A stretch of 63,506 nucleotides of DNA, the filler included, from Octopus bimaculoides (Eukaryota): the NCBI RefSeq assembly GCF_001194135.2. It is 5 parts of 5 records of this genome, joined end to end, with 100 filler letters (N's around TTAATTAATTAA, not from the genome) between each part and the next. Parts side by side here need not be neighbours in the genome. Positions count along the whole stretch, not along the records: positions 1 to 19,801 come from NC_068989.1; 4 more parts are not named here. One strand, written 5' to 3'. Below are positions 1-63,506 of the stretch, in pieces. Numbering within the stretch: position 1 is the stretch's first letter; every line of letters begins with the position of its first letter. A model generated the notes under the pieces. It saw only the letters and a list, made by a program, of their open reading frames with translations, did not search any database and was not told where the DNA came from. A program made the translations under genes and the position numbers.

Positions 1-674
1 ATATATATATATATATATATATATAAATTAATAATAATATGACAACAAAAGAATGAATGAGACCTCGATATTATGTAAAATAGAGGAATTTATCTATAAG
101 TATAATACGTGTATATATTTTTTCTGTATATTGTTTTTCACACTTTATAATTGTGTAACTTATACGAGTGTAGTATATACCTAATGTGTATGTGCGTGCA
201 TGTATACATGTAGACGAATGATTGTATATATACGAGCGCAAGACTCTACCTGTTGTACTTGTCTTCTTCCTTCATACATATATGTATGTATATACGTTTA
301 TATATCTGCATGTGTAGATGTGTTTGACAGACAGGAGGTGTATTTGTGTATATACATATATAGCTCATTTGTATATTCAAGTTTTGCGGCGAATGTGAAT
401 GTTTTACGGTTTATGTTTTTTTGCGTATGTGTTTTTATTTGTATATACGTCTTTCTGCGTATGTATATGCATGTGCGTATAAGCTACGTTTTGATTATCC
501 ATGTATGTATGTTCGTGTGCTTGTAGAGATGTGTATATGAGTGTAGTGATGCGTGCATGGGTATATATGCGTATGTATGTGCGTGTATGCGTAGACATAT
601 ATATGTATATATGTGTGTTTGTATGTTATGTATACGTGTGTGTGAGTATGTATATAGATATATATATATACGTC

Positions 675-721
<47 letters not shown>

Positions 722-1010
722 ACGTGTATGTGTGTGTATATGTGTGCATATGCGGATTCTATGAATGNNNNNNNNNNNNNNNNNNNNNNNNNNNNNNNNN
801 NNNNNNNNNNNNNNNNNNNNNNNNNNNNNNNNNNNNNNNNNNNNNNNNNNNNNNNNNNNNNNNNNNNNNNNNNNNNNNNNNNNNNNNNNNNNNNNNNNNN
901 NNNNNNNNNNNNNNNNNNNNNNNNNNNNNNNNNNNNNNNNNNNNNNNNNNNNNNNNNNNNNNNNNNNNNNNNNNNNNNNNNNNNNNNNNNNNNNNNNNNN
1001 NNNNNNNNNN

Positions 1011-1150
1011 GTGGAGGTGCGTGACCTAGGGGTTAAAGTATTGTACTCATGATCGTAAAAGTTTTGCCTAGATTCCTGCATCGACTGATAAGTAGTGTTC
1101 TTGAGTAGAGCATTTCTTTCCACGTTGAATCAGTCCACTCAACTGGCAAA
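1011..1150 (+). mobile_element. Old, diverged copy of the tRNA-derived SINE at 1214
   Basis: Decayed tRNA-like head (ggaggtgcgtgacctaggggttaaag), then gttcttgagtagagcatt and ccactcaactggcaaaaatg, which align by eye with the central segment of the 1214 copy. Confidence 0.45.
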
Positions 1151-1213
1151 AATGCATAATATGGCGAACCGTCCATATTATGCATATGCGTGAAAGTATG
1201 TATATGAAGTGAA

Positions 1214-1545
1214 GGCGCATGGCTCAGTGGTTAGGGCGTCGAGCTTACGACCGTGAGGTTGTGAGTTCGAATCTCGGACCGGACTGCATGTTGTATTTTT
1301 GAGCAAGACACTTTATTTCACGTTGCTCCAGTTCACTCAGCTGTAGAAATGAGTTGCGACGTCACAGGTGCCAAGCTGTGTCGGCCCTTGCCTTTCCCTT
1401 GGATAACATCGGTGGCGTGGAGAGGGGAGGCTGGTATGCATGGGTGACTGCTGGCCTTCCATGAACAACCTTGCCCGGACTTGTGCCTGGGAGGGTAACT
1501 TTCTAGGTGCAATCCCATGTTAAGTCATGACCGAAGGGAATCTCA
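1214..1545 (+). mobile_element. tRNA-derived SINE (family A) with CORE-like central segment
   Basis: Pol III A box TGGCTCAGTGG (1220-1230) and B box GTTCGAATC (1265-1273), followed by ttgagcaagacacttt...cagctgtagaaatgagt, which resembles the CORE-SINE core. It does not fold as a complete tRNA. Confidence 0.8.
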
Positions 1546-1774
1546 ACTCAACATGTATATGAATATCTTGTATATATACGTAGATACCTGCATACATACA
1601 TATATGCATATGTATGAACGAGTGAAGAGACAAAAGAAAGTAAACCTCAGATAATTTGATAGGAATTACAAATATATTTTTTAAAACAAGTTTGACTCAA
1701 CTCCGCATGACTAAAGGTTTCGTGGGCATGTAGGACACGTTCAACACATCAAATACTAGGAAATTTTTGTAGGC

Positions 1775-1953
1775 TTTTTGGTTCCTTTGTTTTCCAAATA
1801 TAAAAATTATTATTTTTTTGTCTTCTAATAGTGATTTACACAGCTAATTTTTTTTTAAATACATATTTCTTATTTTCAGTTATTTGATGCAGAGGCGTTT
1901 TGTCATGCAATTAATTAGTATAATGAATGTGAAACTTCGGTCTCTCTTAAAGT
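1775..1953. repeat. Copy 1 of a ~180-bp dispersed repeat (copy 2 at ~2810-2982)
   Basis: aggctttttggttcctttgttttccaaatat...ttttcagttattt...ctcttaaagta recurs ~1 kb downstream in the same orientation, roughly 80% similar by eye. Confidence 0.75.
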
Positions 1954-1967
1954 ATAGATATAGTGAA

Positions 1968-2122
1968 ATTAATGAAGATTAGAAGAACGGAGATTTGCAC
2001 ATCCAAGTTTTATTATTCAGGTATTTACATCGTTCTTCACTTAGATCAAATGTAAATAACTGTAAATAGCTGTATAATAAAACTTGGATGCGGAGATCCC
2101 CGTTCTCCTAATCTTCATTAAT
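1968..2122. repeat. 62-bp inverted repeat with 31-bp spacer
   Basis: 1968-2029 is the reverse complement of 2061-2122 with 7 mismatches. Confidence 0.9.
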
Positions 2123-2308
2123 CTCATTACTTTCTCTACGGGAACTATGCAGTCCCTATAAGGACATTCGGATTTACCAAGTGAGGATTAACCGAGTATA
2201 GTAAATTTTAACTAACTTGAGTTTCATTAAAATGCACCGTGGCAAACTGGTATTAAGAACCGATAAGAGCTAAAACGGTAACCGCCAGGATTATATATCC
2301 CTGGAAAC

Positions 2309-2345
<37 letters not shown>

Positions 2346-2809
2346 GCATACATGCACATACTCTCACATACATACATGCATCACATCATTATATACATCT
2401 AGTTAGAAGCATGACATTTTTGCGTGTGTTTAACCTTTTTAAAAACAATAATGAAAATGAAATCTTTCTAAAAATAAATTTTAAATGATATTTCAATAAT
2501 AAATACGAAACGATAAATATAGATTTTCATTTATTTACACTATTTTTTACATTCATTTAAACCTCTTTCTTCTTTTACGTACTCAGTCGACCTGCTAGAA
2601 ATAGTACCAAATCTCTCAAATACCACATCTTCTCTCTTAATTAGTAAAGTAGACATTCAATAATGTAATCCTATATATATAATCATAGTCTAACAAAATG
2701 AATGATAATAATAACAAAATGAATGATAATAATACTTTCGATTATTTGTCAACTCGATCAGAAGTGACCATTCTGGTTACACACCTCGATATAAGTCTGA
2801 TAATCTTTC

Positions 2810-2982
2810 TAGGCTCTTTTGGTTTCTTTGTTTTCCAAATATCAAAATGATTTTTTTCCTTCTGATAGCGATTTTACACATTAAAAAATTTTTTTTTCAC
2901 TTTTCAGTTATTTAATGTAGTAGCGTTTTGTAATGTAATTACTTAGTATAATGAATTTGGAACTTCTGTTTCTCTTAAAGTA
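2810..2982. repeat. Copy 2 of the ~180-bp dispersed repeat
   Basis: Aligns with 1775-1953. Diverges after ctcttaaagta and lacks the 62-bp inverted repeat. Confidence 0.75.
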
Positions 2983-4575
2983 GAATACATCTTAAATTTT
3001 GTTTCTAATTACATGAAATGATGTAAAATCGAATGCAGTCTAGTCACATGGATTCAATCTAAGAGTTACATTGAGTGCACGTCTGTGGAAATCTCAGCCG
3101 CTTATATGAAAATTTGACGAGTATTTGAATTGTTCGAACAACTGAATACTTATCGTCTATACCGATAACTAATCCATAATTACATTTAAGCCAAGCAGTT
3201 ATGAAGTAAAGGAGATTTAGCTGCTATTTCTAAGAGGTCGACGCACCGACTGGATGAAGGCTACTCTCGTTGTCGTATAAGTCGACTTCAATGAAAATGT
3301 AACACAAAACAATAACTTTTATACAATTTATTTTACCATTTTCTCAAAAGTGGTAGATTTCAATTAATTTATTATACGAAACATGCAGCCTATTTTATAC
3401 CAGACAGTCAACAGCGTACTCTTCAGATAACCAAACAATCAATGAAATCCCCTCTAAATAACCATTCGGCCAATGGAGTCCTTTCCAGATAACCAGACAT
3501 TCAATGGAGTACTGTGCAAGCAACTAGACAATCCATAAAGTCCTCTCCAAGCAATTTGTCAAACATTCATAGATTATACATAAAGTATTTTTTATACTGA
3601 AGACTTTCACGCAAGCTGGAACGAACTAGTTTAACTGAGCCATGTTTGTACATTTTCGCCACAGAATCAAATTTAATGAAGCTTCTCAAACTAGTACCAT
3701 TTGATTAGTTTGACTAACCATATGGCTCCATATTTTTACAGATAGTAACATTTATGCCTCACTCAAGAGCATTAATGGTGAAATGAAAACAAATTAAGAC
3801 ATCGTTAACATAAAAAAAGATTTCTAAATCAGTTGCGATCTCGGTATATTAGTGCTATATCCATTCTTTCGTAGAGCTGCTCGCTACTTTCACAGATTTT
3901 AAAATAAAAATGAAACAAACAAGACCCATCATCTTTTAAGCGAACATATGTAATACACAGATCTTGTACATTTGAAAATATTATTTGACTTGTAAATGAA
4001 TCCGAGTAACAGGTTATCGTTGCATTTTAATAACTCAGCTGAATTGCTCAGGCAATTTTAGTATACTGAAATGTGTTGTAATGTTAAATCATTTCTTGCT
4101 TGAGACAGAGTAATGTAACAAGTAACATTGGTCAGACCGATATGAAATACAAAAATATCACTGAAAATATGTAGAAATATATGGGCCATAACGTTAAAGT
4201 AAAATATTTTACATTCCCTACGGCCGTTTCTTGTAGTGGGCGAGTAGAAGAATGAAAAAAAAAACATCGCACAAATTGCCTTGTTTAATAAAATTAAGAT
4301 AAGTTTTTAAACGTTTTAAACTTGTTCATCACCATAGCAAAGAAAGAAAAATTATATGGAAACTCTGTTTCATCTTTAATAATGTGAGAGGAAGGCAAAA
4401 ATTTCCTTACTATTAGGGTGTTTAAGAACCAATACCGAAAGGATGGCATCAAAAACAGTATAAAATATTAGCATCTATGATCAGTTATCTAAAACAATTT
4501 AGACCGCACGGATATAAAAGTAATTGATTGAAAAAAAAATTTGTAAAGTACAAGCTTACACAGAAAACATAACAT

Positions 4576-4812
4576 TTAACCCTTTGAGCACGTAAATTCG
4601 CTTTAGCAGATGATTTCGTTTGACTAAGACCTTGGAAAACGCAAAAGCGGGTTACCTCGTAGTTTTGTGTTTGCGGCTTGCTATGTGGCAGAAACAGTGA
4701 TGTTTTTAGTCGTAAACATAAAACCATGTGGCCACCCTCTTATGTGACTTTCAGCAGTATGGTCAAATGAAATTGTGTCTACTAAAGTGTACTCGTAGGC
4801 TCAAAGGGTTAA
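4576..4812. mobile_element. piggyBac-type non-autonomous element (MITE), 229 bp, with TTAA target-site duplication
   Basis: TTAA (4576-4579) + CCCTTTGAGC ... GCTCAAAGGG + TTAA (4809-4812). Perfect 10-bp TIRs with CCC/GGG ends and TTAA TSDs are diagnostic of piggyBac. Confidence 0.85.
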
Positions 4813-5375
4813 TAAGTGAGACACCTGCAACATACATTCCCATACTTTAGGTGATATAATTTGAAACATGAGGCACATAGAGGACCAATCGAAATACAAA
4901 TCACACTACTATTTTACAGCAATTCAAAGACAATGTATAAAATTGTAGACAAAATAACTGGTCGTTCTAGAATCAGCAATTTTATACGACTGCTGGTATT
5001 GTACATGCTTTTTTGTGAAAAAAAGAAGACATTTCTTCCTTTTTTGTTGTTTTTTTTATATAAAAGTTTAAGAAAATGTTTACTTCGTTTAGTTTTGCTG
5101 GTTGATTGATTTCGTTGCTTTGGTTGATTTGCTTTATCAGATGCCTTATCGATTTTGTATGAGGTCCGCCAGTGTGGCGTGAACAATTCGTGTTAAGGAA
5201 CTTTTATAATAAAAAGAATAAATTTCAGCTTTCTTCAGGTCTCGGGCTGCCATTTTTTTCACCTTCTCATGGAAATTTCACTGTTCAGGATTTTATTTTA
5301 TTAACAAAAATTAACAATCAGTTGTACAAGAGAAAAAGGTATTTTCGCATAAAAAAAATCTTTTGGAATTTTACC

Positions 5376-5418
<43 letters not shown>

Positions 5419-5828
5419 CATATATGTATGCATGTATATATATACATACACACACNNNNNNNNNNNNNNNNNNNNNNNNNNNNNNNNNNNNNNNNNNNNN
5501 NNNNNNNNNNNNNNNNNNNNNNNNNNNNNNNNNNNNNNNNNNNNNNNNNNNNNNNNNNNNNNNNNNNNNNNNNNNNATATACATATATATACTAAAACGA
5601 GATGCTTTCTGTATATATTTGCAGTTAATTTCCACGATAAATAAATAACTATTCAAATGTCACAGCTTATATTGGTGCTGTTGTTATAAAATGTTATAAA
5701 AACTGATGTGTTTATATTACAATTGTATGAAAATGGTTTGAAACAGATTTCAGTCTCCATCTGTTATACCTACTGTCTATGTTTTAAAAGTCATTGGCGT
5801 AAGTTACCATTGCATGTTTTTTTTTCTT

Positions 5829-6296
5829 TCATAAGCAATAAAATTCGTGTATTACAACTGAACAAATTAAGCATTTTACGACACAGCACCAGTTAAACTT
5901 GCAATTGCATCGCTCATTGGAAATCCTCTGTATAGTTCTGTAACCACGGCCACAACACAGTAGATCACAACCGTCAATTGCTTTCGAAGTTAAGTTGCAT
6001 AACCGGCCGTGCGTTCCTGGAATACCGACCTTAGGGAGGGGTTCACAGAAATCCGGTGATACAATCAAGTAAACTAAATCTTCTTGTGTGTGAGGTTTGA
6101 ATTTTGGATTCATTGGAACTAATAATTTCTTAGTTCCTTTGTTCTTCTTACGAACCTCTGTGGCTCCGTCAAATTTCTCTTTTATTATCTCTCCAACTTC
6201 ATGAAACGAGCGTATCGCCCGCCAGCAAGTTCGCATTTCACATGTTCCAGATACTCCGTGACATTTACACTGGATTTTCATATGGTTCTCAATTGC
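5829..6296 (-). CDS. Wnt4: Terminal coding exon of a Wnt4-family ligand ([25 protein letters not shown]...HEFYCL*)
   Basis: Wnt signature [10 protein letters not shown] with the lipidated serine, 16 cysteines in Wnt spacing, and [10 protein letters not shown], FKPHTxEDLVYL and TSKAIDGC motifs as in vertebrate WNT4. A phase-0 acceptor (ttttatag|GCA) falls where the WNT4 last exon begins (K|AILTHM). Stop TGA at 5829-5831. Wnt identity is near certain; Wnt4 orthology is from recalled motif similarity. Confidence 0.9.
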
Positions 6297-6320
6297 CTAT
6301 AAAACATAAAATTAAAAAAA
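6297..6320 (-). promoter_or_regulatory. Splice acceptor and pyrimidine tract of the last Wnt4 exon
   Basis: The minus strand reads tttttttaattttatgttttatAG immediately before GCA ATT GAG AAC CAT ATG. Confidence 0.85.
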
Positions 6321-7173
6321 TGTGTTAGTTTCATATTTTTACACAATAATACAAATTAATTTAGTAATAAAACTTCTCGATTTAGATTTTTATTGTCATT
6401 GAAGCTATGCATTAGCAGTTTCTACAAAAAGGAGAAAAAAAAGCCAAAAGTCGTAGTCTAAAAATGTCACTCACTGACATTGTTAAAGCTCTAGTCAGCA
6501 TAAAAATCTTATATTCTCTATTCCATCCCGTTTGGATGTGAAACCCTCAACAAAATTACATTTTCGAATATGTTGCTCTTTCCACTCATCTAGTACCTGT
6601 ATTACTTTAGGGGTCAATTCAATAATCTATGTCACTTCTGCAACATTTGCCATAGAGCTAAGCGAAAAAGATCAATTTAATAAATTGCTTTATTTAATTG
6701 TTTAATCTTGTGGGAAACAGTATGTGTCAGGGAAATAAACCATTACTGTAGTAGAGAGCAGCACATTACTATCTGGAACCTGGTTGAAATACTTGCACCG
6801 AAGTGGACTCGGCTAAAGGAATCCAAGAGCCACGTGATAGGTTATATACCAAAAAAATTTTATAACATTTTTCTGACATAATTTAAATATATACTTTAAC
6901 CATGTAACACAAGCCTTCTGTAGTTTTTTCACTCTTATTATCTTTTATACATCCAACCACGTGCTTTCACATACCNNNNNNNNNNNNNNNNNNNNNNNNN
7001 NNNNNNNNNNNNNNNNNNNNNNNNNNNNNNNNNNNNNNNNNNNNNNNNNNNNNNNNNNNNNNNNNNNNNNNNNNNNNNNNNNNNNNNNNNNNNNNNNNNN
7101 NNNNNNNNNNNNNATATATATATATATATATATATACTTATGTTAAAATTCCCAAAAAATATAGAGAGAAATT

Positions 7174-7577
7174 AATACATTAAAAATATACATATAAAAA
7201 TATCTAAATATATAGATAGGTACATTAAAAATAAATTGAAAAATTAAATACATATATCGGTCGACTTATAGATTATAAAACGAAATCATAAAAAGAGATA
7301 AGAGTCTATAAGATACAAAGTTTAGGTGTTAATAATCCAGTTAATAATCTTACAGACGTTTCTGGGGGTCCGGTTATCCAGTCATATATAAGATAAGGCC
7401 CCCACCCCCCAGAAACGGTCGTAGGACTATCAACTGGATAATTAACACCCAAGCTCTGTATCACACTGACTGTTATCTCTTTTTATGATTTCGTTTTATA
7501 ATCTGTAAGTCGACCTATATTTTTAATGTATATATCTATATATTAATATATTTTTATATGTATATGTTTAATGTATT
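7174..7577. repeat. ~400-bp imperfect palindrome, probably derived from a Penelope-like terminal repeat
   Basis: Core arms 7254-7368 and 7406-7520 (115 bp, 17 mismatches) around a 37-nt loop, extended by AT-rich outer arms. The centre has gacgtttc...gaaacggtc, as seen in Penelope-like repeats. Confidence 0.8.
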
Positions 7578-7776
7578 GGTTACTGTATATATTTTTAATA
7601 TGTTTGATGTATTAAATATACTTTTAGAGAAATTCATGCATGTTGGGTCTGGGTCTCAATGAATGTATATGTGAACTTGATTTGTCTAACATTGATTCTT
7701 ATTTCTACATTATTCTACCGCCTTAGGTTTCTTGAGCGCTTCAAAGTGAAGTCTATGCATGGAGAAAAATGTTTTC

Positions 7777-7827
<51 letters not shown>

Positions 7828-8433
7828 TTGTTTAAAAGAGTTCCAACTCTGTCTGTTTTTTATGTTTTATNNNNNNNNNNNNNNNNNNNNNNNNNNNNNN
7901 NNNNNNNNNNNNNNNNNNNNNNNNNNNNNNNNNNNNNNNNNNNNNNNNNNNNNNNNNNNNNNNNNNNNNNNNNNNNNNNNNNNNNNNNNNNNNNNNNNNN
8001 NNNNNNNNNNNNNNNNNNNNNNNNNNNNNNNNNNNNNNNNNNNNNNNNNNNNNNNNNNNNNNNNNNNNNNNNNNNNNNNNNNNNNNNNNNNNNNNNNNNN
8101 NNNNNNNNNNNNNNNNNNNNNNNNNNNNNNNNNNNNNNNNNNNNNNNNNNNNNNNNNNNNNNNNNNNNNNNNNNNNNNNNNNNNNNNNNNNNNNNNNNNN
8201 NNNNNNNNNNNNNNNNNNNNNNNNNNNNNNNNNNNNNNNNNNNNNNNNNNNNNNNNNNNNNNNNNNNNNNNNNNNNNNNNNNNNNNNNNNNCCATATTCT
8301 ATATCCCACATTAATTTCACAAGAATATAAATAAAACATAAAAAACAGACAGAGTTGGAACTCTTTTAAACAAAATAATATATTCCTCTATACACAATCA
8401 TACAAAACCCCTTTTTTTGTATTTATTTTTACT

Positions 8434-8467
<34 letters not shown>

Positions 8468-8942
8468 TATATATATATTATCGAGCGCACATACTCAAAG
8501 TATGTGTTTTGTTTGTTCGGCGCTTCGTTGCCGGGTAGCTCTTGGGGACGACTCCTTTATAACGCTGGGTGTTAAAACATCTGAAAGTCTTAGACAGGCG
8601 AGACTGCTTTCCTCCAATCCCATTCAGGAATGATGGATAGCGATATTCCGCCATACCTGAACCAAATTGGGACGAATCGAATCGCCAGTCTACGACTATA
8701 TATAAGTGATGTAAAAGTTATCTGCTGATATGTCACAATGGTGCATACATAAAATTAAATTCAATAATGAATTAAAGCAATTATCGAACATAGTTGAATG
8801 AAATAGCGTATCTTAGGCTCTTTATTATTGGAGACCTGAAAGCATATCTTGTTTATGTATCTTTGAGATAATTTTTCGGTTTTCTACTGAATTTAAAGAG
8901 ATAAACAATTATAGTAAAAATCTGTCCATAGCAATTACTGTT

Positions 8943-9104
8943 CATAAATTAACGATCACTCTACGTAAATTAAGATCACTTTCCATAAATTAATGATCAT
9001 TCAGCATAAATTAACGATCACTCTGCATAAATTAACGAATTGTTCTGTATAGGCTATAAATTAACGAATCATGCTTAAATTTACGATCACTCTGCATAAA
9101 TGTA
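8943..9104. repeat. Degenerate ~21-bp minisatellite (cataaattaacgatcactctg)
   Basis: About 7-8 imperfect units are visible directly. Confidence 0.8.
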
Positions 9105-9949
9105 CGGATTAAATTAACCCGCTAGACTTCAGCGTTGACCAGCCTATTAATTTTCTTTTTAATAGAACTACATGAAACATATTTTATTAATCGTAATTAT
9201 AAAGCTTTTATCACTGTTTTTTGAAAAGTACAAAAAAAAAAAAAGAAACGAAACTGGGTATTTATCTCTACTGAGATTTGTAGCTCCAAAGTTATAAAAA
9301 GTGACTTTTTAAAGCGGATTACTTTAGATAGAAGGGGGAAAATTGCTTAAAACAAGTTTTGAAAGTGATACAGTTTTAGGTTTTAATGAAACTTATTTAA
9401 TTTGGTTGCATTGATTGATAGTTTTATAATAGAAATTCAGTTATCTTTGGTGCAGTAAAGCTGGTGTGTGTCTCGATTACTTTTGCCTCTGCTACTACTA
9501 TTGCTACTAATACTGCTGCTATTACTACTCTATGTCAAGTATGTTAGGGTGAGTGGCGATATAATTGTTGTTGCTACTGCGTTACTGGTATCTACAAAAA
9601 CATGCATCTTGCGTCAATTTATTTTTTACTCCAGTCAAAGAGGGGCGGTGCTTATATCTTGTATAGGCCACAACTTCTACATTTTGTGAATTCGATTTGA
9701 TTGAGGTCCAGTTTCAACTCCTCTAGATGAATGTGTGTGGAAACATGGGCAGGGAATTTCAGTGAGATTCGGTTTTATTCTGAAAGCCATTATTATTATT
9801 ACAATAAAAACAATGAATTTATGAAGTACATAATAACACCCGAACATTACACCAGACAATTTTGTCACACCCAGAATCTCCCTACCTGCACACATACAAA
9901 TCGTTCAAACAACACAAAACACATACACACACTTAAAAATCCAATTCCC

Positions 9950-11585
9950 ACAGGAAATTGGAGATTTTCGAGAGAATATCACCTAGAGAATTCTTGGTGA
10001 TTTACTGTTGGAAACACCCCAAGCCAACAGGAGGGACGGGCAATCCGCCCCGCCAAACAAAACCAAGTAAGTTTTCCTTTTCTTTTCTTTCCTTTTTCCG
10101 ACAACATGGTTGTGGACAGAATAGGCAGCCTGGAGTCGCCTTGGAATCGGGGTCACCTACTAAACGACCTCAAAGCACTGAATGTGGACGTGGTGGCCAT
10201 TAGTGAAACCAGAATTTCCGACTCACGAGACTTCCGACCCATTTTCGGTGACTGTGTGGTGTATACATCTCCAAGTCGCCCGGGAGCGAGAGGCGAAGTC
10301 GTCGTGATGGTTCGGAAAAATCTGGATCTTGCAATAAGGACGATCTTCCTGGATCCAAAAGGTAAGTCGATGGTCTTGGATGTGATAGGCAGCGAATGAC
10401 ATACTTCCAGGCTAGTTTCCGACTATGCTCCAACAGGGGCAGGACGACCAGATTTCTTCAGACGTCTGAAAACGTTACTGGGAACGTCCTGCTCTTTAGT
10501 GTTAGTGGGGGGATTGGAATGGAATTTTAAATGTAAGGTGGGACTGTGTAGGTTTAGCAGATAGGAGAGGAGGGTGTAAAAGCCTCGCAAATCTGCTCAG
10601 ACGATTCCAACTGTCTGACAGGTATCGACTGGATTTTCCGGATGTGCCAGTGTGAACCTGATCAAACCGCATCGGGTCATCCAAATCGTATCTAGATAGG
10701 GTATTCTGTAGAGTAGCAGATAAGGATAGCATAGGTTGTGCAAAGTTTAAAGTAGTCGATTACACAAACCACGAATTCGTGATTTGTACAGTCGACCTAG
10801 ATAGGCTTCATAGACAGGGACCTGGTTATTGGAAGCTGAACACGTCGTTGCCGGCGCGTAAAGATTTCAGTGACCGGATTAGTGAACTAGTTAAGAGGCC
10901 TTGACGGGGGAAATAATCAACAATAACTGGTTTGTCGCCCTGAAAAGGGCGATTAGAATAGAATCGTAAGGTTTAGCCAAGGGTTAAAAGTAGAAAGAAA
11001 TAGAGCAGAGGCAGGGCTAGTCAAAAAGTTAGATGACGCTTTTACAAACGGCATCGCGACAGACATGCTCGCAGCGAGATTGGCACTCAACCAATTCTTC
11101 AACGGAAAACACGAAGGCTGCGTTGTCAGAGCTAAGGCACGAGCACTTAGACACGAAGGGACGAAAGCCGTTCAATGGGCCCGAGTGGCAGATGCACAGC
11201 GTGACAATAAATCCACAATCCGATCTTTGCCGGACCACGACGGGCAAATGACAACTGATCCGAGACAGATGTGTGCGGCCTTTCAGCGGCGCTTCGCTCA
11301 ACTGTTCGGGAGCAGCGGTGATCCAGGTCGCAGGATGGATTTCACGTCCTACCTCGACGGACTGCCGCGGCTCTCGGCGACGGAGCGCTGCGAAAGACAA
11401 CAGCCTTTGAAATATGGGAAGTAATGGCTAGCTGCACGAGGAGTAAATAGCCTTGTTTGGATGATCTGCACTATGAGCTTTACGCTTACATGCCAGGCTT
11501 GTTCGGTGACCTCGTCGTAAACGTTTACGGCAGCTGGCAACAGAATGGGATAATTCCCTGTTTTGTGAGCCGAGGAGCGATGGCC
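9950..11585 (+). mobile_element. Tx1/L1-clade LINE relic: end of ORF1, apurinic endonuclease and pre-RT region of ORF2, 3-prime truncated
   Basis: Frameshifted peptides DVVAISET, VLVGDWN, SYLDRVF, GPGYWKLNTS, GCVVRAKAR and LDDLHYELY match the L1/Tx1 APE domain and the region before the RT. Many stops. Confidence 0.85.
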
Positions 11586-12641
11586 ATGGGTTGTAAAAAA
11601 TTAATTGATGAAAAATTAATTGCAATATATTGGTCCAGTTAATTGATTGGAGTCGTCCTGCCAATTAAATAATTGACTGCTATCATATCAGTTAATTGCA
11701 ACATTGCGAGCGAAAGTTTTTCAAATGGCTCATACTTCATTCAACGTTCAAATGGAAAATACAGCGTTCTATTATTATTTGAGGTATTGTGTTGGCGCTT
11801 TGTTCTGACTGCTGAGAATGATTCACACATTTTGTAGTGTTTAGGAATTGACTATTGTGTATGCTGTCAAATAATCGCTGCCGAGAATGATTCACACATT
11901 CTGTCTTCAAGTCATTAAATCGTAACTTCGCTTGCAACACGGTTGTATCTTGAATTCCGCTCCAACATATTAACTGAATCAGACTCTCATCAGTTGAGTG
12001 GCGAAATATCTTCTATTTTAAACTGTGACGAAATACCTTTTATTTTAAACTAACCCATGCCTCGTGAAAACGAGCAAATCGTCAGAAAATATTTTAACCA
12101 AACTGACAGTGAACATGTATGGAAATGTAAGTGTGGAAAAATTTTGACCCGGAAAAAAGGAACTGGATGGATAAATCTTATGAATTATATAAAAAAAACC
12201 CAGCATCCAAAGAATTCTACAACACAAGCAACTGGACAACCATCTTTATCAAGTTTTCTTTCACCAAGAAGTTGTTTGGTCAGTCGTTTGGCCTTAAATG
12301 TTTCTGGTTGGATTGAGTGGGTATGTGTTGGTTTAAAACCATTTTCCTTTACTAAAGACCCACTGACTCGCAAGTACACAAACTTGGAAAGTATAACAAA
12401 TGTGATCTTAAAGAAATACACGGAGAAACTTACTCAAGAAGTGGAAAAGAAAATATCTGATGAACTTCCATGTAAATTTTCGTTGATGATCGACGGTTGG
12501 AATAAGGGTTCGACGCATTTGATTGGACTTTTTGCATCTTATTCGTGCAATTATCAAAATGACTATTGTGATGTTTTGCAGGTATTTTCGTCAATGGAAA
12601 GTAAAACATCATTCATTAATATTATTTATATTATCATATGA
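11586..12641 (+). mobile_element. hAT-like DNA transposon fragment with the N-terminal half of the transposase (ORF 12057-12641)
   Basis: BED-finger-like WKCKCGK...WINLMNYIKKTQHP and FSLMIDGW (first catalytic Asp context of hAT transposases). The rest of the DDE domain is absent. The left end begins CATGGGTTGTA at the LINE break. Confidence 0.7.
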
Positions 12642-13019
12642 TCGAACGCCACGCATCCGTTTCCAAGTAAGTTTTATCTTAATAATTATTACTGCGCACT
12701 CTACTACTATTACTATCACTTCCCTGTCTATCTCTCTCCCTCTCTTGTTCGTCATCCTTTCTGTTTTTCTCTCCCAACCCTTCCCTAGTCTTCTCTTCCT
12801 TTCACCGTTCCCTCTCTCTCACTCCTCCTCCTTGACCCTCTCGTCGCTGACACGTGACGAAAAGGATACCTTCTTTCTATTTCCTGCCTTCCCATAGAGA
12901 AGACATGATTTTTTTTGTCTCTCACTCACATCTAACTAGCGTTCAAAATAATAATTTTTCTATCGTCTTGGCCTAACAACCCTTACCGTTTATTTTCACT
13001 GTCTTATCTTGTTTTTACT

Positions 13020-13445
13020 GTCTTTTACTATCTTGTTCTCAATGTCCTGTTCTTGTTTACACTTTCACCCTCCACAAAAAATTCAAAATTTTATTTAATT
13101 TGCTTTGCGGGAAGACTGTTCCAACGAAGTCGCCTTCGAAACGCGGAGTAGATGGAACAGGGACAACTGATGAAGGGAAATATTCTTTATGTTGCATGTC
13201 TCGTTTCTCTGTTTGTTTTTTTCGTTGTTCGAAAAAAAATTCGTTTTCTTTCTTCGTCTTTATCTTTTCGTTTCTCATTGTGTTTACGTTTTTTGTGATG
13301 TCCTGTACCCATATATGCATAGATGTAGGTATGTAGCTATGCACATATATGTATGGATATATGCGTATATAGATGTAGGTATGTACATATATGTATGGAT
13401 ATATGCATATATTTATATATTATTTATATTATGTATATATATATA
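13020..13445. repeat. Unclassified dispersed repeat, copy 1 (copy 2 at ~22985-23370)
   Basis: ccttcgaaacgcggagtagatg(g/a)aacagggacaactga(t/c)gaaggg... and flanks are shared. Both copies end in (TA)n at a gap. Confidence 0.8.
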
Positions 13446-15098
13446 NNNNNNNNNNNNNNNNNNNNNNNNNNNNNNNNNNNNNNNNNNNNNNNNNNNNNNN
13501 NNNNNNNNNNNNNNNNNNNNNNNNNNNNNNNNNNNNNNNNNNNNNNNNNNNNNNNNNNNNNNNNNNNNNNNNNNNNNNNNNNNNNNNNNNNNNNNNNNNN
13601 NNNNNNNNNNNNNNNNNNNNNNNNNNNNNNNNNNNNNNNNNNNNNNNNNNNNNNNNNNNNNNNNNNNNNNNNNNNNNNNNNNNNNNNNNNNNNNNNNNNN
13701 NNNNNNNNNNNNNNNNNNNNNNNNNNNNNNNNNNNNNNNNNNNNNNNNNNNNNNNNNNNNNNNNNNTTTATATATATATATATATATGTATGTATATATG
13801 TATGTATGAATGCATGTATGTATGAATGCGTGTATGTATGTATGTATGTATGCATACATGTATGCATGCATACATGTATGCATGCATGTTCTTTGTCCTT
13901 TCATGATGGAGTACAAGTTTATTTGGAAAATCGAAGAGAACGTAGGCCCAAAACAGAAAAATATATAAAAAGATTAAGAAACACTGCAACAAATAGTGAC
14001 AACGGAACCTTATGAAGCCGTATTAATTTACAAATCATCAACTCAGCCATTAATAAACACACCTGCATTATTCTTCAAACTTTTAAAAGAAAATTACTTT
14101 CATGTCATTTGAAACCTTCATATCAGTCATCGTCTTCATTGAAGTTTATCGCCAGTGTCGAATTCAGAGAAAGGCCAAGTGGCGGAGGTGCTTTTTCTTG
14201 CAAGTTTTAGCTGCCTTTCTTACTAAGACTTCCATTGAAAATGTGATAATGTACTGAGGTGATTAATTCTTTTCCTTTTCTGTTGGAGTGTTAGTAAAGT
14301 AGAGGTGATATGTATCCTCCCTGTTCGTTGGTAAATATTTCAGTACATATGTATGTATGCATGTATGTATGTATGTATGTATGTATATTATTGTGTCTGG
14401 GGGGAGTCATTCTCTTTTAGTGCCTTATTACTTAACACACTCACCGGTTCGATTTCCACTCATTTACTTATTTATTTTTTCTAGATATATATCTCGTATC
14501 CGAGAATTTATTATTTCTTTTTGCTGAACGCTTTCTTTATGATGACTCTGTAGAGCAATTTTTACAAAGAAGAGTCGATGGCATTGACTGCATGATAATG
14601 TTGGTGGAGGATGAATTTGATTTTGTCGAGCTTTTCTCCCCTGTCCTTTGAATTCTTCCTTTTCTCTTCTGGTGGCTTCGAAGGTTTTGGTTCCGATGGT
14701 GATGGAGCACTGCCACTTGGCACGATCACAGGCTTGTGTTTCAAACGCTTTAGGCTCAGGTCCAGTGGCTTTCAGTGTTGTTTCGTATTGGTTCTTGTAT
14801 CTTCGAAGAGTGCAGTCCCGTTGTCTTTACGCACACGCACACGCACGCACGCACGCACTCACAAACGCGCGCGTGCGCGAGCACATAGTTGCAAAACAAG
14901 TGGAGAAAAATGTACATTTGTACACATATTTAGAGCATAGTATTGCGCAAAATACGACTGTCTTATGATCGGTTATGTGAAACTATCGATAAGAGTTTGT
15001 GAATTATTTTCAGCATCAGTATAACAGTATGTGTATACCTATGTGGTATGTATATATATTTGTAAGTATGCATGCATAATATATATGGAAGTATATGT

Positions 15099-15148
<50 letters not shown>

Positions 15149-15566
15149 ATAGAACTGCATCTGGTTCAGGATTTTCATGGTTTTCAGGAGTGTGGAACCA
15201 CCTCTCAGCCGCTATTGTTCCCAGATAAACTTTGGCCCAGAGTAGTAGCACCTGTCAAGGTCCCAGCTAAGCGTTAACTATCTTATGAGCGACAGGACCT
15301 AAAAATACTCGGATTGGTGCACGAAGACCTAGTAAACTCAGTTAGAGTGAAGGATTCCCGGTCTTTGTAAAGGCATCCCTCTAAGTGAAGGTGTAACCTG
15401 CTACTCTACTCAATCGGATATCTTGAACTCACCTGTCAGCAATGGTCATGCTCACCTAACGAGTAGGCAGGCGTCATAGATTTAGCCAATAAAAACACAC
15501 GCAGTGTATATTTGGTGTTAATTTGCTTCAGCTTTATATTACATTACATTACATTAATCCTATTTC

Positions 15567-15611
15567 GGCCAGAGTTCTTTCGTCACACTACTGTGACCTC
15601 ATCAGTGGTCC
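15567..15611 (-). ncRNA. Minimal type I hammerhead ribozyme motif
   Basis: Minus strand: GGACCA CUGAUGA G GUCACA-GUAG-UGUGAC GAA AGAACU C UGGCC. Intact core, 6-bp stem II, stem I of 5 bp with one bulge, CUC cleavage triplet. Confidence 0.7.
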
Positions 15612-16135
15612 TTTGCTTTCTTCTTTCTTATGTGCGTCCCTCCTTTGCTAACGATCAGCCATTTTGTATTTTGTATTCCTATTGTATGTGTCTACGCATG
15701 CGTATCCCTCTATGTGTGTCTATGTTTTGTAAGTGCATGTGTGTGTATGGGGAGTGCCTGTATTATCTATATCCTCTGTTAATACATGTTCGTTTATTTT
15801 TGTTTTTATTTATTTATTTAGTTGTTCATGTGTTTATACCTACTTCTTTTTTTTTTTTGTGAAGATAAACCTAGCCTGAATAGGAAACTGGAATGGAACA
15901 CTAACACACACCCCCAACAAACCACAACATATGACAATAAGTTCCCCATAAACCTCTGTCTGAGGTGCTTGTTGCGACTTGACAAACAGTACAAACCCCT
16001 GGTAGACAGAAAATCTTCAATCTACATCAAAATATTGGATGCTACGAGACATCTTAATAATAATAACAAGCATTTAAAAAAATTTTGGCACAAAATCAGC
16101 AACCTCACGATATTGTATTCTGTGCGACGTCTATC

Positions 16136-16169
<34 letters not shown>

Positions 16170-16182
16170 TGATGATAATAAT

Positions 16183-16395
16183 CCTTTCTACATTAGGCAC
16201 AAGACCTGAAATTGGGGGAGTGCGATAGTAGATTACATCGACCCCAGTACACAACTGGTACTTAGTTTATCGACCCCGAAAAGATGAAAGGCAAAGTCGA
16301 CCTCGGCGAAATTTGAACTCAGAACGTAGCGGCGGACGAAATACCGCTAAGCATTTCGTCCGGCATGTTTAACGATTCAGCCAGCTCGCTGCCTT
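16183..16395 (-). mobile_element. tRNA-derived SINE family B (head aaggcagcgagctgg..., TTA-repeat tail)
   Basis: Shares gttctgagttcaaatt, gtcgactttgcctttcatc and tcggggtcgataaa with seven other copies in the window. The tail runs into (TTA)n. Confidence 0.85.
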
Positions 16396-16879
16396 AATAA
16401 GAATAATAATAATAATGATGATGATGATGATGAGGAGGAGGAGGAGGAGGAGGATATATCGAATAGGATGTTATTTTTAACAATGTACTAAAATAAAGTA
16501 TGAGATTAATTCTCTTCCACCGAAAACATAACATTCTGATATCGTACGGGTCCATTTCAGCATATTTTGTGTTGTTCTCTATTGGGAGTTCTCGAACGAG
16601 GCTTTCACAAACAACGACACAGAAATCTAGAAAAGCGTTACCTTATTTTTGGTGTGTGGTAATGTCGTGTTGATAAATGTAAACCGACCGATTTGATCAG
16701 CCTAAGCTAGAAATAGGGTTAAATGCGAATACAGACGGTTTAGTTTTTTTTTTTAAATGACAAAAACACAACAATGAATATTGTGTTGATTAATTTTGCA
16801 GCTGATACCAATGGCGGTAGACAAGTATCGTTAACAGGCATTCCATTTCCTTTTTCCAGTGGATATATACATACATACA

Positions 16880-16912
<33 letters not shown>

Positions 16913-17261
16913 GCATGCACACGTACGTAAGTACAAGAATACATATATACTTGTAGACATACATATACACACATAATAGCATACATATGTATATATATAT
17001 ATATATATATATATNNNNNNNNNNNNNNNNNNNNNNNNNNNNNNNNNNNNNNNNNNNNNNNNNNNNNNNNNNNNNNNNNNNNNNNNNNNNNNNNNNNNNN
17101 NNNNNNNNNNNNNNNNNNNNNNNNNNNNNNNNNNNNNNNNNNNNNNNNNNNNNNNNNNNNNNNNNNNNNNNNNNNNNNNNNNNNNNNNNNNNNNNNNNNN
17201 NNNNNNNNNNNNNNNNNNNNNNNNNNNNNNNNNNNNNNNNNNNNNNNNNNNNNNNNNNNNN

Positions 17262-17322
17262 ACGGGGACGTAAACACACCACCATCGGTTGTCAAGCGTT
17301 GGTGGGAGGACAAACACAGACA

Positions 17323-17345
<23 letters not shown>
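17262..17345 (+). mobile_element. 3-prime end of a SINE-like repeat ending in (CA)n
   Basis: ggggacgtaaacacaccaccatcggttgtcaagcgttggtgggaggacaaacacagacaca. A reverse copy of the end is at ~55240-55285 and a body fragment at ~55945-56070. Confidence 0.55.
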
Positions 17346-17391
<46 letters not shown>

Positions 17392-17520
17392 ACATACATA
17401 CATACATACATACATACATACATACACATAAAATTAGAAATATTGCGTTTCTAAATCTCTCAGAGAGACTTATACAGTAGCAGCACGATAAAGCGATGGT
17501 TTGTTGCCAACTTACTGTGG

Positions 17521-17837
17521 CAGTCCCAGGAAAGGGAAGAATGCTACTGCTATTTAGCCCCAGGAAACATCGTTTCCAGTTGGCTATGTGACACAAGCGT
17601 TCGGTGTCCTTAAGTTTTCAAACAGGGGAGATAAGCACCTGCACCCAGCAAAGCCAGCATCCAGAAACTAGTTTCAGAATCATTGCTCTTCATCTGTCTG
17701 GAGTAGCTTGACAGCTAGCAAGCTTATTTCTCCTGTTTGAAAACTTAAGGACACAGGACGCTTGTGTCACATAGCCAACTGGAAACGATGTTTCCTGGGG
17801 CTAAATACCACTAGCATTCTTCCTTTTCCTGGGATTG
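17521..17837. repeat. 116-bp inverted repeat with 85-bp spacer
   Basis: 17521-17636 is the reverse complement of 17722-17837 with about 9 mismatches, including a long uninterrupted perfect block. Confidence 0.95.
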
Positions 17838-18407
17838 TGTGTTTGTGTGTGTATACACACACAAATAGACGCGCGCGCGCGCACATACACACACTCATAC
17901 ACATACAATATGTCTGCTAGTGTTATACGTATGTACATTTATGTTTACAAGCATGCAAATATGTGTTGAAAAATATACAACTTTCTACAAATATCTTTAT
18001 ATATATTTATGACAGTTTGCACAATGTATATGTGTTTTTTTTGGGGGGGGGGGTTTCTTGAGTTTCAAAGCGGTCGACATGGGGGAAAGAAAGAAAGAAA
18101 GAGAAAACAAACTGAAAGAAAGAAAACAAAGAAAATATAGACAGAAAGAAGCAAAAGAGCATATGACAGACACAATTTTTATCGTTGCAAGAGTCAGCCA
18201 CATCTTTGCAATAAATTGTAATTTTCAGGAACGTTGATTTGCAAAGTGAACGCCCTTCTGATGATGGTTTCATTGAGAAAAATTACCAGGAAAATAGTAC
18301 TGGTTATACTACTGGGTGACTTACTACAGAGAGTTCACAGTTTCCATTCATGCATACAAATAAGCAGACATACACATACACACACACGCAAACACATATT
18401 CATATAC

Positions 18408-18483
<76 letters not shown>

Positions 18484-18520
18484 ACATACATATATACATA
18501 TATATATACATATATATACG

Positions 18521-18551
<31 letters not shown>

Positions 18552-19025
18552 GCACACACATATATATATAAATAATATCAAAACATTCAGTAATCTTTCG
18601 GCTACAAAATAAAGTATGTTTTTTGCACAACGACTCCGTTTTACTACAAATATAACCTCGAAAGCGAGGTCGGGTCACACAATTTTGAGGTACTTAGCTA
18701 AGGGAGGCAACACTGTCTGAATAATTGTTATGTCTTACATAGAGCATAATGAGAAAATATTTAAAATACATGGAGTTTTATCAGGGAATGAAACTTCGAA
18801 GATATACCGTCAAATTTATTAGTATTATTAAGTAGATAATCTTTTAATGTGTAGTATGTATGTCTATGTTCTGTTTAGCCCGGAGTTGCCTCTGATATAG
18901 CAGACCCATCGCACACTTTTTTCTTTCTGAAATACAGTAAATCTGTATCTTTCTTCTGATGAAAGGATGTGTTTTAAGAGAGATTTGGCTGTTGTTTTTA
19001 GTAGCTCAAGTTACCACAGAGACAC

Positions 19026-19084
<59 letters not shown>

Positions 19085-19529
19085 GTGTAGAAAAAATACT
19101 TTTTCTCAGAATATTTTGCACAATATTTTTTTTTAAATCCAGGACATCTTTCTTACTGCTAACCATTCAACTTCAAATTACAATTGTTAATTGTTGGAAG
19201 TCAAGTAGACTGAGATGTACATATAATGCTATTGTATAGACTGCAAGTTCAATACGAAGTTTTGAACTCATTATCTTGTGGTTAGTAATCCATTACCTTA
19301 AATTTGAAGCCATTAAGTCTTTAAACATTTTACTGCGTTTAGTTTTTCAACTGTCTCCATAATGGAGTATCACCTTCAAAAATTTAATTGATCATACTAA
19401 CCTCAGTGCATATTTCAATTTGGCATTTATTTTATAGGTCTCTGCTTGATGAACTGCTAACTTTGAGACATAGTGGGACACAATACTCGATTTAACAAAT
19501 GTAAACACACACATTAGGTGCAAGAATGA

Positions 19530-19670
19530 CTGTGTGGTTGAGAAGTTTGATTCCAAACCACATGATTCCACGTTCAGTATCTGCATGGTACCTTGGGTTA
19601 GTGTTTTCAACTATAGACTTAGGCCAACCGCAGACTTGTGACTGAATTTGGTAGACGAAAACTGTATCGT
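19530..19670 (+). mobile_element. Diverged SINE family D copy
   Basis: ccacatgattcc...ccttggg...ctatag...ggccaacc...ttggtagacg aligns with 45541-45710. Confidence 0.5.
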
Positions 19671-19801
19671 TGTTCTTCAGAAAATGACCGAAAGACATGT
19701 TTATAAAGAAGAGTTGTTTACTTTATACTCCTCGTATGTCGATTCTGCCCATAAGAAAGGAACAAATAATACAATATGGCTGAAGGTCATAACACCCGGG
19801 C

Positions 19802-19901
19802 NNNNNNNNNNNNNNNNNNNNNNNNNNNNNNNNNNNNNNNNNNNNTTAATTAATTAANNNNNNNNNNNNNNNNNNNNNNNNNNNNNNNNNNNNNNNNNNN
19901 N
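19802..19901. other. Artificial scaffold-join cassette 44N-TTAATTAATTAA-44N
   Basis: Exactly 100 bp, identical at four sites. The 12-mer gives stop codons in all six frames. Confidence 0.9.
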
Positions 19902-20510
19902 ATATACAGATATATATATATACATATACATATATATATATGTACATACATAAATACGCAGATACCTATTTATATTTATGGAAAAATAACTGACACACCT
20001 CCTGTCATGAGTATGTGGATAAAGCAGGCCGTTAGTGTAAATAGAAATATATGTATCCATGTGTGTATACTCACTTGTGAGCATACACACACATATATAT
20101 ATGCATGCATATAAAGCTTATAGGTGTATAAGGATATAAACACACAAACACATATATAAGTACATTCCTTACATGCATTTAAGCATATATATGTATTTAT
20201 AAATACATAAATTCACAAACACACATTCACATATATATGGATGCACACACACACACACACACACATATATATGCATACACACATACATGTAGAGATAGAT
20301 CGATCGATCGATAGATAGATAGATAAATAGAAAGATTGATATAGATACGGACAGATGTGTGCTTTTGCCCTGTGTGTATGTACATAGTAATATAAATATT
20401 TTCTGAAAAAGCATGCATATATGTGTATGTACATATGCATGTATGGATGTTCGTAAGTACGTATGTATGTATGTATGTATGTATGTATTATGTGTGTGTA
20501 TGTTTGCCTG

Positions 20511-20569
<59 letters not shown>

Positions 20570-21123
20570 ATCTGCCTGTCTATCCACATACATGCATATG
20601 AAATAGCTGCACAAAGATACAAGTAGAGAATGTTTTTGATGCTGCGTTAGTTCTTTACCGTTTTTTTTTTATGTTTNNNNNNNNNNNNNNNNNNNNNNNN
20701 NNNNNNNNNNNNNNNNNNNNNNNNNNNNNNNNNNNNNNNNNNNNNNNNNNNNNNNNNNNNNNNNNNNNNNNNNNNNNNNNNNNNNNNNNNNNNNNNNNNN
20801 NNNNNNNNNNNNNNNNNNNNNNNNNNNNNNNNNNNNNNNNNNNNNNNNNNNNNNNNNNNNNNNNNNNNNNNNNNNNNNNNNNNNNNNNNNNNNNNNNNNN
20901 NNNNNNNNNNNNNNNNNNNNNNNNNNNNNNNNNNNNNNNNNNNNNNNNNNNNNNNNNNNNNNNNNNNNNNNNNNNNNNNNNNNNNNNNNNNNNNNNNNNN
21001 NNNNNNNNNNNNNNNNNNNNNNNNNNNNNNNNNNNNNNNNNNNNNNNNNNNNNNNNNNNNNNNNNNNNNNNNNNNNNNNNNNNNNNNNNNNNNNNNNNNN
21101 NNNNNNNNNNNNNNNNNNNNNNN

Positions 21124-21163
<40 letters not shown>

Positions 21164-21259
21164 ATATATATATATATATATTACATATATACATATATAT
21201 ATAAATTATATATGTACATATTCATGAAAATGTACATACATGCATACGTACATACATAC

Positions 21260-21299
<40 letters not shown>

Positions 21300-21835
21300 C
21301 TCTGTGTGTGTGTTTGTGTGTGTGTATGTGTGAAGATAAATACACACACTCATATCACACATATATACATACGTACATACATACATACATACGTACATGT
21401 TGCCAATTGACAACCTAAACACATGCTAAAATGAAGCATTTCATCCTTGTCTTTTATTTTCTTTACTATTCTGATGAAGTAGGTTTTTTTCACTGTGTAG
21501 TTTTTGTCGTTGTTGTTGTTATAGTCGTATGGTTGGTTGTTTGTTTTGTTGTTTGTGCCGTTGTCGTTGCTTCTGTTCTTTTTCAGCTTCACATGGTATT
21601 GTTGGTGATACTTTGAGACGCACGCTGAAGACTTTGTGGACAAAGGAGCGAAGCCAAGTCATACAACAGCAGAAGCAACCATTACAAGAATAACAACATT
21701 GACACAGTCAATACAACAAATGCCCATGCGTGAGTGTACACGAAATGTGCCAGCACTACACACACTCACGTATGCAAACACCCAGACACACTCACACACA
21801 CATACATGCATACATACATTTCTATAAATACGTGA

Positions 21836-21868
<33 letters not shown>

Positions 21869-21873
21869 GTATG

Positions 21874-21906
<33 letters not shown>

Positions 21907-22335
21907 ATATATATATATGCATATATGTGTGTATATACATACAAACATGCATTCATAATATATTAATGCTAAGTTTGTTAAGATTTAATTCACAATAGTA
22001 ACTGACAGCAATTACTTATGGTTGGCGTCAGATATGTGTGAACATTGCTCAAGAGTCAAAACTTGAAGCCTACGTTGACAATACACACACACACACACCG
22101 ATGAAGGCAAAGCATTATTTATGCAAAGCCAGAAATCCCGAATCTGGAATTATCTTGTTATTTTTACTGGTTTATTTTGTCTTCGTCTTCGCTCCTTGTG
22201 CTATGTGGACATTTATTGTGGTTTTAGAGTCAGGATTTGACTATTTTTCAGCGTGGCGGTATCTCTTAGATACCCTGTGTTATAATTTTAAATAATTATT
22301 ACCTTTGATGGTTTTAATTCCCATGCTGGCCACTT

Positions 22336-22368
22336 GATAAGATCGATATTTTAAATATCGATCTTATC
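22336..22368. repeat. 33-bp near-perfect palindrome (repeated at 22786-22818)
   Basis: gataagatcgatattt-t-aaatatcgatcttatc: 16-bp perfect arms with a 1-nt centre. Confidence 0.95.
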
Positions 22369-22984
22369 CTTATTTATATAAATTTGTTTTTGTCAGTGTA
22401 TTTACTGCGCTGATATTCTGTCCGTATCGCACGAGGAGTTTTTAGGCGGGCTATTNNNNNNNNNNNNNNNNNNNNNNNNNNNNNNNNNNNNNNNNNNNNN
22501 NNNNNNNNNNNNNNNNNNNNNNNNNNNNNNNNNNNNNNNNNNNNNNNNNNNNNNNNNNNNNNNNNNNNNNNNNNNNNNNNNNNNNNNNNNNNNNNNNNNN
22601 NNNNNNNNNNNNNNNNNNNNNNNNNNNNNNNNNNNNNNNNNNNNNNNNNNNNNNNNNNNNNNNNNNNNNNNNNNNNNNNNNNNNNNNNNNCTATTTTTCA
22701 GCGTGGCGGTATCTCTTAGATACCCTGTGTTATAATTTTAAATAATTATTACCTTTGATGGTTTTAATTCCCATGCTGGCCACTTGATAAGATCGATATT
22801 TTAAATATCGATCTTATCCTTATATATATATATATATATATATATTTAATACTGTGAAACTTAATTTAATTTTAATTTTTAATAAATTGATTTTAATTGA
22901 GTTTTTACCTGTAATTTCGGATTTTTATCCCTAATATTATTACACCTAATATTATTAACGCCGATGTTATCCAAGTCTTGGCTC

Positions 22985-23370
22985 AACAGCCCTCACCGTT
23001 TGTTTTTACTGTCTTGTTTTTGTTACCACTTTCATTCTCCGCAAAAAATCCCAAATTTTATTTAATTTGCTTTGCAGGAAGAACTGTTTCAACGAAGTCG
23101 CGTATTGTCCTTGCCTTCGAAACGCGGAGTAGATGAAACAGGGACAACTGACGAAGGGGTATACTCTTTATGTTGCCTGTCTCGTTTCTCTGTTTGTTTG
23201 TTTTTCATTGTTCGAAAAAAGTTCGTTTTCTATGTTTTCGTTTCTCATTGTCTTTAAGGGTTTTTTTTATGTCCTGTACCTAGATATGTAAGTATACATA
23301 TAGATGTAGGTATGTACATATATGTATGGATATATGCAAATATTTATATATCATTTATATATATATATAT
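22985..23370. repeat. Unclassified dispersed repeat, copy 2
   Basis: Aligns with 13020-13445 in the same orientation. Confidence 0.8.
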
Positions 23371-23991
23371 ATATNNNNNNNNNNNNNNNNNNNNNNNNNN
23401 NNNNNNNNNNNNNNNNNNNNNNNNNNNNNNNNNNNNNNNNNNNNNNNNNNNNNNNNNNNNNNNNNNNNNNNNNNNNNNNNNNNNNNNNNNNNNNNNNNNN
23501 NNNNNNNNNNNNNNNNNNNNNNNNNNNNNNNNNNNNNNNNNNNNNNNNNNNNNNNNNNNNNNNNNNNNNNNNNNNNNNNNNNNNNNNNNNNNNNNNNNNN
23601 NNNNNNNNNNNNNNNNNNNNNNNNNNNNNNNNNNNNNNNNNNNNNNNNNNNNNNNNNNNNNNNNNNNNNNNNNNNNNNNNNNNNNNNNNNNNNNNNNNNN
23701 NNNNNNNNNNNNNNNNNNNNNNNNNNNNNNNNNNNNNNNNNNNNNNNNNNNNNNNNNNNNNNNNNNNNNNNNNNNNNNNNNNNNNNNNNNNNNNNNNNNN
23801 NNNNNNNNNNNNNNNNNNNNNNNNNNNNNNNNNNNNNNNNNNNNNNNNNNNNNNNNNNNNNNNNNNNNNNNNNNNNNNNNNNNNNNNNNNNNNNNNNNNA
23901 TATATATATATATATATATATACATATATGTCTCTGTGTGTATGCTTCTGTGTGTGTATATATATATATAAATATATACATACACACACAC

Positions 23992-24036
<45 letters not shown>

Positions 24037-24432
24037 CTGCTGATGGTGTGCGAATAGTACTAATAGTTTACCGATTCAGATAGATAAAAAAAAATACTTA
24101 ATCGATCATCGGACGATATAAGACAGGTGACCTCCCACGAAAACAATTTGCAGAAAATATAAATCATTTCTTGTCATGTGTCATAACTGCGATGTGCTGA
24201 AATTGATAAAACTCCACAACGCCTTCTAGATTGACTTGGATATAGTTTCCTTTCGAATTGACATAATTTAAGCAGAGAAGAATCTTTAAAAGGATTTGGA
24301 AGAGATTATATATATTTGTATCTTTATCTATTCTCACATATACACACATATACATATACATAAATATATACAATATATATATATATTTACATTGATATAT
24401 ATGTTGTGTGCGTGCCTTTGTAGGTATATACT

Positions 24433-24476
<44 letters not shown>

Positions 24477-24534
24477 TATATGTACATATATATATATACA
24501 TATATATGTGCATATGTATATATACATATGTACG

Positions 24535-24602
<68 letters not shown>

Positions 24603-24610
24603 TATATAGT

Positions 24611-24644
<34 letters not shown>

Positions 24645-24662
24645 GAGAGAGATTGATTGATA

Positions 24663-24702
<40 letters not shown>

Positions 24703-25373
24703 GACTGAGTGAGTGATATAGATAGACAGACAGGCAAGCAGACAGACAGATAGATAGGCAAACATATATGCACATATATTTGTGTGTGTGTGTCTAAGAC
24801 CAAGTATTTTCACTAGAAGCCGTGATACTCTTGTGGTTTGTATGAGTGTCACACATACACATACCCATACATACGCACATATATACTCACACACTCTCAC
24901 ACGCACGCACATAAACACACACATATTTTTATATACATATATACATATGCATGTATGTGTGCGTGTATGGGCGTGCGTACAACGAGAATCAATGTAGAAA
25001 TAAAATGGAATATAAAAGTAAGATAATGCAAAAGAATGGAATGAAGTACCTCATCCATAACTCTGATGGATTGTCTATTGATTCATTATCAACACCTTTC
25101 AATGATGACTGGGTGAATTATCATATTCTTAGAAATAAGCTGATTATCTTTCGTATTAATACAATTAAACAATGAATCCCAATGTCTGCTTTGTTCCGAC
25201 GAGAATTCCACGTAAAGCAGCTGCACATGCAGAAATGGAGGCGCCATAAAACGTTTTCTTGTCTCATTGATTAGATTCAATACGTTTATAACTGCAATTT
25301 CTACAATCCAATTGTTTTATTTAAGTCGTCGGCATTCAGGGTATACCAGCGTGCCCCAAAGACGTCTAACGCT

Positions 25374-25374
25374 A

Positions 25375-25432
<58 letters not shown>
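25374..25432. repeat. (TAC)n microsatellite
   Basis: Seen directly. Confidence 0.95.
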
Positions 25433-25433
<1 letters not shown>

Positions 25434-25805
25434 TTGTTGTTATTGTTCTGGTTGTTGTTTTATATGGAATTTAGAAGCGTTAAGCACGAAGTTACGCCAT
25501 TTTGCTTAGTTGCAATTTCATTCCTTATTGTTATTTTATTTTTGCTTTTTTTTTTTTGTTTTTAATGACATATCTCGGATTTTATCAGATTCCAACAGAA
25601 CAATATTCCTGGTAGTTTGGTGTCTATTCTTGTAACACATATAAGTATCAGAAGAAATTTGTTCTCGCTATCTTCTTTCTCTGTCTCAATACACACACAC
25701 ACACACACACACACGCATGCATGCACGTACACACACACTCACACACGCATATTATGTTGACAAGATTCAACATATGTCTACCTAGTATTGGTATTAATGT
25801 CTATT

Positions 25806-25858
25806 TGACGACGACGACGAAGAAGAAGAAGAAGAAGAAGAAGAAGAAAAACAAGAAG

Positions 25859-25895
<37 letters not shown>

Positions 25896-25932
25896 GCAAC
25901 AACAACAACAAAAAGCGCAACAACAGTAACAG
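25806..25932. repeat. Compound trinucleotide microsatellite (GAC)n-(GAA)n-(CAA)n-(CAG)
   Basis: Seen directly. Confidence 0.95.
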
Positions 25933-25989
25933 CAAGTGTTGCCCATCTGGATGTGTCCCAATCAACCAACTTCGTCCTCTCAACTTCTT

Positions 25990-26230
25990 ACAAGCTTAAA
26001 GTTGCCCGTGATTAGGAATCCCCAGCATTTTGAGCCATTTCCAAGCTGATCAAAGTGATCGTATTTAAAGCCGACAAAGTTTCTTTCCGTCTGCTTGTTC
26101 AAGTTGGTGATTAATATATCCGGCTTAATTTTAAGTGTTTCTCTGTGCTTATAGAGATCGTGGTATCACAAGAGAAGCTCCACAATAGTCGCTGACCTGT
26201 AGATCTGTACACTCTTAAGTGCCTTTTACT
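25990..26230 (-). mobile_element. Highly decayed RLE-type retrotransposon endonuclease fragment (tentative)
   Basis: Peptides RLLWSFS and KPDILITN resemble KILWDF and RPDIVI of the RLE domain, but frames are broken. Confidence 0.3.
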
Positions 26231-26721
26231 ATAGTCCTTAGTTGACTTATGCTTTGTAAGAGGAATGATAGATTCGGTAAGCGGAAACTGTACGTAAACT
26301 TTCTCTTCGGAGGGCGTGTATTGGTTTTGTTTCGGCATGGGGATATGTAAATCGAGACGTACATACATACATACATACATACATACATACATACATACAT
26401 ACATACATACATACATTTCTGGGTTTCTTGGAAAAGGTGGAAAAGAAACTGACCAGGATTTTCCAAATCAAATCTATTAATGGCACAGCGAAGATTTGTT
26501 GGACGTTCCAAAACTTCTCTGTCTGAGATTCGTATGCGAATACATGCATAGACTTGGATGTAAGCATCGACTGTTCAACCAAAAGACCGTTTCAAACACA
26601 TTTTTACAAACACTGGGAACTCTCTAAACTCAAAAAGTTTTGCTTTGTTAGCGACCGCCTTGAACTCTTTCAACAAGTTAAGCTCAAAGTAAAATCATGC
26701 ATAAATACATACATACTTACA

Positions 26722-26787
<66 letters not shown>

Positions 26788-26971
26788 CCTGTCTGTCTGT
26801 CTCTCTCTCTCTCTCTCTTTCTCTCTCTCAAATTACATTTAAATGTTGAAGTGAATCTAACGGTCTTTGTGTGTTATTTTAAATGGCTTATAAACACCTT
26901 CCACACTGCAATTGTTTTCGTTCCAGCACACGATCTCAGATCAGGTCACTTGCTATGCAAGTACATCTCCC

Positions 26972-27023
<52 letters not shown>

Positions 27024-27295
27024 NNNNNNNNNNNNNNNNNNNNNNNNNNNNNNNNNNNNNNNNNNNNNNNNNNNNNNNNNNNNNNNNNNNNNNNNNNNNN
27101 NNNNNNNNNNNNNNNNNNNNNNNNNNNNNNNNNNNNNNNNNNNNNNNNNNNNNNNNNNNNNNNNNNNNNNNNNNNNNNNNNNNNNNNNNNNNNNNNNNNN
27201 NNNNNNNNNNNNNNNNNNNNNNNNNNNNNNNNNNNNNNNNNNNNNNNNNNNNNNNNNNNNNNNNNNNNNNNNNNNNNNNNNNNNNNNNNNNNNNN

Positions 27296-27372
<77 letters not shown>

Positions 27373-27644
27373 TGTCTGCATGTGTGTGTCTGTGTGTGTG
27401 TGTGTATACATGCATACACACATGTGTATATAAGTATGTTTGTATGTGTATAAATACGTATCGTTCTTTTTGTCTTTCTACCTGTAGATACATACAAACA
27501 CACACACACGCATACACACGTGCATATATACATGTGTGTGTATGTGTGTATGTGTTGATATAAGCATTTCGGTTATAACGAGCTTGGCATGGTATAGGGA
27601 AGTAAGACTGCATAGCGGAAAAATAGAGAAGCTGCTGCCGCTAC

Positions 27645-27666
27645 TGATGATGATGATGATGATGAA

Positions 27667-27699
<33 letters not shown>

Positions 27700-27747
27700 G
27701 ATGATGATGATGATGATGTTGATGATGATGATGATGATGATGATGAT
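27645..27747. repeat. (GAT)n microsatellite
   Basis: Seen directly. It explains the poly-Met ORF. Confidence 0.95.
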
Positions 27748-27832
27748 GAGTATTATTATATTCGCGTTAGCGGACTAAAAAATCCCAAATAACACGAACA
27801 TGAACAGAGACATCAAAATCATCCGCCGCAGT

Positions 27833-27881
<49 letters not shown>

Positions 27882-28924
27882 TGCAGCAGCAGCAGCACCA
27901 GCAGCAACAGCAGCAGTACAATTAGAAGATGGAAACGATGCTTAAAGAAGCAAGTTTAAGGATGTGTCTGTCCTTTGTCCTCTTTTTAACTTAGACGACA
28001 TGTTGAGTTGTTCGCTCTAAAAGTATTTTCGGTGATTTCCGTCACAGCGGGAGAGTTCTTCACTTGTAGATTGGAAACTAATTGAAGGAAACGAAAGAAA
28101 GAGAAAATTACGCACAAAGAGAGAAACGGGGGTGGGGAATGTAAGAGAGAAGGAGATGGAGTGAGAAGGAGAAAGATGGTATGAAATGGAGAGAGGGGGA
28201 GAGCGGAGAGGAGAACGAACGTCTGAAAGAGAAAAGTTAATTCCGAAAGAAGCGGGAATGGAAATATAAAAAGGAGTAAAATTAAAAGAAAGAAGAAAGA
28301 TAAGTAGAAATNNNNNNNNNNNNNNNNNNNNAGAAATGAAGTAAAGGTGAAATGAAAGAAATAATGAAAGAGAAGGAATGAAAAGAAAGACGGAAAGTTA
28401 AATGAAACGACGGACAAAGAACTGATTGGAGAAATGAAAGGTGAACTGAAATAAAGGTTAAACGAAGGAAGAGAGGAATAAAACCGTATTAGAAAAATGA
28501 ACGAAGAAAGAGAAATTAATAAAAATGGATGAAAATTATGAACACGATCCGAATGAACAGCTCTACACTTAGTATGTAGCTGCAAGTTGACGAACAACAG
28601 CTGGGAGATGAGCTTGTGGTAGTCAGAGTGTTTCAGAATCGGTAAAGTTCTTTGATTGGTCCCGAGGTAATGGACCTATCATATAGTTTTATATACTACG
28701 CATATATTTACCTCCGTTTTTTTTTTTTTACTCTCTCGTGCCTTTTCAATCTACGTTGCCACTGTTTTGCAAAATGACCTTCATCCATCATCCTAGTGCT
28801 AAATAAATGCATGGAATACTTTGCTCTGTTGCTCGAAGTAAGCAAAACGTTGGAGACGGTTATGGACTCAAGCACCTATGTCGACGGTCTGCTGCGACTC
28901 CCGGTGGAAGATGCAAGGTATACA

Positions 28925-28981
28925 GAAAGACCTCTGGAACACGTCCCTTTCAGTGGAAGGGACGTGTTCCAAAGGTTTTTC
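28925..28981. other. 25-bp stem-loop with 7-nt loop
   Basis: gaaagacctctggaacacgtccctt-tcagtgg-aagggacgtgttccaaaggtttttc: a 15-bp perfect inner stem, then one mismatch and one G-U. Confidence 0.9.
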
Positions 28982-30563
28982 CACTGGTTAGACAGTCTAG
29001 CTGTTGCCAGTGACTGCTGATGTGCAGGTACGCTGTGGGACTGCGCTATCTGCAGAAATTCCTGGGTGGTGAGCAGGTGTCGTGCCCCTTTTTACCCTTT
29101 TCAGTAGCTTATGTCTTTGACTGCGCTACAGTTGTAGATCAAGACAAGACCAGAATTGGGTGCCTGATACCTAGAACGTTGTCAAACGCTCACTGTCCTC
29201 TGCCAGTCGAGCAATGCGTTCGTTGATACGTCCACTTTAGCAATACGTAGTGAACTAGTGGTGCTTAAGAGAGATTACATTCTCGAAGAAACAGTAGGCG
29301 TCGACGAGAACGAACTGGTTGGTTTGTTCCAGAAAATTTTCTGGTGGGCACTACTATGGGTGTCTTCTGGAAATCTGGTTCAATAAAATAAGTACCAGTT
29401 GAACACGGGGGTTGATGTGATCGACTAATCCTCTCCCACAAAATTGCTGCCCTTGAGGCAAAATTTAAAACCATTACTATTATTAGTAGTGGATTGGTAG
29501 AATTATTTAAGCGTTGGACGAAATGTTTGGTGAGTTCCAATCCATTCGCGGTCAGCATTGACATTGCCCTTCGTCCTACTGAAACCGATAAAGTATCAGT
29601 CAATCTCTAGTTTCGTGTCCACCTCTCCCTAATTTCCCCCCCCCCCCATCAATGAACAAAGAGAACGCTTGTACTTCATTGTTATTTCATTAATGTCGGA
29701 AAGAAAACTGACTGCTGCAGAATTTGAACTCAGAAAGTGAGGAGCTGGATTAGATTTCAGAAGGCTTCAAATTTGTGTTGTGGTGCTGGTGGTAGTGGTG
29801 GTTGTGGTGTTGGTGGCGGTTGAGGTGTCGTTGTGGTTGTTGTGTTGGTGGCGGTTGAGGTGTTGGTAGTGGTTATGGTATTGGTGAAGTTGTGGTATTG
29901 TTGGTGGTTGTGGTATTGGTGTTGGTTGTGGTGGTGGTGGTGATGCTTGTAGTATTTGTGGTTGTTGTGGTGCTGGTGGTAGCTGTGGTGTTGGTGTTGG
30001 TGATGGTTGTGTTGGTGGTGGTTGTGGTGTTGGCGGCGATGGTATAGTTAAATAGACCTCAATATAACACTAGTACTTTTTTTCTTTGAAAATTAGAAGA
30101 CAAAGACGAAGCAGCGGGATTTGAAATCAGAACCTAAAGAACTGGAGGTAATATTGATTGGAAACAAGTGTCGTCAGGTTTATAAATCTAGGAAAACAGA
30201 TTATTAGACAGAAAAGAGAGGAAGAACGAAAGTTAGCCATAAAAAGTGGAGTCGACCAATAAACGTAGGTAACAAAAGAAGACGTGACTGACTGTTTGGT
30301 TCGGACTAAGAGCTCTTTGATAGAGCAGAGGAAACGAACGAAGAAATAAGGAACTAAGTGAGGTGTTGGAAGGGTGAGACAAGGGAAGCGAGAGAAATGA
30401 CAAGAAAAGTCTTTGGGAGGACGGAGGGAAGACAAATTGATAGAGGAAACTATGTGTTGGTGACAATATATATACTTCAAAGAGAAAGTATTAAAATTAT
30501 AAAGAAATAGAAGAAAGAAGAAGAAGAATAGAAATTGAGAAGGAAAAAATAGAGTGGTAGAGT

Positions 30564-30567
<4 letters not shown>

Positions 30568-30630
<63 letters not shown>

Positions 30631-30753
30631 TTAATGAGGGATCGGGAAACATGAGAAAGAGAGAGGGAAACAGGAAACTAGAGTGACAGAGAGAGATTAA
30701 ATGATAATGAAGTTTAAAGAAAATAATAATGGTATTAACAATGCTGTTGATGC

Positions 30754-30807
<54 letters not shown>

Positions 30808-30860
30808 AAGAAGAAGAAGAAGAAGAAGAAGAAGAAGAAGAAGAAGAAGAAGAAGAAGAA
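30568..30860. repeat. (GA)n, (TAG)n and (AAG)n microsatellites
   Basis: Seen directly. Confidence 0.9.
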
Positions 30861-31470
30861 AGAAAGAATGAAAGAAAGAGAAAAGAAAGAAAAAAGAAAA
30901 AAGAGAGAAAGACATTTGGTTTGAGATGAAAGAACATGGAATGTCTTTGAATCACTGANNNNNNNNNNNNNNNNNNNNNNNNNNNNNNNNNNNNNNNNNN
31001 NNNNNNNNNNNNNNNNNNNNNNNNNNNNNNNNNNNNNNNNNNNNNNNNNNNNNNNNNNNNNNNNNNNNNNNNNNNNNNNNNNNNNNNNNNNNNNNNNNNN
31101 NNNNNNNNNNNNNNNNNNNNNNNNNNNNNNNNNNNNNNNNNNNNNNNNNNNNNNNNNNNNNNNNNNNNNNNNNNNNNNNNNNNNNNNNNNNNNNNNNNNN
31201 NNNNNNNNNNNNNNNNNNNNNNNNNNNNNNNNNNNNNNNNNNNNNNNNNNNNNNNNNNNNNNNNNNNNNNNNNNNNNNNNNNNNNNNNNNNNNNNNNNNN
31301 NNNNNNNNNNNNNNNNNNNNNNNNNNNNNNNNNNNNNNNNNNNNNNNNNNNNNNNNNNNNNNNNNNNNNNNNNNNNNNNNNNNNNNNNNNNNNNNNNNNN
31401 NNNNNNNNNNNNNNNNNNNNNNNNNNNNNNNNNNNNNNNNNNNNNNNNNNNNNNNNNNNNNNNNNNNTAT

Positions 31471-31502
<32 letters not shown>

Positions 31503-31643
31503 TACACATACACATTCACTACGAACAAAGATACATACGCACAAACACACACACACACACACACAAATATACGCACACACATACAAGCTCACATGCAGAC
31601 ACACATACGTATATATAGTGCGTATGTATGAGTAATATATATA

Positions 31644-31692
<49 letters not shown>

Positions 31693-31970
31693 GTGTGTAT
31701 ATATATGTCTGAATGTATGTATACACATAGATATATATGCATATACATATGTGTATATATTGTGCATATAGATAATAATTTATTCATATATATACACATA
31801 TTATATATATATAATATATATTTTCATATGTATATATATTTTATATACATTTATATATATTTTTATATATATTTTATATTTTATTTATAAATATATTTAT
31901 ATATATTTTATATTATATATATAATATATATAGTATATGTATTTTATATATTTTATATATATAACATGTA

Positions 31971-32005
<35 letters not shown>

Positions 32006-32123
32006 GGTGAATATGGTACTTAAGTTTAGGCACCAGAAATAAGTATGGTATTATCCATACAGTTTCAAAATAAGGTGATTAAAATGAAAATAAGCGACAA
32101 GGATATCCCAAATTAATGCAGTC

Positions 32124-32637
32124 CGATCGTTTCATGCAACTCCATTTAATTAAGCAATGTGAACATTACATCAAATGTAAAATGCAGAGCAATCCTCCGC
32201 TGCACAAAGATATAGAAATTTATTGAAATTACTTTTCAACAGAAGGACATATTTTTATAATTAAATCTAAACTCTCCAAGTAGAAAGAAAGAATACAAAA
32301 AAACATTTTGACTTAGCCAGACCATACAGGCTAGTAAATAATTCTAAGCAGATTTTTAACTGTCACTAATTTTATTTGTGTTTTTGGTTCTGATTTATGG
32401 ACCATCTTATCAGACCTAGAGATTCAAAGCTTTAGAGGACAATGGCATTTTCTTTTTAGGGTAAGGGGTAAACAGTATAGACAGTAAACGTAGATGGTAT
32501 AGTAATAAAATTTCTTAGGGTTTAGTGATAGACTACTATGTGGGGGGGGGGTCTCTACTAGCTGAGGATTGCTCTGCATTTTACATTTGATGTAATGTTC
32601 ACATTGCTTTATTAAATGGAGTCGCATGAAACGATCG
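32124..32637. repeat. 78-bp inverted repeat pair with 358-bp spacer
   Basis: 32124-32201 is the reverse complement of 32560-32637 with about 4 differences. No target-site duplication seen. Confidence 0.9.
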
Positions 32638-33727
32638 TATAGAATTTATAAATGTTTAGTGCATCGCAACGTGCATTTCTACAAATCACAGTCCGTATTC
32701 CTGGGACAATTTCAGTGAAGTCCGTAATATCCGTGGGCATCCGGTTGATCATCATCATTGATTCATATATATATATATATATANNNNNNNNNNNNNNNNN
32801 NNNNNNNNNNNNNNNNNNNNNNNNNNNNNNNNNNNNNNNNNNNNNNNNNNNNNNNNNNNNNNNNNNNNNNNNNNNNNNNNNNNNNNNNNNNNNNNNNNNN
32901 NNNNNNNNNNNNNNNNNNNNNNNNNNNNNNNNNNNNNNNNNNNNNNNNNNNNNNNNNNNNNNNNNNNNNNNNNNNNNNNNNNNNNNNNNNNNNNNNNNNN
33001 NNNNNNNNNNNNNNNNNNNNNNNNNNNNNNNNNNNNNNNNNNNNNNNNNNNNNNNNNNNNNNNNNNNNNNNNNNNNNNNNNNNNNNNNNNNNNNNNNNNN
33101 NNNNNNNNNNNNNNNNNNNNNNNNNNNNNNNNNNNNNNNNNNNNNNNNNNNNNNNNNNNNNNNNNNNNNNNNNNNNNNNNNNNNNNNNNNNNNNNNNNNN
33201 NNNNNNNNNNNNNNNNNNNNNNNNNNNNNNNNNNNNNNNNNNNNNNNNNNNNNNNNNNNNNNNNNNNNNNNNNNNNNNNNNNNNNNNNNNNNNNNNNNNN
33301 NNNNNNNNNNNNNNNNNNNNNNNNNNNNNNNNNNNNNNNNNNNNNNNNNNNNNGCGGCGGGAGCGGCGGCGGGAGCGGCGGCGGAAGTGGTGGATTTTAA
33401 TAACAATGATAATAATGATTTTCTTATTAAATATTTATTTCTCCCAGTTGACATTCTGTGACATGTTTGACAAATCGAGGCACCTGTTGTATTGTTTACT
33501 GTAACACCCTGGCTTCCCGACCAACTAATAAAAGCAGCGGGTTTCCTTAAAGATACAAGAAGAGCGCCTGCCGAAACTCTGCGCACCTAAAGGCGATATT
33601 AATAAAAGAAGACATTTTTGAAGGAGACAGAGCGAAAACAGTTGAAATATTAGAATACACCGAAATGACCCCAGATCAATATTATGTACTGTTGACATGG
33701 TAAAGGAAAACCTAAACTACTGGTTGT

Positions 33728-34003
33728 TATAATAGGGTCTGTATAATAGGGTCTGTATAATAGGGTCTGATATAATAGGGTCTGTATAATAGGGTCTGAT
33801 ATAATAGGGTCTGATATAATAGGGTCTGTATAATAGGGTCTGTATAATAGGGTCTGATATAATAGGGTCTGATATAATAGGGTCTGATATAATAGGGTCT
33901 GATATAATAGGGTCTGTATAATAGGGTCTGTATAATAGGGTCTGATATAATAGGGTCTGTATAATAGGGTCTGATATAATAGGGTCTGATATAATAGGGT
34001 CTG
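33728..34003. repeat. Minisatellite of 14/15-bp units TATAATAGGGTCTG(A), 19 units, running into a gap
   Basis: Nine 14-bp and ten 15-bp units account for all 276 bp. Confidence 0.97.
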
Positions 34004-34103
34004 NNNNNNNNNNNNNNNNNNNNNNNNNNNNNNNNNNNNNNNNNNNNTTAATTAATTAANNNNNNNNNNNNNNNNNNNNNNNNNNNNNNNNNNNNNNNNN
34101 NNN
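34004..34103. other. Artificial scaffold-join cassette 44N-TTAATTAATTAA-44N
   Basis: Same 100-bp structure as 19802-19901. Confidence 0.9.
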
Positions 34104-36072
34104 TATATATATATATATAATTAAATAGTAGGGTAAAAAATTGGATCTTAATTAATATCCATTTAATACCAGGAAACCAGCACATTAAAAGAATCAGAAG
34201 ATTCATAAAAAAAATTTTCTGAGATCTCAACCTTATATTTATTTCTATAATTTTCACTAGTCTCGCCCGTATGTTTTTGCTTCGCTAAATTTTTTCTTTG
34301 ATAAATTTTCGGTGATCTTCTAGCACATTAGCAGTCCACCTAATGGTCTCTTATATATATATATATATATAGCTTTCGATGCCACCCTGCTGAATGCTTA
34401 TATTTGTGTAAATGAGTATGGATTTTATTGCATGTTATCATGAATGTTTTAACACCACTTTCTCCCGTTTTGTGTCTGACTTGAATATAATTTTTAATAA
34501 GATCTCGTAATTGTATTGATGTTTGCTCATTTACAGGACCGTATTTTTATCCAGTTCTATCCACCGAACAATACTTTAATCTATCATCGTAATTGTTTAA
34601 TTGTGTAGTTGTTTGAGGCATTGTTCCTAACCGTCTCACTACTTCAGTTTGTCATCCTTTTATGAAATCCTTATACGGAATTATTTAAGGTATTGTACCT
34701 GTTTAATTTTCTATCCAACATATTCTTTCTTCACCTTACGTTCGTTACTTATTCTGTCACGCTAGCCCACTTATCTATCTTTCAAGATCGACCCATCAGC
34801 TTTAGCTTTTCTTATTTACTTCCTTCCCTCTCTATCACACGAAGAAAAAGGACAAGTAAATGTCATATTCTATACTTCTCATGACAAAGAATTTTTCTCA
34901 GTCTTCTGAATTTTACTGACCAGTTATTTCCAAGAAATCCATGAAATTATCTGGAAATTATTACAGTAATAATTAAACTTATGCCTCTTGCATTGTGATA
35001 CTCAGAATGCATCAATCTTCCGCCAGAATGCTCGATATGCCGTAGTCCATTCCACTTCTTTCCAATTGGTCTTCGTGGTTCTTCGTGAATGTTCGGTAGC
35101 AGGTATTGTTAGGTTGCCCTTTTTTCCGTTGTCCTTATACGTCATTCCAGTTGTGCACAATTGCACAGTTAACTGAAGGCTCGTTTGGTAACAACTTTTG
35201 CATGCTGAGTAGATGGCTGATGAGAACTATTACGTGCTGGGTGAAACCAACGGAGCGCCACGATGTTTTGCAGCGTCTGGGATTAGCTTTGCAGAAGAAG
35301 TTCATCTTTTTCCGATTTCGTTTCCCGAACGGGACACTAGTCTGTCGCACTGCTGGCACTCATTTGCAGCTGAGTGGAGCGGAAAACTATGTGATATGAA
35401 ATGCTCAAGGATTTAACGCAATGTTGGGTCTGAGAATAGAACCCGCAACCAAACAAGTCTTCATTAGATATTTCTACAACACTCCTGTAACCGTGCTATC
35501 CTTTCCAGGATATATACTACTAACCAGTAATACTACTAAGTATAACAGTAACCAAACCACTATACTGGAAGCAGGCTGGATGATAGTAATANNNNNNNNN
35601 NNNNNNNNNNNNNNNNNNNNNNNNNNNNNNNNNNNNNNNNNNNNNNNNNNNNNNNNNNNNNNNNNNNNNNNNNNNNNNNNNNNNNNNNNNNNNNNNNNNN
35701 NNNNNNNNNNNNNNNNNNNNNNNNNNNNNNNNNNNNNNNNNNNNNNNNNNNNNNNNNNNNNNNNNNNNNNNNNNNNNNNNNNNNNNNNNNNNNNNNNNNN
35801 NNNNNNNNNNNNNNNNNNNNNNNNNNNNNNNNNNNNNNNNNNNNNNNNNNNNNNNNNNNNNNNNNNNNNNNNNNNNNNNNNNNNNNNNNNNNNNNNNNNN
35901 NNNNNNNNNNNNNNNNNNNNNNNNNNNNNNNNNNNNNNNNNNNNNNNNNNNNNNNNNNNNNNNNNNNNNNNNNNNNNNNNNNNNNNNNNNNNNNNNNNNN
36001 NNNNNNNNNNNNNNNNNNNNNNNNNNNNNNNNNNNNNNNNNNNNNNNNNNNNNNNNNNNNNNNNNNNNNNNN

Positions 36073-36440
36073 GCTACGTTCTGAGTTCAAATTCCGTCGA
36101 TGTCGACTTTGCCTTTCATCCTTTCGGGGTCAATTAAATAAGTACCAGTTACGCACTGGGGTCGATATAATCGACTCAATCTATTTGTCTGTCCTCGTTT
36201 GTCCCCTCTGTGTGTAGCCTCTTGTGGGTAGTAAAGAAATAAGAAACGTTAGCACACAGAGCGAAATGCTTAGCGGTATTTCATCTATCTTTATGTTCTG
36301 AGTTCAAATTCCACCGAGGTCGACTTTGCGTTTCATCCTTTCGGGGTCGATAAATTAAGTACCAGTTGCGTACTGGGTCGATCTAATCGACTGGCTCCCC
36401 TCCCCCCAAATTTCGGGTCTTGTGCCTAGAATAGAAAAGA
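36073..36440 (+). mobile_element. Two tandem SINE family B copies (36073-36243 long-tail form, 36246-36440 short-tail form)
   Basis: Both contain gttctgagttcaaattcc...gtcgactttgc...tcctttcggggtc. Confidence 0.85.
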
Positions 36441-37007
36441 ATATATATGTGTGTGTATGTGTGTGTCTATGTATGCTATGTACGTACACGTACATACATA
36501 CATTCAGTATCGAGATGGAAAATATTTATGGACAACCGCTTCGAGACCATCAGCCCTTATGCATTGATTACATAATTATATTTATGTCAGTAATCACCGG
36601 TGCACTATTTTATATTCATAAACAACTAAGTGACAACCTAGAAAAGCTAGGATTTTTAAGCAAAGAATGGGACCGGTCAACACGAACTTTACCGATACAA
36701 TGTATAATTGGGACAGTAAATGTAGGCAAACTCTTCTTATAGTTCGATATGTAACAATTATCGTTGTTGCTATCCAAATTTAATCATTGGCTTTGCTTCT
36801 TTCTTAGAACCTCGCTACATTCCTCTCGGAAGTAATAACAATATATAAAAGAATGTGAAGGCACATACATGCGTATATAGTGTGTTATATGATTGTTGGT
36901 TTCTAGCCCCATGTAAATTCTGATCATTCAGACCTATAATCAAAGGTGTTCCAACGAGGAACATTGCATTTCTATCTGACAATATACCTAGAAATGCAGT
37001 CCCCGAT

Positions 37008-37398
37008 GGAGGCGCAATGGCCCAGTGGTTAAGGCAGCCGACTCGCGGTCATAGGATCGCGGTTTCGATTCCCAAACCGGGCGTTGTGAGTGTTTATTGA
37101 GCGAAAACACCTAAAGCTCCACGAGGCTCCGGCAGGGGATGGTGGCGAACCCTGCTGTACTCTTCCACCACAACTTTCTCTCACTCTTACTTCCTGTTTC
37201 TGTTGTGCCTTTAATTCCAAGGGTCAGCCTTGTCACACTGTGTCACGCTGAATATCCCCGAGAACTACGTTAAGGGTACACGTGTCTGTGGAGTGCTCAG
37301 CCACTTGCACGTTAATTTCACGAGCAGGCTGTTCCGTTGATCGGATCAACTGGAACCCTCGTCGTCGTAAGCGAAGGAGTGCCAAAGGAAAAAAAAAA
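37008..37398 (+). mobile_element. tRNA-derived SINE family C, apparently full length, A-rich tail
   Basis: A box TGGCCCAGTGG, B-box-like GGTTTCGATTCCC, non-tRNA body, ends gccaaaggaaaaaaaaaa. Confidence 0.8.
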
Positions 37399-38150
37399 GG
37401 AAAGGAAAAAAAAAGCAGTTCCCGATATTTACTGCATTTTAAAAACGGTTTGGGGCTAGTTCGTTTTGTTGACACGTAATCGGACTGTTAAGATATAGTA
37501 TTCCTTGTTTGATGAGATACCGTGTGGTTTTCATTACTTCTCAACAGTGAGAAGCACCTTGCATAATCGAGAGCTTGCTGACTACCACGTGAAAAGAGTG
37601 GTCATTGCTTCGTATAGTATGTAAGAACATTCACGTTATGTACATGTCATGTCACTTGTTTCTGAAGAGCCTGTTCCATCAGGGGAATATACAACCATTA
37701 CAATTATGCCCAATCAATCTAAATGTGAATCAGTGCTCAAGCTAGAGTCAGTGTCATGAGTAGCGTTTTATCGACATATGCAACAGTTGTATTATACCGT
37801 TAAAAAAAAAATAAGAAGAAGAAGTTAAAATTGGAAAATGTAGTTCACGGCTTGATAAAAACGATGCGAAGATTGTAGCTGAAATGATTTTGATCGTAAT
37901 TCTCCTCCAGCAGATTGGCCTGGAGATGAACGGCAGCAACTGCAGTAGCATTGTGAATCAATTAATGTTTCCTTTGTCTATAAATAAGGCACTAGTCAAG
38001 TGCTGTGTCGATATGTAATCGACTAGAACTCTCCCACTAAGAATTACTGGACTTGTGCCAAAATTGGAAACCATTATTATTGTTGCTGTTGGTATCGTTA
38101 GCACATCATCATCATCGTCATCATCATCATCAGCAGCATCATTATCATAG

Positions 38151-38245
38151 TTCTTCTTCTTCTTCTTCTTCTTCTTCTTCTTCTTCTTCTTCTTCTTCTT
38201 CTTCTTCTTCTTCTTCTTCTTCTTCTTCTTCTTCTTCTTCTTCTT
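38151..38245. repeat. (CTT)n microsatellite at the 3-prime end of the adjacent minus-strand retroelement
   Basis: Seen directly. Confidence 0.95.
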
Positions 38246-38259
38246 TCTCTTTATCACAG

Positions 38260-39345
38260 GTTTTGTTGGAGCTCCTGCAGTCTTGCATGCGTAGCGACCT
38301 TGCTACCTGCAGCCTGCAGTACCATGCTATCCGTTTTTTTCAGCTATCTAGTACTTTCCTGATTATTCTGGCCGTGTTTAGGAGGCAATTTTTTGTAACA
38401 GCTCTACTGGGCACTCTAGTCCAATTTCCTTTATATACACCTTGATGCCTTCTGATACTGTTCCTAAGGACCCAACAGCAATTGGCTCTATTTTCACCTT
38501 CTTCGTTTTCCATAACCGGGCTATTTCGTACTTAAGAGGGTGGTAACTCTCTATATTTTCGCCTTCCTTCTTGACTATTCGCTGGTCAAAGGGGCATGCA
38601 ACGTCAGCTACATAGCATATGTGGTACACCTTGTCCACCACCACGAGGTTCAGTCTGTTATATTCAAACACCTGATCTGTTTGGATTGGGAAATCCCAGA
38701 GGATTTTGCTAGTCTTCGACTCTGTCACTCTCTGCGGCAAAATGTGCTCATACCACATTTTGCTTCTCTCTAGCCCCCACTTTTCGCACAGTTTCCAATG
38801 TAGCACTGTCACTACCTGGTTGTGTCGCCACAACTTGTAGTGGTTTTGGGCAAGTCTAGGGCATTCATTCGTGATATGGGCAATGGTTTCATCCACATTA
38901 ATGCAGATTCGGTACAGCGGAGACACTTGCTCATTCCTAAGGTTGATCCTCCAAGTTCGTGGCCAGAGCTTGGTCCTGCACTGCCAGTATAACGCTCTCT
39001 GTCTCTTTTTTAGGGTTCCTTTCATCAGTCAATCACACTTATTTTTTCCAACATCTTCTGTTGTGGTTACATGGAATTGATTGTGTGGTCCCTTCTTGCG
39101 TAATTCTTCTTCATGTCCATTTTGTACTTCTTCCTTTGTTTTTCCTTTTTTGTCTCCTTTCAATACTCCTTCGTTCCTAACTGTCACTAGCAAGGTTTTC
39201 TTACTTTGGGCTAGGTATCTCATTAACCTCTCGAGTTCGACACGCACGCAGTCTTCCACACTTACATCAGTTCCCTTCCTCCATTTGCTCTCTCCATGTA
39301 TAGGCGATCAGTGTCTGCATGTGGATGATGGGCTCCAAGCAAAGC
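38260..39345 (-). mobile_element. R4/Dong-like non-LTR retrotransposon, 3-prime part (post-RT region, zinc knuckle, restriction-like endonuclease)
   Basis: GAHHPHADTDRLYMERANGGR, RIC...ETIAHITNEC, KILWDFPIQTD, DVACPFD, PIAVGSLG and LLQKIAS match the C-terminus of R4-clade ORFs. Degraded. Confidence 0.85.
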
Positions 39346-39347
39346 AC

Positions 39348-40220
39348 GGTAAAGGGTAGAAGAACTCAGAAGGGTCAATGGCCATTCCGAAAACGGGTGG
39401 ACAGAACTCGTGAGCCTTGGTTGGCAGTCTGTCTGGGAGAAGTCATACTCTGATTTAAAACTGGGTTAGATAGGACTCCTTTATCACAGTGGTGACAACC
39501 TGTCACTGTCCAACGGCTCCATGCAAGGGATGAAGGCGAATGAACCGCGAATCGGGACTTAAGTCTGGAGTAATATTTGGATGAAGATATGGGACCAATT
39601 GACGCTCACCTGTCACCTAGTGAGAATCACAATCATGGTCCCCAACACACAAAAATACGAAGGGAAGAAGTACAACTTATGGGTGGTAACAACTCTGCAG
39701 TATTTGTTGACAATCTTACTAGAGATGGTGTCTCGATAAAAATACCGGTTAGTGGTTAACCTTAAAACACATATCCTCAATGTTAAGTGAAACTGTCTAA
39801 TACAAATGCATCAAATAATGGTGTTAATGTGGCTGGAACCAAAGATGAAAGCCTTTCACCCGGCAGGTGCCCTGTGGTTGAGCAGCTCAGGTCCGGTAGG
39901 CATCCAGAGATTGCTTGTACACAAAGCCAGAGGCAGAGAAGAATGTGGGGAAAGGAGGTAAACCGAACGGTAATTGAACGCTGGATCAAGAGTGAACCCA
40001 GCAGAAGGGGATTCCGACAACGAATGAAAGCAAAATGGAATGAGATAGGACTCTTCGAAACAAGTGAGCAACGGTTAACCGACCAGGCAAGANNNNNNNN
40101 NNAGATAGGACTCTTCGAAACAAGTGAGCAACGGTTAACCGACCAGGCAAGAGCAATAAGAGCAAAAAGGTGGTTAACAGACATGGAAATAGAAGAGATA
40201 AAAAAGGAAAGTAGAAGATA
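39348..40220 (+). mobile_element. R4/Dong-like element, 5-prime part (UTR-like region and N-terminal ORF)
   Basis: WGKEVNRTVI...RGFRQRMKAKW...[26 protein letters not shown] is homologous to the N-terminal segment at 49020-49170 that precedes an R4-type RT. Confidence 0.7.
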
Positions 40221-40226
40221 ATAATG

Positions 40227-40278
<52 letters not shown>

Positions 40279-40279
<1 letters not shown>

Positions 40280-40668
40280 CTGGGATATGCCAATACACAC
40301 AGATAGAGAAATTAAGGCAAATAGACCAGATATAGTTGTCAAAGATCTTGAAGAAAAAAAATGCTTTCTAATTGATGTATCAATACCAGCAGATGACAAC
40401 GTTTCCTTAAAAGAAATGGAGAAACTTTCAAAATACAAAGACCTGGAAATAGAGGTAACTATTAGAGGTAAAAACTAATAGAGGTAAAAACAGAAACAAT
40501 TCCTATCATAGTAGGCGCCTTGGGTATAATAAAAGAATATTCAGACAAATACATAACAAAAACACCAGGACTTACAAATATATATAACATACAGAAAATT
40601 GCACTACTGGGCACTGCACACATCCTACGCAAAACACTTTCAATACAGTAACCATAAGAGCACCACAG
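40279..40668 (+). mobile_element. R4/Dong-like 5-prime-truncated 3-prime fragment (RLE domain) starting right after (TAA)n
   Basis: LWDMPIHTDREIKANRPDIVVKD...LIDVSIP...KYKDLEIE, PIIVGALG and IQKIALLGTAHILRKTLS. Confidence 0.9.
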
Positions 40669-41396
40669 NNNNNNNNNNNNNNNNNNNNNNNNNNNNNNNN
40701 NNNNNNNNNNNNNNNNNNNNNNNNNNNNNNNNNNNNNNNNNNNNNNNNNNNNNNNNNNNNNNNNNNNNNNNNNNNNNNNNNNNNNNNNNNNNNNNNNNNN
40801 NNNNNNNNNNNNNNNNNNNNNNNNNNNNNNNNNNNNNNNNNNNNNNNNNNNNNNNNNNNNNNNNNNNNNNNNNNNNNNNNNNNNNNNNNNNNNNNNNNNN
40901 NNNNNNNNNNNNNNNNNNNNNNNNNNNNNNNNNNNNNNNNNNNNNNNNNNNNNNNNNNNNNNNNNNNNNNNNNNNNNNNNNNNNNNNNNNNNNNNNNNNN
41001 NNNNNNNNNNNNNNNNNNNNNNNNNNNNNNNNNNNNNNNNNNNNNNNNNNNNNNNNNNNNNNNNNNNNNNNNNNNNNNNNNNNNNNNNNNNNNNNNNNNN
41101 NNNNNNNNNNNNNNAAAGATGGCTGATAAAGAAACCATCATATTGTTCGATAAAGGAACGTGCTCCTTGTCGAGAAATTTTGAGAACAAGGAAAGAAATG
41201 AGAATATCAACATCGAATGGCCTAAACTTAATGACGTCACCAGGGTGGAAAATGTTTCGTCTCTAAGCAACGTCAAATCTTTAGGTGTCGATAAAGAGAA
41301 CAACAACAGCAACGGTAGCAGAAGTGACAGCAGCAGCAGTGGCCACAGCAGCAGCAGCAGCAATAACAACAACAACAATACAAAAGAAATAAAACA

Positions 41397-41990
41397 TTAA
41401 AATGCAAATATCGCCCCTGTTTCTTTTGCGTCAGCGGCGAGAAATATGGAGTGCTTCCACAGAGATGAAGAAGAATTAAAATTTGCTAGAAAAATTGTTA
41501 AAAGAGATGGGAGAATGGTAGCTGTGAACCCTCCACCAGACGTGATAGAAAATATCGCAAGATGCACTGTCACATACCGTTGCATTGGAGTCAAGTCTCG
41601 GCGGGTGGAAAATGCTCCCGAGAGCGAAGTACGAAGATTCTTTGGGCGCGTTTGGGAACAAAAGACCCACATCACCCGAGGAAAGCAGTTTGGAACCATT
41701 CAGGGGGAGATTTGAAACGTACGAAGAAGCTAGATGTAATTCCTCAACTACTTTGAAGAATGACAAGTTTTTCTTAATCCCTAGCTATCGCGGCCAACAT
41801 CTTACCAGATTATGGTGCTGAATGTGCCGCCAGAAATGTCCATTATCTGGTTTGTGACGGCCGTCTTGACTGGTTTAGAAGAAGACGAAGTCAAAATACT
41901 GGAGGTCAAGAAATTACCTAAGCAAAACTGATTAGGTACAGGTATGGAACTGACCCTGCAATGCGTCTATGTAAACAACGCAGTCGAAGG
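41397..41990 (+). pseudogene. Frameshifted ORF relic, possibly a LINE ORF1
   Basis: Coding-like text spans frames (MECFHRDEEELKFARKIVKRDGRMVAVNPPP...FLIPSYRGQHLTR...NVPPEMS). The ORF1 assignment is inference only. Confidence 0.4.
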
Positions 41991-44900
41991 TTGGAAAAGT
42001 AGGTAAAGGGTGTATATGCATATTTCAAGAGTTATTGCTCTTTAATCAGCACCACATCTTATCCATCAACTATACCCGAAAACATTGCTTAAATACCCAC
42101 TAGGTTTAGCGGTGTAACACAACTAGATAGACTAATTTGCATAATAAACACATTCCTGGCAACTGTTACATATATCTAATTGATGGCAAGGTCTCAATAT
42201 TTCGTTTTGCAGCCATAATATACTAGCCAGTATATTACAGGTTTAGAAGTCAATACCGTGTGTTAACAGTGCGATATTTTCACAGAGATAAGCTTAAAAG
42301 TAAGAATATCGCACAGCTAACACACAACAGTATATTATAGTTGCAAGACGAAATACTGTGGCCTTGTCAGCCATTAAAATGATATGTTGGATTGTAGGAT
42401 TAGACAGTATATCACATCAGTTGATCATAGACAGACTATGACATTAATTAATTTCAGCTAGATAATGACACGTCAGTTGTTCACAGTCTGAGTAAAAAAA
42501 AAGGTCAGCTAAAAATATAACAGAAAAAAAAACAGGATGGTGAAATTACTTTAGCAGTTGTTCTGTATAAAAAATTTCTGTTAAAAACTCAACAGACCTA
42601 AATACAAGGAAGTGAAAAGATGCCGTTTGCCTCGGTTTGATAATTATCGTCGTTATCGTCATGTTCGCCTCCTCCTCCTCCTCCTCNNNNNNNNNNNNNN
42701 NNNNNNNNNNNNNNNNNNNNNNNNNNNNNNNNNNNNNNNNNNNNNNNNNNNNNNNNNNNNNNNNNNNNNNNNNNNNNNNNNNNNNNNNNNNNNNNNNNNN
42801 CCACCACCACCACCACCATCGACGTCATCGTCGTCGTTGTCGTCATAATCATCTTCATCATCATCACTATCATTATTGCCATCAACATTATTTTTTTTCC
42901 ATTATCAGTAATCTTTGTTATGTCCAGATTTGGCGGAATATGACGAATACAGATTTGTTGCTAACCTAAAGTTAGCTACGATATGAAATGAATTTAGTTA
43001 TGAATATATAAGCGGTGATAATAACCACCATATAATCATGTAATATAATAGTATATATATATATATATATATATGAAAGTACGTCTAAACTATTGCTCCG
43101 CTCACACATACGCGCACACACTCACACACACATGTGAGCGTATTTGTGTGCGTATGTGTATTGAGAGAGATGCATGTATATATATATGTATATATGAGTG
43201 ATAATTTATATATGCACCTATAGAGGTTGCCTAGGAAAAGCCTCGATCTTTATAGATTGCTCTTACTCTCTAGGTATTCACCGTTCCTGTGTTATGTATA
43301 TAAATTATTAATAATCGTCGATTGAAGTTTACAGTTTAAACTATTGTGTGAGTAAATATTATTTCTTACAAAGCCATCGTTTCAAATTCCAGTATATGAA
43401 AAGGGCAGAACTTCCATTTCCTAATTAATTGTCCACTCACCTTTGATAATATGTTTTAGCCAATATTTTATAAACTTTACTTTCATCACAATCGATCTAG
43501 CCACAATCCCCGTAGGTTGCTTTTTCATTTCTGCCTCGCAACTAAGCTACAATTTTCATCATATAGGAAGAAACGCCTCGTTCGGTTTGTATATTAATGG
43601 TGTGTGTCAAATATTTGCATTAGTAAATGTTTTCAACTTGTTACTAATTAGTTTGGAAGCAAGTCAATGAATGTGTTTTTAGCTGAGGTGACAATGAAGA
43701 ACATATGATAGCTGCAAGCCTTCTGATGCGCTAGCTATACTTATACTACTAGATCCATCTTGTTATGCGCAAATTTCTCGAATGTTCTGATGCTTATGAG
43801 AAACGAAGATAGTATTACGCCATTATGGTTATTTTCAATAACTGAATTAAAGATAGATCAGGATGAATACGGGAATCTAGACGTTAGCAGAGAAAATATT
43901 ACGCTCCAGTGGTTCACTTTAACAAGTGGAAACTATAATTCATTTGTTGCAGCCTAACAACTGACTAACCGCACGGCCGAAGCTTTACATTATGCATTTG
44001 TCAGTCAATACAATGTGTCCAAATTGCAAAGACATGCAATTTTCAATAGATCAGTTCACTTTGCCACATATACAATCCATAAACAGGGACAACTAACCCC
44101 ATGTTGTATGCAACAGGCTAATAATAAAATCTAAAACCATGGCTATGTTTTATTCAACCCATTCCTATGTATAGACGAGACTGAAAACTATATTTTGTGC
44201 AGGCTTTAACCAGGATAAAAACCATATCTACAGCTATATTTTATGTAGCCTGAAGCTATGTTTTGAATGAATTAAGGCTATACTTTGACCAACCTCATAA
44301 CTATATACTTTTATTTGACTCTGGCTATATTTTGAATGGATATGTTTTGGGACTACAGATTTCTAAGCACATAAAGCCCCAAATAGTAGCTGGTAAATGT
44401 TAGGTTGAAGGCTGCCATGTTTTCGACTTTTTCTATTCAAAAGGGTTTTTAACCTAAAATTTACACACTATTCTTTATAGTTGTATGTGCTTCGAGATCC
44501 ATAGTTCCGAAAAAGAATTATTTAAATCACTCTTGAAAGTTTATGAAATTCTTATGGGTTAACGAGTTATATTTTGATTAAAGTCTATATTTTGAATAAA
44601 CCCATGGTAAAATTTAGATTGAATTCAGAGTTATATATAATATGTTAGTGATTACCGAATTGGTAAGAGAATTGACTATCAACTGTAGAGTAGGCTATAT
44701 GCATCGTGTAACTCATAGCTCTCCTCACTCCACTTCACTTAGTTATAAACAGTAGGTACAGCAAAATTATTTGTTAGTTAATTTGTGGAAAAGCCACCAA
44801 TAATTGTGAAATACCCTGTCCAAAAGGAACACACACACACATACACACACACACATCGATAAAAAGAAACTGGACTTAATGGATGGGTTAGCTGATTCAT

Positions 44901-45221
44901 GAAGTAGTTGTCAAATGATTAAGATTTTAAGGAGATTTCTTCTTTTATATTTTCTGCCTACAACCCCAGTACTTGAATGATACGTTATTTTATCAACACG
45001 AGAAGAATAAAAAACAAAGGTCATCAAGTTGGAATTTGAACTCAAAACGAGGCTGTAACTAAAAACGCTTTGACCAGCTCCCTAACGATTTACTCAGCTA
45101 AACTTCCCCTAAATCATCACTGTTAGTTATATTATCCACTCGAAAAGATAATAACAGTTCTATCCTTAGAATTTCGCTCATGGGGTTCTCCATATTGTAT
45201 TGATATTATTTACATCATCTC

Positions 45222-45428
45222 AAGGCTGCGAGCTGATAGAATCATTAGCACGTCGGACAAAATGCTGAGAGGCATTTTGTCTCTCTTAACGTTTTGAGTT
45301 TAAATTCCGCCGAGGTCGACTTCCATTATTTCGGGATCGATTAACTAGCTATCAGTTGAACTCTAGAGCCTATCCAATCGAGTAATGCCCTTCCATCAAA
45401 ATTTCAGGTCTTGTGCCTATAGGAAAGA
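45222..45428 (+). mobile_element. SINE family B copy
   Basis: aaggctgcgagctgatagaatcattagcac...ttttgagtttaaattccgccgaggtcgac...ggtcttgtgcctatag. Confidence 0.8.
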
Positions 45429-45540
45429 AAACAATATTTATATCACTCACATCTCAAACTGCATGATAACCGAGCTCTATGCAAACATTTCAACGTGCAC
45501 TCATATCTTGGCCTCAAAAACAAATATATATAACATAAAC

Positions 45541-45710
45541 GCAGGCATGGCTGTATGGCAAGAAGCTTGCTTCTCAACCACATGGCTCCGGGTTCAATCC
45601 CACTGCATGGTTCCTTGGGCAAGTGTCTTCTACTATAGCCTCGGGCCAACCAAAGCCTTGTGAGTGGATTTGGTAGAGGGAAACTGAAAGAAGCCCGTCG
45701 TATATATATA
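45541..45710 (+). mobile_element. tRNA-derived SINE family D with (TA)n tail
   Basis: A-box-like TGGCTGTATGG, B box GGTTCAATCCC, ccttgggcaagtgtctt core. A head fragment also lies at ~56255-56292. Confidence 0.75.
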
Positions 45711-47399
45711 TATATATATATNNNNNNNNNNNNNNNNNNNNNNNNNNNNNNNNNNNNNNNNNNNNNNNNNNNNNNNNNNNNNNNNNNNNNNNNNNNNNNN
45801 NNNNNNNNNNNNNNNNNNNNNNNNNNNNNNNNNNNNNNNNNNNNNNNNNNNNNNNNNNNNNNNNNNNNNNNNNNNNNNNNNNNNNNNNNNNNNNNNNNNN
45901 NNNNNNNNNNNNNNNNNNNNNNNNNNNNNNNNNNNNNNNNNNNNNNNNNNNNNNNNNNNNNNNNNNNNNNNNNNNNNNNNNNNNNNNNAATAAAGAGAAA
46001 GAAGAAAGAAAGGAAGGAAGAGAGAAAGAAAGAAAGAAAGAAAGAAATGAAAGAAGAAAGAAAGAAAGAAAGAAAGAAAGGAAAAAGAAAGAAAGAAAGA
46101 AAGAAAGAAAGGAAATAAGAAAGAAAGAAAGAAAGAAAGGGACTTGTCGCTTTGTTAATACAACACGCTCACAGTTTGTACACAGCTGCAAAGTAAACCC
46201 TAGAGATAACGATGAAACGTTACATCGAGATTGTATATTCTTCCAGTGAAAATATGCAAATATATAGTATAACCTATTGTCAGGAATGAAGATATTACAA
46301 TAAATTAATTTACATATTTCTGTTGTTAAAAAGATGCAATTTTAGGTTGGGTGGAAGAATTAACATTTCAAATGCCTCATTCTCATAAATATGGCGTCCT
46401 TATGTCAGCGGAGGTCTTGCATCAAGGATATTTTAATGGTTTATCTGTTGCTCTGATGTTGATACTCTAGATACCAATATGCTTAAATGCACACATAGTT
46501 CTGTGTGTATACACGTACATACATACATGCATACATGCATATATACATGCATACATACATAATACATACATAATACATACATACATACATACGTACGTAC
46601 ATACATACATATCGGATTACCAATATGTGTTTCTCAAATTATAAGCATGGACTTTAACGTACGTCTGCTTATGCATACATGTACAAGTATATACATCACA
46701 TACAGATAAGCAAATATTCACACCGACATACGTACATCCTCACACATGCAATCGTTTATATGTATGTGTGTTGTATATGTAGTGTACTCCTTTCTCCTTA
46801 ACCCTCTCACGAACATATCATTAGAATAAAACTATAACATCCATTTTGCTTTGATGATAATGGCGTATCATTGTGGAAAGCTCAGTGATATTTCTCTAAG
46901 AGGTTAGTATTAAAATACAGCAGTCAGTTGGTCCGAACATTTTAACAAATGACTGGAAGTTAATCTTAGTTGTTTTTTACTGGTATTTCATTAGATTTCT
47001 TTCAAGTTTCTACCTGAATGAAAGCGACAAATTAAATTATTGTTTTGCAGATATGATACGCTTATGAAAGGGCCATGCTCGCCACTCTAAATCTTTATTA
47101 TCCTATACTGAAGTTTTCATCAGTGATATGTATTTCCAGTATGAAGAATGAGTTCTTTACTTCTATTTCTTTCTCCTATATTATTATTGTTGTTGTTGTT
47201 GTTGTTGTTAACGTTATTGTTGCTGTCTTTTATACGAGCTGTTCCAAATTCTCCCCAGAGACCTCAAGTAACAGCAAGCTGAACATTTTACTTCGGATGT
47301 CATTTATGATTAGTAATGATATATTGTTGGAGAAAACTAGAATCTGAGAACTAAAATTCTGTTAAATGTCTAATATTTTAGTTTTGAAAGAGTTTTAAG

Positions 47400-48595
47400 C
47401 GAATCAAGTATTTTCAAGTTGAGAGAGTCTTTTTTTAGGGTATTGATAGTACCCATGAAAACAATATTTTAAAGTTTTGATACTTTGGGGTTTCCTGGTA
47501 TTTGGCCATACTGTTGGCATTTGTGCATTCTTCCCAAAGCTCCAATGATCATAGGTACAATTGTTGTTCTTACATGTCATAATTTTGAGACCCCTATTTG
47601 AAAGTCCTTATATCTATTTAACATTTTAAATATTTTTACAGGTGTTGCTGGTATTGAATGTCAATGAGCAGATATGTTTGACCACGTTATTTTTTACCAC
47701 AATATCTGGTCTCTTGACCTGAATAGCACGATCAGTTTTAATACCAAGGTCTCAAATAACAGTGATCAATTTCTTTTTCTAACTTGTCAGGCTTATATTC
47801 CCATTAGTTCTTCATATAAAGGCATCCAGAGTTAGGCATATGATCCAGTGCATATACTGGCCAAGTCTATCATGGCGATTAATATATTCTTTCGAGGCTA
47901 ACATAGAGCATCCAGAGATGAGATAGTCAATTGCTTCTCGGGTTGCACCATAAAAGCGGCAGGCAGGATCGGCACCATTTTAGAGAATGCTTGCTTCGAA
48001 TTTATTGGCGGACAGACACTGTTCCTGAGCTGCTATAATAAAGCCTTCTGTGTCTGATTTAAGTCCAGATGAATTGACCACTGGTCCTTGTAGGGCATTT
48101 GCAATGCAATGTCTTACATTTTCTTGAATTTCTCAGCTCTGAGAGTCCATTTGATTTGACTTGTGTTTTTATCTGTTTTGCTATCTCAGTGCGTACTTCT
48201 GCTTCGGCTAGTTGTGTCTCTCTCACGTTAATCTTCTTTTATTCCTTTACATATTTCATTGCTTCTTCTGATATTGAGTACATTTTTCTGGGCTGGATGG
48301 GGTAACTTTTATATTTGCAGATGATAAGTTTAAATATCCAGTCATTGGTGTCCTTTAGATAGGTGTCTACCCCTATGGTTGCTGTCTTTAGAAACAGTTG
48401 CAGCTGCATTAGTCTTGGTGGGATCTGCATCTATCTACATATATATTCACATCTGCATTTGGGTGATGAATGCAGTTTCAATAGTGGTCTATAAAGAGTA
48501 GCTTAGGATCAAGCAGCCTCCTTGTTTTATTTTTTACATTCCTTTCTGTCGATCTAATCATGGAGTACCCAACATAATATTTTAGCTGTTTTCAA
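47400..48595 (-). mobile_element. R4/Dong-like retrotransposon 3-prime part, degraded
   Basis: HHPNADV, LQLFLKTATIGVDTYL, SDTEGFIIAAQEQ, DPACRFYGA...IDYLISGC and DLGIKTDRAIQVKRPDIVVK. Confidence 0.85.
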
Positions 48596-48600
48596 TAAAC

Positions 48601-48603
<3 letters not shown>

Positions 48604-48663
<60 letters not shown>
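48604..48663. repeat. (TAA)n microsatellite between two divergent R4-like fragments
   Basis: Seen directly. Confidence 0.95.
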
Positions 48664-48664
<1 letters not shown>

Positions 48665-49010
48665 CCCAAATCCACGGAAACAGCAAAACCTCAAAACAAC
48701 AGATCTATAACCTGTCTCCTTACAATTTACAAAGCCTTTACTGCGATAATATCGCAGAGATTGAGTAAGCACCTGGAAGAAAACAACCTGTTTCCAGAAG
48801 AGCAGAAGGGATGCTGCAAGGGCTCACACGGCTGTAAAGATCAATTAATGATCAATAAAGCCATAACTGAAGACAGCCGCAGAAAGAAGAAAGACCTCAG
48901 TATTACCTGGATCGACTACCGAAAGGCTTTTGATAGTATTCTTCACACGTGGATCTTCGAAACACTAGCCATAAACAAAGTAGCACCAGTAATTATAAAA
49001 TACATAAGAC
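48664..49010 (+). mobile_element. R4/Dong-like RT fragment
   Basis: HLEENNLFPEEQKGC...KDQLMINKAI...WIDYRKAFDSI (RT motif with the first catalytic Asp). Confidence 0.85.
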
Positions 49011-50640
49011 ATGATAATGAAGTACCTGCTAGGAGATGTGGGAAAAGAATGTACAGGGCATGGAGCGACAGAGGACTAACTGAATTAAGTGAACAAAATA
49101 TGTGTAACCAAGCTAGAGCCATCAGAAAGAATGAATGGTTAACTCCATTTGAACTAGAATGCATTAAGAGACGGGTGCTTAGGCATAGTAAAACCATGGT
49201 GAACGGGAGGATGGGGAAGAGAATGCAGATAGTGAAACTATGGCAGTGAAGTTAAAGGATGAAAACGAGCATGAGGCTAATATTATTTATTGTTCAGGAA
49301 GCGATGAGAGAACCGAGGAACAAATATCCATTTTAATTGAAATCATTGATATTTGGACGTCTGGTGAACAGAGTTTTCATATGGGGTTTTAAAAAATTAG
49401 ACAGAAGGAAACTCAATGAATGGGTCAAGAAAATAAAGGATATCACTGGTGATATCAGGACTGACAACATCACAGACACCAAAAATTTGATAAATGCAAT
49501 TTCAATCTTTATAACCCGGAAGTTAGGTTTGAAAGCAAAAGGTAAATGTCAGCATAACCAGGAGGAACCATGGTGCAAAAGGAGAATAATGCAGTATATT
49601 AACAAAACCAGAAAGCATATTAATATTCTGGGACGGAAAAAGAGAAATGAAGTTCAGCGAGAGAAATATGTTGAGCTAGAGAAGAAGTATAGGGTGAAGA
49701 GAAAGGGAATCAATGTTGTGATTGAAGAATTAAAAATGAAAGCTAAAGCACATAAATTAAGGAGATGTGAACAGAGAATTGGGCACTACAGATTAAACAG
49801 ACTTTTCGAACAAAATCAGAAACGAATCTATCAGGAACTGGATGGAAAAGAAAATGTTGGAAAAGCCGTGCCGGATGCTGAAGAAAGTAAAAGATTCTGG
49901 TCAAACATGTGTTCTTAGGAGAAACAACACAAAACTGAAGTAGAGTGGTTAAAGACACTCAAGGAGAAGAGTGGAGAGTATCAGCAGGAGGAATTGAAAA
50001 TAACTGAGGGGGTGATTAGAGATCAGTGCAGGAAAATTCCAAACTGGAAAGCTTAAAAATCTTGATAGCGCTGCAGAGGAGAATTGCGAGACAGCTTGAC
50101 AAAATACTGAATAGTGACATTCAGGTGCCGACCTGGATGACAAAAGGAAGAACGGTACTATTCCAGAAGGACCCAAGTAAAGGGAATGCGGTTGGAAATT
50201 TCCGACCAATAACTTGTTTGCCACTGATATGGAAACTGATGACGGGCATCATATCAAACAGCATCTACAAATATCTAGATGAGAACGATCTACTACCAGT
50301 GGAACAAAAATGTGTAGACGTAAGAGCAGAGGAAGGAAGAATCAATTACTAATCGATAAGACTATCCTCACTGATTGCAAGAAGAGACACAAAATTTGGT
50401 GATGGCATGGGTGGACTACAGGAAGGCATATAGCATGGTCCCAAACTCGTGGATTATTGAATGCCTTAAATTACTTAAAATCTCACGCAATATCCTGAGG
50501 TGATCCAGAAGACAGCATTGTTGGGTACAGCTCGCATTCTTAGGAGACTATTATCTCTTTGAGTCACAGGAGAAGGCACTACTTGAAACTTTTGGTTATT
50601 TGTTGTTGCCTGCTTTCAAGTAAAGAATAACCGGTAATTA
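49010..50640 (+). mobile_element. R4/Dong-like element: N-terminal region to mid-RT, then a large internal deletion to the extreme C-terminus
   Basis: LSEQNMCNQARAIRKNEWL, EPWCKRRI, RLFEQNQKRIY, GRTVLFQKDP, NFRPITCLP and WVDYRKAY, then a jump at ~50490 to PEVIQKTALLGTARILRRLLSL*. Confidence 0.9.
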
Positions 50641-50674
50641 AGAACTATTCGAGATGCTTTCATAATAATAATCA

Positions 50675-50714
<40 letters not shown>

Positions 50715-50743
50715 GTAATAATAATAATAACAATAATAATAAT

Positions 50744-51393
50744 CCTTTCTAATATAGGCACAAGGCCTGAAATTTGGGGGAGGGGAATAGTCGATTATAT
50801 CGACCCCAATACTCAACTGGTATTTAATTTATCGACCCCGAAAGGATGAAAGGTAAAAGTCGACCTCGGTGGAATTTGAACTCAGATCGTAAAGATGGAC
50901 GAGATACCGCTAGGCATTTTCCCCGGCATGGTAACGATTCTGCCAGCTCGCTGTATTATTATAATAACGATTTCAAATTTTGGCACAAAGTCAGCAAGTT
51001 AGGGCGAGGGATTAGTCGATTACATCGATCCCACTGTTCTACTGGTAATTATTTTATCGACCCCAAAAGGATTTAAGGCAAATTCGACGTCGGCAGAATT
51101 TGAACTCAGAACGCAAAGACCAACGAAATGCCGTTAAACAATTTTCCCGGCGTGCTAAAGATTCTTATTGTTTATTGCCCACAAGGGGCTAAACATAGAG
51201 GGGACAAACAAAGACAGACAGAAGGATTAAGTCGATTACATCGACCCCAGTGGGTAACTGGTACCTAATTTATCGACCCCGAAAGGATGAAAGGCAAAGT
51301 CGACCTCGGCGGAATTTGAACTCAGAACGTAACGGCAGACGAAATATCGTTAAGCATTTCGCCCGGCGTTCTAAAGATTCTGCCAGCTCGCTG
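50744..51393 (-). mobile_element. Stack of three SINE family B copies (50744-50953, 50971-51165, 51161-51393)
   Basis: atcgaccccgaaaggatgaaaggcaaagtcgacctcggcggaatttgaactcag and variants occur three times in the same orientation. Confidence 0.9.
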
Positions 51394-52699
51394 CATTTAA
51401 ACAATAACAATAACAACCGTAACAACAACAAAAAATGCCACTAAGCATTTTTCCGGGTACGCAAATCTAAGGCTGTAACGATACAAACATCACACTGATA
51501 ANNNNNNNNNNNNNNNNNNNNNNNNNNNNNNNNNNNNNNNNNNNNNNNNNNNNNNNNNNNNNNNNNNNNNNNNNNNNNNNNNNNNNNNNNNNNNNNNNNN
51601 NNNNNNNNNNNNNNNNNNNNNNNNNNNNNNNNNNNNNNNNNNNNNNNNNNNNNNNNNNNNNNNNNNNNNNNNNNNNNNNNNNNNNNGTGTGTGTGTGTGT
51701 GTGTGTGTGTGACGAGTGCAAGAAGATTGAAAGTAAACAGTTAAATCTCACGAGTGCCAGCCATAGGGTATGTATGTAGTATCTGACATAATCTCACTCA
51801 CTTTAATTAATCCTGCTAAGGAGATCTTCAGTAAACACAAACTAATAAGGGAGTCTCAATTTTGGTCGCTTCATCTGCCAGAAACAACAATCAAATCTCT
51901 CTTAAATCATACTCTACTGCATTAATAAATACACATTAGATCAGTGAATTACAGATTCTGCAGTTCACGTCACCTATCAAGGAATTCGATTTCACAAATG
52001 TCTCCTTCCTATGTTTTACTAAATAAATAAATAAATAAATAAATAAATAGATAAATAAACAAACAGCAGATTGTGTCATCAAAGAGCAACTAATCTGCGC
52101 ATTGGCTTATTCTCCATATTATATTACCCTAGCCAACATTGGTATGGACCAGTATCTACAATGTTAAATTTATATATAAATTGCTCAAAAGGTAAAGATT
52201 TCTATCAAGACATTATATTGGACCTTGGTGCATCAACAGTCAGTTTAGCTTAATGAAGCAATTACAAGAGACAAATCCAGGAAATCTCTCGATCTAATTG
52301 CAGTTCTTCATAGGATGACGTCTCTAAGTAATTATTTGTAATGATTTGAATGGATAGGTTTTTTTAAAAAATATGCTCATTGTTTATGCCCTTTCATACA
52401 CAATATTACATAAAAGGTGCGTCAGCTACTTCAGGACAACATTTTAATTTAAGGAAAACAAAAATATTTATTAGGAAAACCATTATATTTATATTTATAG
52501 GATTTGGTACACATATTCTTACATAGACTATGCAATAAAACTGCTATTAGCCTCCATCACTGCCTCGATACGCTTCTGAAACGACTAAACGCATTGGTCA
52601 GGTGATCCTTATTCATGTTAGAGATAACATTCTCAATCACAGACATCAACGAGTCCTTGGTATAGTGGGTATGTTTGTTGTTCTCTCAACCTAGCTCCA

Positions 52700-52920
52700 G
52701 GCACAGTAGTCCAGGTGGTTTCAATCAGGAGATTGGTTTCGATGTAAGATACTACGTTGACACTAAGACCTTGCCAGAAAAAGTGAGAATGTATGACATG
52801 GCCCTCTTTGTCCATGACGCCCAGTCCTTCACAAATGATGAGAGCTTGGTGTGCATAACAGTAGGGCTTCAGTGAGGTTGGTGCAGAGCCAGTTGTCATT
52901 CTTCCAGTTCACTTTTTGAT
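52700..52920 (-). mobile_element. Possible Gypsy-type integrase zinc-binding region relic
   Basis: GLGVMDK...HSHFFWQGLSVNVVSYIET resembles GHLGxxKT...RFYWPGMxxDVxxYV. No catalytic core found. Confidence 0.3.
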
Positions 52921-54981
52921 CTTGGACAAAATTCTTATCTCCGAAGAGCCGGAGCAAGTTAGACTCGTCGGAGTGCTTGAATTTGCTCAATAAGGACTTC
53001 GACTTGATACACGGTTCTCTCGGGTCTTATCGGGTATGAACTTATTACATAGGATTCGTACTTATGTCTTCATGCACCACTAGTCCAATCGCTGATTTCG
53101 ACGCAAGGAGAATTTTGACCACGACTTGCCAAAATTTTCATTGATAATGATCTGGATTTGCTAGACTTACTCGACCTTTCTGACAATGTCGGACTGTAGA
53201 AAATGTTTTTGTTTTCCTTTTGGCAAAAGACAACATTCCAACAAGAGGCCAGGAGCTATTTTCTGAAGACCTAGCAATATTTAAGGAGGCTTCAATCTCA
53301 TAAACACTATGGTTAGCGACAAAGGTGGCGAGAACAGTATGCATTTTCAGCGTCTGCTTTAGATTCGTAGCAACTATTGTAGGGCTGAAAAAAGAGAAGT
53401 TTGGGCCACTTATGATTCTTAAAAGTTTCATTCTCAAATAGCTGACGTTCCCTTATCTATTTAGAGATTCTCTCGTCCCAAATTTCATTAAAAAGATAGA
53501 ATTTATGCTTCTCTGAAGAAGTCCAATAATATCAAAACATATCAGAAATTATCTTCCGTACTTAACGACATTATTAAAATAATATTATACATTGAACTAA
53601 TTTCATTTTCTCACCACATACTTATTGGATATTTACATGTCCATTACATTAGATATAGTAAATTGGTTATTATATTTTTTATATGGTTACAATGTCACAA
53701 ATTTGTAGTTGTTGGACATCAGCATTTAAACCAACTTCAGAATATTTCTAGTACTTATTGAAGCCAGCAAGAAAGTCTCTTCATGGTCATTTGATCTGTT
53801 TGAAACAGCAAACAAATCTGCTTTAAATCACATTTAAACGTCTTTAAAAAGGTAACTCCACACAGGATAAATTTGTCCAACATATGCAATACTTCAAAGA
53901 AATACTGCGTGATCATGTAAATAGCTCTTTTCATAATTTCTCCGCCTAGTTAGAGCTGTGGTGTGTCTAAAATACAACAATGACAACAACGAATAATTTG
54001 ACAGGAAGCAGAATATTGAAATACTAGGTAGATATCGTTATAATTTGAACATGGAACGTTAGTTGTCGGTGATCTATCGTTTCTTTCGCTCTACTGTATT
54101 AAAAAGTAACACAGAATCTATCGAGCATTTGTTTTAAGCAGTCAATAAAGGACAAGAATTGTAAGGTGGGGTGTAGTTTGCTCGATCAACTTAGTTGTAC
54201 TTATTTTATCGGCACCTGATGGATAGTAATGAATTTAGAAGCCTACCAGGTGTTGATTCCGTTCGGTACTCAGACGTTTCGACTACTCTTTTTATCAAAA
54301 TTATTCATTGTACAATTGTTTTCATGAAAAGTATGTTTTAGAGAGATCAGAAAATAGCTTCAACACATTGCAAGCAATAAGGCTGGTAGGTTCTTCACTT
54401 CCAAGTCCTCCTTCAAGCGCAGTTAGTAAACTTCATTGTGTAAAAAAAAACAAAAAACAAGTCATCTCTCTCTTTAATGATAAACTAGGCAGAAGACACA
54501 ACACGTGAGATGTCGGCCAAGCTACAATTCAATTATATTAGTCACAGACTATTGAAATACAACACAAACATATGTCACACATTTATATTTGTGTAACCAT
54601 CCAGCTATTTTCTTTTTTTCTTCTTTTCTTTCTGTATAGTTCCGATCAAGGCTGTAAAATATCGTTTCAGCTATAGAAGAAAAACAACATGCTGATGGTA
54701 CGTTCGTCTGTGTACATTGAATGTTCGGTCATATTTATAATAATCTCCATGCTACATAAATTCAATAAAATCATCAAACACAAAGCATAACAGGCAATAT
54801 TCACGGAGACAGATCTACAGCAGTAAGTAGTTGATAGTTGTTTTCTTGTTGAGAAATACTATTAAACTTGTTTATCACACTCACACCTTGATAGATATTA
54901 ATGTTAATGGAAATCGAAGTGTAGCGGCCACAGGTTGTCAGATTCTTTCCACACATATACGCGCACGCACGCACACGCACG

Positions 54982-55019
<38 letters not shown>

Positions 55020-55061
55020 CACACACACACACGCACGCACGCACGCACACACACACACACA

Positions 55062-55161
55062 NNNNNNNNNNNNNNNNNNNNNNNNNNNNNNNNNNNNNNN
55101 NNNNNTTAATTAATTAANNNNNNNNNNNNNNNNNNNNNNNNNNNNNNNNNNNNNNNNNNNN
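55062..55161. other. Artificial scaffold-join cassette 44N-TTAATTAATTAA-44N
   Basis: Same 100-bp structure. Confidence 0.9.
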
Positions 55162-55203
<42 letters not shown>

Positions 55204-56429
55204 GTGTGTGTGTGTGTGTGTGAATGTATACATGTGTGTGCCTTTGTGTCTGTGTTTGTCCCCCCACCATCGCTTGACAACCTATATATACATATATATA
55301 TATATATATACAAACATGAATACATACATTCATACATACATACATACATACATACATACATACATACATACATGTATATATATATATACATACATACATA
55401 CATAAAAAATACATATATATATATATACTTCTAGATAAATAGATAGATAGATAGATAGATATACATTATACATGTATAAATACATACGTATATACATAGA
55501 TGAATGATAGAAATTGAACGAACGTTCTTTATTTAAAATCGCTACAATTTTTCGGGGCATTTTCACACTCGTTGTACATTGTAATCATTATTATCCATCC
55601 AAGGTGTAAAATGCGCCTCCTCGCGTGATTGTTTAAATAAGTCCTTCGTTAGATCTTGTCATTTTACTCAATCTGATAAAGCATACCTAAAGTGATGTGT
55701 CATTTTCAGCAGTTTACAGACAAAACGAAACCCATAGATGCAGCGACAAACAAAATACAATTATAATCCATCTCCCCTGATGACTTTCAAAAACTATCTC
55801 GTTTTTCTCTTGCCGTTTCGCTTATTTCTATAACAATACATTTTGGTTTGTGTAACATAAGAAAGAGTTCCTTATGGAAACGGTTTGTATGCTACACTAA
55901 AGAAAGTATGTAAATTTTTTATCTTTTTCTTGTTTCTGTCATTATACTACGGCCACGCTGGGGCATCGCCTTGAATTTTTAGTTGAATGAATCGACTGTA
56001 GTGCTTTTTTAAAATCCTGGCACTTATTCTATCAGTTACCTTTGCCGAACCACTATATTACGAGGACGTATTTTTTAGTCAGATTTTTAATGTTTGCTCT
56101 TTCTGAAATTAACCCTTGTCCCTTTTTCCAAGTAAAGGATAACACATTCACACAAACATGTATTTGTATACATATGCATAAATAAATATATATATATATA
56201 TAGGCGTATGTGTGAGTGTATGTGTGTATATATGTGTGTGCATGTGTGTGTGTTTGCCTCCCTACCACATGGTTGTAGGTTCAATCCCACTGCCTGGGAC
56301 TAAACTTCAAGCACTCTTATAAGTAGCTGACTGCAGTCAGTCCCTTGTGCATGCAAATTCGTTAGGTACTTGACACTCACGTTCGACGCGAATTTGAGGC
56401 AAGACAGTTTATATTTTGTGTGCTTGACA

Positions 56430-56905
56430 TCACCTTGAAAATGGGGAGCCAAAACGGACAACATCGAACTTCATGTTTTTTTTATTTAAAAAAATACTTT
56501 CAGGAAGATTGCATGGTGTATGAAGAGGACGCTGTTGTGGAACGTGTATCAGAAGTGGTTTTCAAGATTTCGATCAGAAAATTTTTCGGATCAAGATGTA
56601 CTTTGCTCCGGCCGGCCAACTGAGATTAAAAGTAACAAAATGAAGGAGTTAGTCGACACTAACACGACCAGGATGACGCAGAAATTCTCCAGATACCCAA
56701 ATCGAGTGTTGAAAACCATTTGATTACGTCAACAGGCTCGATGTTTGGGTCTCACGTCATCTGCATGAGGCTAACCATGCCCAACGGCTTACCATCTGCG
56801 ATCCGTTTCAGAAACGTGAAGCAAATGACCATTTTTTTTTTAAAAGAAAGGTGACAGGGGACGGAAAATGAATTTTCTATACCAATGTGAAGTGCAAATG
56901 ATAAT
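56430..56905 (+). mobile_element. mariner (Tc1/mariner) transposase relic, N-terminal half
   Basis: QKWFSRFRSENFS...SGRPTEI (HTH), LDVWVSRHL (WVPHEL-like) and KVTGDGK (TGDEKW, first Asp) across frameshifts. Confidence 0.85.
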
Positions 56906-56977
56906 AGGGGACAACCGAAAGAAAAAGTCACCCAACATATTTAGGAGTTGTATATATTGTAATTTAAAACAATTTAA

Positions 56978-57180
56978 AAGCAAGCTGGCAGAGTCGTTGG
57001 CACGCCGGGCAAAAAGCTTAACGGCATTTAGTCCGTCTTCACGTTCTGAGTTCAAATTCTGCTTAGTCAACTTTACCTTTCATCCTTTCCAGTCGATAAA
57101 AACCTACCAGTTGAGCCCTGGGGTTGATGTAATCGGCTTACCCCTCCCCTAAACTTACTGGCCTCATGCCAAAATTTGAG
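56978..57180 (+). mobile_element. SINE family B copy
   Basis: aagcaagctggcagagtcgttggcacgccgggc...cgttctgagttcaaattc...tttcatccttt. Confidence 0.8.
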
Positions 57181-58200
57181 CCATATGAACAGCCGCACCA
57201 TGGAACAGTTTAGGAAGGACCTGATAAAAATATTCAAAGAATTCGGCTTGTCTATAACAGCTATCTCCAACTTGACCATGGTTGACTTCCTAGACGTCAC
57301 CCTAGATCTAAAAACGGGCAAGTACTACCCTTACAGGAAGCCCAACGAGGAAATTGTGCACACCTACAGAAGTTCGAATCACCCCCTATCCCACCTCACG
57401 CGCTGTAAGTAGAAACCTACTTTAGAAACCTACTTACAGGCACCAGCAGAAGAATGTCCAGGTTTTCAACCGATAAGGAAATCTTCAACAGGGCCATGCC
57501 CTCCACAGTGGTGCATTAGTGATGAGTGGGTTTACCGAGAATTTAGCACTTATAGAATATTCCTATCCCCCACCCGAACACCCGAAGAGGACCAGAAAGA
57601 GAAAGATACTCTGATTCAACTCTCTATTTAACCTACAAGTTTCCACCAACGTAGTTAGGAGTTTCCTGTCGTTGATTGAGAAGCATTTCTCTTGGGTCCA
57701 CAAGTACAATAAGTTCTTCAACCCATAAAACGTCAAGATGAGCTACTATAGATGTGCTTAGATAATATCACTTCTAACATTGCACGCTATAACACACATA
57801 AACATGCACCTGAACAACCTCTAACCCCAACTTGTGACTATCAAAACCCTATCAGCTGCCCTCTAGAAGGATCCTTCCTTTCTAGGGCTGTAGTCTACAG
57901 AGCCACCCTCGCACCATCCGATGGTATCACAAGGCACTACACGGGCATAACGGCCAATGACTTCAAGGGAAGGTACAGACAGCATATGTGGTCGCTAAAA
58001 TGCAAAGATAGAGAGAATTCCATCTCTTTGTCACGTTTTCTTTCGAGACTCCGCGACCTCTGGAATGAAACTGACAACATCGAATAGGCAATCATCGACA
58101 AGGTTCCACTCTACTCACCCGGTGCCCGCAATTTCCAGCTCTGCCTCTGCGAAAAACTGCACATTCTCCACCAGGCTGTAGCATTTATCAACTGGAAATA
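57180..58200 (+). mobile_element. Penelope-like element, 5-prime truncated: RT C-terminus and GIY-YIG endonuclease
   Basis: VDFLDVTLDL...YYPYRKPN...SNHP, then CPLEGSFLSRAVVYRA...HYTGITANDFKGRY...SLSRFL and LCLCEKLHIL. Many stops. Confidence 0.9.
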
Positions 58201-58312
58201 TGTAACACAGTTTGCAAAGCTTAACATTCTGGACCCTATACAAAAGAATTTAAGGCACATATTTTAGCCATCTAACTACTGTTGTTAATTGTAAAACATA
58301 ACAACTACCATA

Positions 58313-58357
58313 TGAACCTGAAGATTGCATAGTTTAATGCATGAAAATATTAGTTCA
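58313..58357 (+). ncRNA. Minimal type I hammerhead ribozyme motif at the 3-prime end of the Penelope-like element
   Basis: UGAAC CUGAAGA U UGCAU-AGUUUA-AUGCA U GAA AAUAUU A GUUCA. Perfect 5-bp stem I, 5-bp stem II, intact core, palindromic stem III segment, UUA triplet. Confidence 0.8.
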
Positions 58358-58547
58358 ATCAGAATGAACATTTAATATTCTATGATTTCATTATATTATA
58401 TTATATTATATTATTATAAAATTGTAAATTATACATGAAAATCAAAGTTGGAATTCCTTTGATTAATATATTTTTCTATACACAGTCATACACAGCCGTG
58501 TATGTATGTATGTATGTATGTATGTATGTATGTATGTATGTATGTAT

Positions 58548-58585
<38 letters not shown>

Positions 58586-59256
58586 NNNNNNNNNNNNNNN
58601 NNNNNNNNNNNNNNNNNNNNNNNNNNNNNNNNNNNNNNNNNNNNNNNNNNNNNNNNNNNNNNNNNNNNNNNNNNNNNNNNNNNNNNNNNNNNNNNNNNNN
58701 NNNNNNNNNNNNNNNNNNNNNNNNNNNNNNNNNNNNNNNNNNNNNNNNNNNNNNNNNNNNNNNNNNNNNNNNNNNNNNNNNNNNNNNNNNNNNNNNNNNN
58801 NNNNNNNNNNNNNNNNNNNNNNNNNNNNNNNNNNNNNNNNNNNNNNNNNNNNNNNNNNNNNNNNNNNNNNNNNNNNNNNNNNNNNNNNNNNNNNNNNNNN
58901 NNNNNNNNNNNNNNNNNNNNNNNNNNNNNNNNNNNNNNNNNNNNNNNNNNNNNNNNNNNNNNNNNNNNNNNNNNNNNNNNNNNNNNNNNNNNNNNNNNNN
59001 NNNNNNNNNNNNNNNNNNNNNNNNNNNNNNNNNNNNNNNNNNNNNNNNNNNNNNNNNNNNNNNNNNNNNNNNNNNNNNNNNNNNNNNNNNNNNNNNNNNN
59101 NNNNNNNNNNNNNNNNNNNNNNNNNNNNNNNNNNNNNNNNNNNNNNNNNNNNNNNNNNNNNNNNNNNNNNNNNNNNNNNNNNNNNNNNNNNNNNNNNNNN
59201 NNNNNNNNNNNNNNNNNNNNNNNNNNNNNNNNNNNNNNNNNNNNNNNNNNNNNNNN

Positions 59257-59290
<34 letters not shown>

Positions 59291-60368
59291 CAAGCACACA
59301 CACACACACACATACACACACATACATACACACACGCATATACATGTATATTTATACATATATATACACACATAAATTATATCATTTTATAGATATTGTT
59401 ATTGATTAACAATACTCGTAGACAGGCTAGACTCGAAGTGCTCAGGTTGAGCTAAGTTCCGATTAATAATTCGAGGGGCAGCAACACGAGCGGAAAACTA
59501 GAGGGACATGACCTCTCATCCAGTAGAATATACAATATATATGCACACTCACTTCGACATTAATAAAGCGGCATAAAGCTCAACATAATAGAAGTATTAA
59601 TAAGATACAAGCATATAGACATATACATATTTTTATAACCTTCAAATATCCAAAAATATATAAAAACATTAGAATATATATACATATATAAAAATATTTA
59701 AAAACATTTATAAATACATAGGCGATTTAAAAATAGATAAGTAAAATAAGTACAACATATACACATAATAAGATATAAAAACGTCGATATTATATAAAAC
59801 ATAGTGAGTTATAAGTTCACACGATATACAATATAGGAGTAAAAATAAAAATAAAAATTTAGAGGTCAGAATACAAGCACATAGAATATTTTAAAACACT
59901 TAGATATTTAAATATATATATATAAAAAAGCATTTATAAATATATAGGCATTTTAAAATAGAAGACGTTGATATGAAATAGGATATAAGTTCATAGGATA
60001 TGTTATAAGGGCTAAATATTTTAAGTTAGAACACTCATACCCAAAGCCAGGAACTTTTCAGTACCCCCTTGTGTGTGTGTGTGTCTGTGTGTGTGTGTGT
60101 CTGTGTGTGTNNNNNNNNNNTGTGTGTGTAGAAATCTTTATACAGTTAAAGAGTTGATTATTTTGATTATTGTCGAATAAATGAGGAAGAGAACTTAATG
60201 CATGTAAGGAGATCACTTGTTTTATTTAAGTTGAACTCATTTTTCGAAACTTCAGAGGGTTGCATTAGTACACTAATCTTTTAGGAAACGCGGAGGAATC
60301 AACATCAGTGACAATGTACATAAATAGATATTCAGACAAATAGACAGGTAGATAGATAGATAGACAGG

Positions 60369-60466
<98 letters not shown>

Positions 60467-61004
60467 TAGATAGATAGGTAGATAGATAGAGAAAGAGAGA
60501 GAGAGAGAGATAAACAGACAGACATAGATACACATATGTATGTATGCATGCATGTATGTATGTATGTATGTATGTATGTATGTATGTATGCATGCATGTA
60601 TGTATGCATGCATGTATGTATGCATGCATGTATGTATGTATTCATGCGTATTACGGTTTCTATAAATAACTGAAAAACTAATTTAATAATTGCATTTTTT
60701 ATTAATACATTGTAATTTCTCATTAACATTTTTATATAGGTTGAAATTTTCGGTAATTAAATTTAGTAAGTCTGTTTGACAGCCAAATCGACATTGCTAA
60801 ATAATTTGATGAGAGTTTCTCAGAGATTTCAGACACACGAAAGTGTGAATATTCGTGTTTCTGACACTAAGAATGTTAATGAGACCTTAATGAGGCGGAC
60901 ATGATGATCGTTCAACTCTTGAGACGGTATAGTGTAAAAGCTCAAAACTATACTAGAGCAATATATTGTTATATAGTTATATATTTATATATGCGTATGC
61001 GCGT

Positions 61005-61222
61005 ATAGAAGAATGTATCGCCATGATAGATCGCTGACCACTACATTTATATATTTTTCTCTTCTTGTTTCTCTCCTTGTTTCTTTCTGTGTTCCTTTCT
61101 GTTGAAGAGCGTAGGCTCGAAACGTTACAGACTTTCTCTATTCCCGAGCGTTATACTAATACAGCCATGTGTTGTTTACACCACCTGTCCTCGTCTGTTG
61201 TTATTTTTTGTATATTCTCCCA
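61005..61222 (+). repeat. Dispersed repeat with a hammerhead-like segment. Reverse copies at ~62570-62760 and ~62950-63045
   Basis: ctgttgaagagcgtaggctcgaaacgtt...ctaatacagccatgtgttgtttacaccacctgtc. Related sequence recurs in reverse orientation twice. Confidence 0.7.
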
Positions 61223-61322
61223 NNNNNNNNNNNNNNNNNNNNNNNNNNNNNNNNNNNNNNNNNNNNTTAATTAATTAANNNNNNNNNNNNNNNNNNNNNN
61301 NNNNNNNNNNNNNNNNNNNNNN
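61223..61322. other. Artificial scaffold-join cassette 44N-TTAATTAATTAA-44N
   Basis: Same 100-bp structure. Confidence 0.9.
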
Positions 61323-63506
61323 GGAGGGCACAACCCTATAGAAATAGTAGATATGGCTGTGGACTGTGCTCAATGGAAATTTATAAAATTTTTAAGCTTA
61401 AGGATAATCCTAATCTAATTAACAATAGATCTGACCTTAGGGTTCTATGTGTACATTGTTACTCTCGCACCTTTAAATATTTAAAAAAATAAATCTTACT
61501 AATAATATATTATTTTAACCCCTTTCGTTTCCTAGACTATTAACTACTTTATTTAAGTTATAGCTTTAAAGTATAACATTTGGAATATATTTTAACCTTT
61601 CCCAACCCACTGATAATATTCCTACATTTCTCAAGCTAATTCTAGGTCTCTTCTACCATATCTTTTTTGACACCATAGCTTTAATACTCTTAGTTTAGTC
61701 CTGATTTTCTATCTTTATTCTTCCCCTTTTTTCCTTCTCCTTCTTCTTTCCCTTGGCCATTGATATCTTCTCTTCTTATGGTTTTCTTATAAATAATATC
61801 TCTCTTCTCCTACCCCACATAAACATATGTCTTATTCTAATTTAACTATAAATGTTCTCTATAGTTTTAATGTTTTAATATTTTAGATTGTTGAATTATT
61901 CTAAATACACAGACAAATAGGTATAATCTTAGTAATTCCCTTTAATTCTTCAATATCTTGACCTATATTCCCTGACCTTAAATTTCCTCTTGCCACTCCT
62001 AAGGGTATTGTTCTTCTATTTTTATATTTTTCTTTTTTTTTCTTTTTTCCCTCTTTCTTGATTTACCCCTGACGTGCCTTCCCTTACTACTACCTAACCT
62101 ACCTTCCTCTAAATTGAAATTACTCCTATCTTACCCCTCCTTCTAGAAAGAAGAACAAATAGAATATATAGAAATTAAATTCCTGTTTGGTTCACTAGAC
62201 TGTTGATTAACAGCCCAGTCAAGATGTTATTCTCTTCATCTCCTACTCATGTATTTACACACATTGACGAAACAGCTTTCTGAAATGAACTTCCATTATG
62301 CAGCTGAGGAGTACAATTTCATTGCACATCTTATGTGGTGTTCTCACTACATAGATAAATGAAGCTTGTACTAGCGTACATACTGCTATGACCTTATACA
62401 TTTTTGTTGCTTTTCTTCAAATTTAATTCACCAAATCTCTTGATTTTGCTTTTGGATTTTACCTTACCAAATTCTGGTGCCACAAACATTTTAAGTACCA
62501 CATTCAATCTTTTGATTGAATCTATATTATATATATATAATTGAAATAAATATATATATAGTTGAAATATATATAGTTGAAATTTACAGCAAAACAAAAG
62601 AGGAAGATAGGTGTATAAACAACAAGCAGATGTATTAGTTTGATGCTCAGGAAGGTGAAAAAGTCTTTTACATTTCAAGTTTATGCTCTTCAACAGCAAG
62701 GACCATGAAGAAATAAACAGAAGAGAAAACAGAGTAAGAAAAAGCTGAAAGTTCAAAAAAGTTCAGACATCGTGTATTGGAGCGATTTTTCATCAATGGA
62801 AGAGTTCAGTGAAATCCATATGTATATCCAGTAGTAATCTGGGTGGAATGCTGGTACGTAGATGAAGAGAGGTGCAGAAAGTTCAGGTAGTAGTAAGTCC
62901 AAAGGGTAGGAGGTTAAAGCAGGATAAAACTGGTGCGGCCACATGAGCGTACAATATATAGTTGAAATTTATGGAAAAACAAAAGATGAAGACAGGTGTA
63001 TAAACAAGCAGGTGTATTAGTTTGACAATCGAGAAGGTGAGAATATATACATACATATATACATACATACATGCATACATTGAAGCTTTACAATAGCATC
63101 GTATATTATTGACTGCTATTTCCAGTAAATATTGGTGAATTGTTGTACCACAATTCTGTATTTATACTTTAACCTGATGGTACTGTATTACATTATTTAA
63201 TAATTTTTTCTTTGAAATTTTTTCACTGTTCAGAGTCTGTTAATGGCCAGGCGTTCAGACAAGTATACTGCCACTAATATAGCAACATTCAAAATTTTGT
63301 GTAGGTGAATTGGGAAAGTTCGAAACCTAGGTCCTAGATGATCAACATCTAGATTATACATTTATTTAATGATCTTCCTACAGGTAAGATGAAATTTTTT
63401 ATGTTCGCCACTTGCAAACATCTTTCCCAGTATATATATATACAGTGAAGCTTTAATATAGTGTCGTATATTATCGACTGCTATTTCCAGTAAATATTGG
63501 TGCATT

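What the first reader, a model, noticed from the sequence alone, without database searches (positions are those of the whole stretch)
15567..15611. Hammerhead ribozyme motif on the Wnt4 sense strand in the presumed last intron
Seen: complete core CUGAUGA...GAAA, one extra G after A9, 6-bp stem II, bulged 5-bp stem I, and a CUC site predicting cleavage between 15572 and 15571, about 9.3 kb upstream of the acceptor and before the first artificial join. Established: minimal type I hammerheads with a tiny stem III are typical of Penelope-like repeats and work best as dimers, and an extra nucleotide after A9 occurs in natural hammerheads. Inference: a self-cleaving motif oriented to cut Wnt4 pre-mRNA. 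Its stem III segment AGAACU is only partly palindromic and no partner copy is nearby, so activity may be low.
Basis: partly seen in the sequence, partly recalled or inferred. Interest (0 to 1): 0.78.

Follow-up and report, generated by a model that had tools for sequence, protein, structure and literature searches.

The report
Penelope retrotransposon hammerhead relic in Wnt4 intron
The hammerhead ribozyme motif is really there, but it is the standard small ribozyme carried at the 3' end of a Penelope-like retrotransposon, left behind by an old broken insertion in an octopus Wnt4-like gene; as a lone copy it most likely cuts little or not at all.

Summary
On the minus strand, 15611-15567 reads GGACCA/CUGAUGA/G/GUCACA-GUAG-UGUGAC/GAAA/GAAC/UC^UGGCC. 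It is the only such motif in the piece.

It is not a chance motif and not a Wnt4 device.
- It lies in a 350-nt repeat (15831-15481, minus). That repeat recurs at 79% identity in an Octopus vulgaris chromosome locus, L005.
- In L005 the repeat sits 364 nt downstream of, and on the same strand as, a Penelope-like element (PLE) reading frame with YVDD, a CX4CxxC linker and a GIY-YIG/CCHH endonuclease.
- The last 17 codons of that same frame lie 29 nt from the repeat in the window (15861-15911), inverted.
- A PLE relative from a metagenome (43% protein identity, L009) has a minimal hammerhead of the same build 35 nt after its stop codon. All helix pairs are kept there through seven compensatory changes.
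- Between the two octopus copies, the hammerhead is the best conserved 45 nt (43/45 against 72% elsewhere).

The motif is in the Wnt4-like sense strand, 9276 nt upstream of the last exon. No partner copy lies within 19.8 kb, and helix III is 1-2 bp and only partly palindromic. Published lone minimal hammerheads are inactive in vitro.

Verdict: an ordinary new member of a known kind. Cleavage of Wnt4 pre-mRNA is unsupported.

The parts
15567..15611 (-). Minimal type I hammerhead motif. Helix I: 15611-15606 with 15571-15567. Core CUGAUGA: 15605-15599. Unpaired G: 15598. Helix II and loop: 15597-15582. GAAA: 15581-15578. GAAC-U: 15577-15573. C17: 15572. Predicted cut between 15572 and 15571.
   Evidence: Read directly. 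It is the only hit of my descriptor in the piece. The isolated RNA folds into helices I and II.
15481..15831 (-). 3'-terminal segment of a Penelope-like element (3' UTR or pseudo-LTR part). It carries the hammerhead about 90 nt from its 3' end (...GUGUGUUUUUAUUGGCUAA).
   Evidence: blastn against L005 3500-3842 gives 79% identity over 353 nt, E 2e-76 to 6e-76. In L005 the segment follows a PLE reading frame on the same strand.
15861..15953 (+). Fragment of the 3' end of the same PLE: the last 17 codons of the endonuclease frame (EDKPSLNRKLEWNTNTH, 15861-15911) plus about 40 nt. It is inverted relative to the hammerhead segment and 29 nt from it.
   Evidence: tblastn with the L005 frame hits 15861-15911 at 76% identity, E 3e-4. 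blastn matches L005 3074-3156 to window 15861-15953.
5829..6296 (-). Last coding exon of a Wnt4-like gene (context). The acceptor AG is at 6298-6297 and the stop codon at 5831-5829.
   Evidence: ORF. The best named relatives are Wnt-4 proteins at 59-66% identity. tblastn 6296-5835. Acceptor and polypyrimidine tract.

Best explanation
The motif is the resident hammerhead of a Penelope-like retrotransposon. [quoted passage not shown]

An old PLE insertion in an intron of an octopus Wnt4-like gene left two fragments:
- the last ~350 nt of the element on the gene's sense strand, with the hammerhead about 90 nt from the 3' end;
- next to it, inverted, a ~90-nt scrap of the end of the reading frame.

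In a live element such hammerheads are thought to help process PLE transcripts. They act as dimers formed between tandem copies, or with the help of the element's own protein.

Here the catalytic core is intact but the motif is alone. Helix III is 1-2 bp, its dimerisation segment AGAACU pairs at only 4 of 6 positions, and no second copy lies within 19.8 kb. It is therefore most likely a silent or very weak relic that is transcribed as part of the Wnt4-like pre-mRNA and spliced out with the intron.

Shown: the motif, its homology to a PLE 3' region, and its architecture.
Inferred: the mode of insertion, transcription within the gene, and the lack of activity.
For: 1. Repeat membership. Window 15481-15831 matches L005 (O. 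vulgaris OX597817.1) 3842-3500 at 79% identity, E 2e-76.

2. PLE context in L005 (the defining motifs are quoted from PMC8557442).
- A 407-aa frame at 1913-3136 lies on the same strand and ends 364 nt upstream of the repeat.
- It has YVDD, C-X4-C-XX-C, VVY...YVGET with cysteines between, two conserved histidines, and conserved R, E, H, E and N.
- Pfam GIY-YIG scores 21.5 bits, E 2.9e-4.

3. Second link in the window. The last 17 codons of that frame lie at 15861-15911.

4. Comparative support.
- Metagenome locus L009 encodes a 43%-identical PLE protein.
- It has a hammerhead 35 nt after the stop: UUGUA CUGAAGA C GUGAGC GAG GCUCAU GAAA UUAA UA UACAA.
- It has the same extra nucleotide, 6-bp helix II, 5-bp helix I and 4-nt spacer.
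- Against the octopus motif, helix II shows 3 compensatory changes and one G-C to G-U change. Helix I shows 4 compensatory changes.
- The chance of any loose descriptor hit in its 341-nt flank is about 2e-4 (rate).

5. Conservation. The hammerhead is the best conserved 45-nt stretch between the two octopus copies: 43/45 against 236/328 elsewhere, Fisher p = 1.4e-4.

6. [quoted passage not shown]

7. Octopus genomes carry PLEs, with an expansion at Jukes-Cantor distance 0.2 (PMC13282606; PMC8967140).

8. For weak or no activity.
- Lone minimal hammerheads are inactive in vitro and dimers are weak.
- A Poseidon hammerhead needed its protein.
- There is no partner copy and no tandem array.
- Helix I is lost in the predicted fold of 301 nt of context, z = +0.96.
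Against: - Only two octopus copies and one distant relative could be retrieved, so there is no family-wide covariation test.
- The L009 hammerhead was found with a descriptor that requires pairing, so its compensatory changes are partly built in.
- In L005 the hammerhead segment is separated from the reading frame by 343 nt of microsatellite. In the window the two PLE pieces are inverted relative to each other. The segment could therefore be a separate non-autonomous element.
- Pfam GIY-YIG is just below its cut-off for L005 and absent for L008 and L009.
- The core of the window copy is fully intact, so activity cannot be excluded.
- Rfam hammerhead models give no hit. They also miss the L009 control.
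Confidence: 0.8

Rival explanations
1. One reading: the motif is an active ribozyme that cleaves nascent Wnt4-like pre-mRNA 9.3 kb upstream of the last exon and so lowers or regulates Wnt4 output.
For: - The catalytic core is intact, while the paralogous L005 copy has A9 changed to C.
- It is on the sense strand and very probably inside the transcription unit.
- The isolated RNA folds into helices I and II.
- The hammerhead is conserved above its flanks.
- Ribozymes in the sense strand of introns are known in amniotes (HH9 and HH10; my own knowledge).
Against: - Lone minimal PLE hammerheads had no detectable activity, and dimers cleaved weakly and mostly at non-physiological Mg2+.
- A PLE hammerhead needed its own protein, and no RNA-seq reads ended at its cut site.
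- Helix III is 1-2 bp and its segment is not a palindrome. There is no partner copy.
- The hammerhead fold is not favoured in context.
- The conservation is explained by selection on the retrotransposon's master copies, not on this locus.
Confidence: 0.07
2. The 350-nt hammerhead segment is a separate non-autonomous element (a solo retrozyme-like or SINE-like passenger mobilised by PLEs), not the truncated 3' end of an autonomous PLE.
For: - In L005 it is 364 nt from the reading frame, across a microsatellite.
- In the window it is inverted relative to the fragment of the frame's end.
- Animal retrozymes are reported to derive from PLE pseudo-LTRs (bioRxiv 10.64898/2026.07.22.740005).
Against: - In both loci where the segment was seen, a piece of the same PLE frame lies within 400 nt.
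- There is no tandem array of the unit.
- L009 has its hammerhead in the 3' UTR of the PLE frame itself.
- PLE insertions often include adjacent inverted truncated copies (PMC8557442).
Confidence: 0.1
3. It is a chance match to the hammerhead consensus in AT-rich intron sequence.
For: - A loose descriptor hits random sequence 0.52 times per Mb per strand, which means thousands of hits per genome.
- A good-looking motif in L004 lies antisense inside a LINE coding region and is probably such a coincidence.
- Rfam gives no hit.
- The fold z-score is not significant.
Against: - The motif is in a repeat shared with a PLE 3' region.
- It has all the PLE hallmarks except a fully palindromic helix III, with a chance rate of about 8e-6 per window.
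- A homologous PLE has the same architecture in the same place.
- It is the best conserved part of the repeat.
Confidence: 0.02

Closest known systems
Minimal hammerheads of Penelope-like elements (Cervera and De la Pena 2014, PMC4209133)
   Same: - Type I topology.
- Helix II of 6 bp and helix I of 5 bp.
- An unpaired nucleotide between A9 and 10.1, and G10.1-C11.1.
- Helix III reduced to A15.1-U16.1 plus a few nucleotides.
- Located in the terminal repeat or 3' region of a PLE.
- Most copies are solitary and linked to truncated PLEs.
   Different: The 15.1-16.1 segment AGAACU is only 4/6 self-complementary in both octopus copies. The published motifs, and the L009 relative (AUUAAU), are palindromic.
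Poseidon PAc hammerhead of Anolis (PMC11167929)
   Same: A PLE-borne hammerhead lacking a stable helix III. The RNA alone is inactive.
   Different: - The PAc motif overlaps the start of the reading frame. Here, and in L005 and L009, it lies downstream of the stop codon near the 3' end.
- PAc cleavage was shown with its protein. Nothing has been tested here.
Non-LTR retrozymes (tandem type I hammerhead repeats giving circular RNAs; PMC7229834, bioRxiv 10.64898/2026.07.22.740005)
   Same: Type I hammerhead of PLE ancestry, with no coding capacity in the local fragment.
   Different: - There is no tandem array and no second ribozyme.
- Retrozymes are reported as depleted from introns, whereas this copy is intronic.
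Intronic hammerheads HH9 and HH10 of amniotes (Rfam Hammerhead_HH9 and Hammerhead_HH10; my own knowledge)
   Same: Type I hammerhead on the sense strand of an intron of a protein-coding gene.
   Different: - HH9 and HH10 have stable helices and loop-loop contacts, are conserved at orthologous loci and cleave as monomers.
- Here there is no Rfam match, a minimal helix III, and an origin in a transposon fragment.
Chrysanthemum chlorotic mottle viroid plus-strand hammerhead with an extra nucleotide after A9 (De la Pena and Flores 2001, as cited in PMC4209133)
   Same: One extra nucleotide between A9 and G10.1.
   Different: It is a viroid type III ribozyme with full helices and is not related by descent.

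Membership tests
Hammerhead ribozyme (type I) | Conserved core boxes CUGANGA and GAAA in the right order | tested here: met
   CUGAUGA at 15605-15599 and GAAA at 15581-15578.
Hammerhead ribozyme (type I) | Helix II closed by a loop, starting with G10.1-C11.1 | tested here: met
   GUCACA/UGUGAC, 6 bp, with loop GUAG. It is kept in every predicted fold.
Hammerhead ribozyme (type I) | Cleavage triplet N-U-H with A15.1-U16.1, followed by helix I open at the ends | tested here: met
   C-U-C at 15574-15572. Helix I is GG(A)CCA/UGGCC, 5 bp with one bulge.
Hammerhead ribozyme (type I) | A stable helix III in the monomer | tested here: not met
   Only 4 nt (GAAC) lie between A15.1 and U16.1, so at most 1-2 bp can form. 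This is the known state of the minimal PLE variants.
Hammerhead ribozyme (type I) | Match to a curated Rfam hammerhead covariance model | tested here: not met
   No hammerhead hit at gathering score or at E up to 10 on 601 nt and 81 nt. The test is weak: the L009 PLE hammerhead control is missed as well.
Hammerhead ribozyme (type I) | Mg-dependent self-cleavage at the predicted site | not testable with these tools
   This needs in vitro transcription or mapping of RNA ends.
Minimal hammerhead of Penelope-like elements | Lies in the terminal repeat or 3' region of a PLE | tested here: met
   - It is homologous to L005 3500-3842, downstream of a YVDD + GIY-YIG/CCHH frame.
- A fragment of the end of that frame lies 29 nt away in the window.
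- L009 has its hammerhead 35 nt after the stop of a homologous frame.
Minimal hammerhead of Penelope-like elements | [quoted passage not shown] | tested here: met
   G at 15598, helix II of 6 bp and helix I of 5 bp. The criteria come from PMC4209133.
Minimal hammerhead of Penelope-like elements | Palindromic 15.2-16.2 positions and loop 3, allowing a dimeric helix III | tested here: inconclusive
   G15.2 and C16.2 are complementary, but the inner AA is not. AGAACU is 4/6 self-complementary in both the window and L005. L009 is a perfect palindrome.
Minimal hammerhead of Penelope-like elements | Belongs to a genomic family of copies that show covariation | tested here: inconclusive
   - Only one other octopus copy was reachable (96% identical in the motif, with A9 changed to C).
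- One distant relative has 7 compensatory pairs.
- No octopus genome could be searched by DNA.
Penelope-like element with C-terminal endonuclease (the element that carries the motif) | RT with YxDD, followed by a GIY-YIG nuclease that has the CCHH motif with cysteines between GIY and YIG, and conserved R, H, E and N | tested here: met
   - Alignment A2 of L005, L008 and L009 has these invariant: YVDD, C-X4/5-C-XX-C, VxY...C...YxGET, ER..EH, two H, E and N (criteria).
- Pfam GIY-YIG scores 21.5 bits against a cut-off of 22.6 for L005 only.
- The N-terminal part of the RT is missing from all three.
Non-LTR retrozyme | Tandem repeats of 170-400 nt, each with a type I hammerhead | tested here: not met
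   Tandem Repeats Finder reports only microsatellites in 14800-17014. There is one motif in the piece and no second copy of the segment.
Conserved intronic hammerheads (HH9 and HH10) | Match to the Rfam HH9 or HH10 models, and conservation at the orthologous locus | tested here: not met
   No Rfam hit. Orthologous introns could not be fetched, so that half is untested.

The most novel reading that the evidence does not exclude
The lone hammerhead keeps an intact core because it does cleave. In this reading it acts slowly, or with help from PLE protein or host factors, on nascent Wnt4-like pre-mRNA, so that a retrotransposon relic tunes the output of a developmental signalling gene. A milder version: this octopus PLE lineage has given up the palindromic helix III and uses a monomeric, protein-assisted hammerhead.
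Probability: 0.06. Interest if true: 0.6.

Novelty: new member of a known kind. Interest (0 to 1): 0.2.

Why it matters
- It documents a minimal hammerhead in a Penelope-like element of an octopus, and places it in the 3' UTR close to the element's end. It adds one more case of such a motif in the sense strand of an intron.
- This has little consequence by itself. Thousands of such motifs are known in animal genomes, and lone copies are inactive in the published assays.
- It would matter only if cleavage of the host pre-mRNA were shown.
- A practical point for scans: the Rfam hammerhead models miss this class entirely, so descriptor hits have to be validated through the transposon context.

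Tried and rejected
- Rfam at gathering score and at E up to 10 found no hammerhead hit. I rejected this as evidence against the motif because the L009 and L004 motifs are missed too.
- The fold z-scores of the motif (-1.05) and of 301 nt of context (+0.96) are uninformative.
- An exact-pattern scan of JGI metagenomes for the motif found 0 matches.
- I looked for family copies as spurious reading frames, using the 116-aa antisense ORF that spans the motif. The word-indexed search found none, and the full HMMER search of 1.84 billion representatives found none.
- A Pfam scan of the three sense-strand translation frames of 14000-16900 found no RT or endonuclease remnant. Only the last 17 codons survive, found later by tblastn.
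- Self-comparison of the window found no second copy of the segment.
- The orthologous locus could not be reached. The window's Wnt exon product is not on record, and the 97%-identical one sits on a 968-nt contig (92% DNA identity).
- Scans of viral and prokaryotic contigs for more PLE relatives found none.
- A profile search of solved structures with the PLE alignment found none.
- Density test: 1 descriptor hit in 128 kb of octopus DNA against 0.13 expected. That hit (L004) lies antisense in a LINE coding region, so I did not count it as evidence.
- MAFFT misaligned the three hammerheads, so I counted pairs from a hand parse in a script.

Full report
**1. The observation**

The minus strand of 15620-15561 reads GAAAGCAAAGGACCACUGAUGAGGUCACAGUAGUGUGACGAAAGAACUCUGGCCGAAAUAG. 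It parses as a type I hammerhead:

| Element | Sequence | Coordinates |
|---|---|---|
| Helix I, 5' strand | GGACCA | 15611-15606 |
| Core | CUGAUGA | 15605-15599 |
| Unpaired nucleotide | G | 15598 |
| Helix II | GUCACA / UGUGAC, 6 bp, G10.1-C11.1 | 15597-15592, 15587-15582 |
| Loop II | GUAG | 15591-15588 |
| Core | GAAA | 15581-15578 |
| Spacer | GAAC | 15577-15574 |
| U16.1, C17 | U, C | 15573, 15572 |
| Helix I, 3' strand | UGGCC | 15571-15567 |

Helix I has 5 bp with one bulged A. The predicted cut is between 15572 and 15571.

The isolated 61-nt RNA folds into helices I and II at minimum free energy, but no better than shuffled sequence (z = -1.05).

My descriptor finds no other such motif on either strand of the piece.

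**2. Chance**

I tested random sequence of 38% G+C.
- A loose descriptor (core boxes, helix II of at least 4 bp, helix I of at least 4 bp with one bulge allowed, any small helix III) hits 0.52 times per Mb per strand. That is 0.02 per window and thousands per genome.
- Motifs with helices as long as observed occur about 0.04 times per Mb per strand.
- Adding the published PLE hallmarks lowers the rate to about 2e-4 per Mb per strand (two simulated hits, so the figure is rough). The hallmarks are one nucleotide between A9 and 10.1, G10.1-C11.1, and at most 4 nt between A15.1 and U16.1 with 15.2-16.2 able to pair. That rate is about 8e-6 per window and about one per 2.7-Gb genome.

The motif alone therefore does not settle the question on a genome-wide scale. 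Context was needed.

**3. The host gene and organism**

- ORF 6281-5829 (minus) is the last exon of a Wnt gene. Its best named relatives are Wnt-4 proteins at 59-66% identity.
- tblastn with longer Wnt4 proteins places the start of the exon at 6296. It follows a polypyrimidine tract and an AG at 6298-6297.
- The cut site is therefore 9276 nt upstream on the same strand.
- No upstream Wnt exon is in the piece. They must lie beyond 19801 or in one of the six N gaps. An intronic location is likely but not shown.
- A BED/hAT-like ORF at 12057-12641 matches Octopus proteins at 70-75% identity. Several window repeats match O. vulgaris chromosome loci at 75-90%. The piece therefore comes from an octopus.
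- A 968-nt Logan contig carrying the Wnt exon is 92% identical in DNA.

**4. What the motif sits in**

I fetched about 128 kb of octopus DNA around hAT-like genes and compared it with the window. Window 15481-15824 matched L005 (O. vulgaris OX597817.1) 3842-3507 at 79% identity over 353 nt, E 2e-76. A more sensitive run extended the match to 15831/3500. The alignment (A1) ends sharply at ...GUGUGUUUUUAUUGGCUAA (window 15481), which looks like the 3' end of an element.

In L005 the segment is preceded on the same strand by a 407-aa reading frame at 1913-3136. It lies 364 nt upstream, across 343 nt of microsatellite. The frame contains:
- YVDD;
- a C-X4-C-XX-C linker;
- VVYSIRC...C...YVGET;
- ER..EH, two conserved histidines, and conserved E and N.

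These are the features that PMC8557442 gives for the endonuclease of canonical PLEs with the linker seen in Neptune and Nematis. They are invariant in an alignment with two metagenomic relatives (A2). Pfam GIY-YIG scores 21.5 bits, just under its 22.6 cut-off.

The window holds a second trace of the same element. The last 17 codons of that frame (EDKPSLNRKLEWNTNTH) lie at 15861-15911 on the plus strand (tblastn E 3e-4). The DNA match runs to 15953. The two PLE pieces thus lie head to head, 29 nt apart. Adjacent inverted truncated copies are described as common for PLE insertions. I could not reconstruct the history further. No other PLE coding remnant is nearby.

**5. Comparative test of the ribozyme**

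A scan of JGI metagenome contigs with the L005 frame gave two relatives, L008 (45% identity) and L009 (43%). L009 has 341 nt after the matched region. There, 35 nt after its stop codon and about 55 nt before a (TA)n tract, lies UUGUA CUGAAGA C GUGAGC GAG GCUCAU GAAA UUAA UA UACAA.

| Feature | Octopus motif (window, L005) | L009 motif |
|---|---|---|
| Extra nucleotide after the first core box | yes (G) | yes (C) |
| Helix II | 6 bp | 6 bp |
| Nucleotides between A15.1 and U16.1 | 4 | 4 |
| Helix I | 5 bp | 5 bp |
| A15.1-U16.1 segment | AGAACU, 4/6 self-complementary | AUUAAU, perfect palindrome |

The helix sequences differ between the two. Helix II has three compensatory changes and one G-C to G-U change. 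Helix I has four compensatory changes. Every pair is kept.

The descriptor requires pairing, so this covariation is partly built in. However, the chance of any loose hit in that flank is only about 2e-4 (rate). The position, just downstream of a homologous reading frame, is independent evidence.

Between the two octopus copies, the hammerhead is the best conserved 45-nt stretch. It is 43/45 identical, against 236/328 elsewhere (Fisher p = 1.4e-4). Only sliding windows that overlap it reach 43/45. The L005 copy differs by A9 to C, which breaks the core, and by one loop base. The window copy has the consensus core.

**6. Comparison with what is known**

Cervera and De la Pena (PMC4209133) describe minimal hammerheads in the terminal repeats of PLEs.
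- They have a long helix II and helix I of 4-5 bp.
- Helix III is absent or tiny and palindromic.
- Most copies are solitary and linked to truncated PLEs.

The window motif meets all of these except the full palindrome. Its segment AGAACU is 4/6 self-complementary, and this is shared with L005, so it is a family trait and not a local mutation.

The same paper found no detectable cleavage by a single motif. Dimers cleaved weakly, mostly at non-physiological Mg2+. A Poseidon PLE hammerhead cleaved only with its own protein, and no RNA-seq reads ended at its cut site (PMC11167929).

Octopus genomes carry PLEs, with an expansion at Jukes-Cantor distance about 0.2 (PMC13282606; PMC8967140). That is in line with the roughly 21-25% divergence seen here.

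The motif is not a retrozyme array, because only microsatellites are tandem. It does not match the Rfam models, including HH9 and HH10. Those models also miss the L009 control and the L004 motif, so this negative carries little weight.

**7. Mechanism and verdict**

The best-supported reading is that a PLE inserted long ago into an intron of the Wnt4-like gene. What remains on the sense strand is the element's last ~350 nt with its resident hammerhead.

In live elements the ribozyme is thought to process PLE transcripts as a dimer or with the element's protein. At this locus it has no partner within 19.8 kb and has a 1-2-bp helix III. In 301 nt of context, only helix II survives in the predicted fold.

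I therefore rate it a silent or very weak relic that is removed with the intron (confidence 0.8). A separate non-autonomous element is possible (0.1). Chance is effectively excluded (0.02).

This is a new member of a known kind and of low interest. It would become interesting only if cleavage in vivo were shown.

Noticed in passing
window 16183-16395 (+), flanked by (ATA)n 16136-16182 and (TAA)n/(ATG)n/(GAG)n 16395-16454: A high-copy SINE-like repeat. It matches at 15 or more places in only about 70 kb of O. vulgaris loci (L002, L004, L006) at 75-89% identity. ARAGORN finds no tRNA-like head.
   Followed up: partly
window 10065-11577 (+) and 11585-12641 (+); L005 6939-8474 and 9808-10222: A LINE remnant (Exo_endo_phos E 5.8e-4) lies directly next to a BED/hAT-like element. 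The same LINE-hAT pair (83% and 89% identity) is also in L005, the locus that holds the PLE. The two loci therefore share three repeats within 7 kb, but in a different order. This may be a rearranged old segmental duplication or a coincidence of abundant repeats.
   Followed up: partly
L004 15703-15745 (+) (O. vulgaris OX597819.1): A second hammerhead-like motif: CUGAUGA-UGGGU-CAAU-ACCCA-GAAA-CUGCAG-UC, with a 7-bp helix I and a perfect 8-nt palindrome ACUGCAGU. It lies antisense inside the C-terminal coding region of a LINE reverse transcriptase, so it may be a coincidence carried along by that LINE family. Rfam does not see it.
   Followed up: partly
window 15832-15860: A run of 13 T (plus strand) fills the 29-nt junction between the two inverted PLE fragments. 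How this head-to-head arrangement arose is unexplained.
   Followed up: no
window 17521-17636 / 17722-17837 and 7230-7368 / 7406-7544: Two inverted-repeat pairs: arms of 116 nt at 93% complementarity, 85 nt apart, and arms of 139 nt at 81%, 37 nt apart. They look like small foldback or MITE-like elements.
   Followed up: no
window 1776-1954 and 2817-2982: A direct repeat of about 180 nt at 87-90% identity, spaced about 1.03 kb apart, downstream of the Wnt gene.
   Followed up: no
L009 1678-1720 (+), L004, and window 15567-15611: The Rfam 15 hammerhead models report nothing for any of the three minimal hammerheads tried, even at E up to 10 on stretches of about 100 nt. This class is invisible to a standard Rfam scan.
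   Followed up: yes
window 768-1010, 5456-5576, 6976-7113, 7871-8291, 13446-13766, 17015-17261: Six assembly gaps (runs of N), each bordered by (TA)n, (CA)n or (CATA)n microsatellites. An upstream Wnt exon or further PLE sequence could be hidden in them.
   Followed up: no
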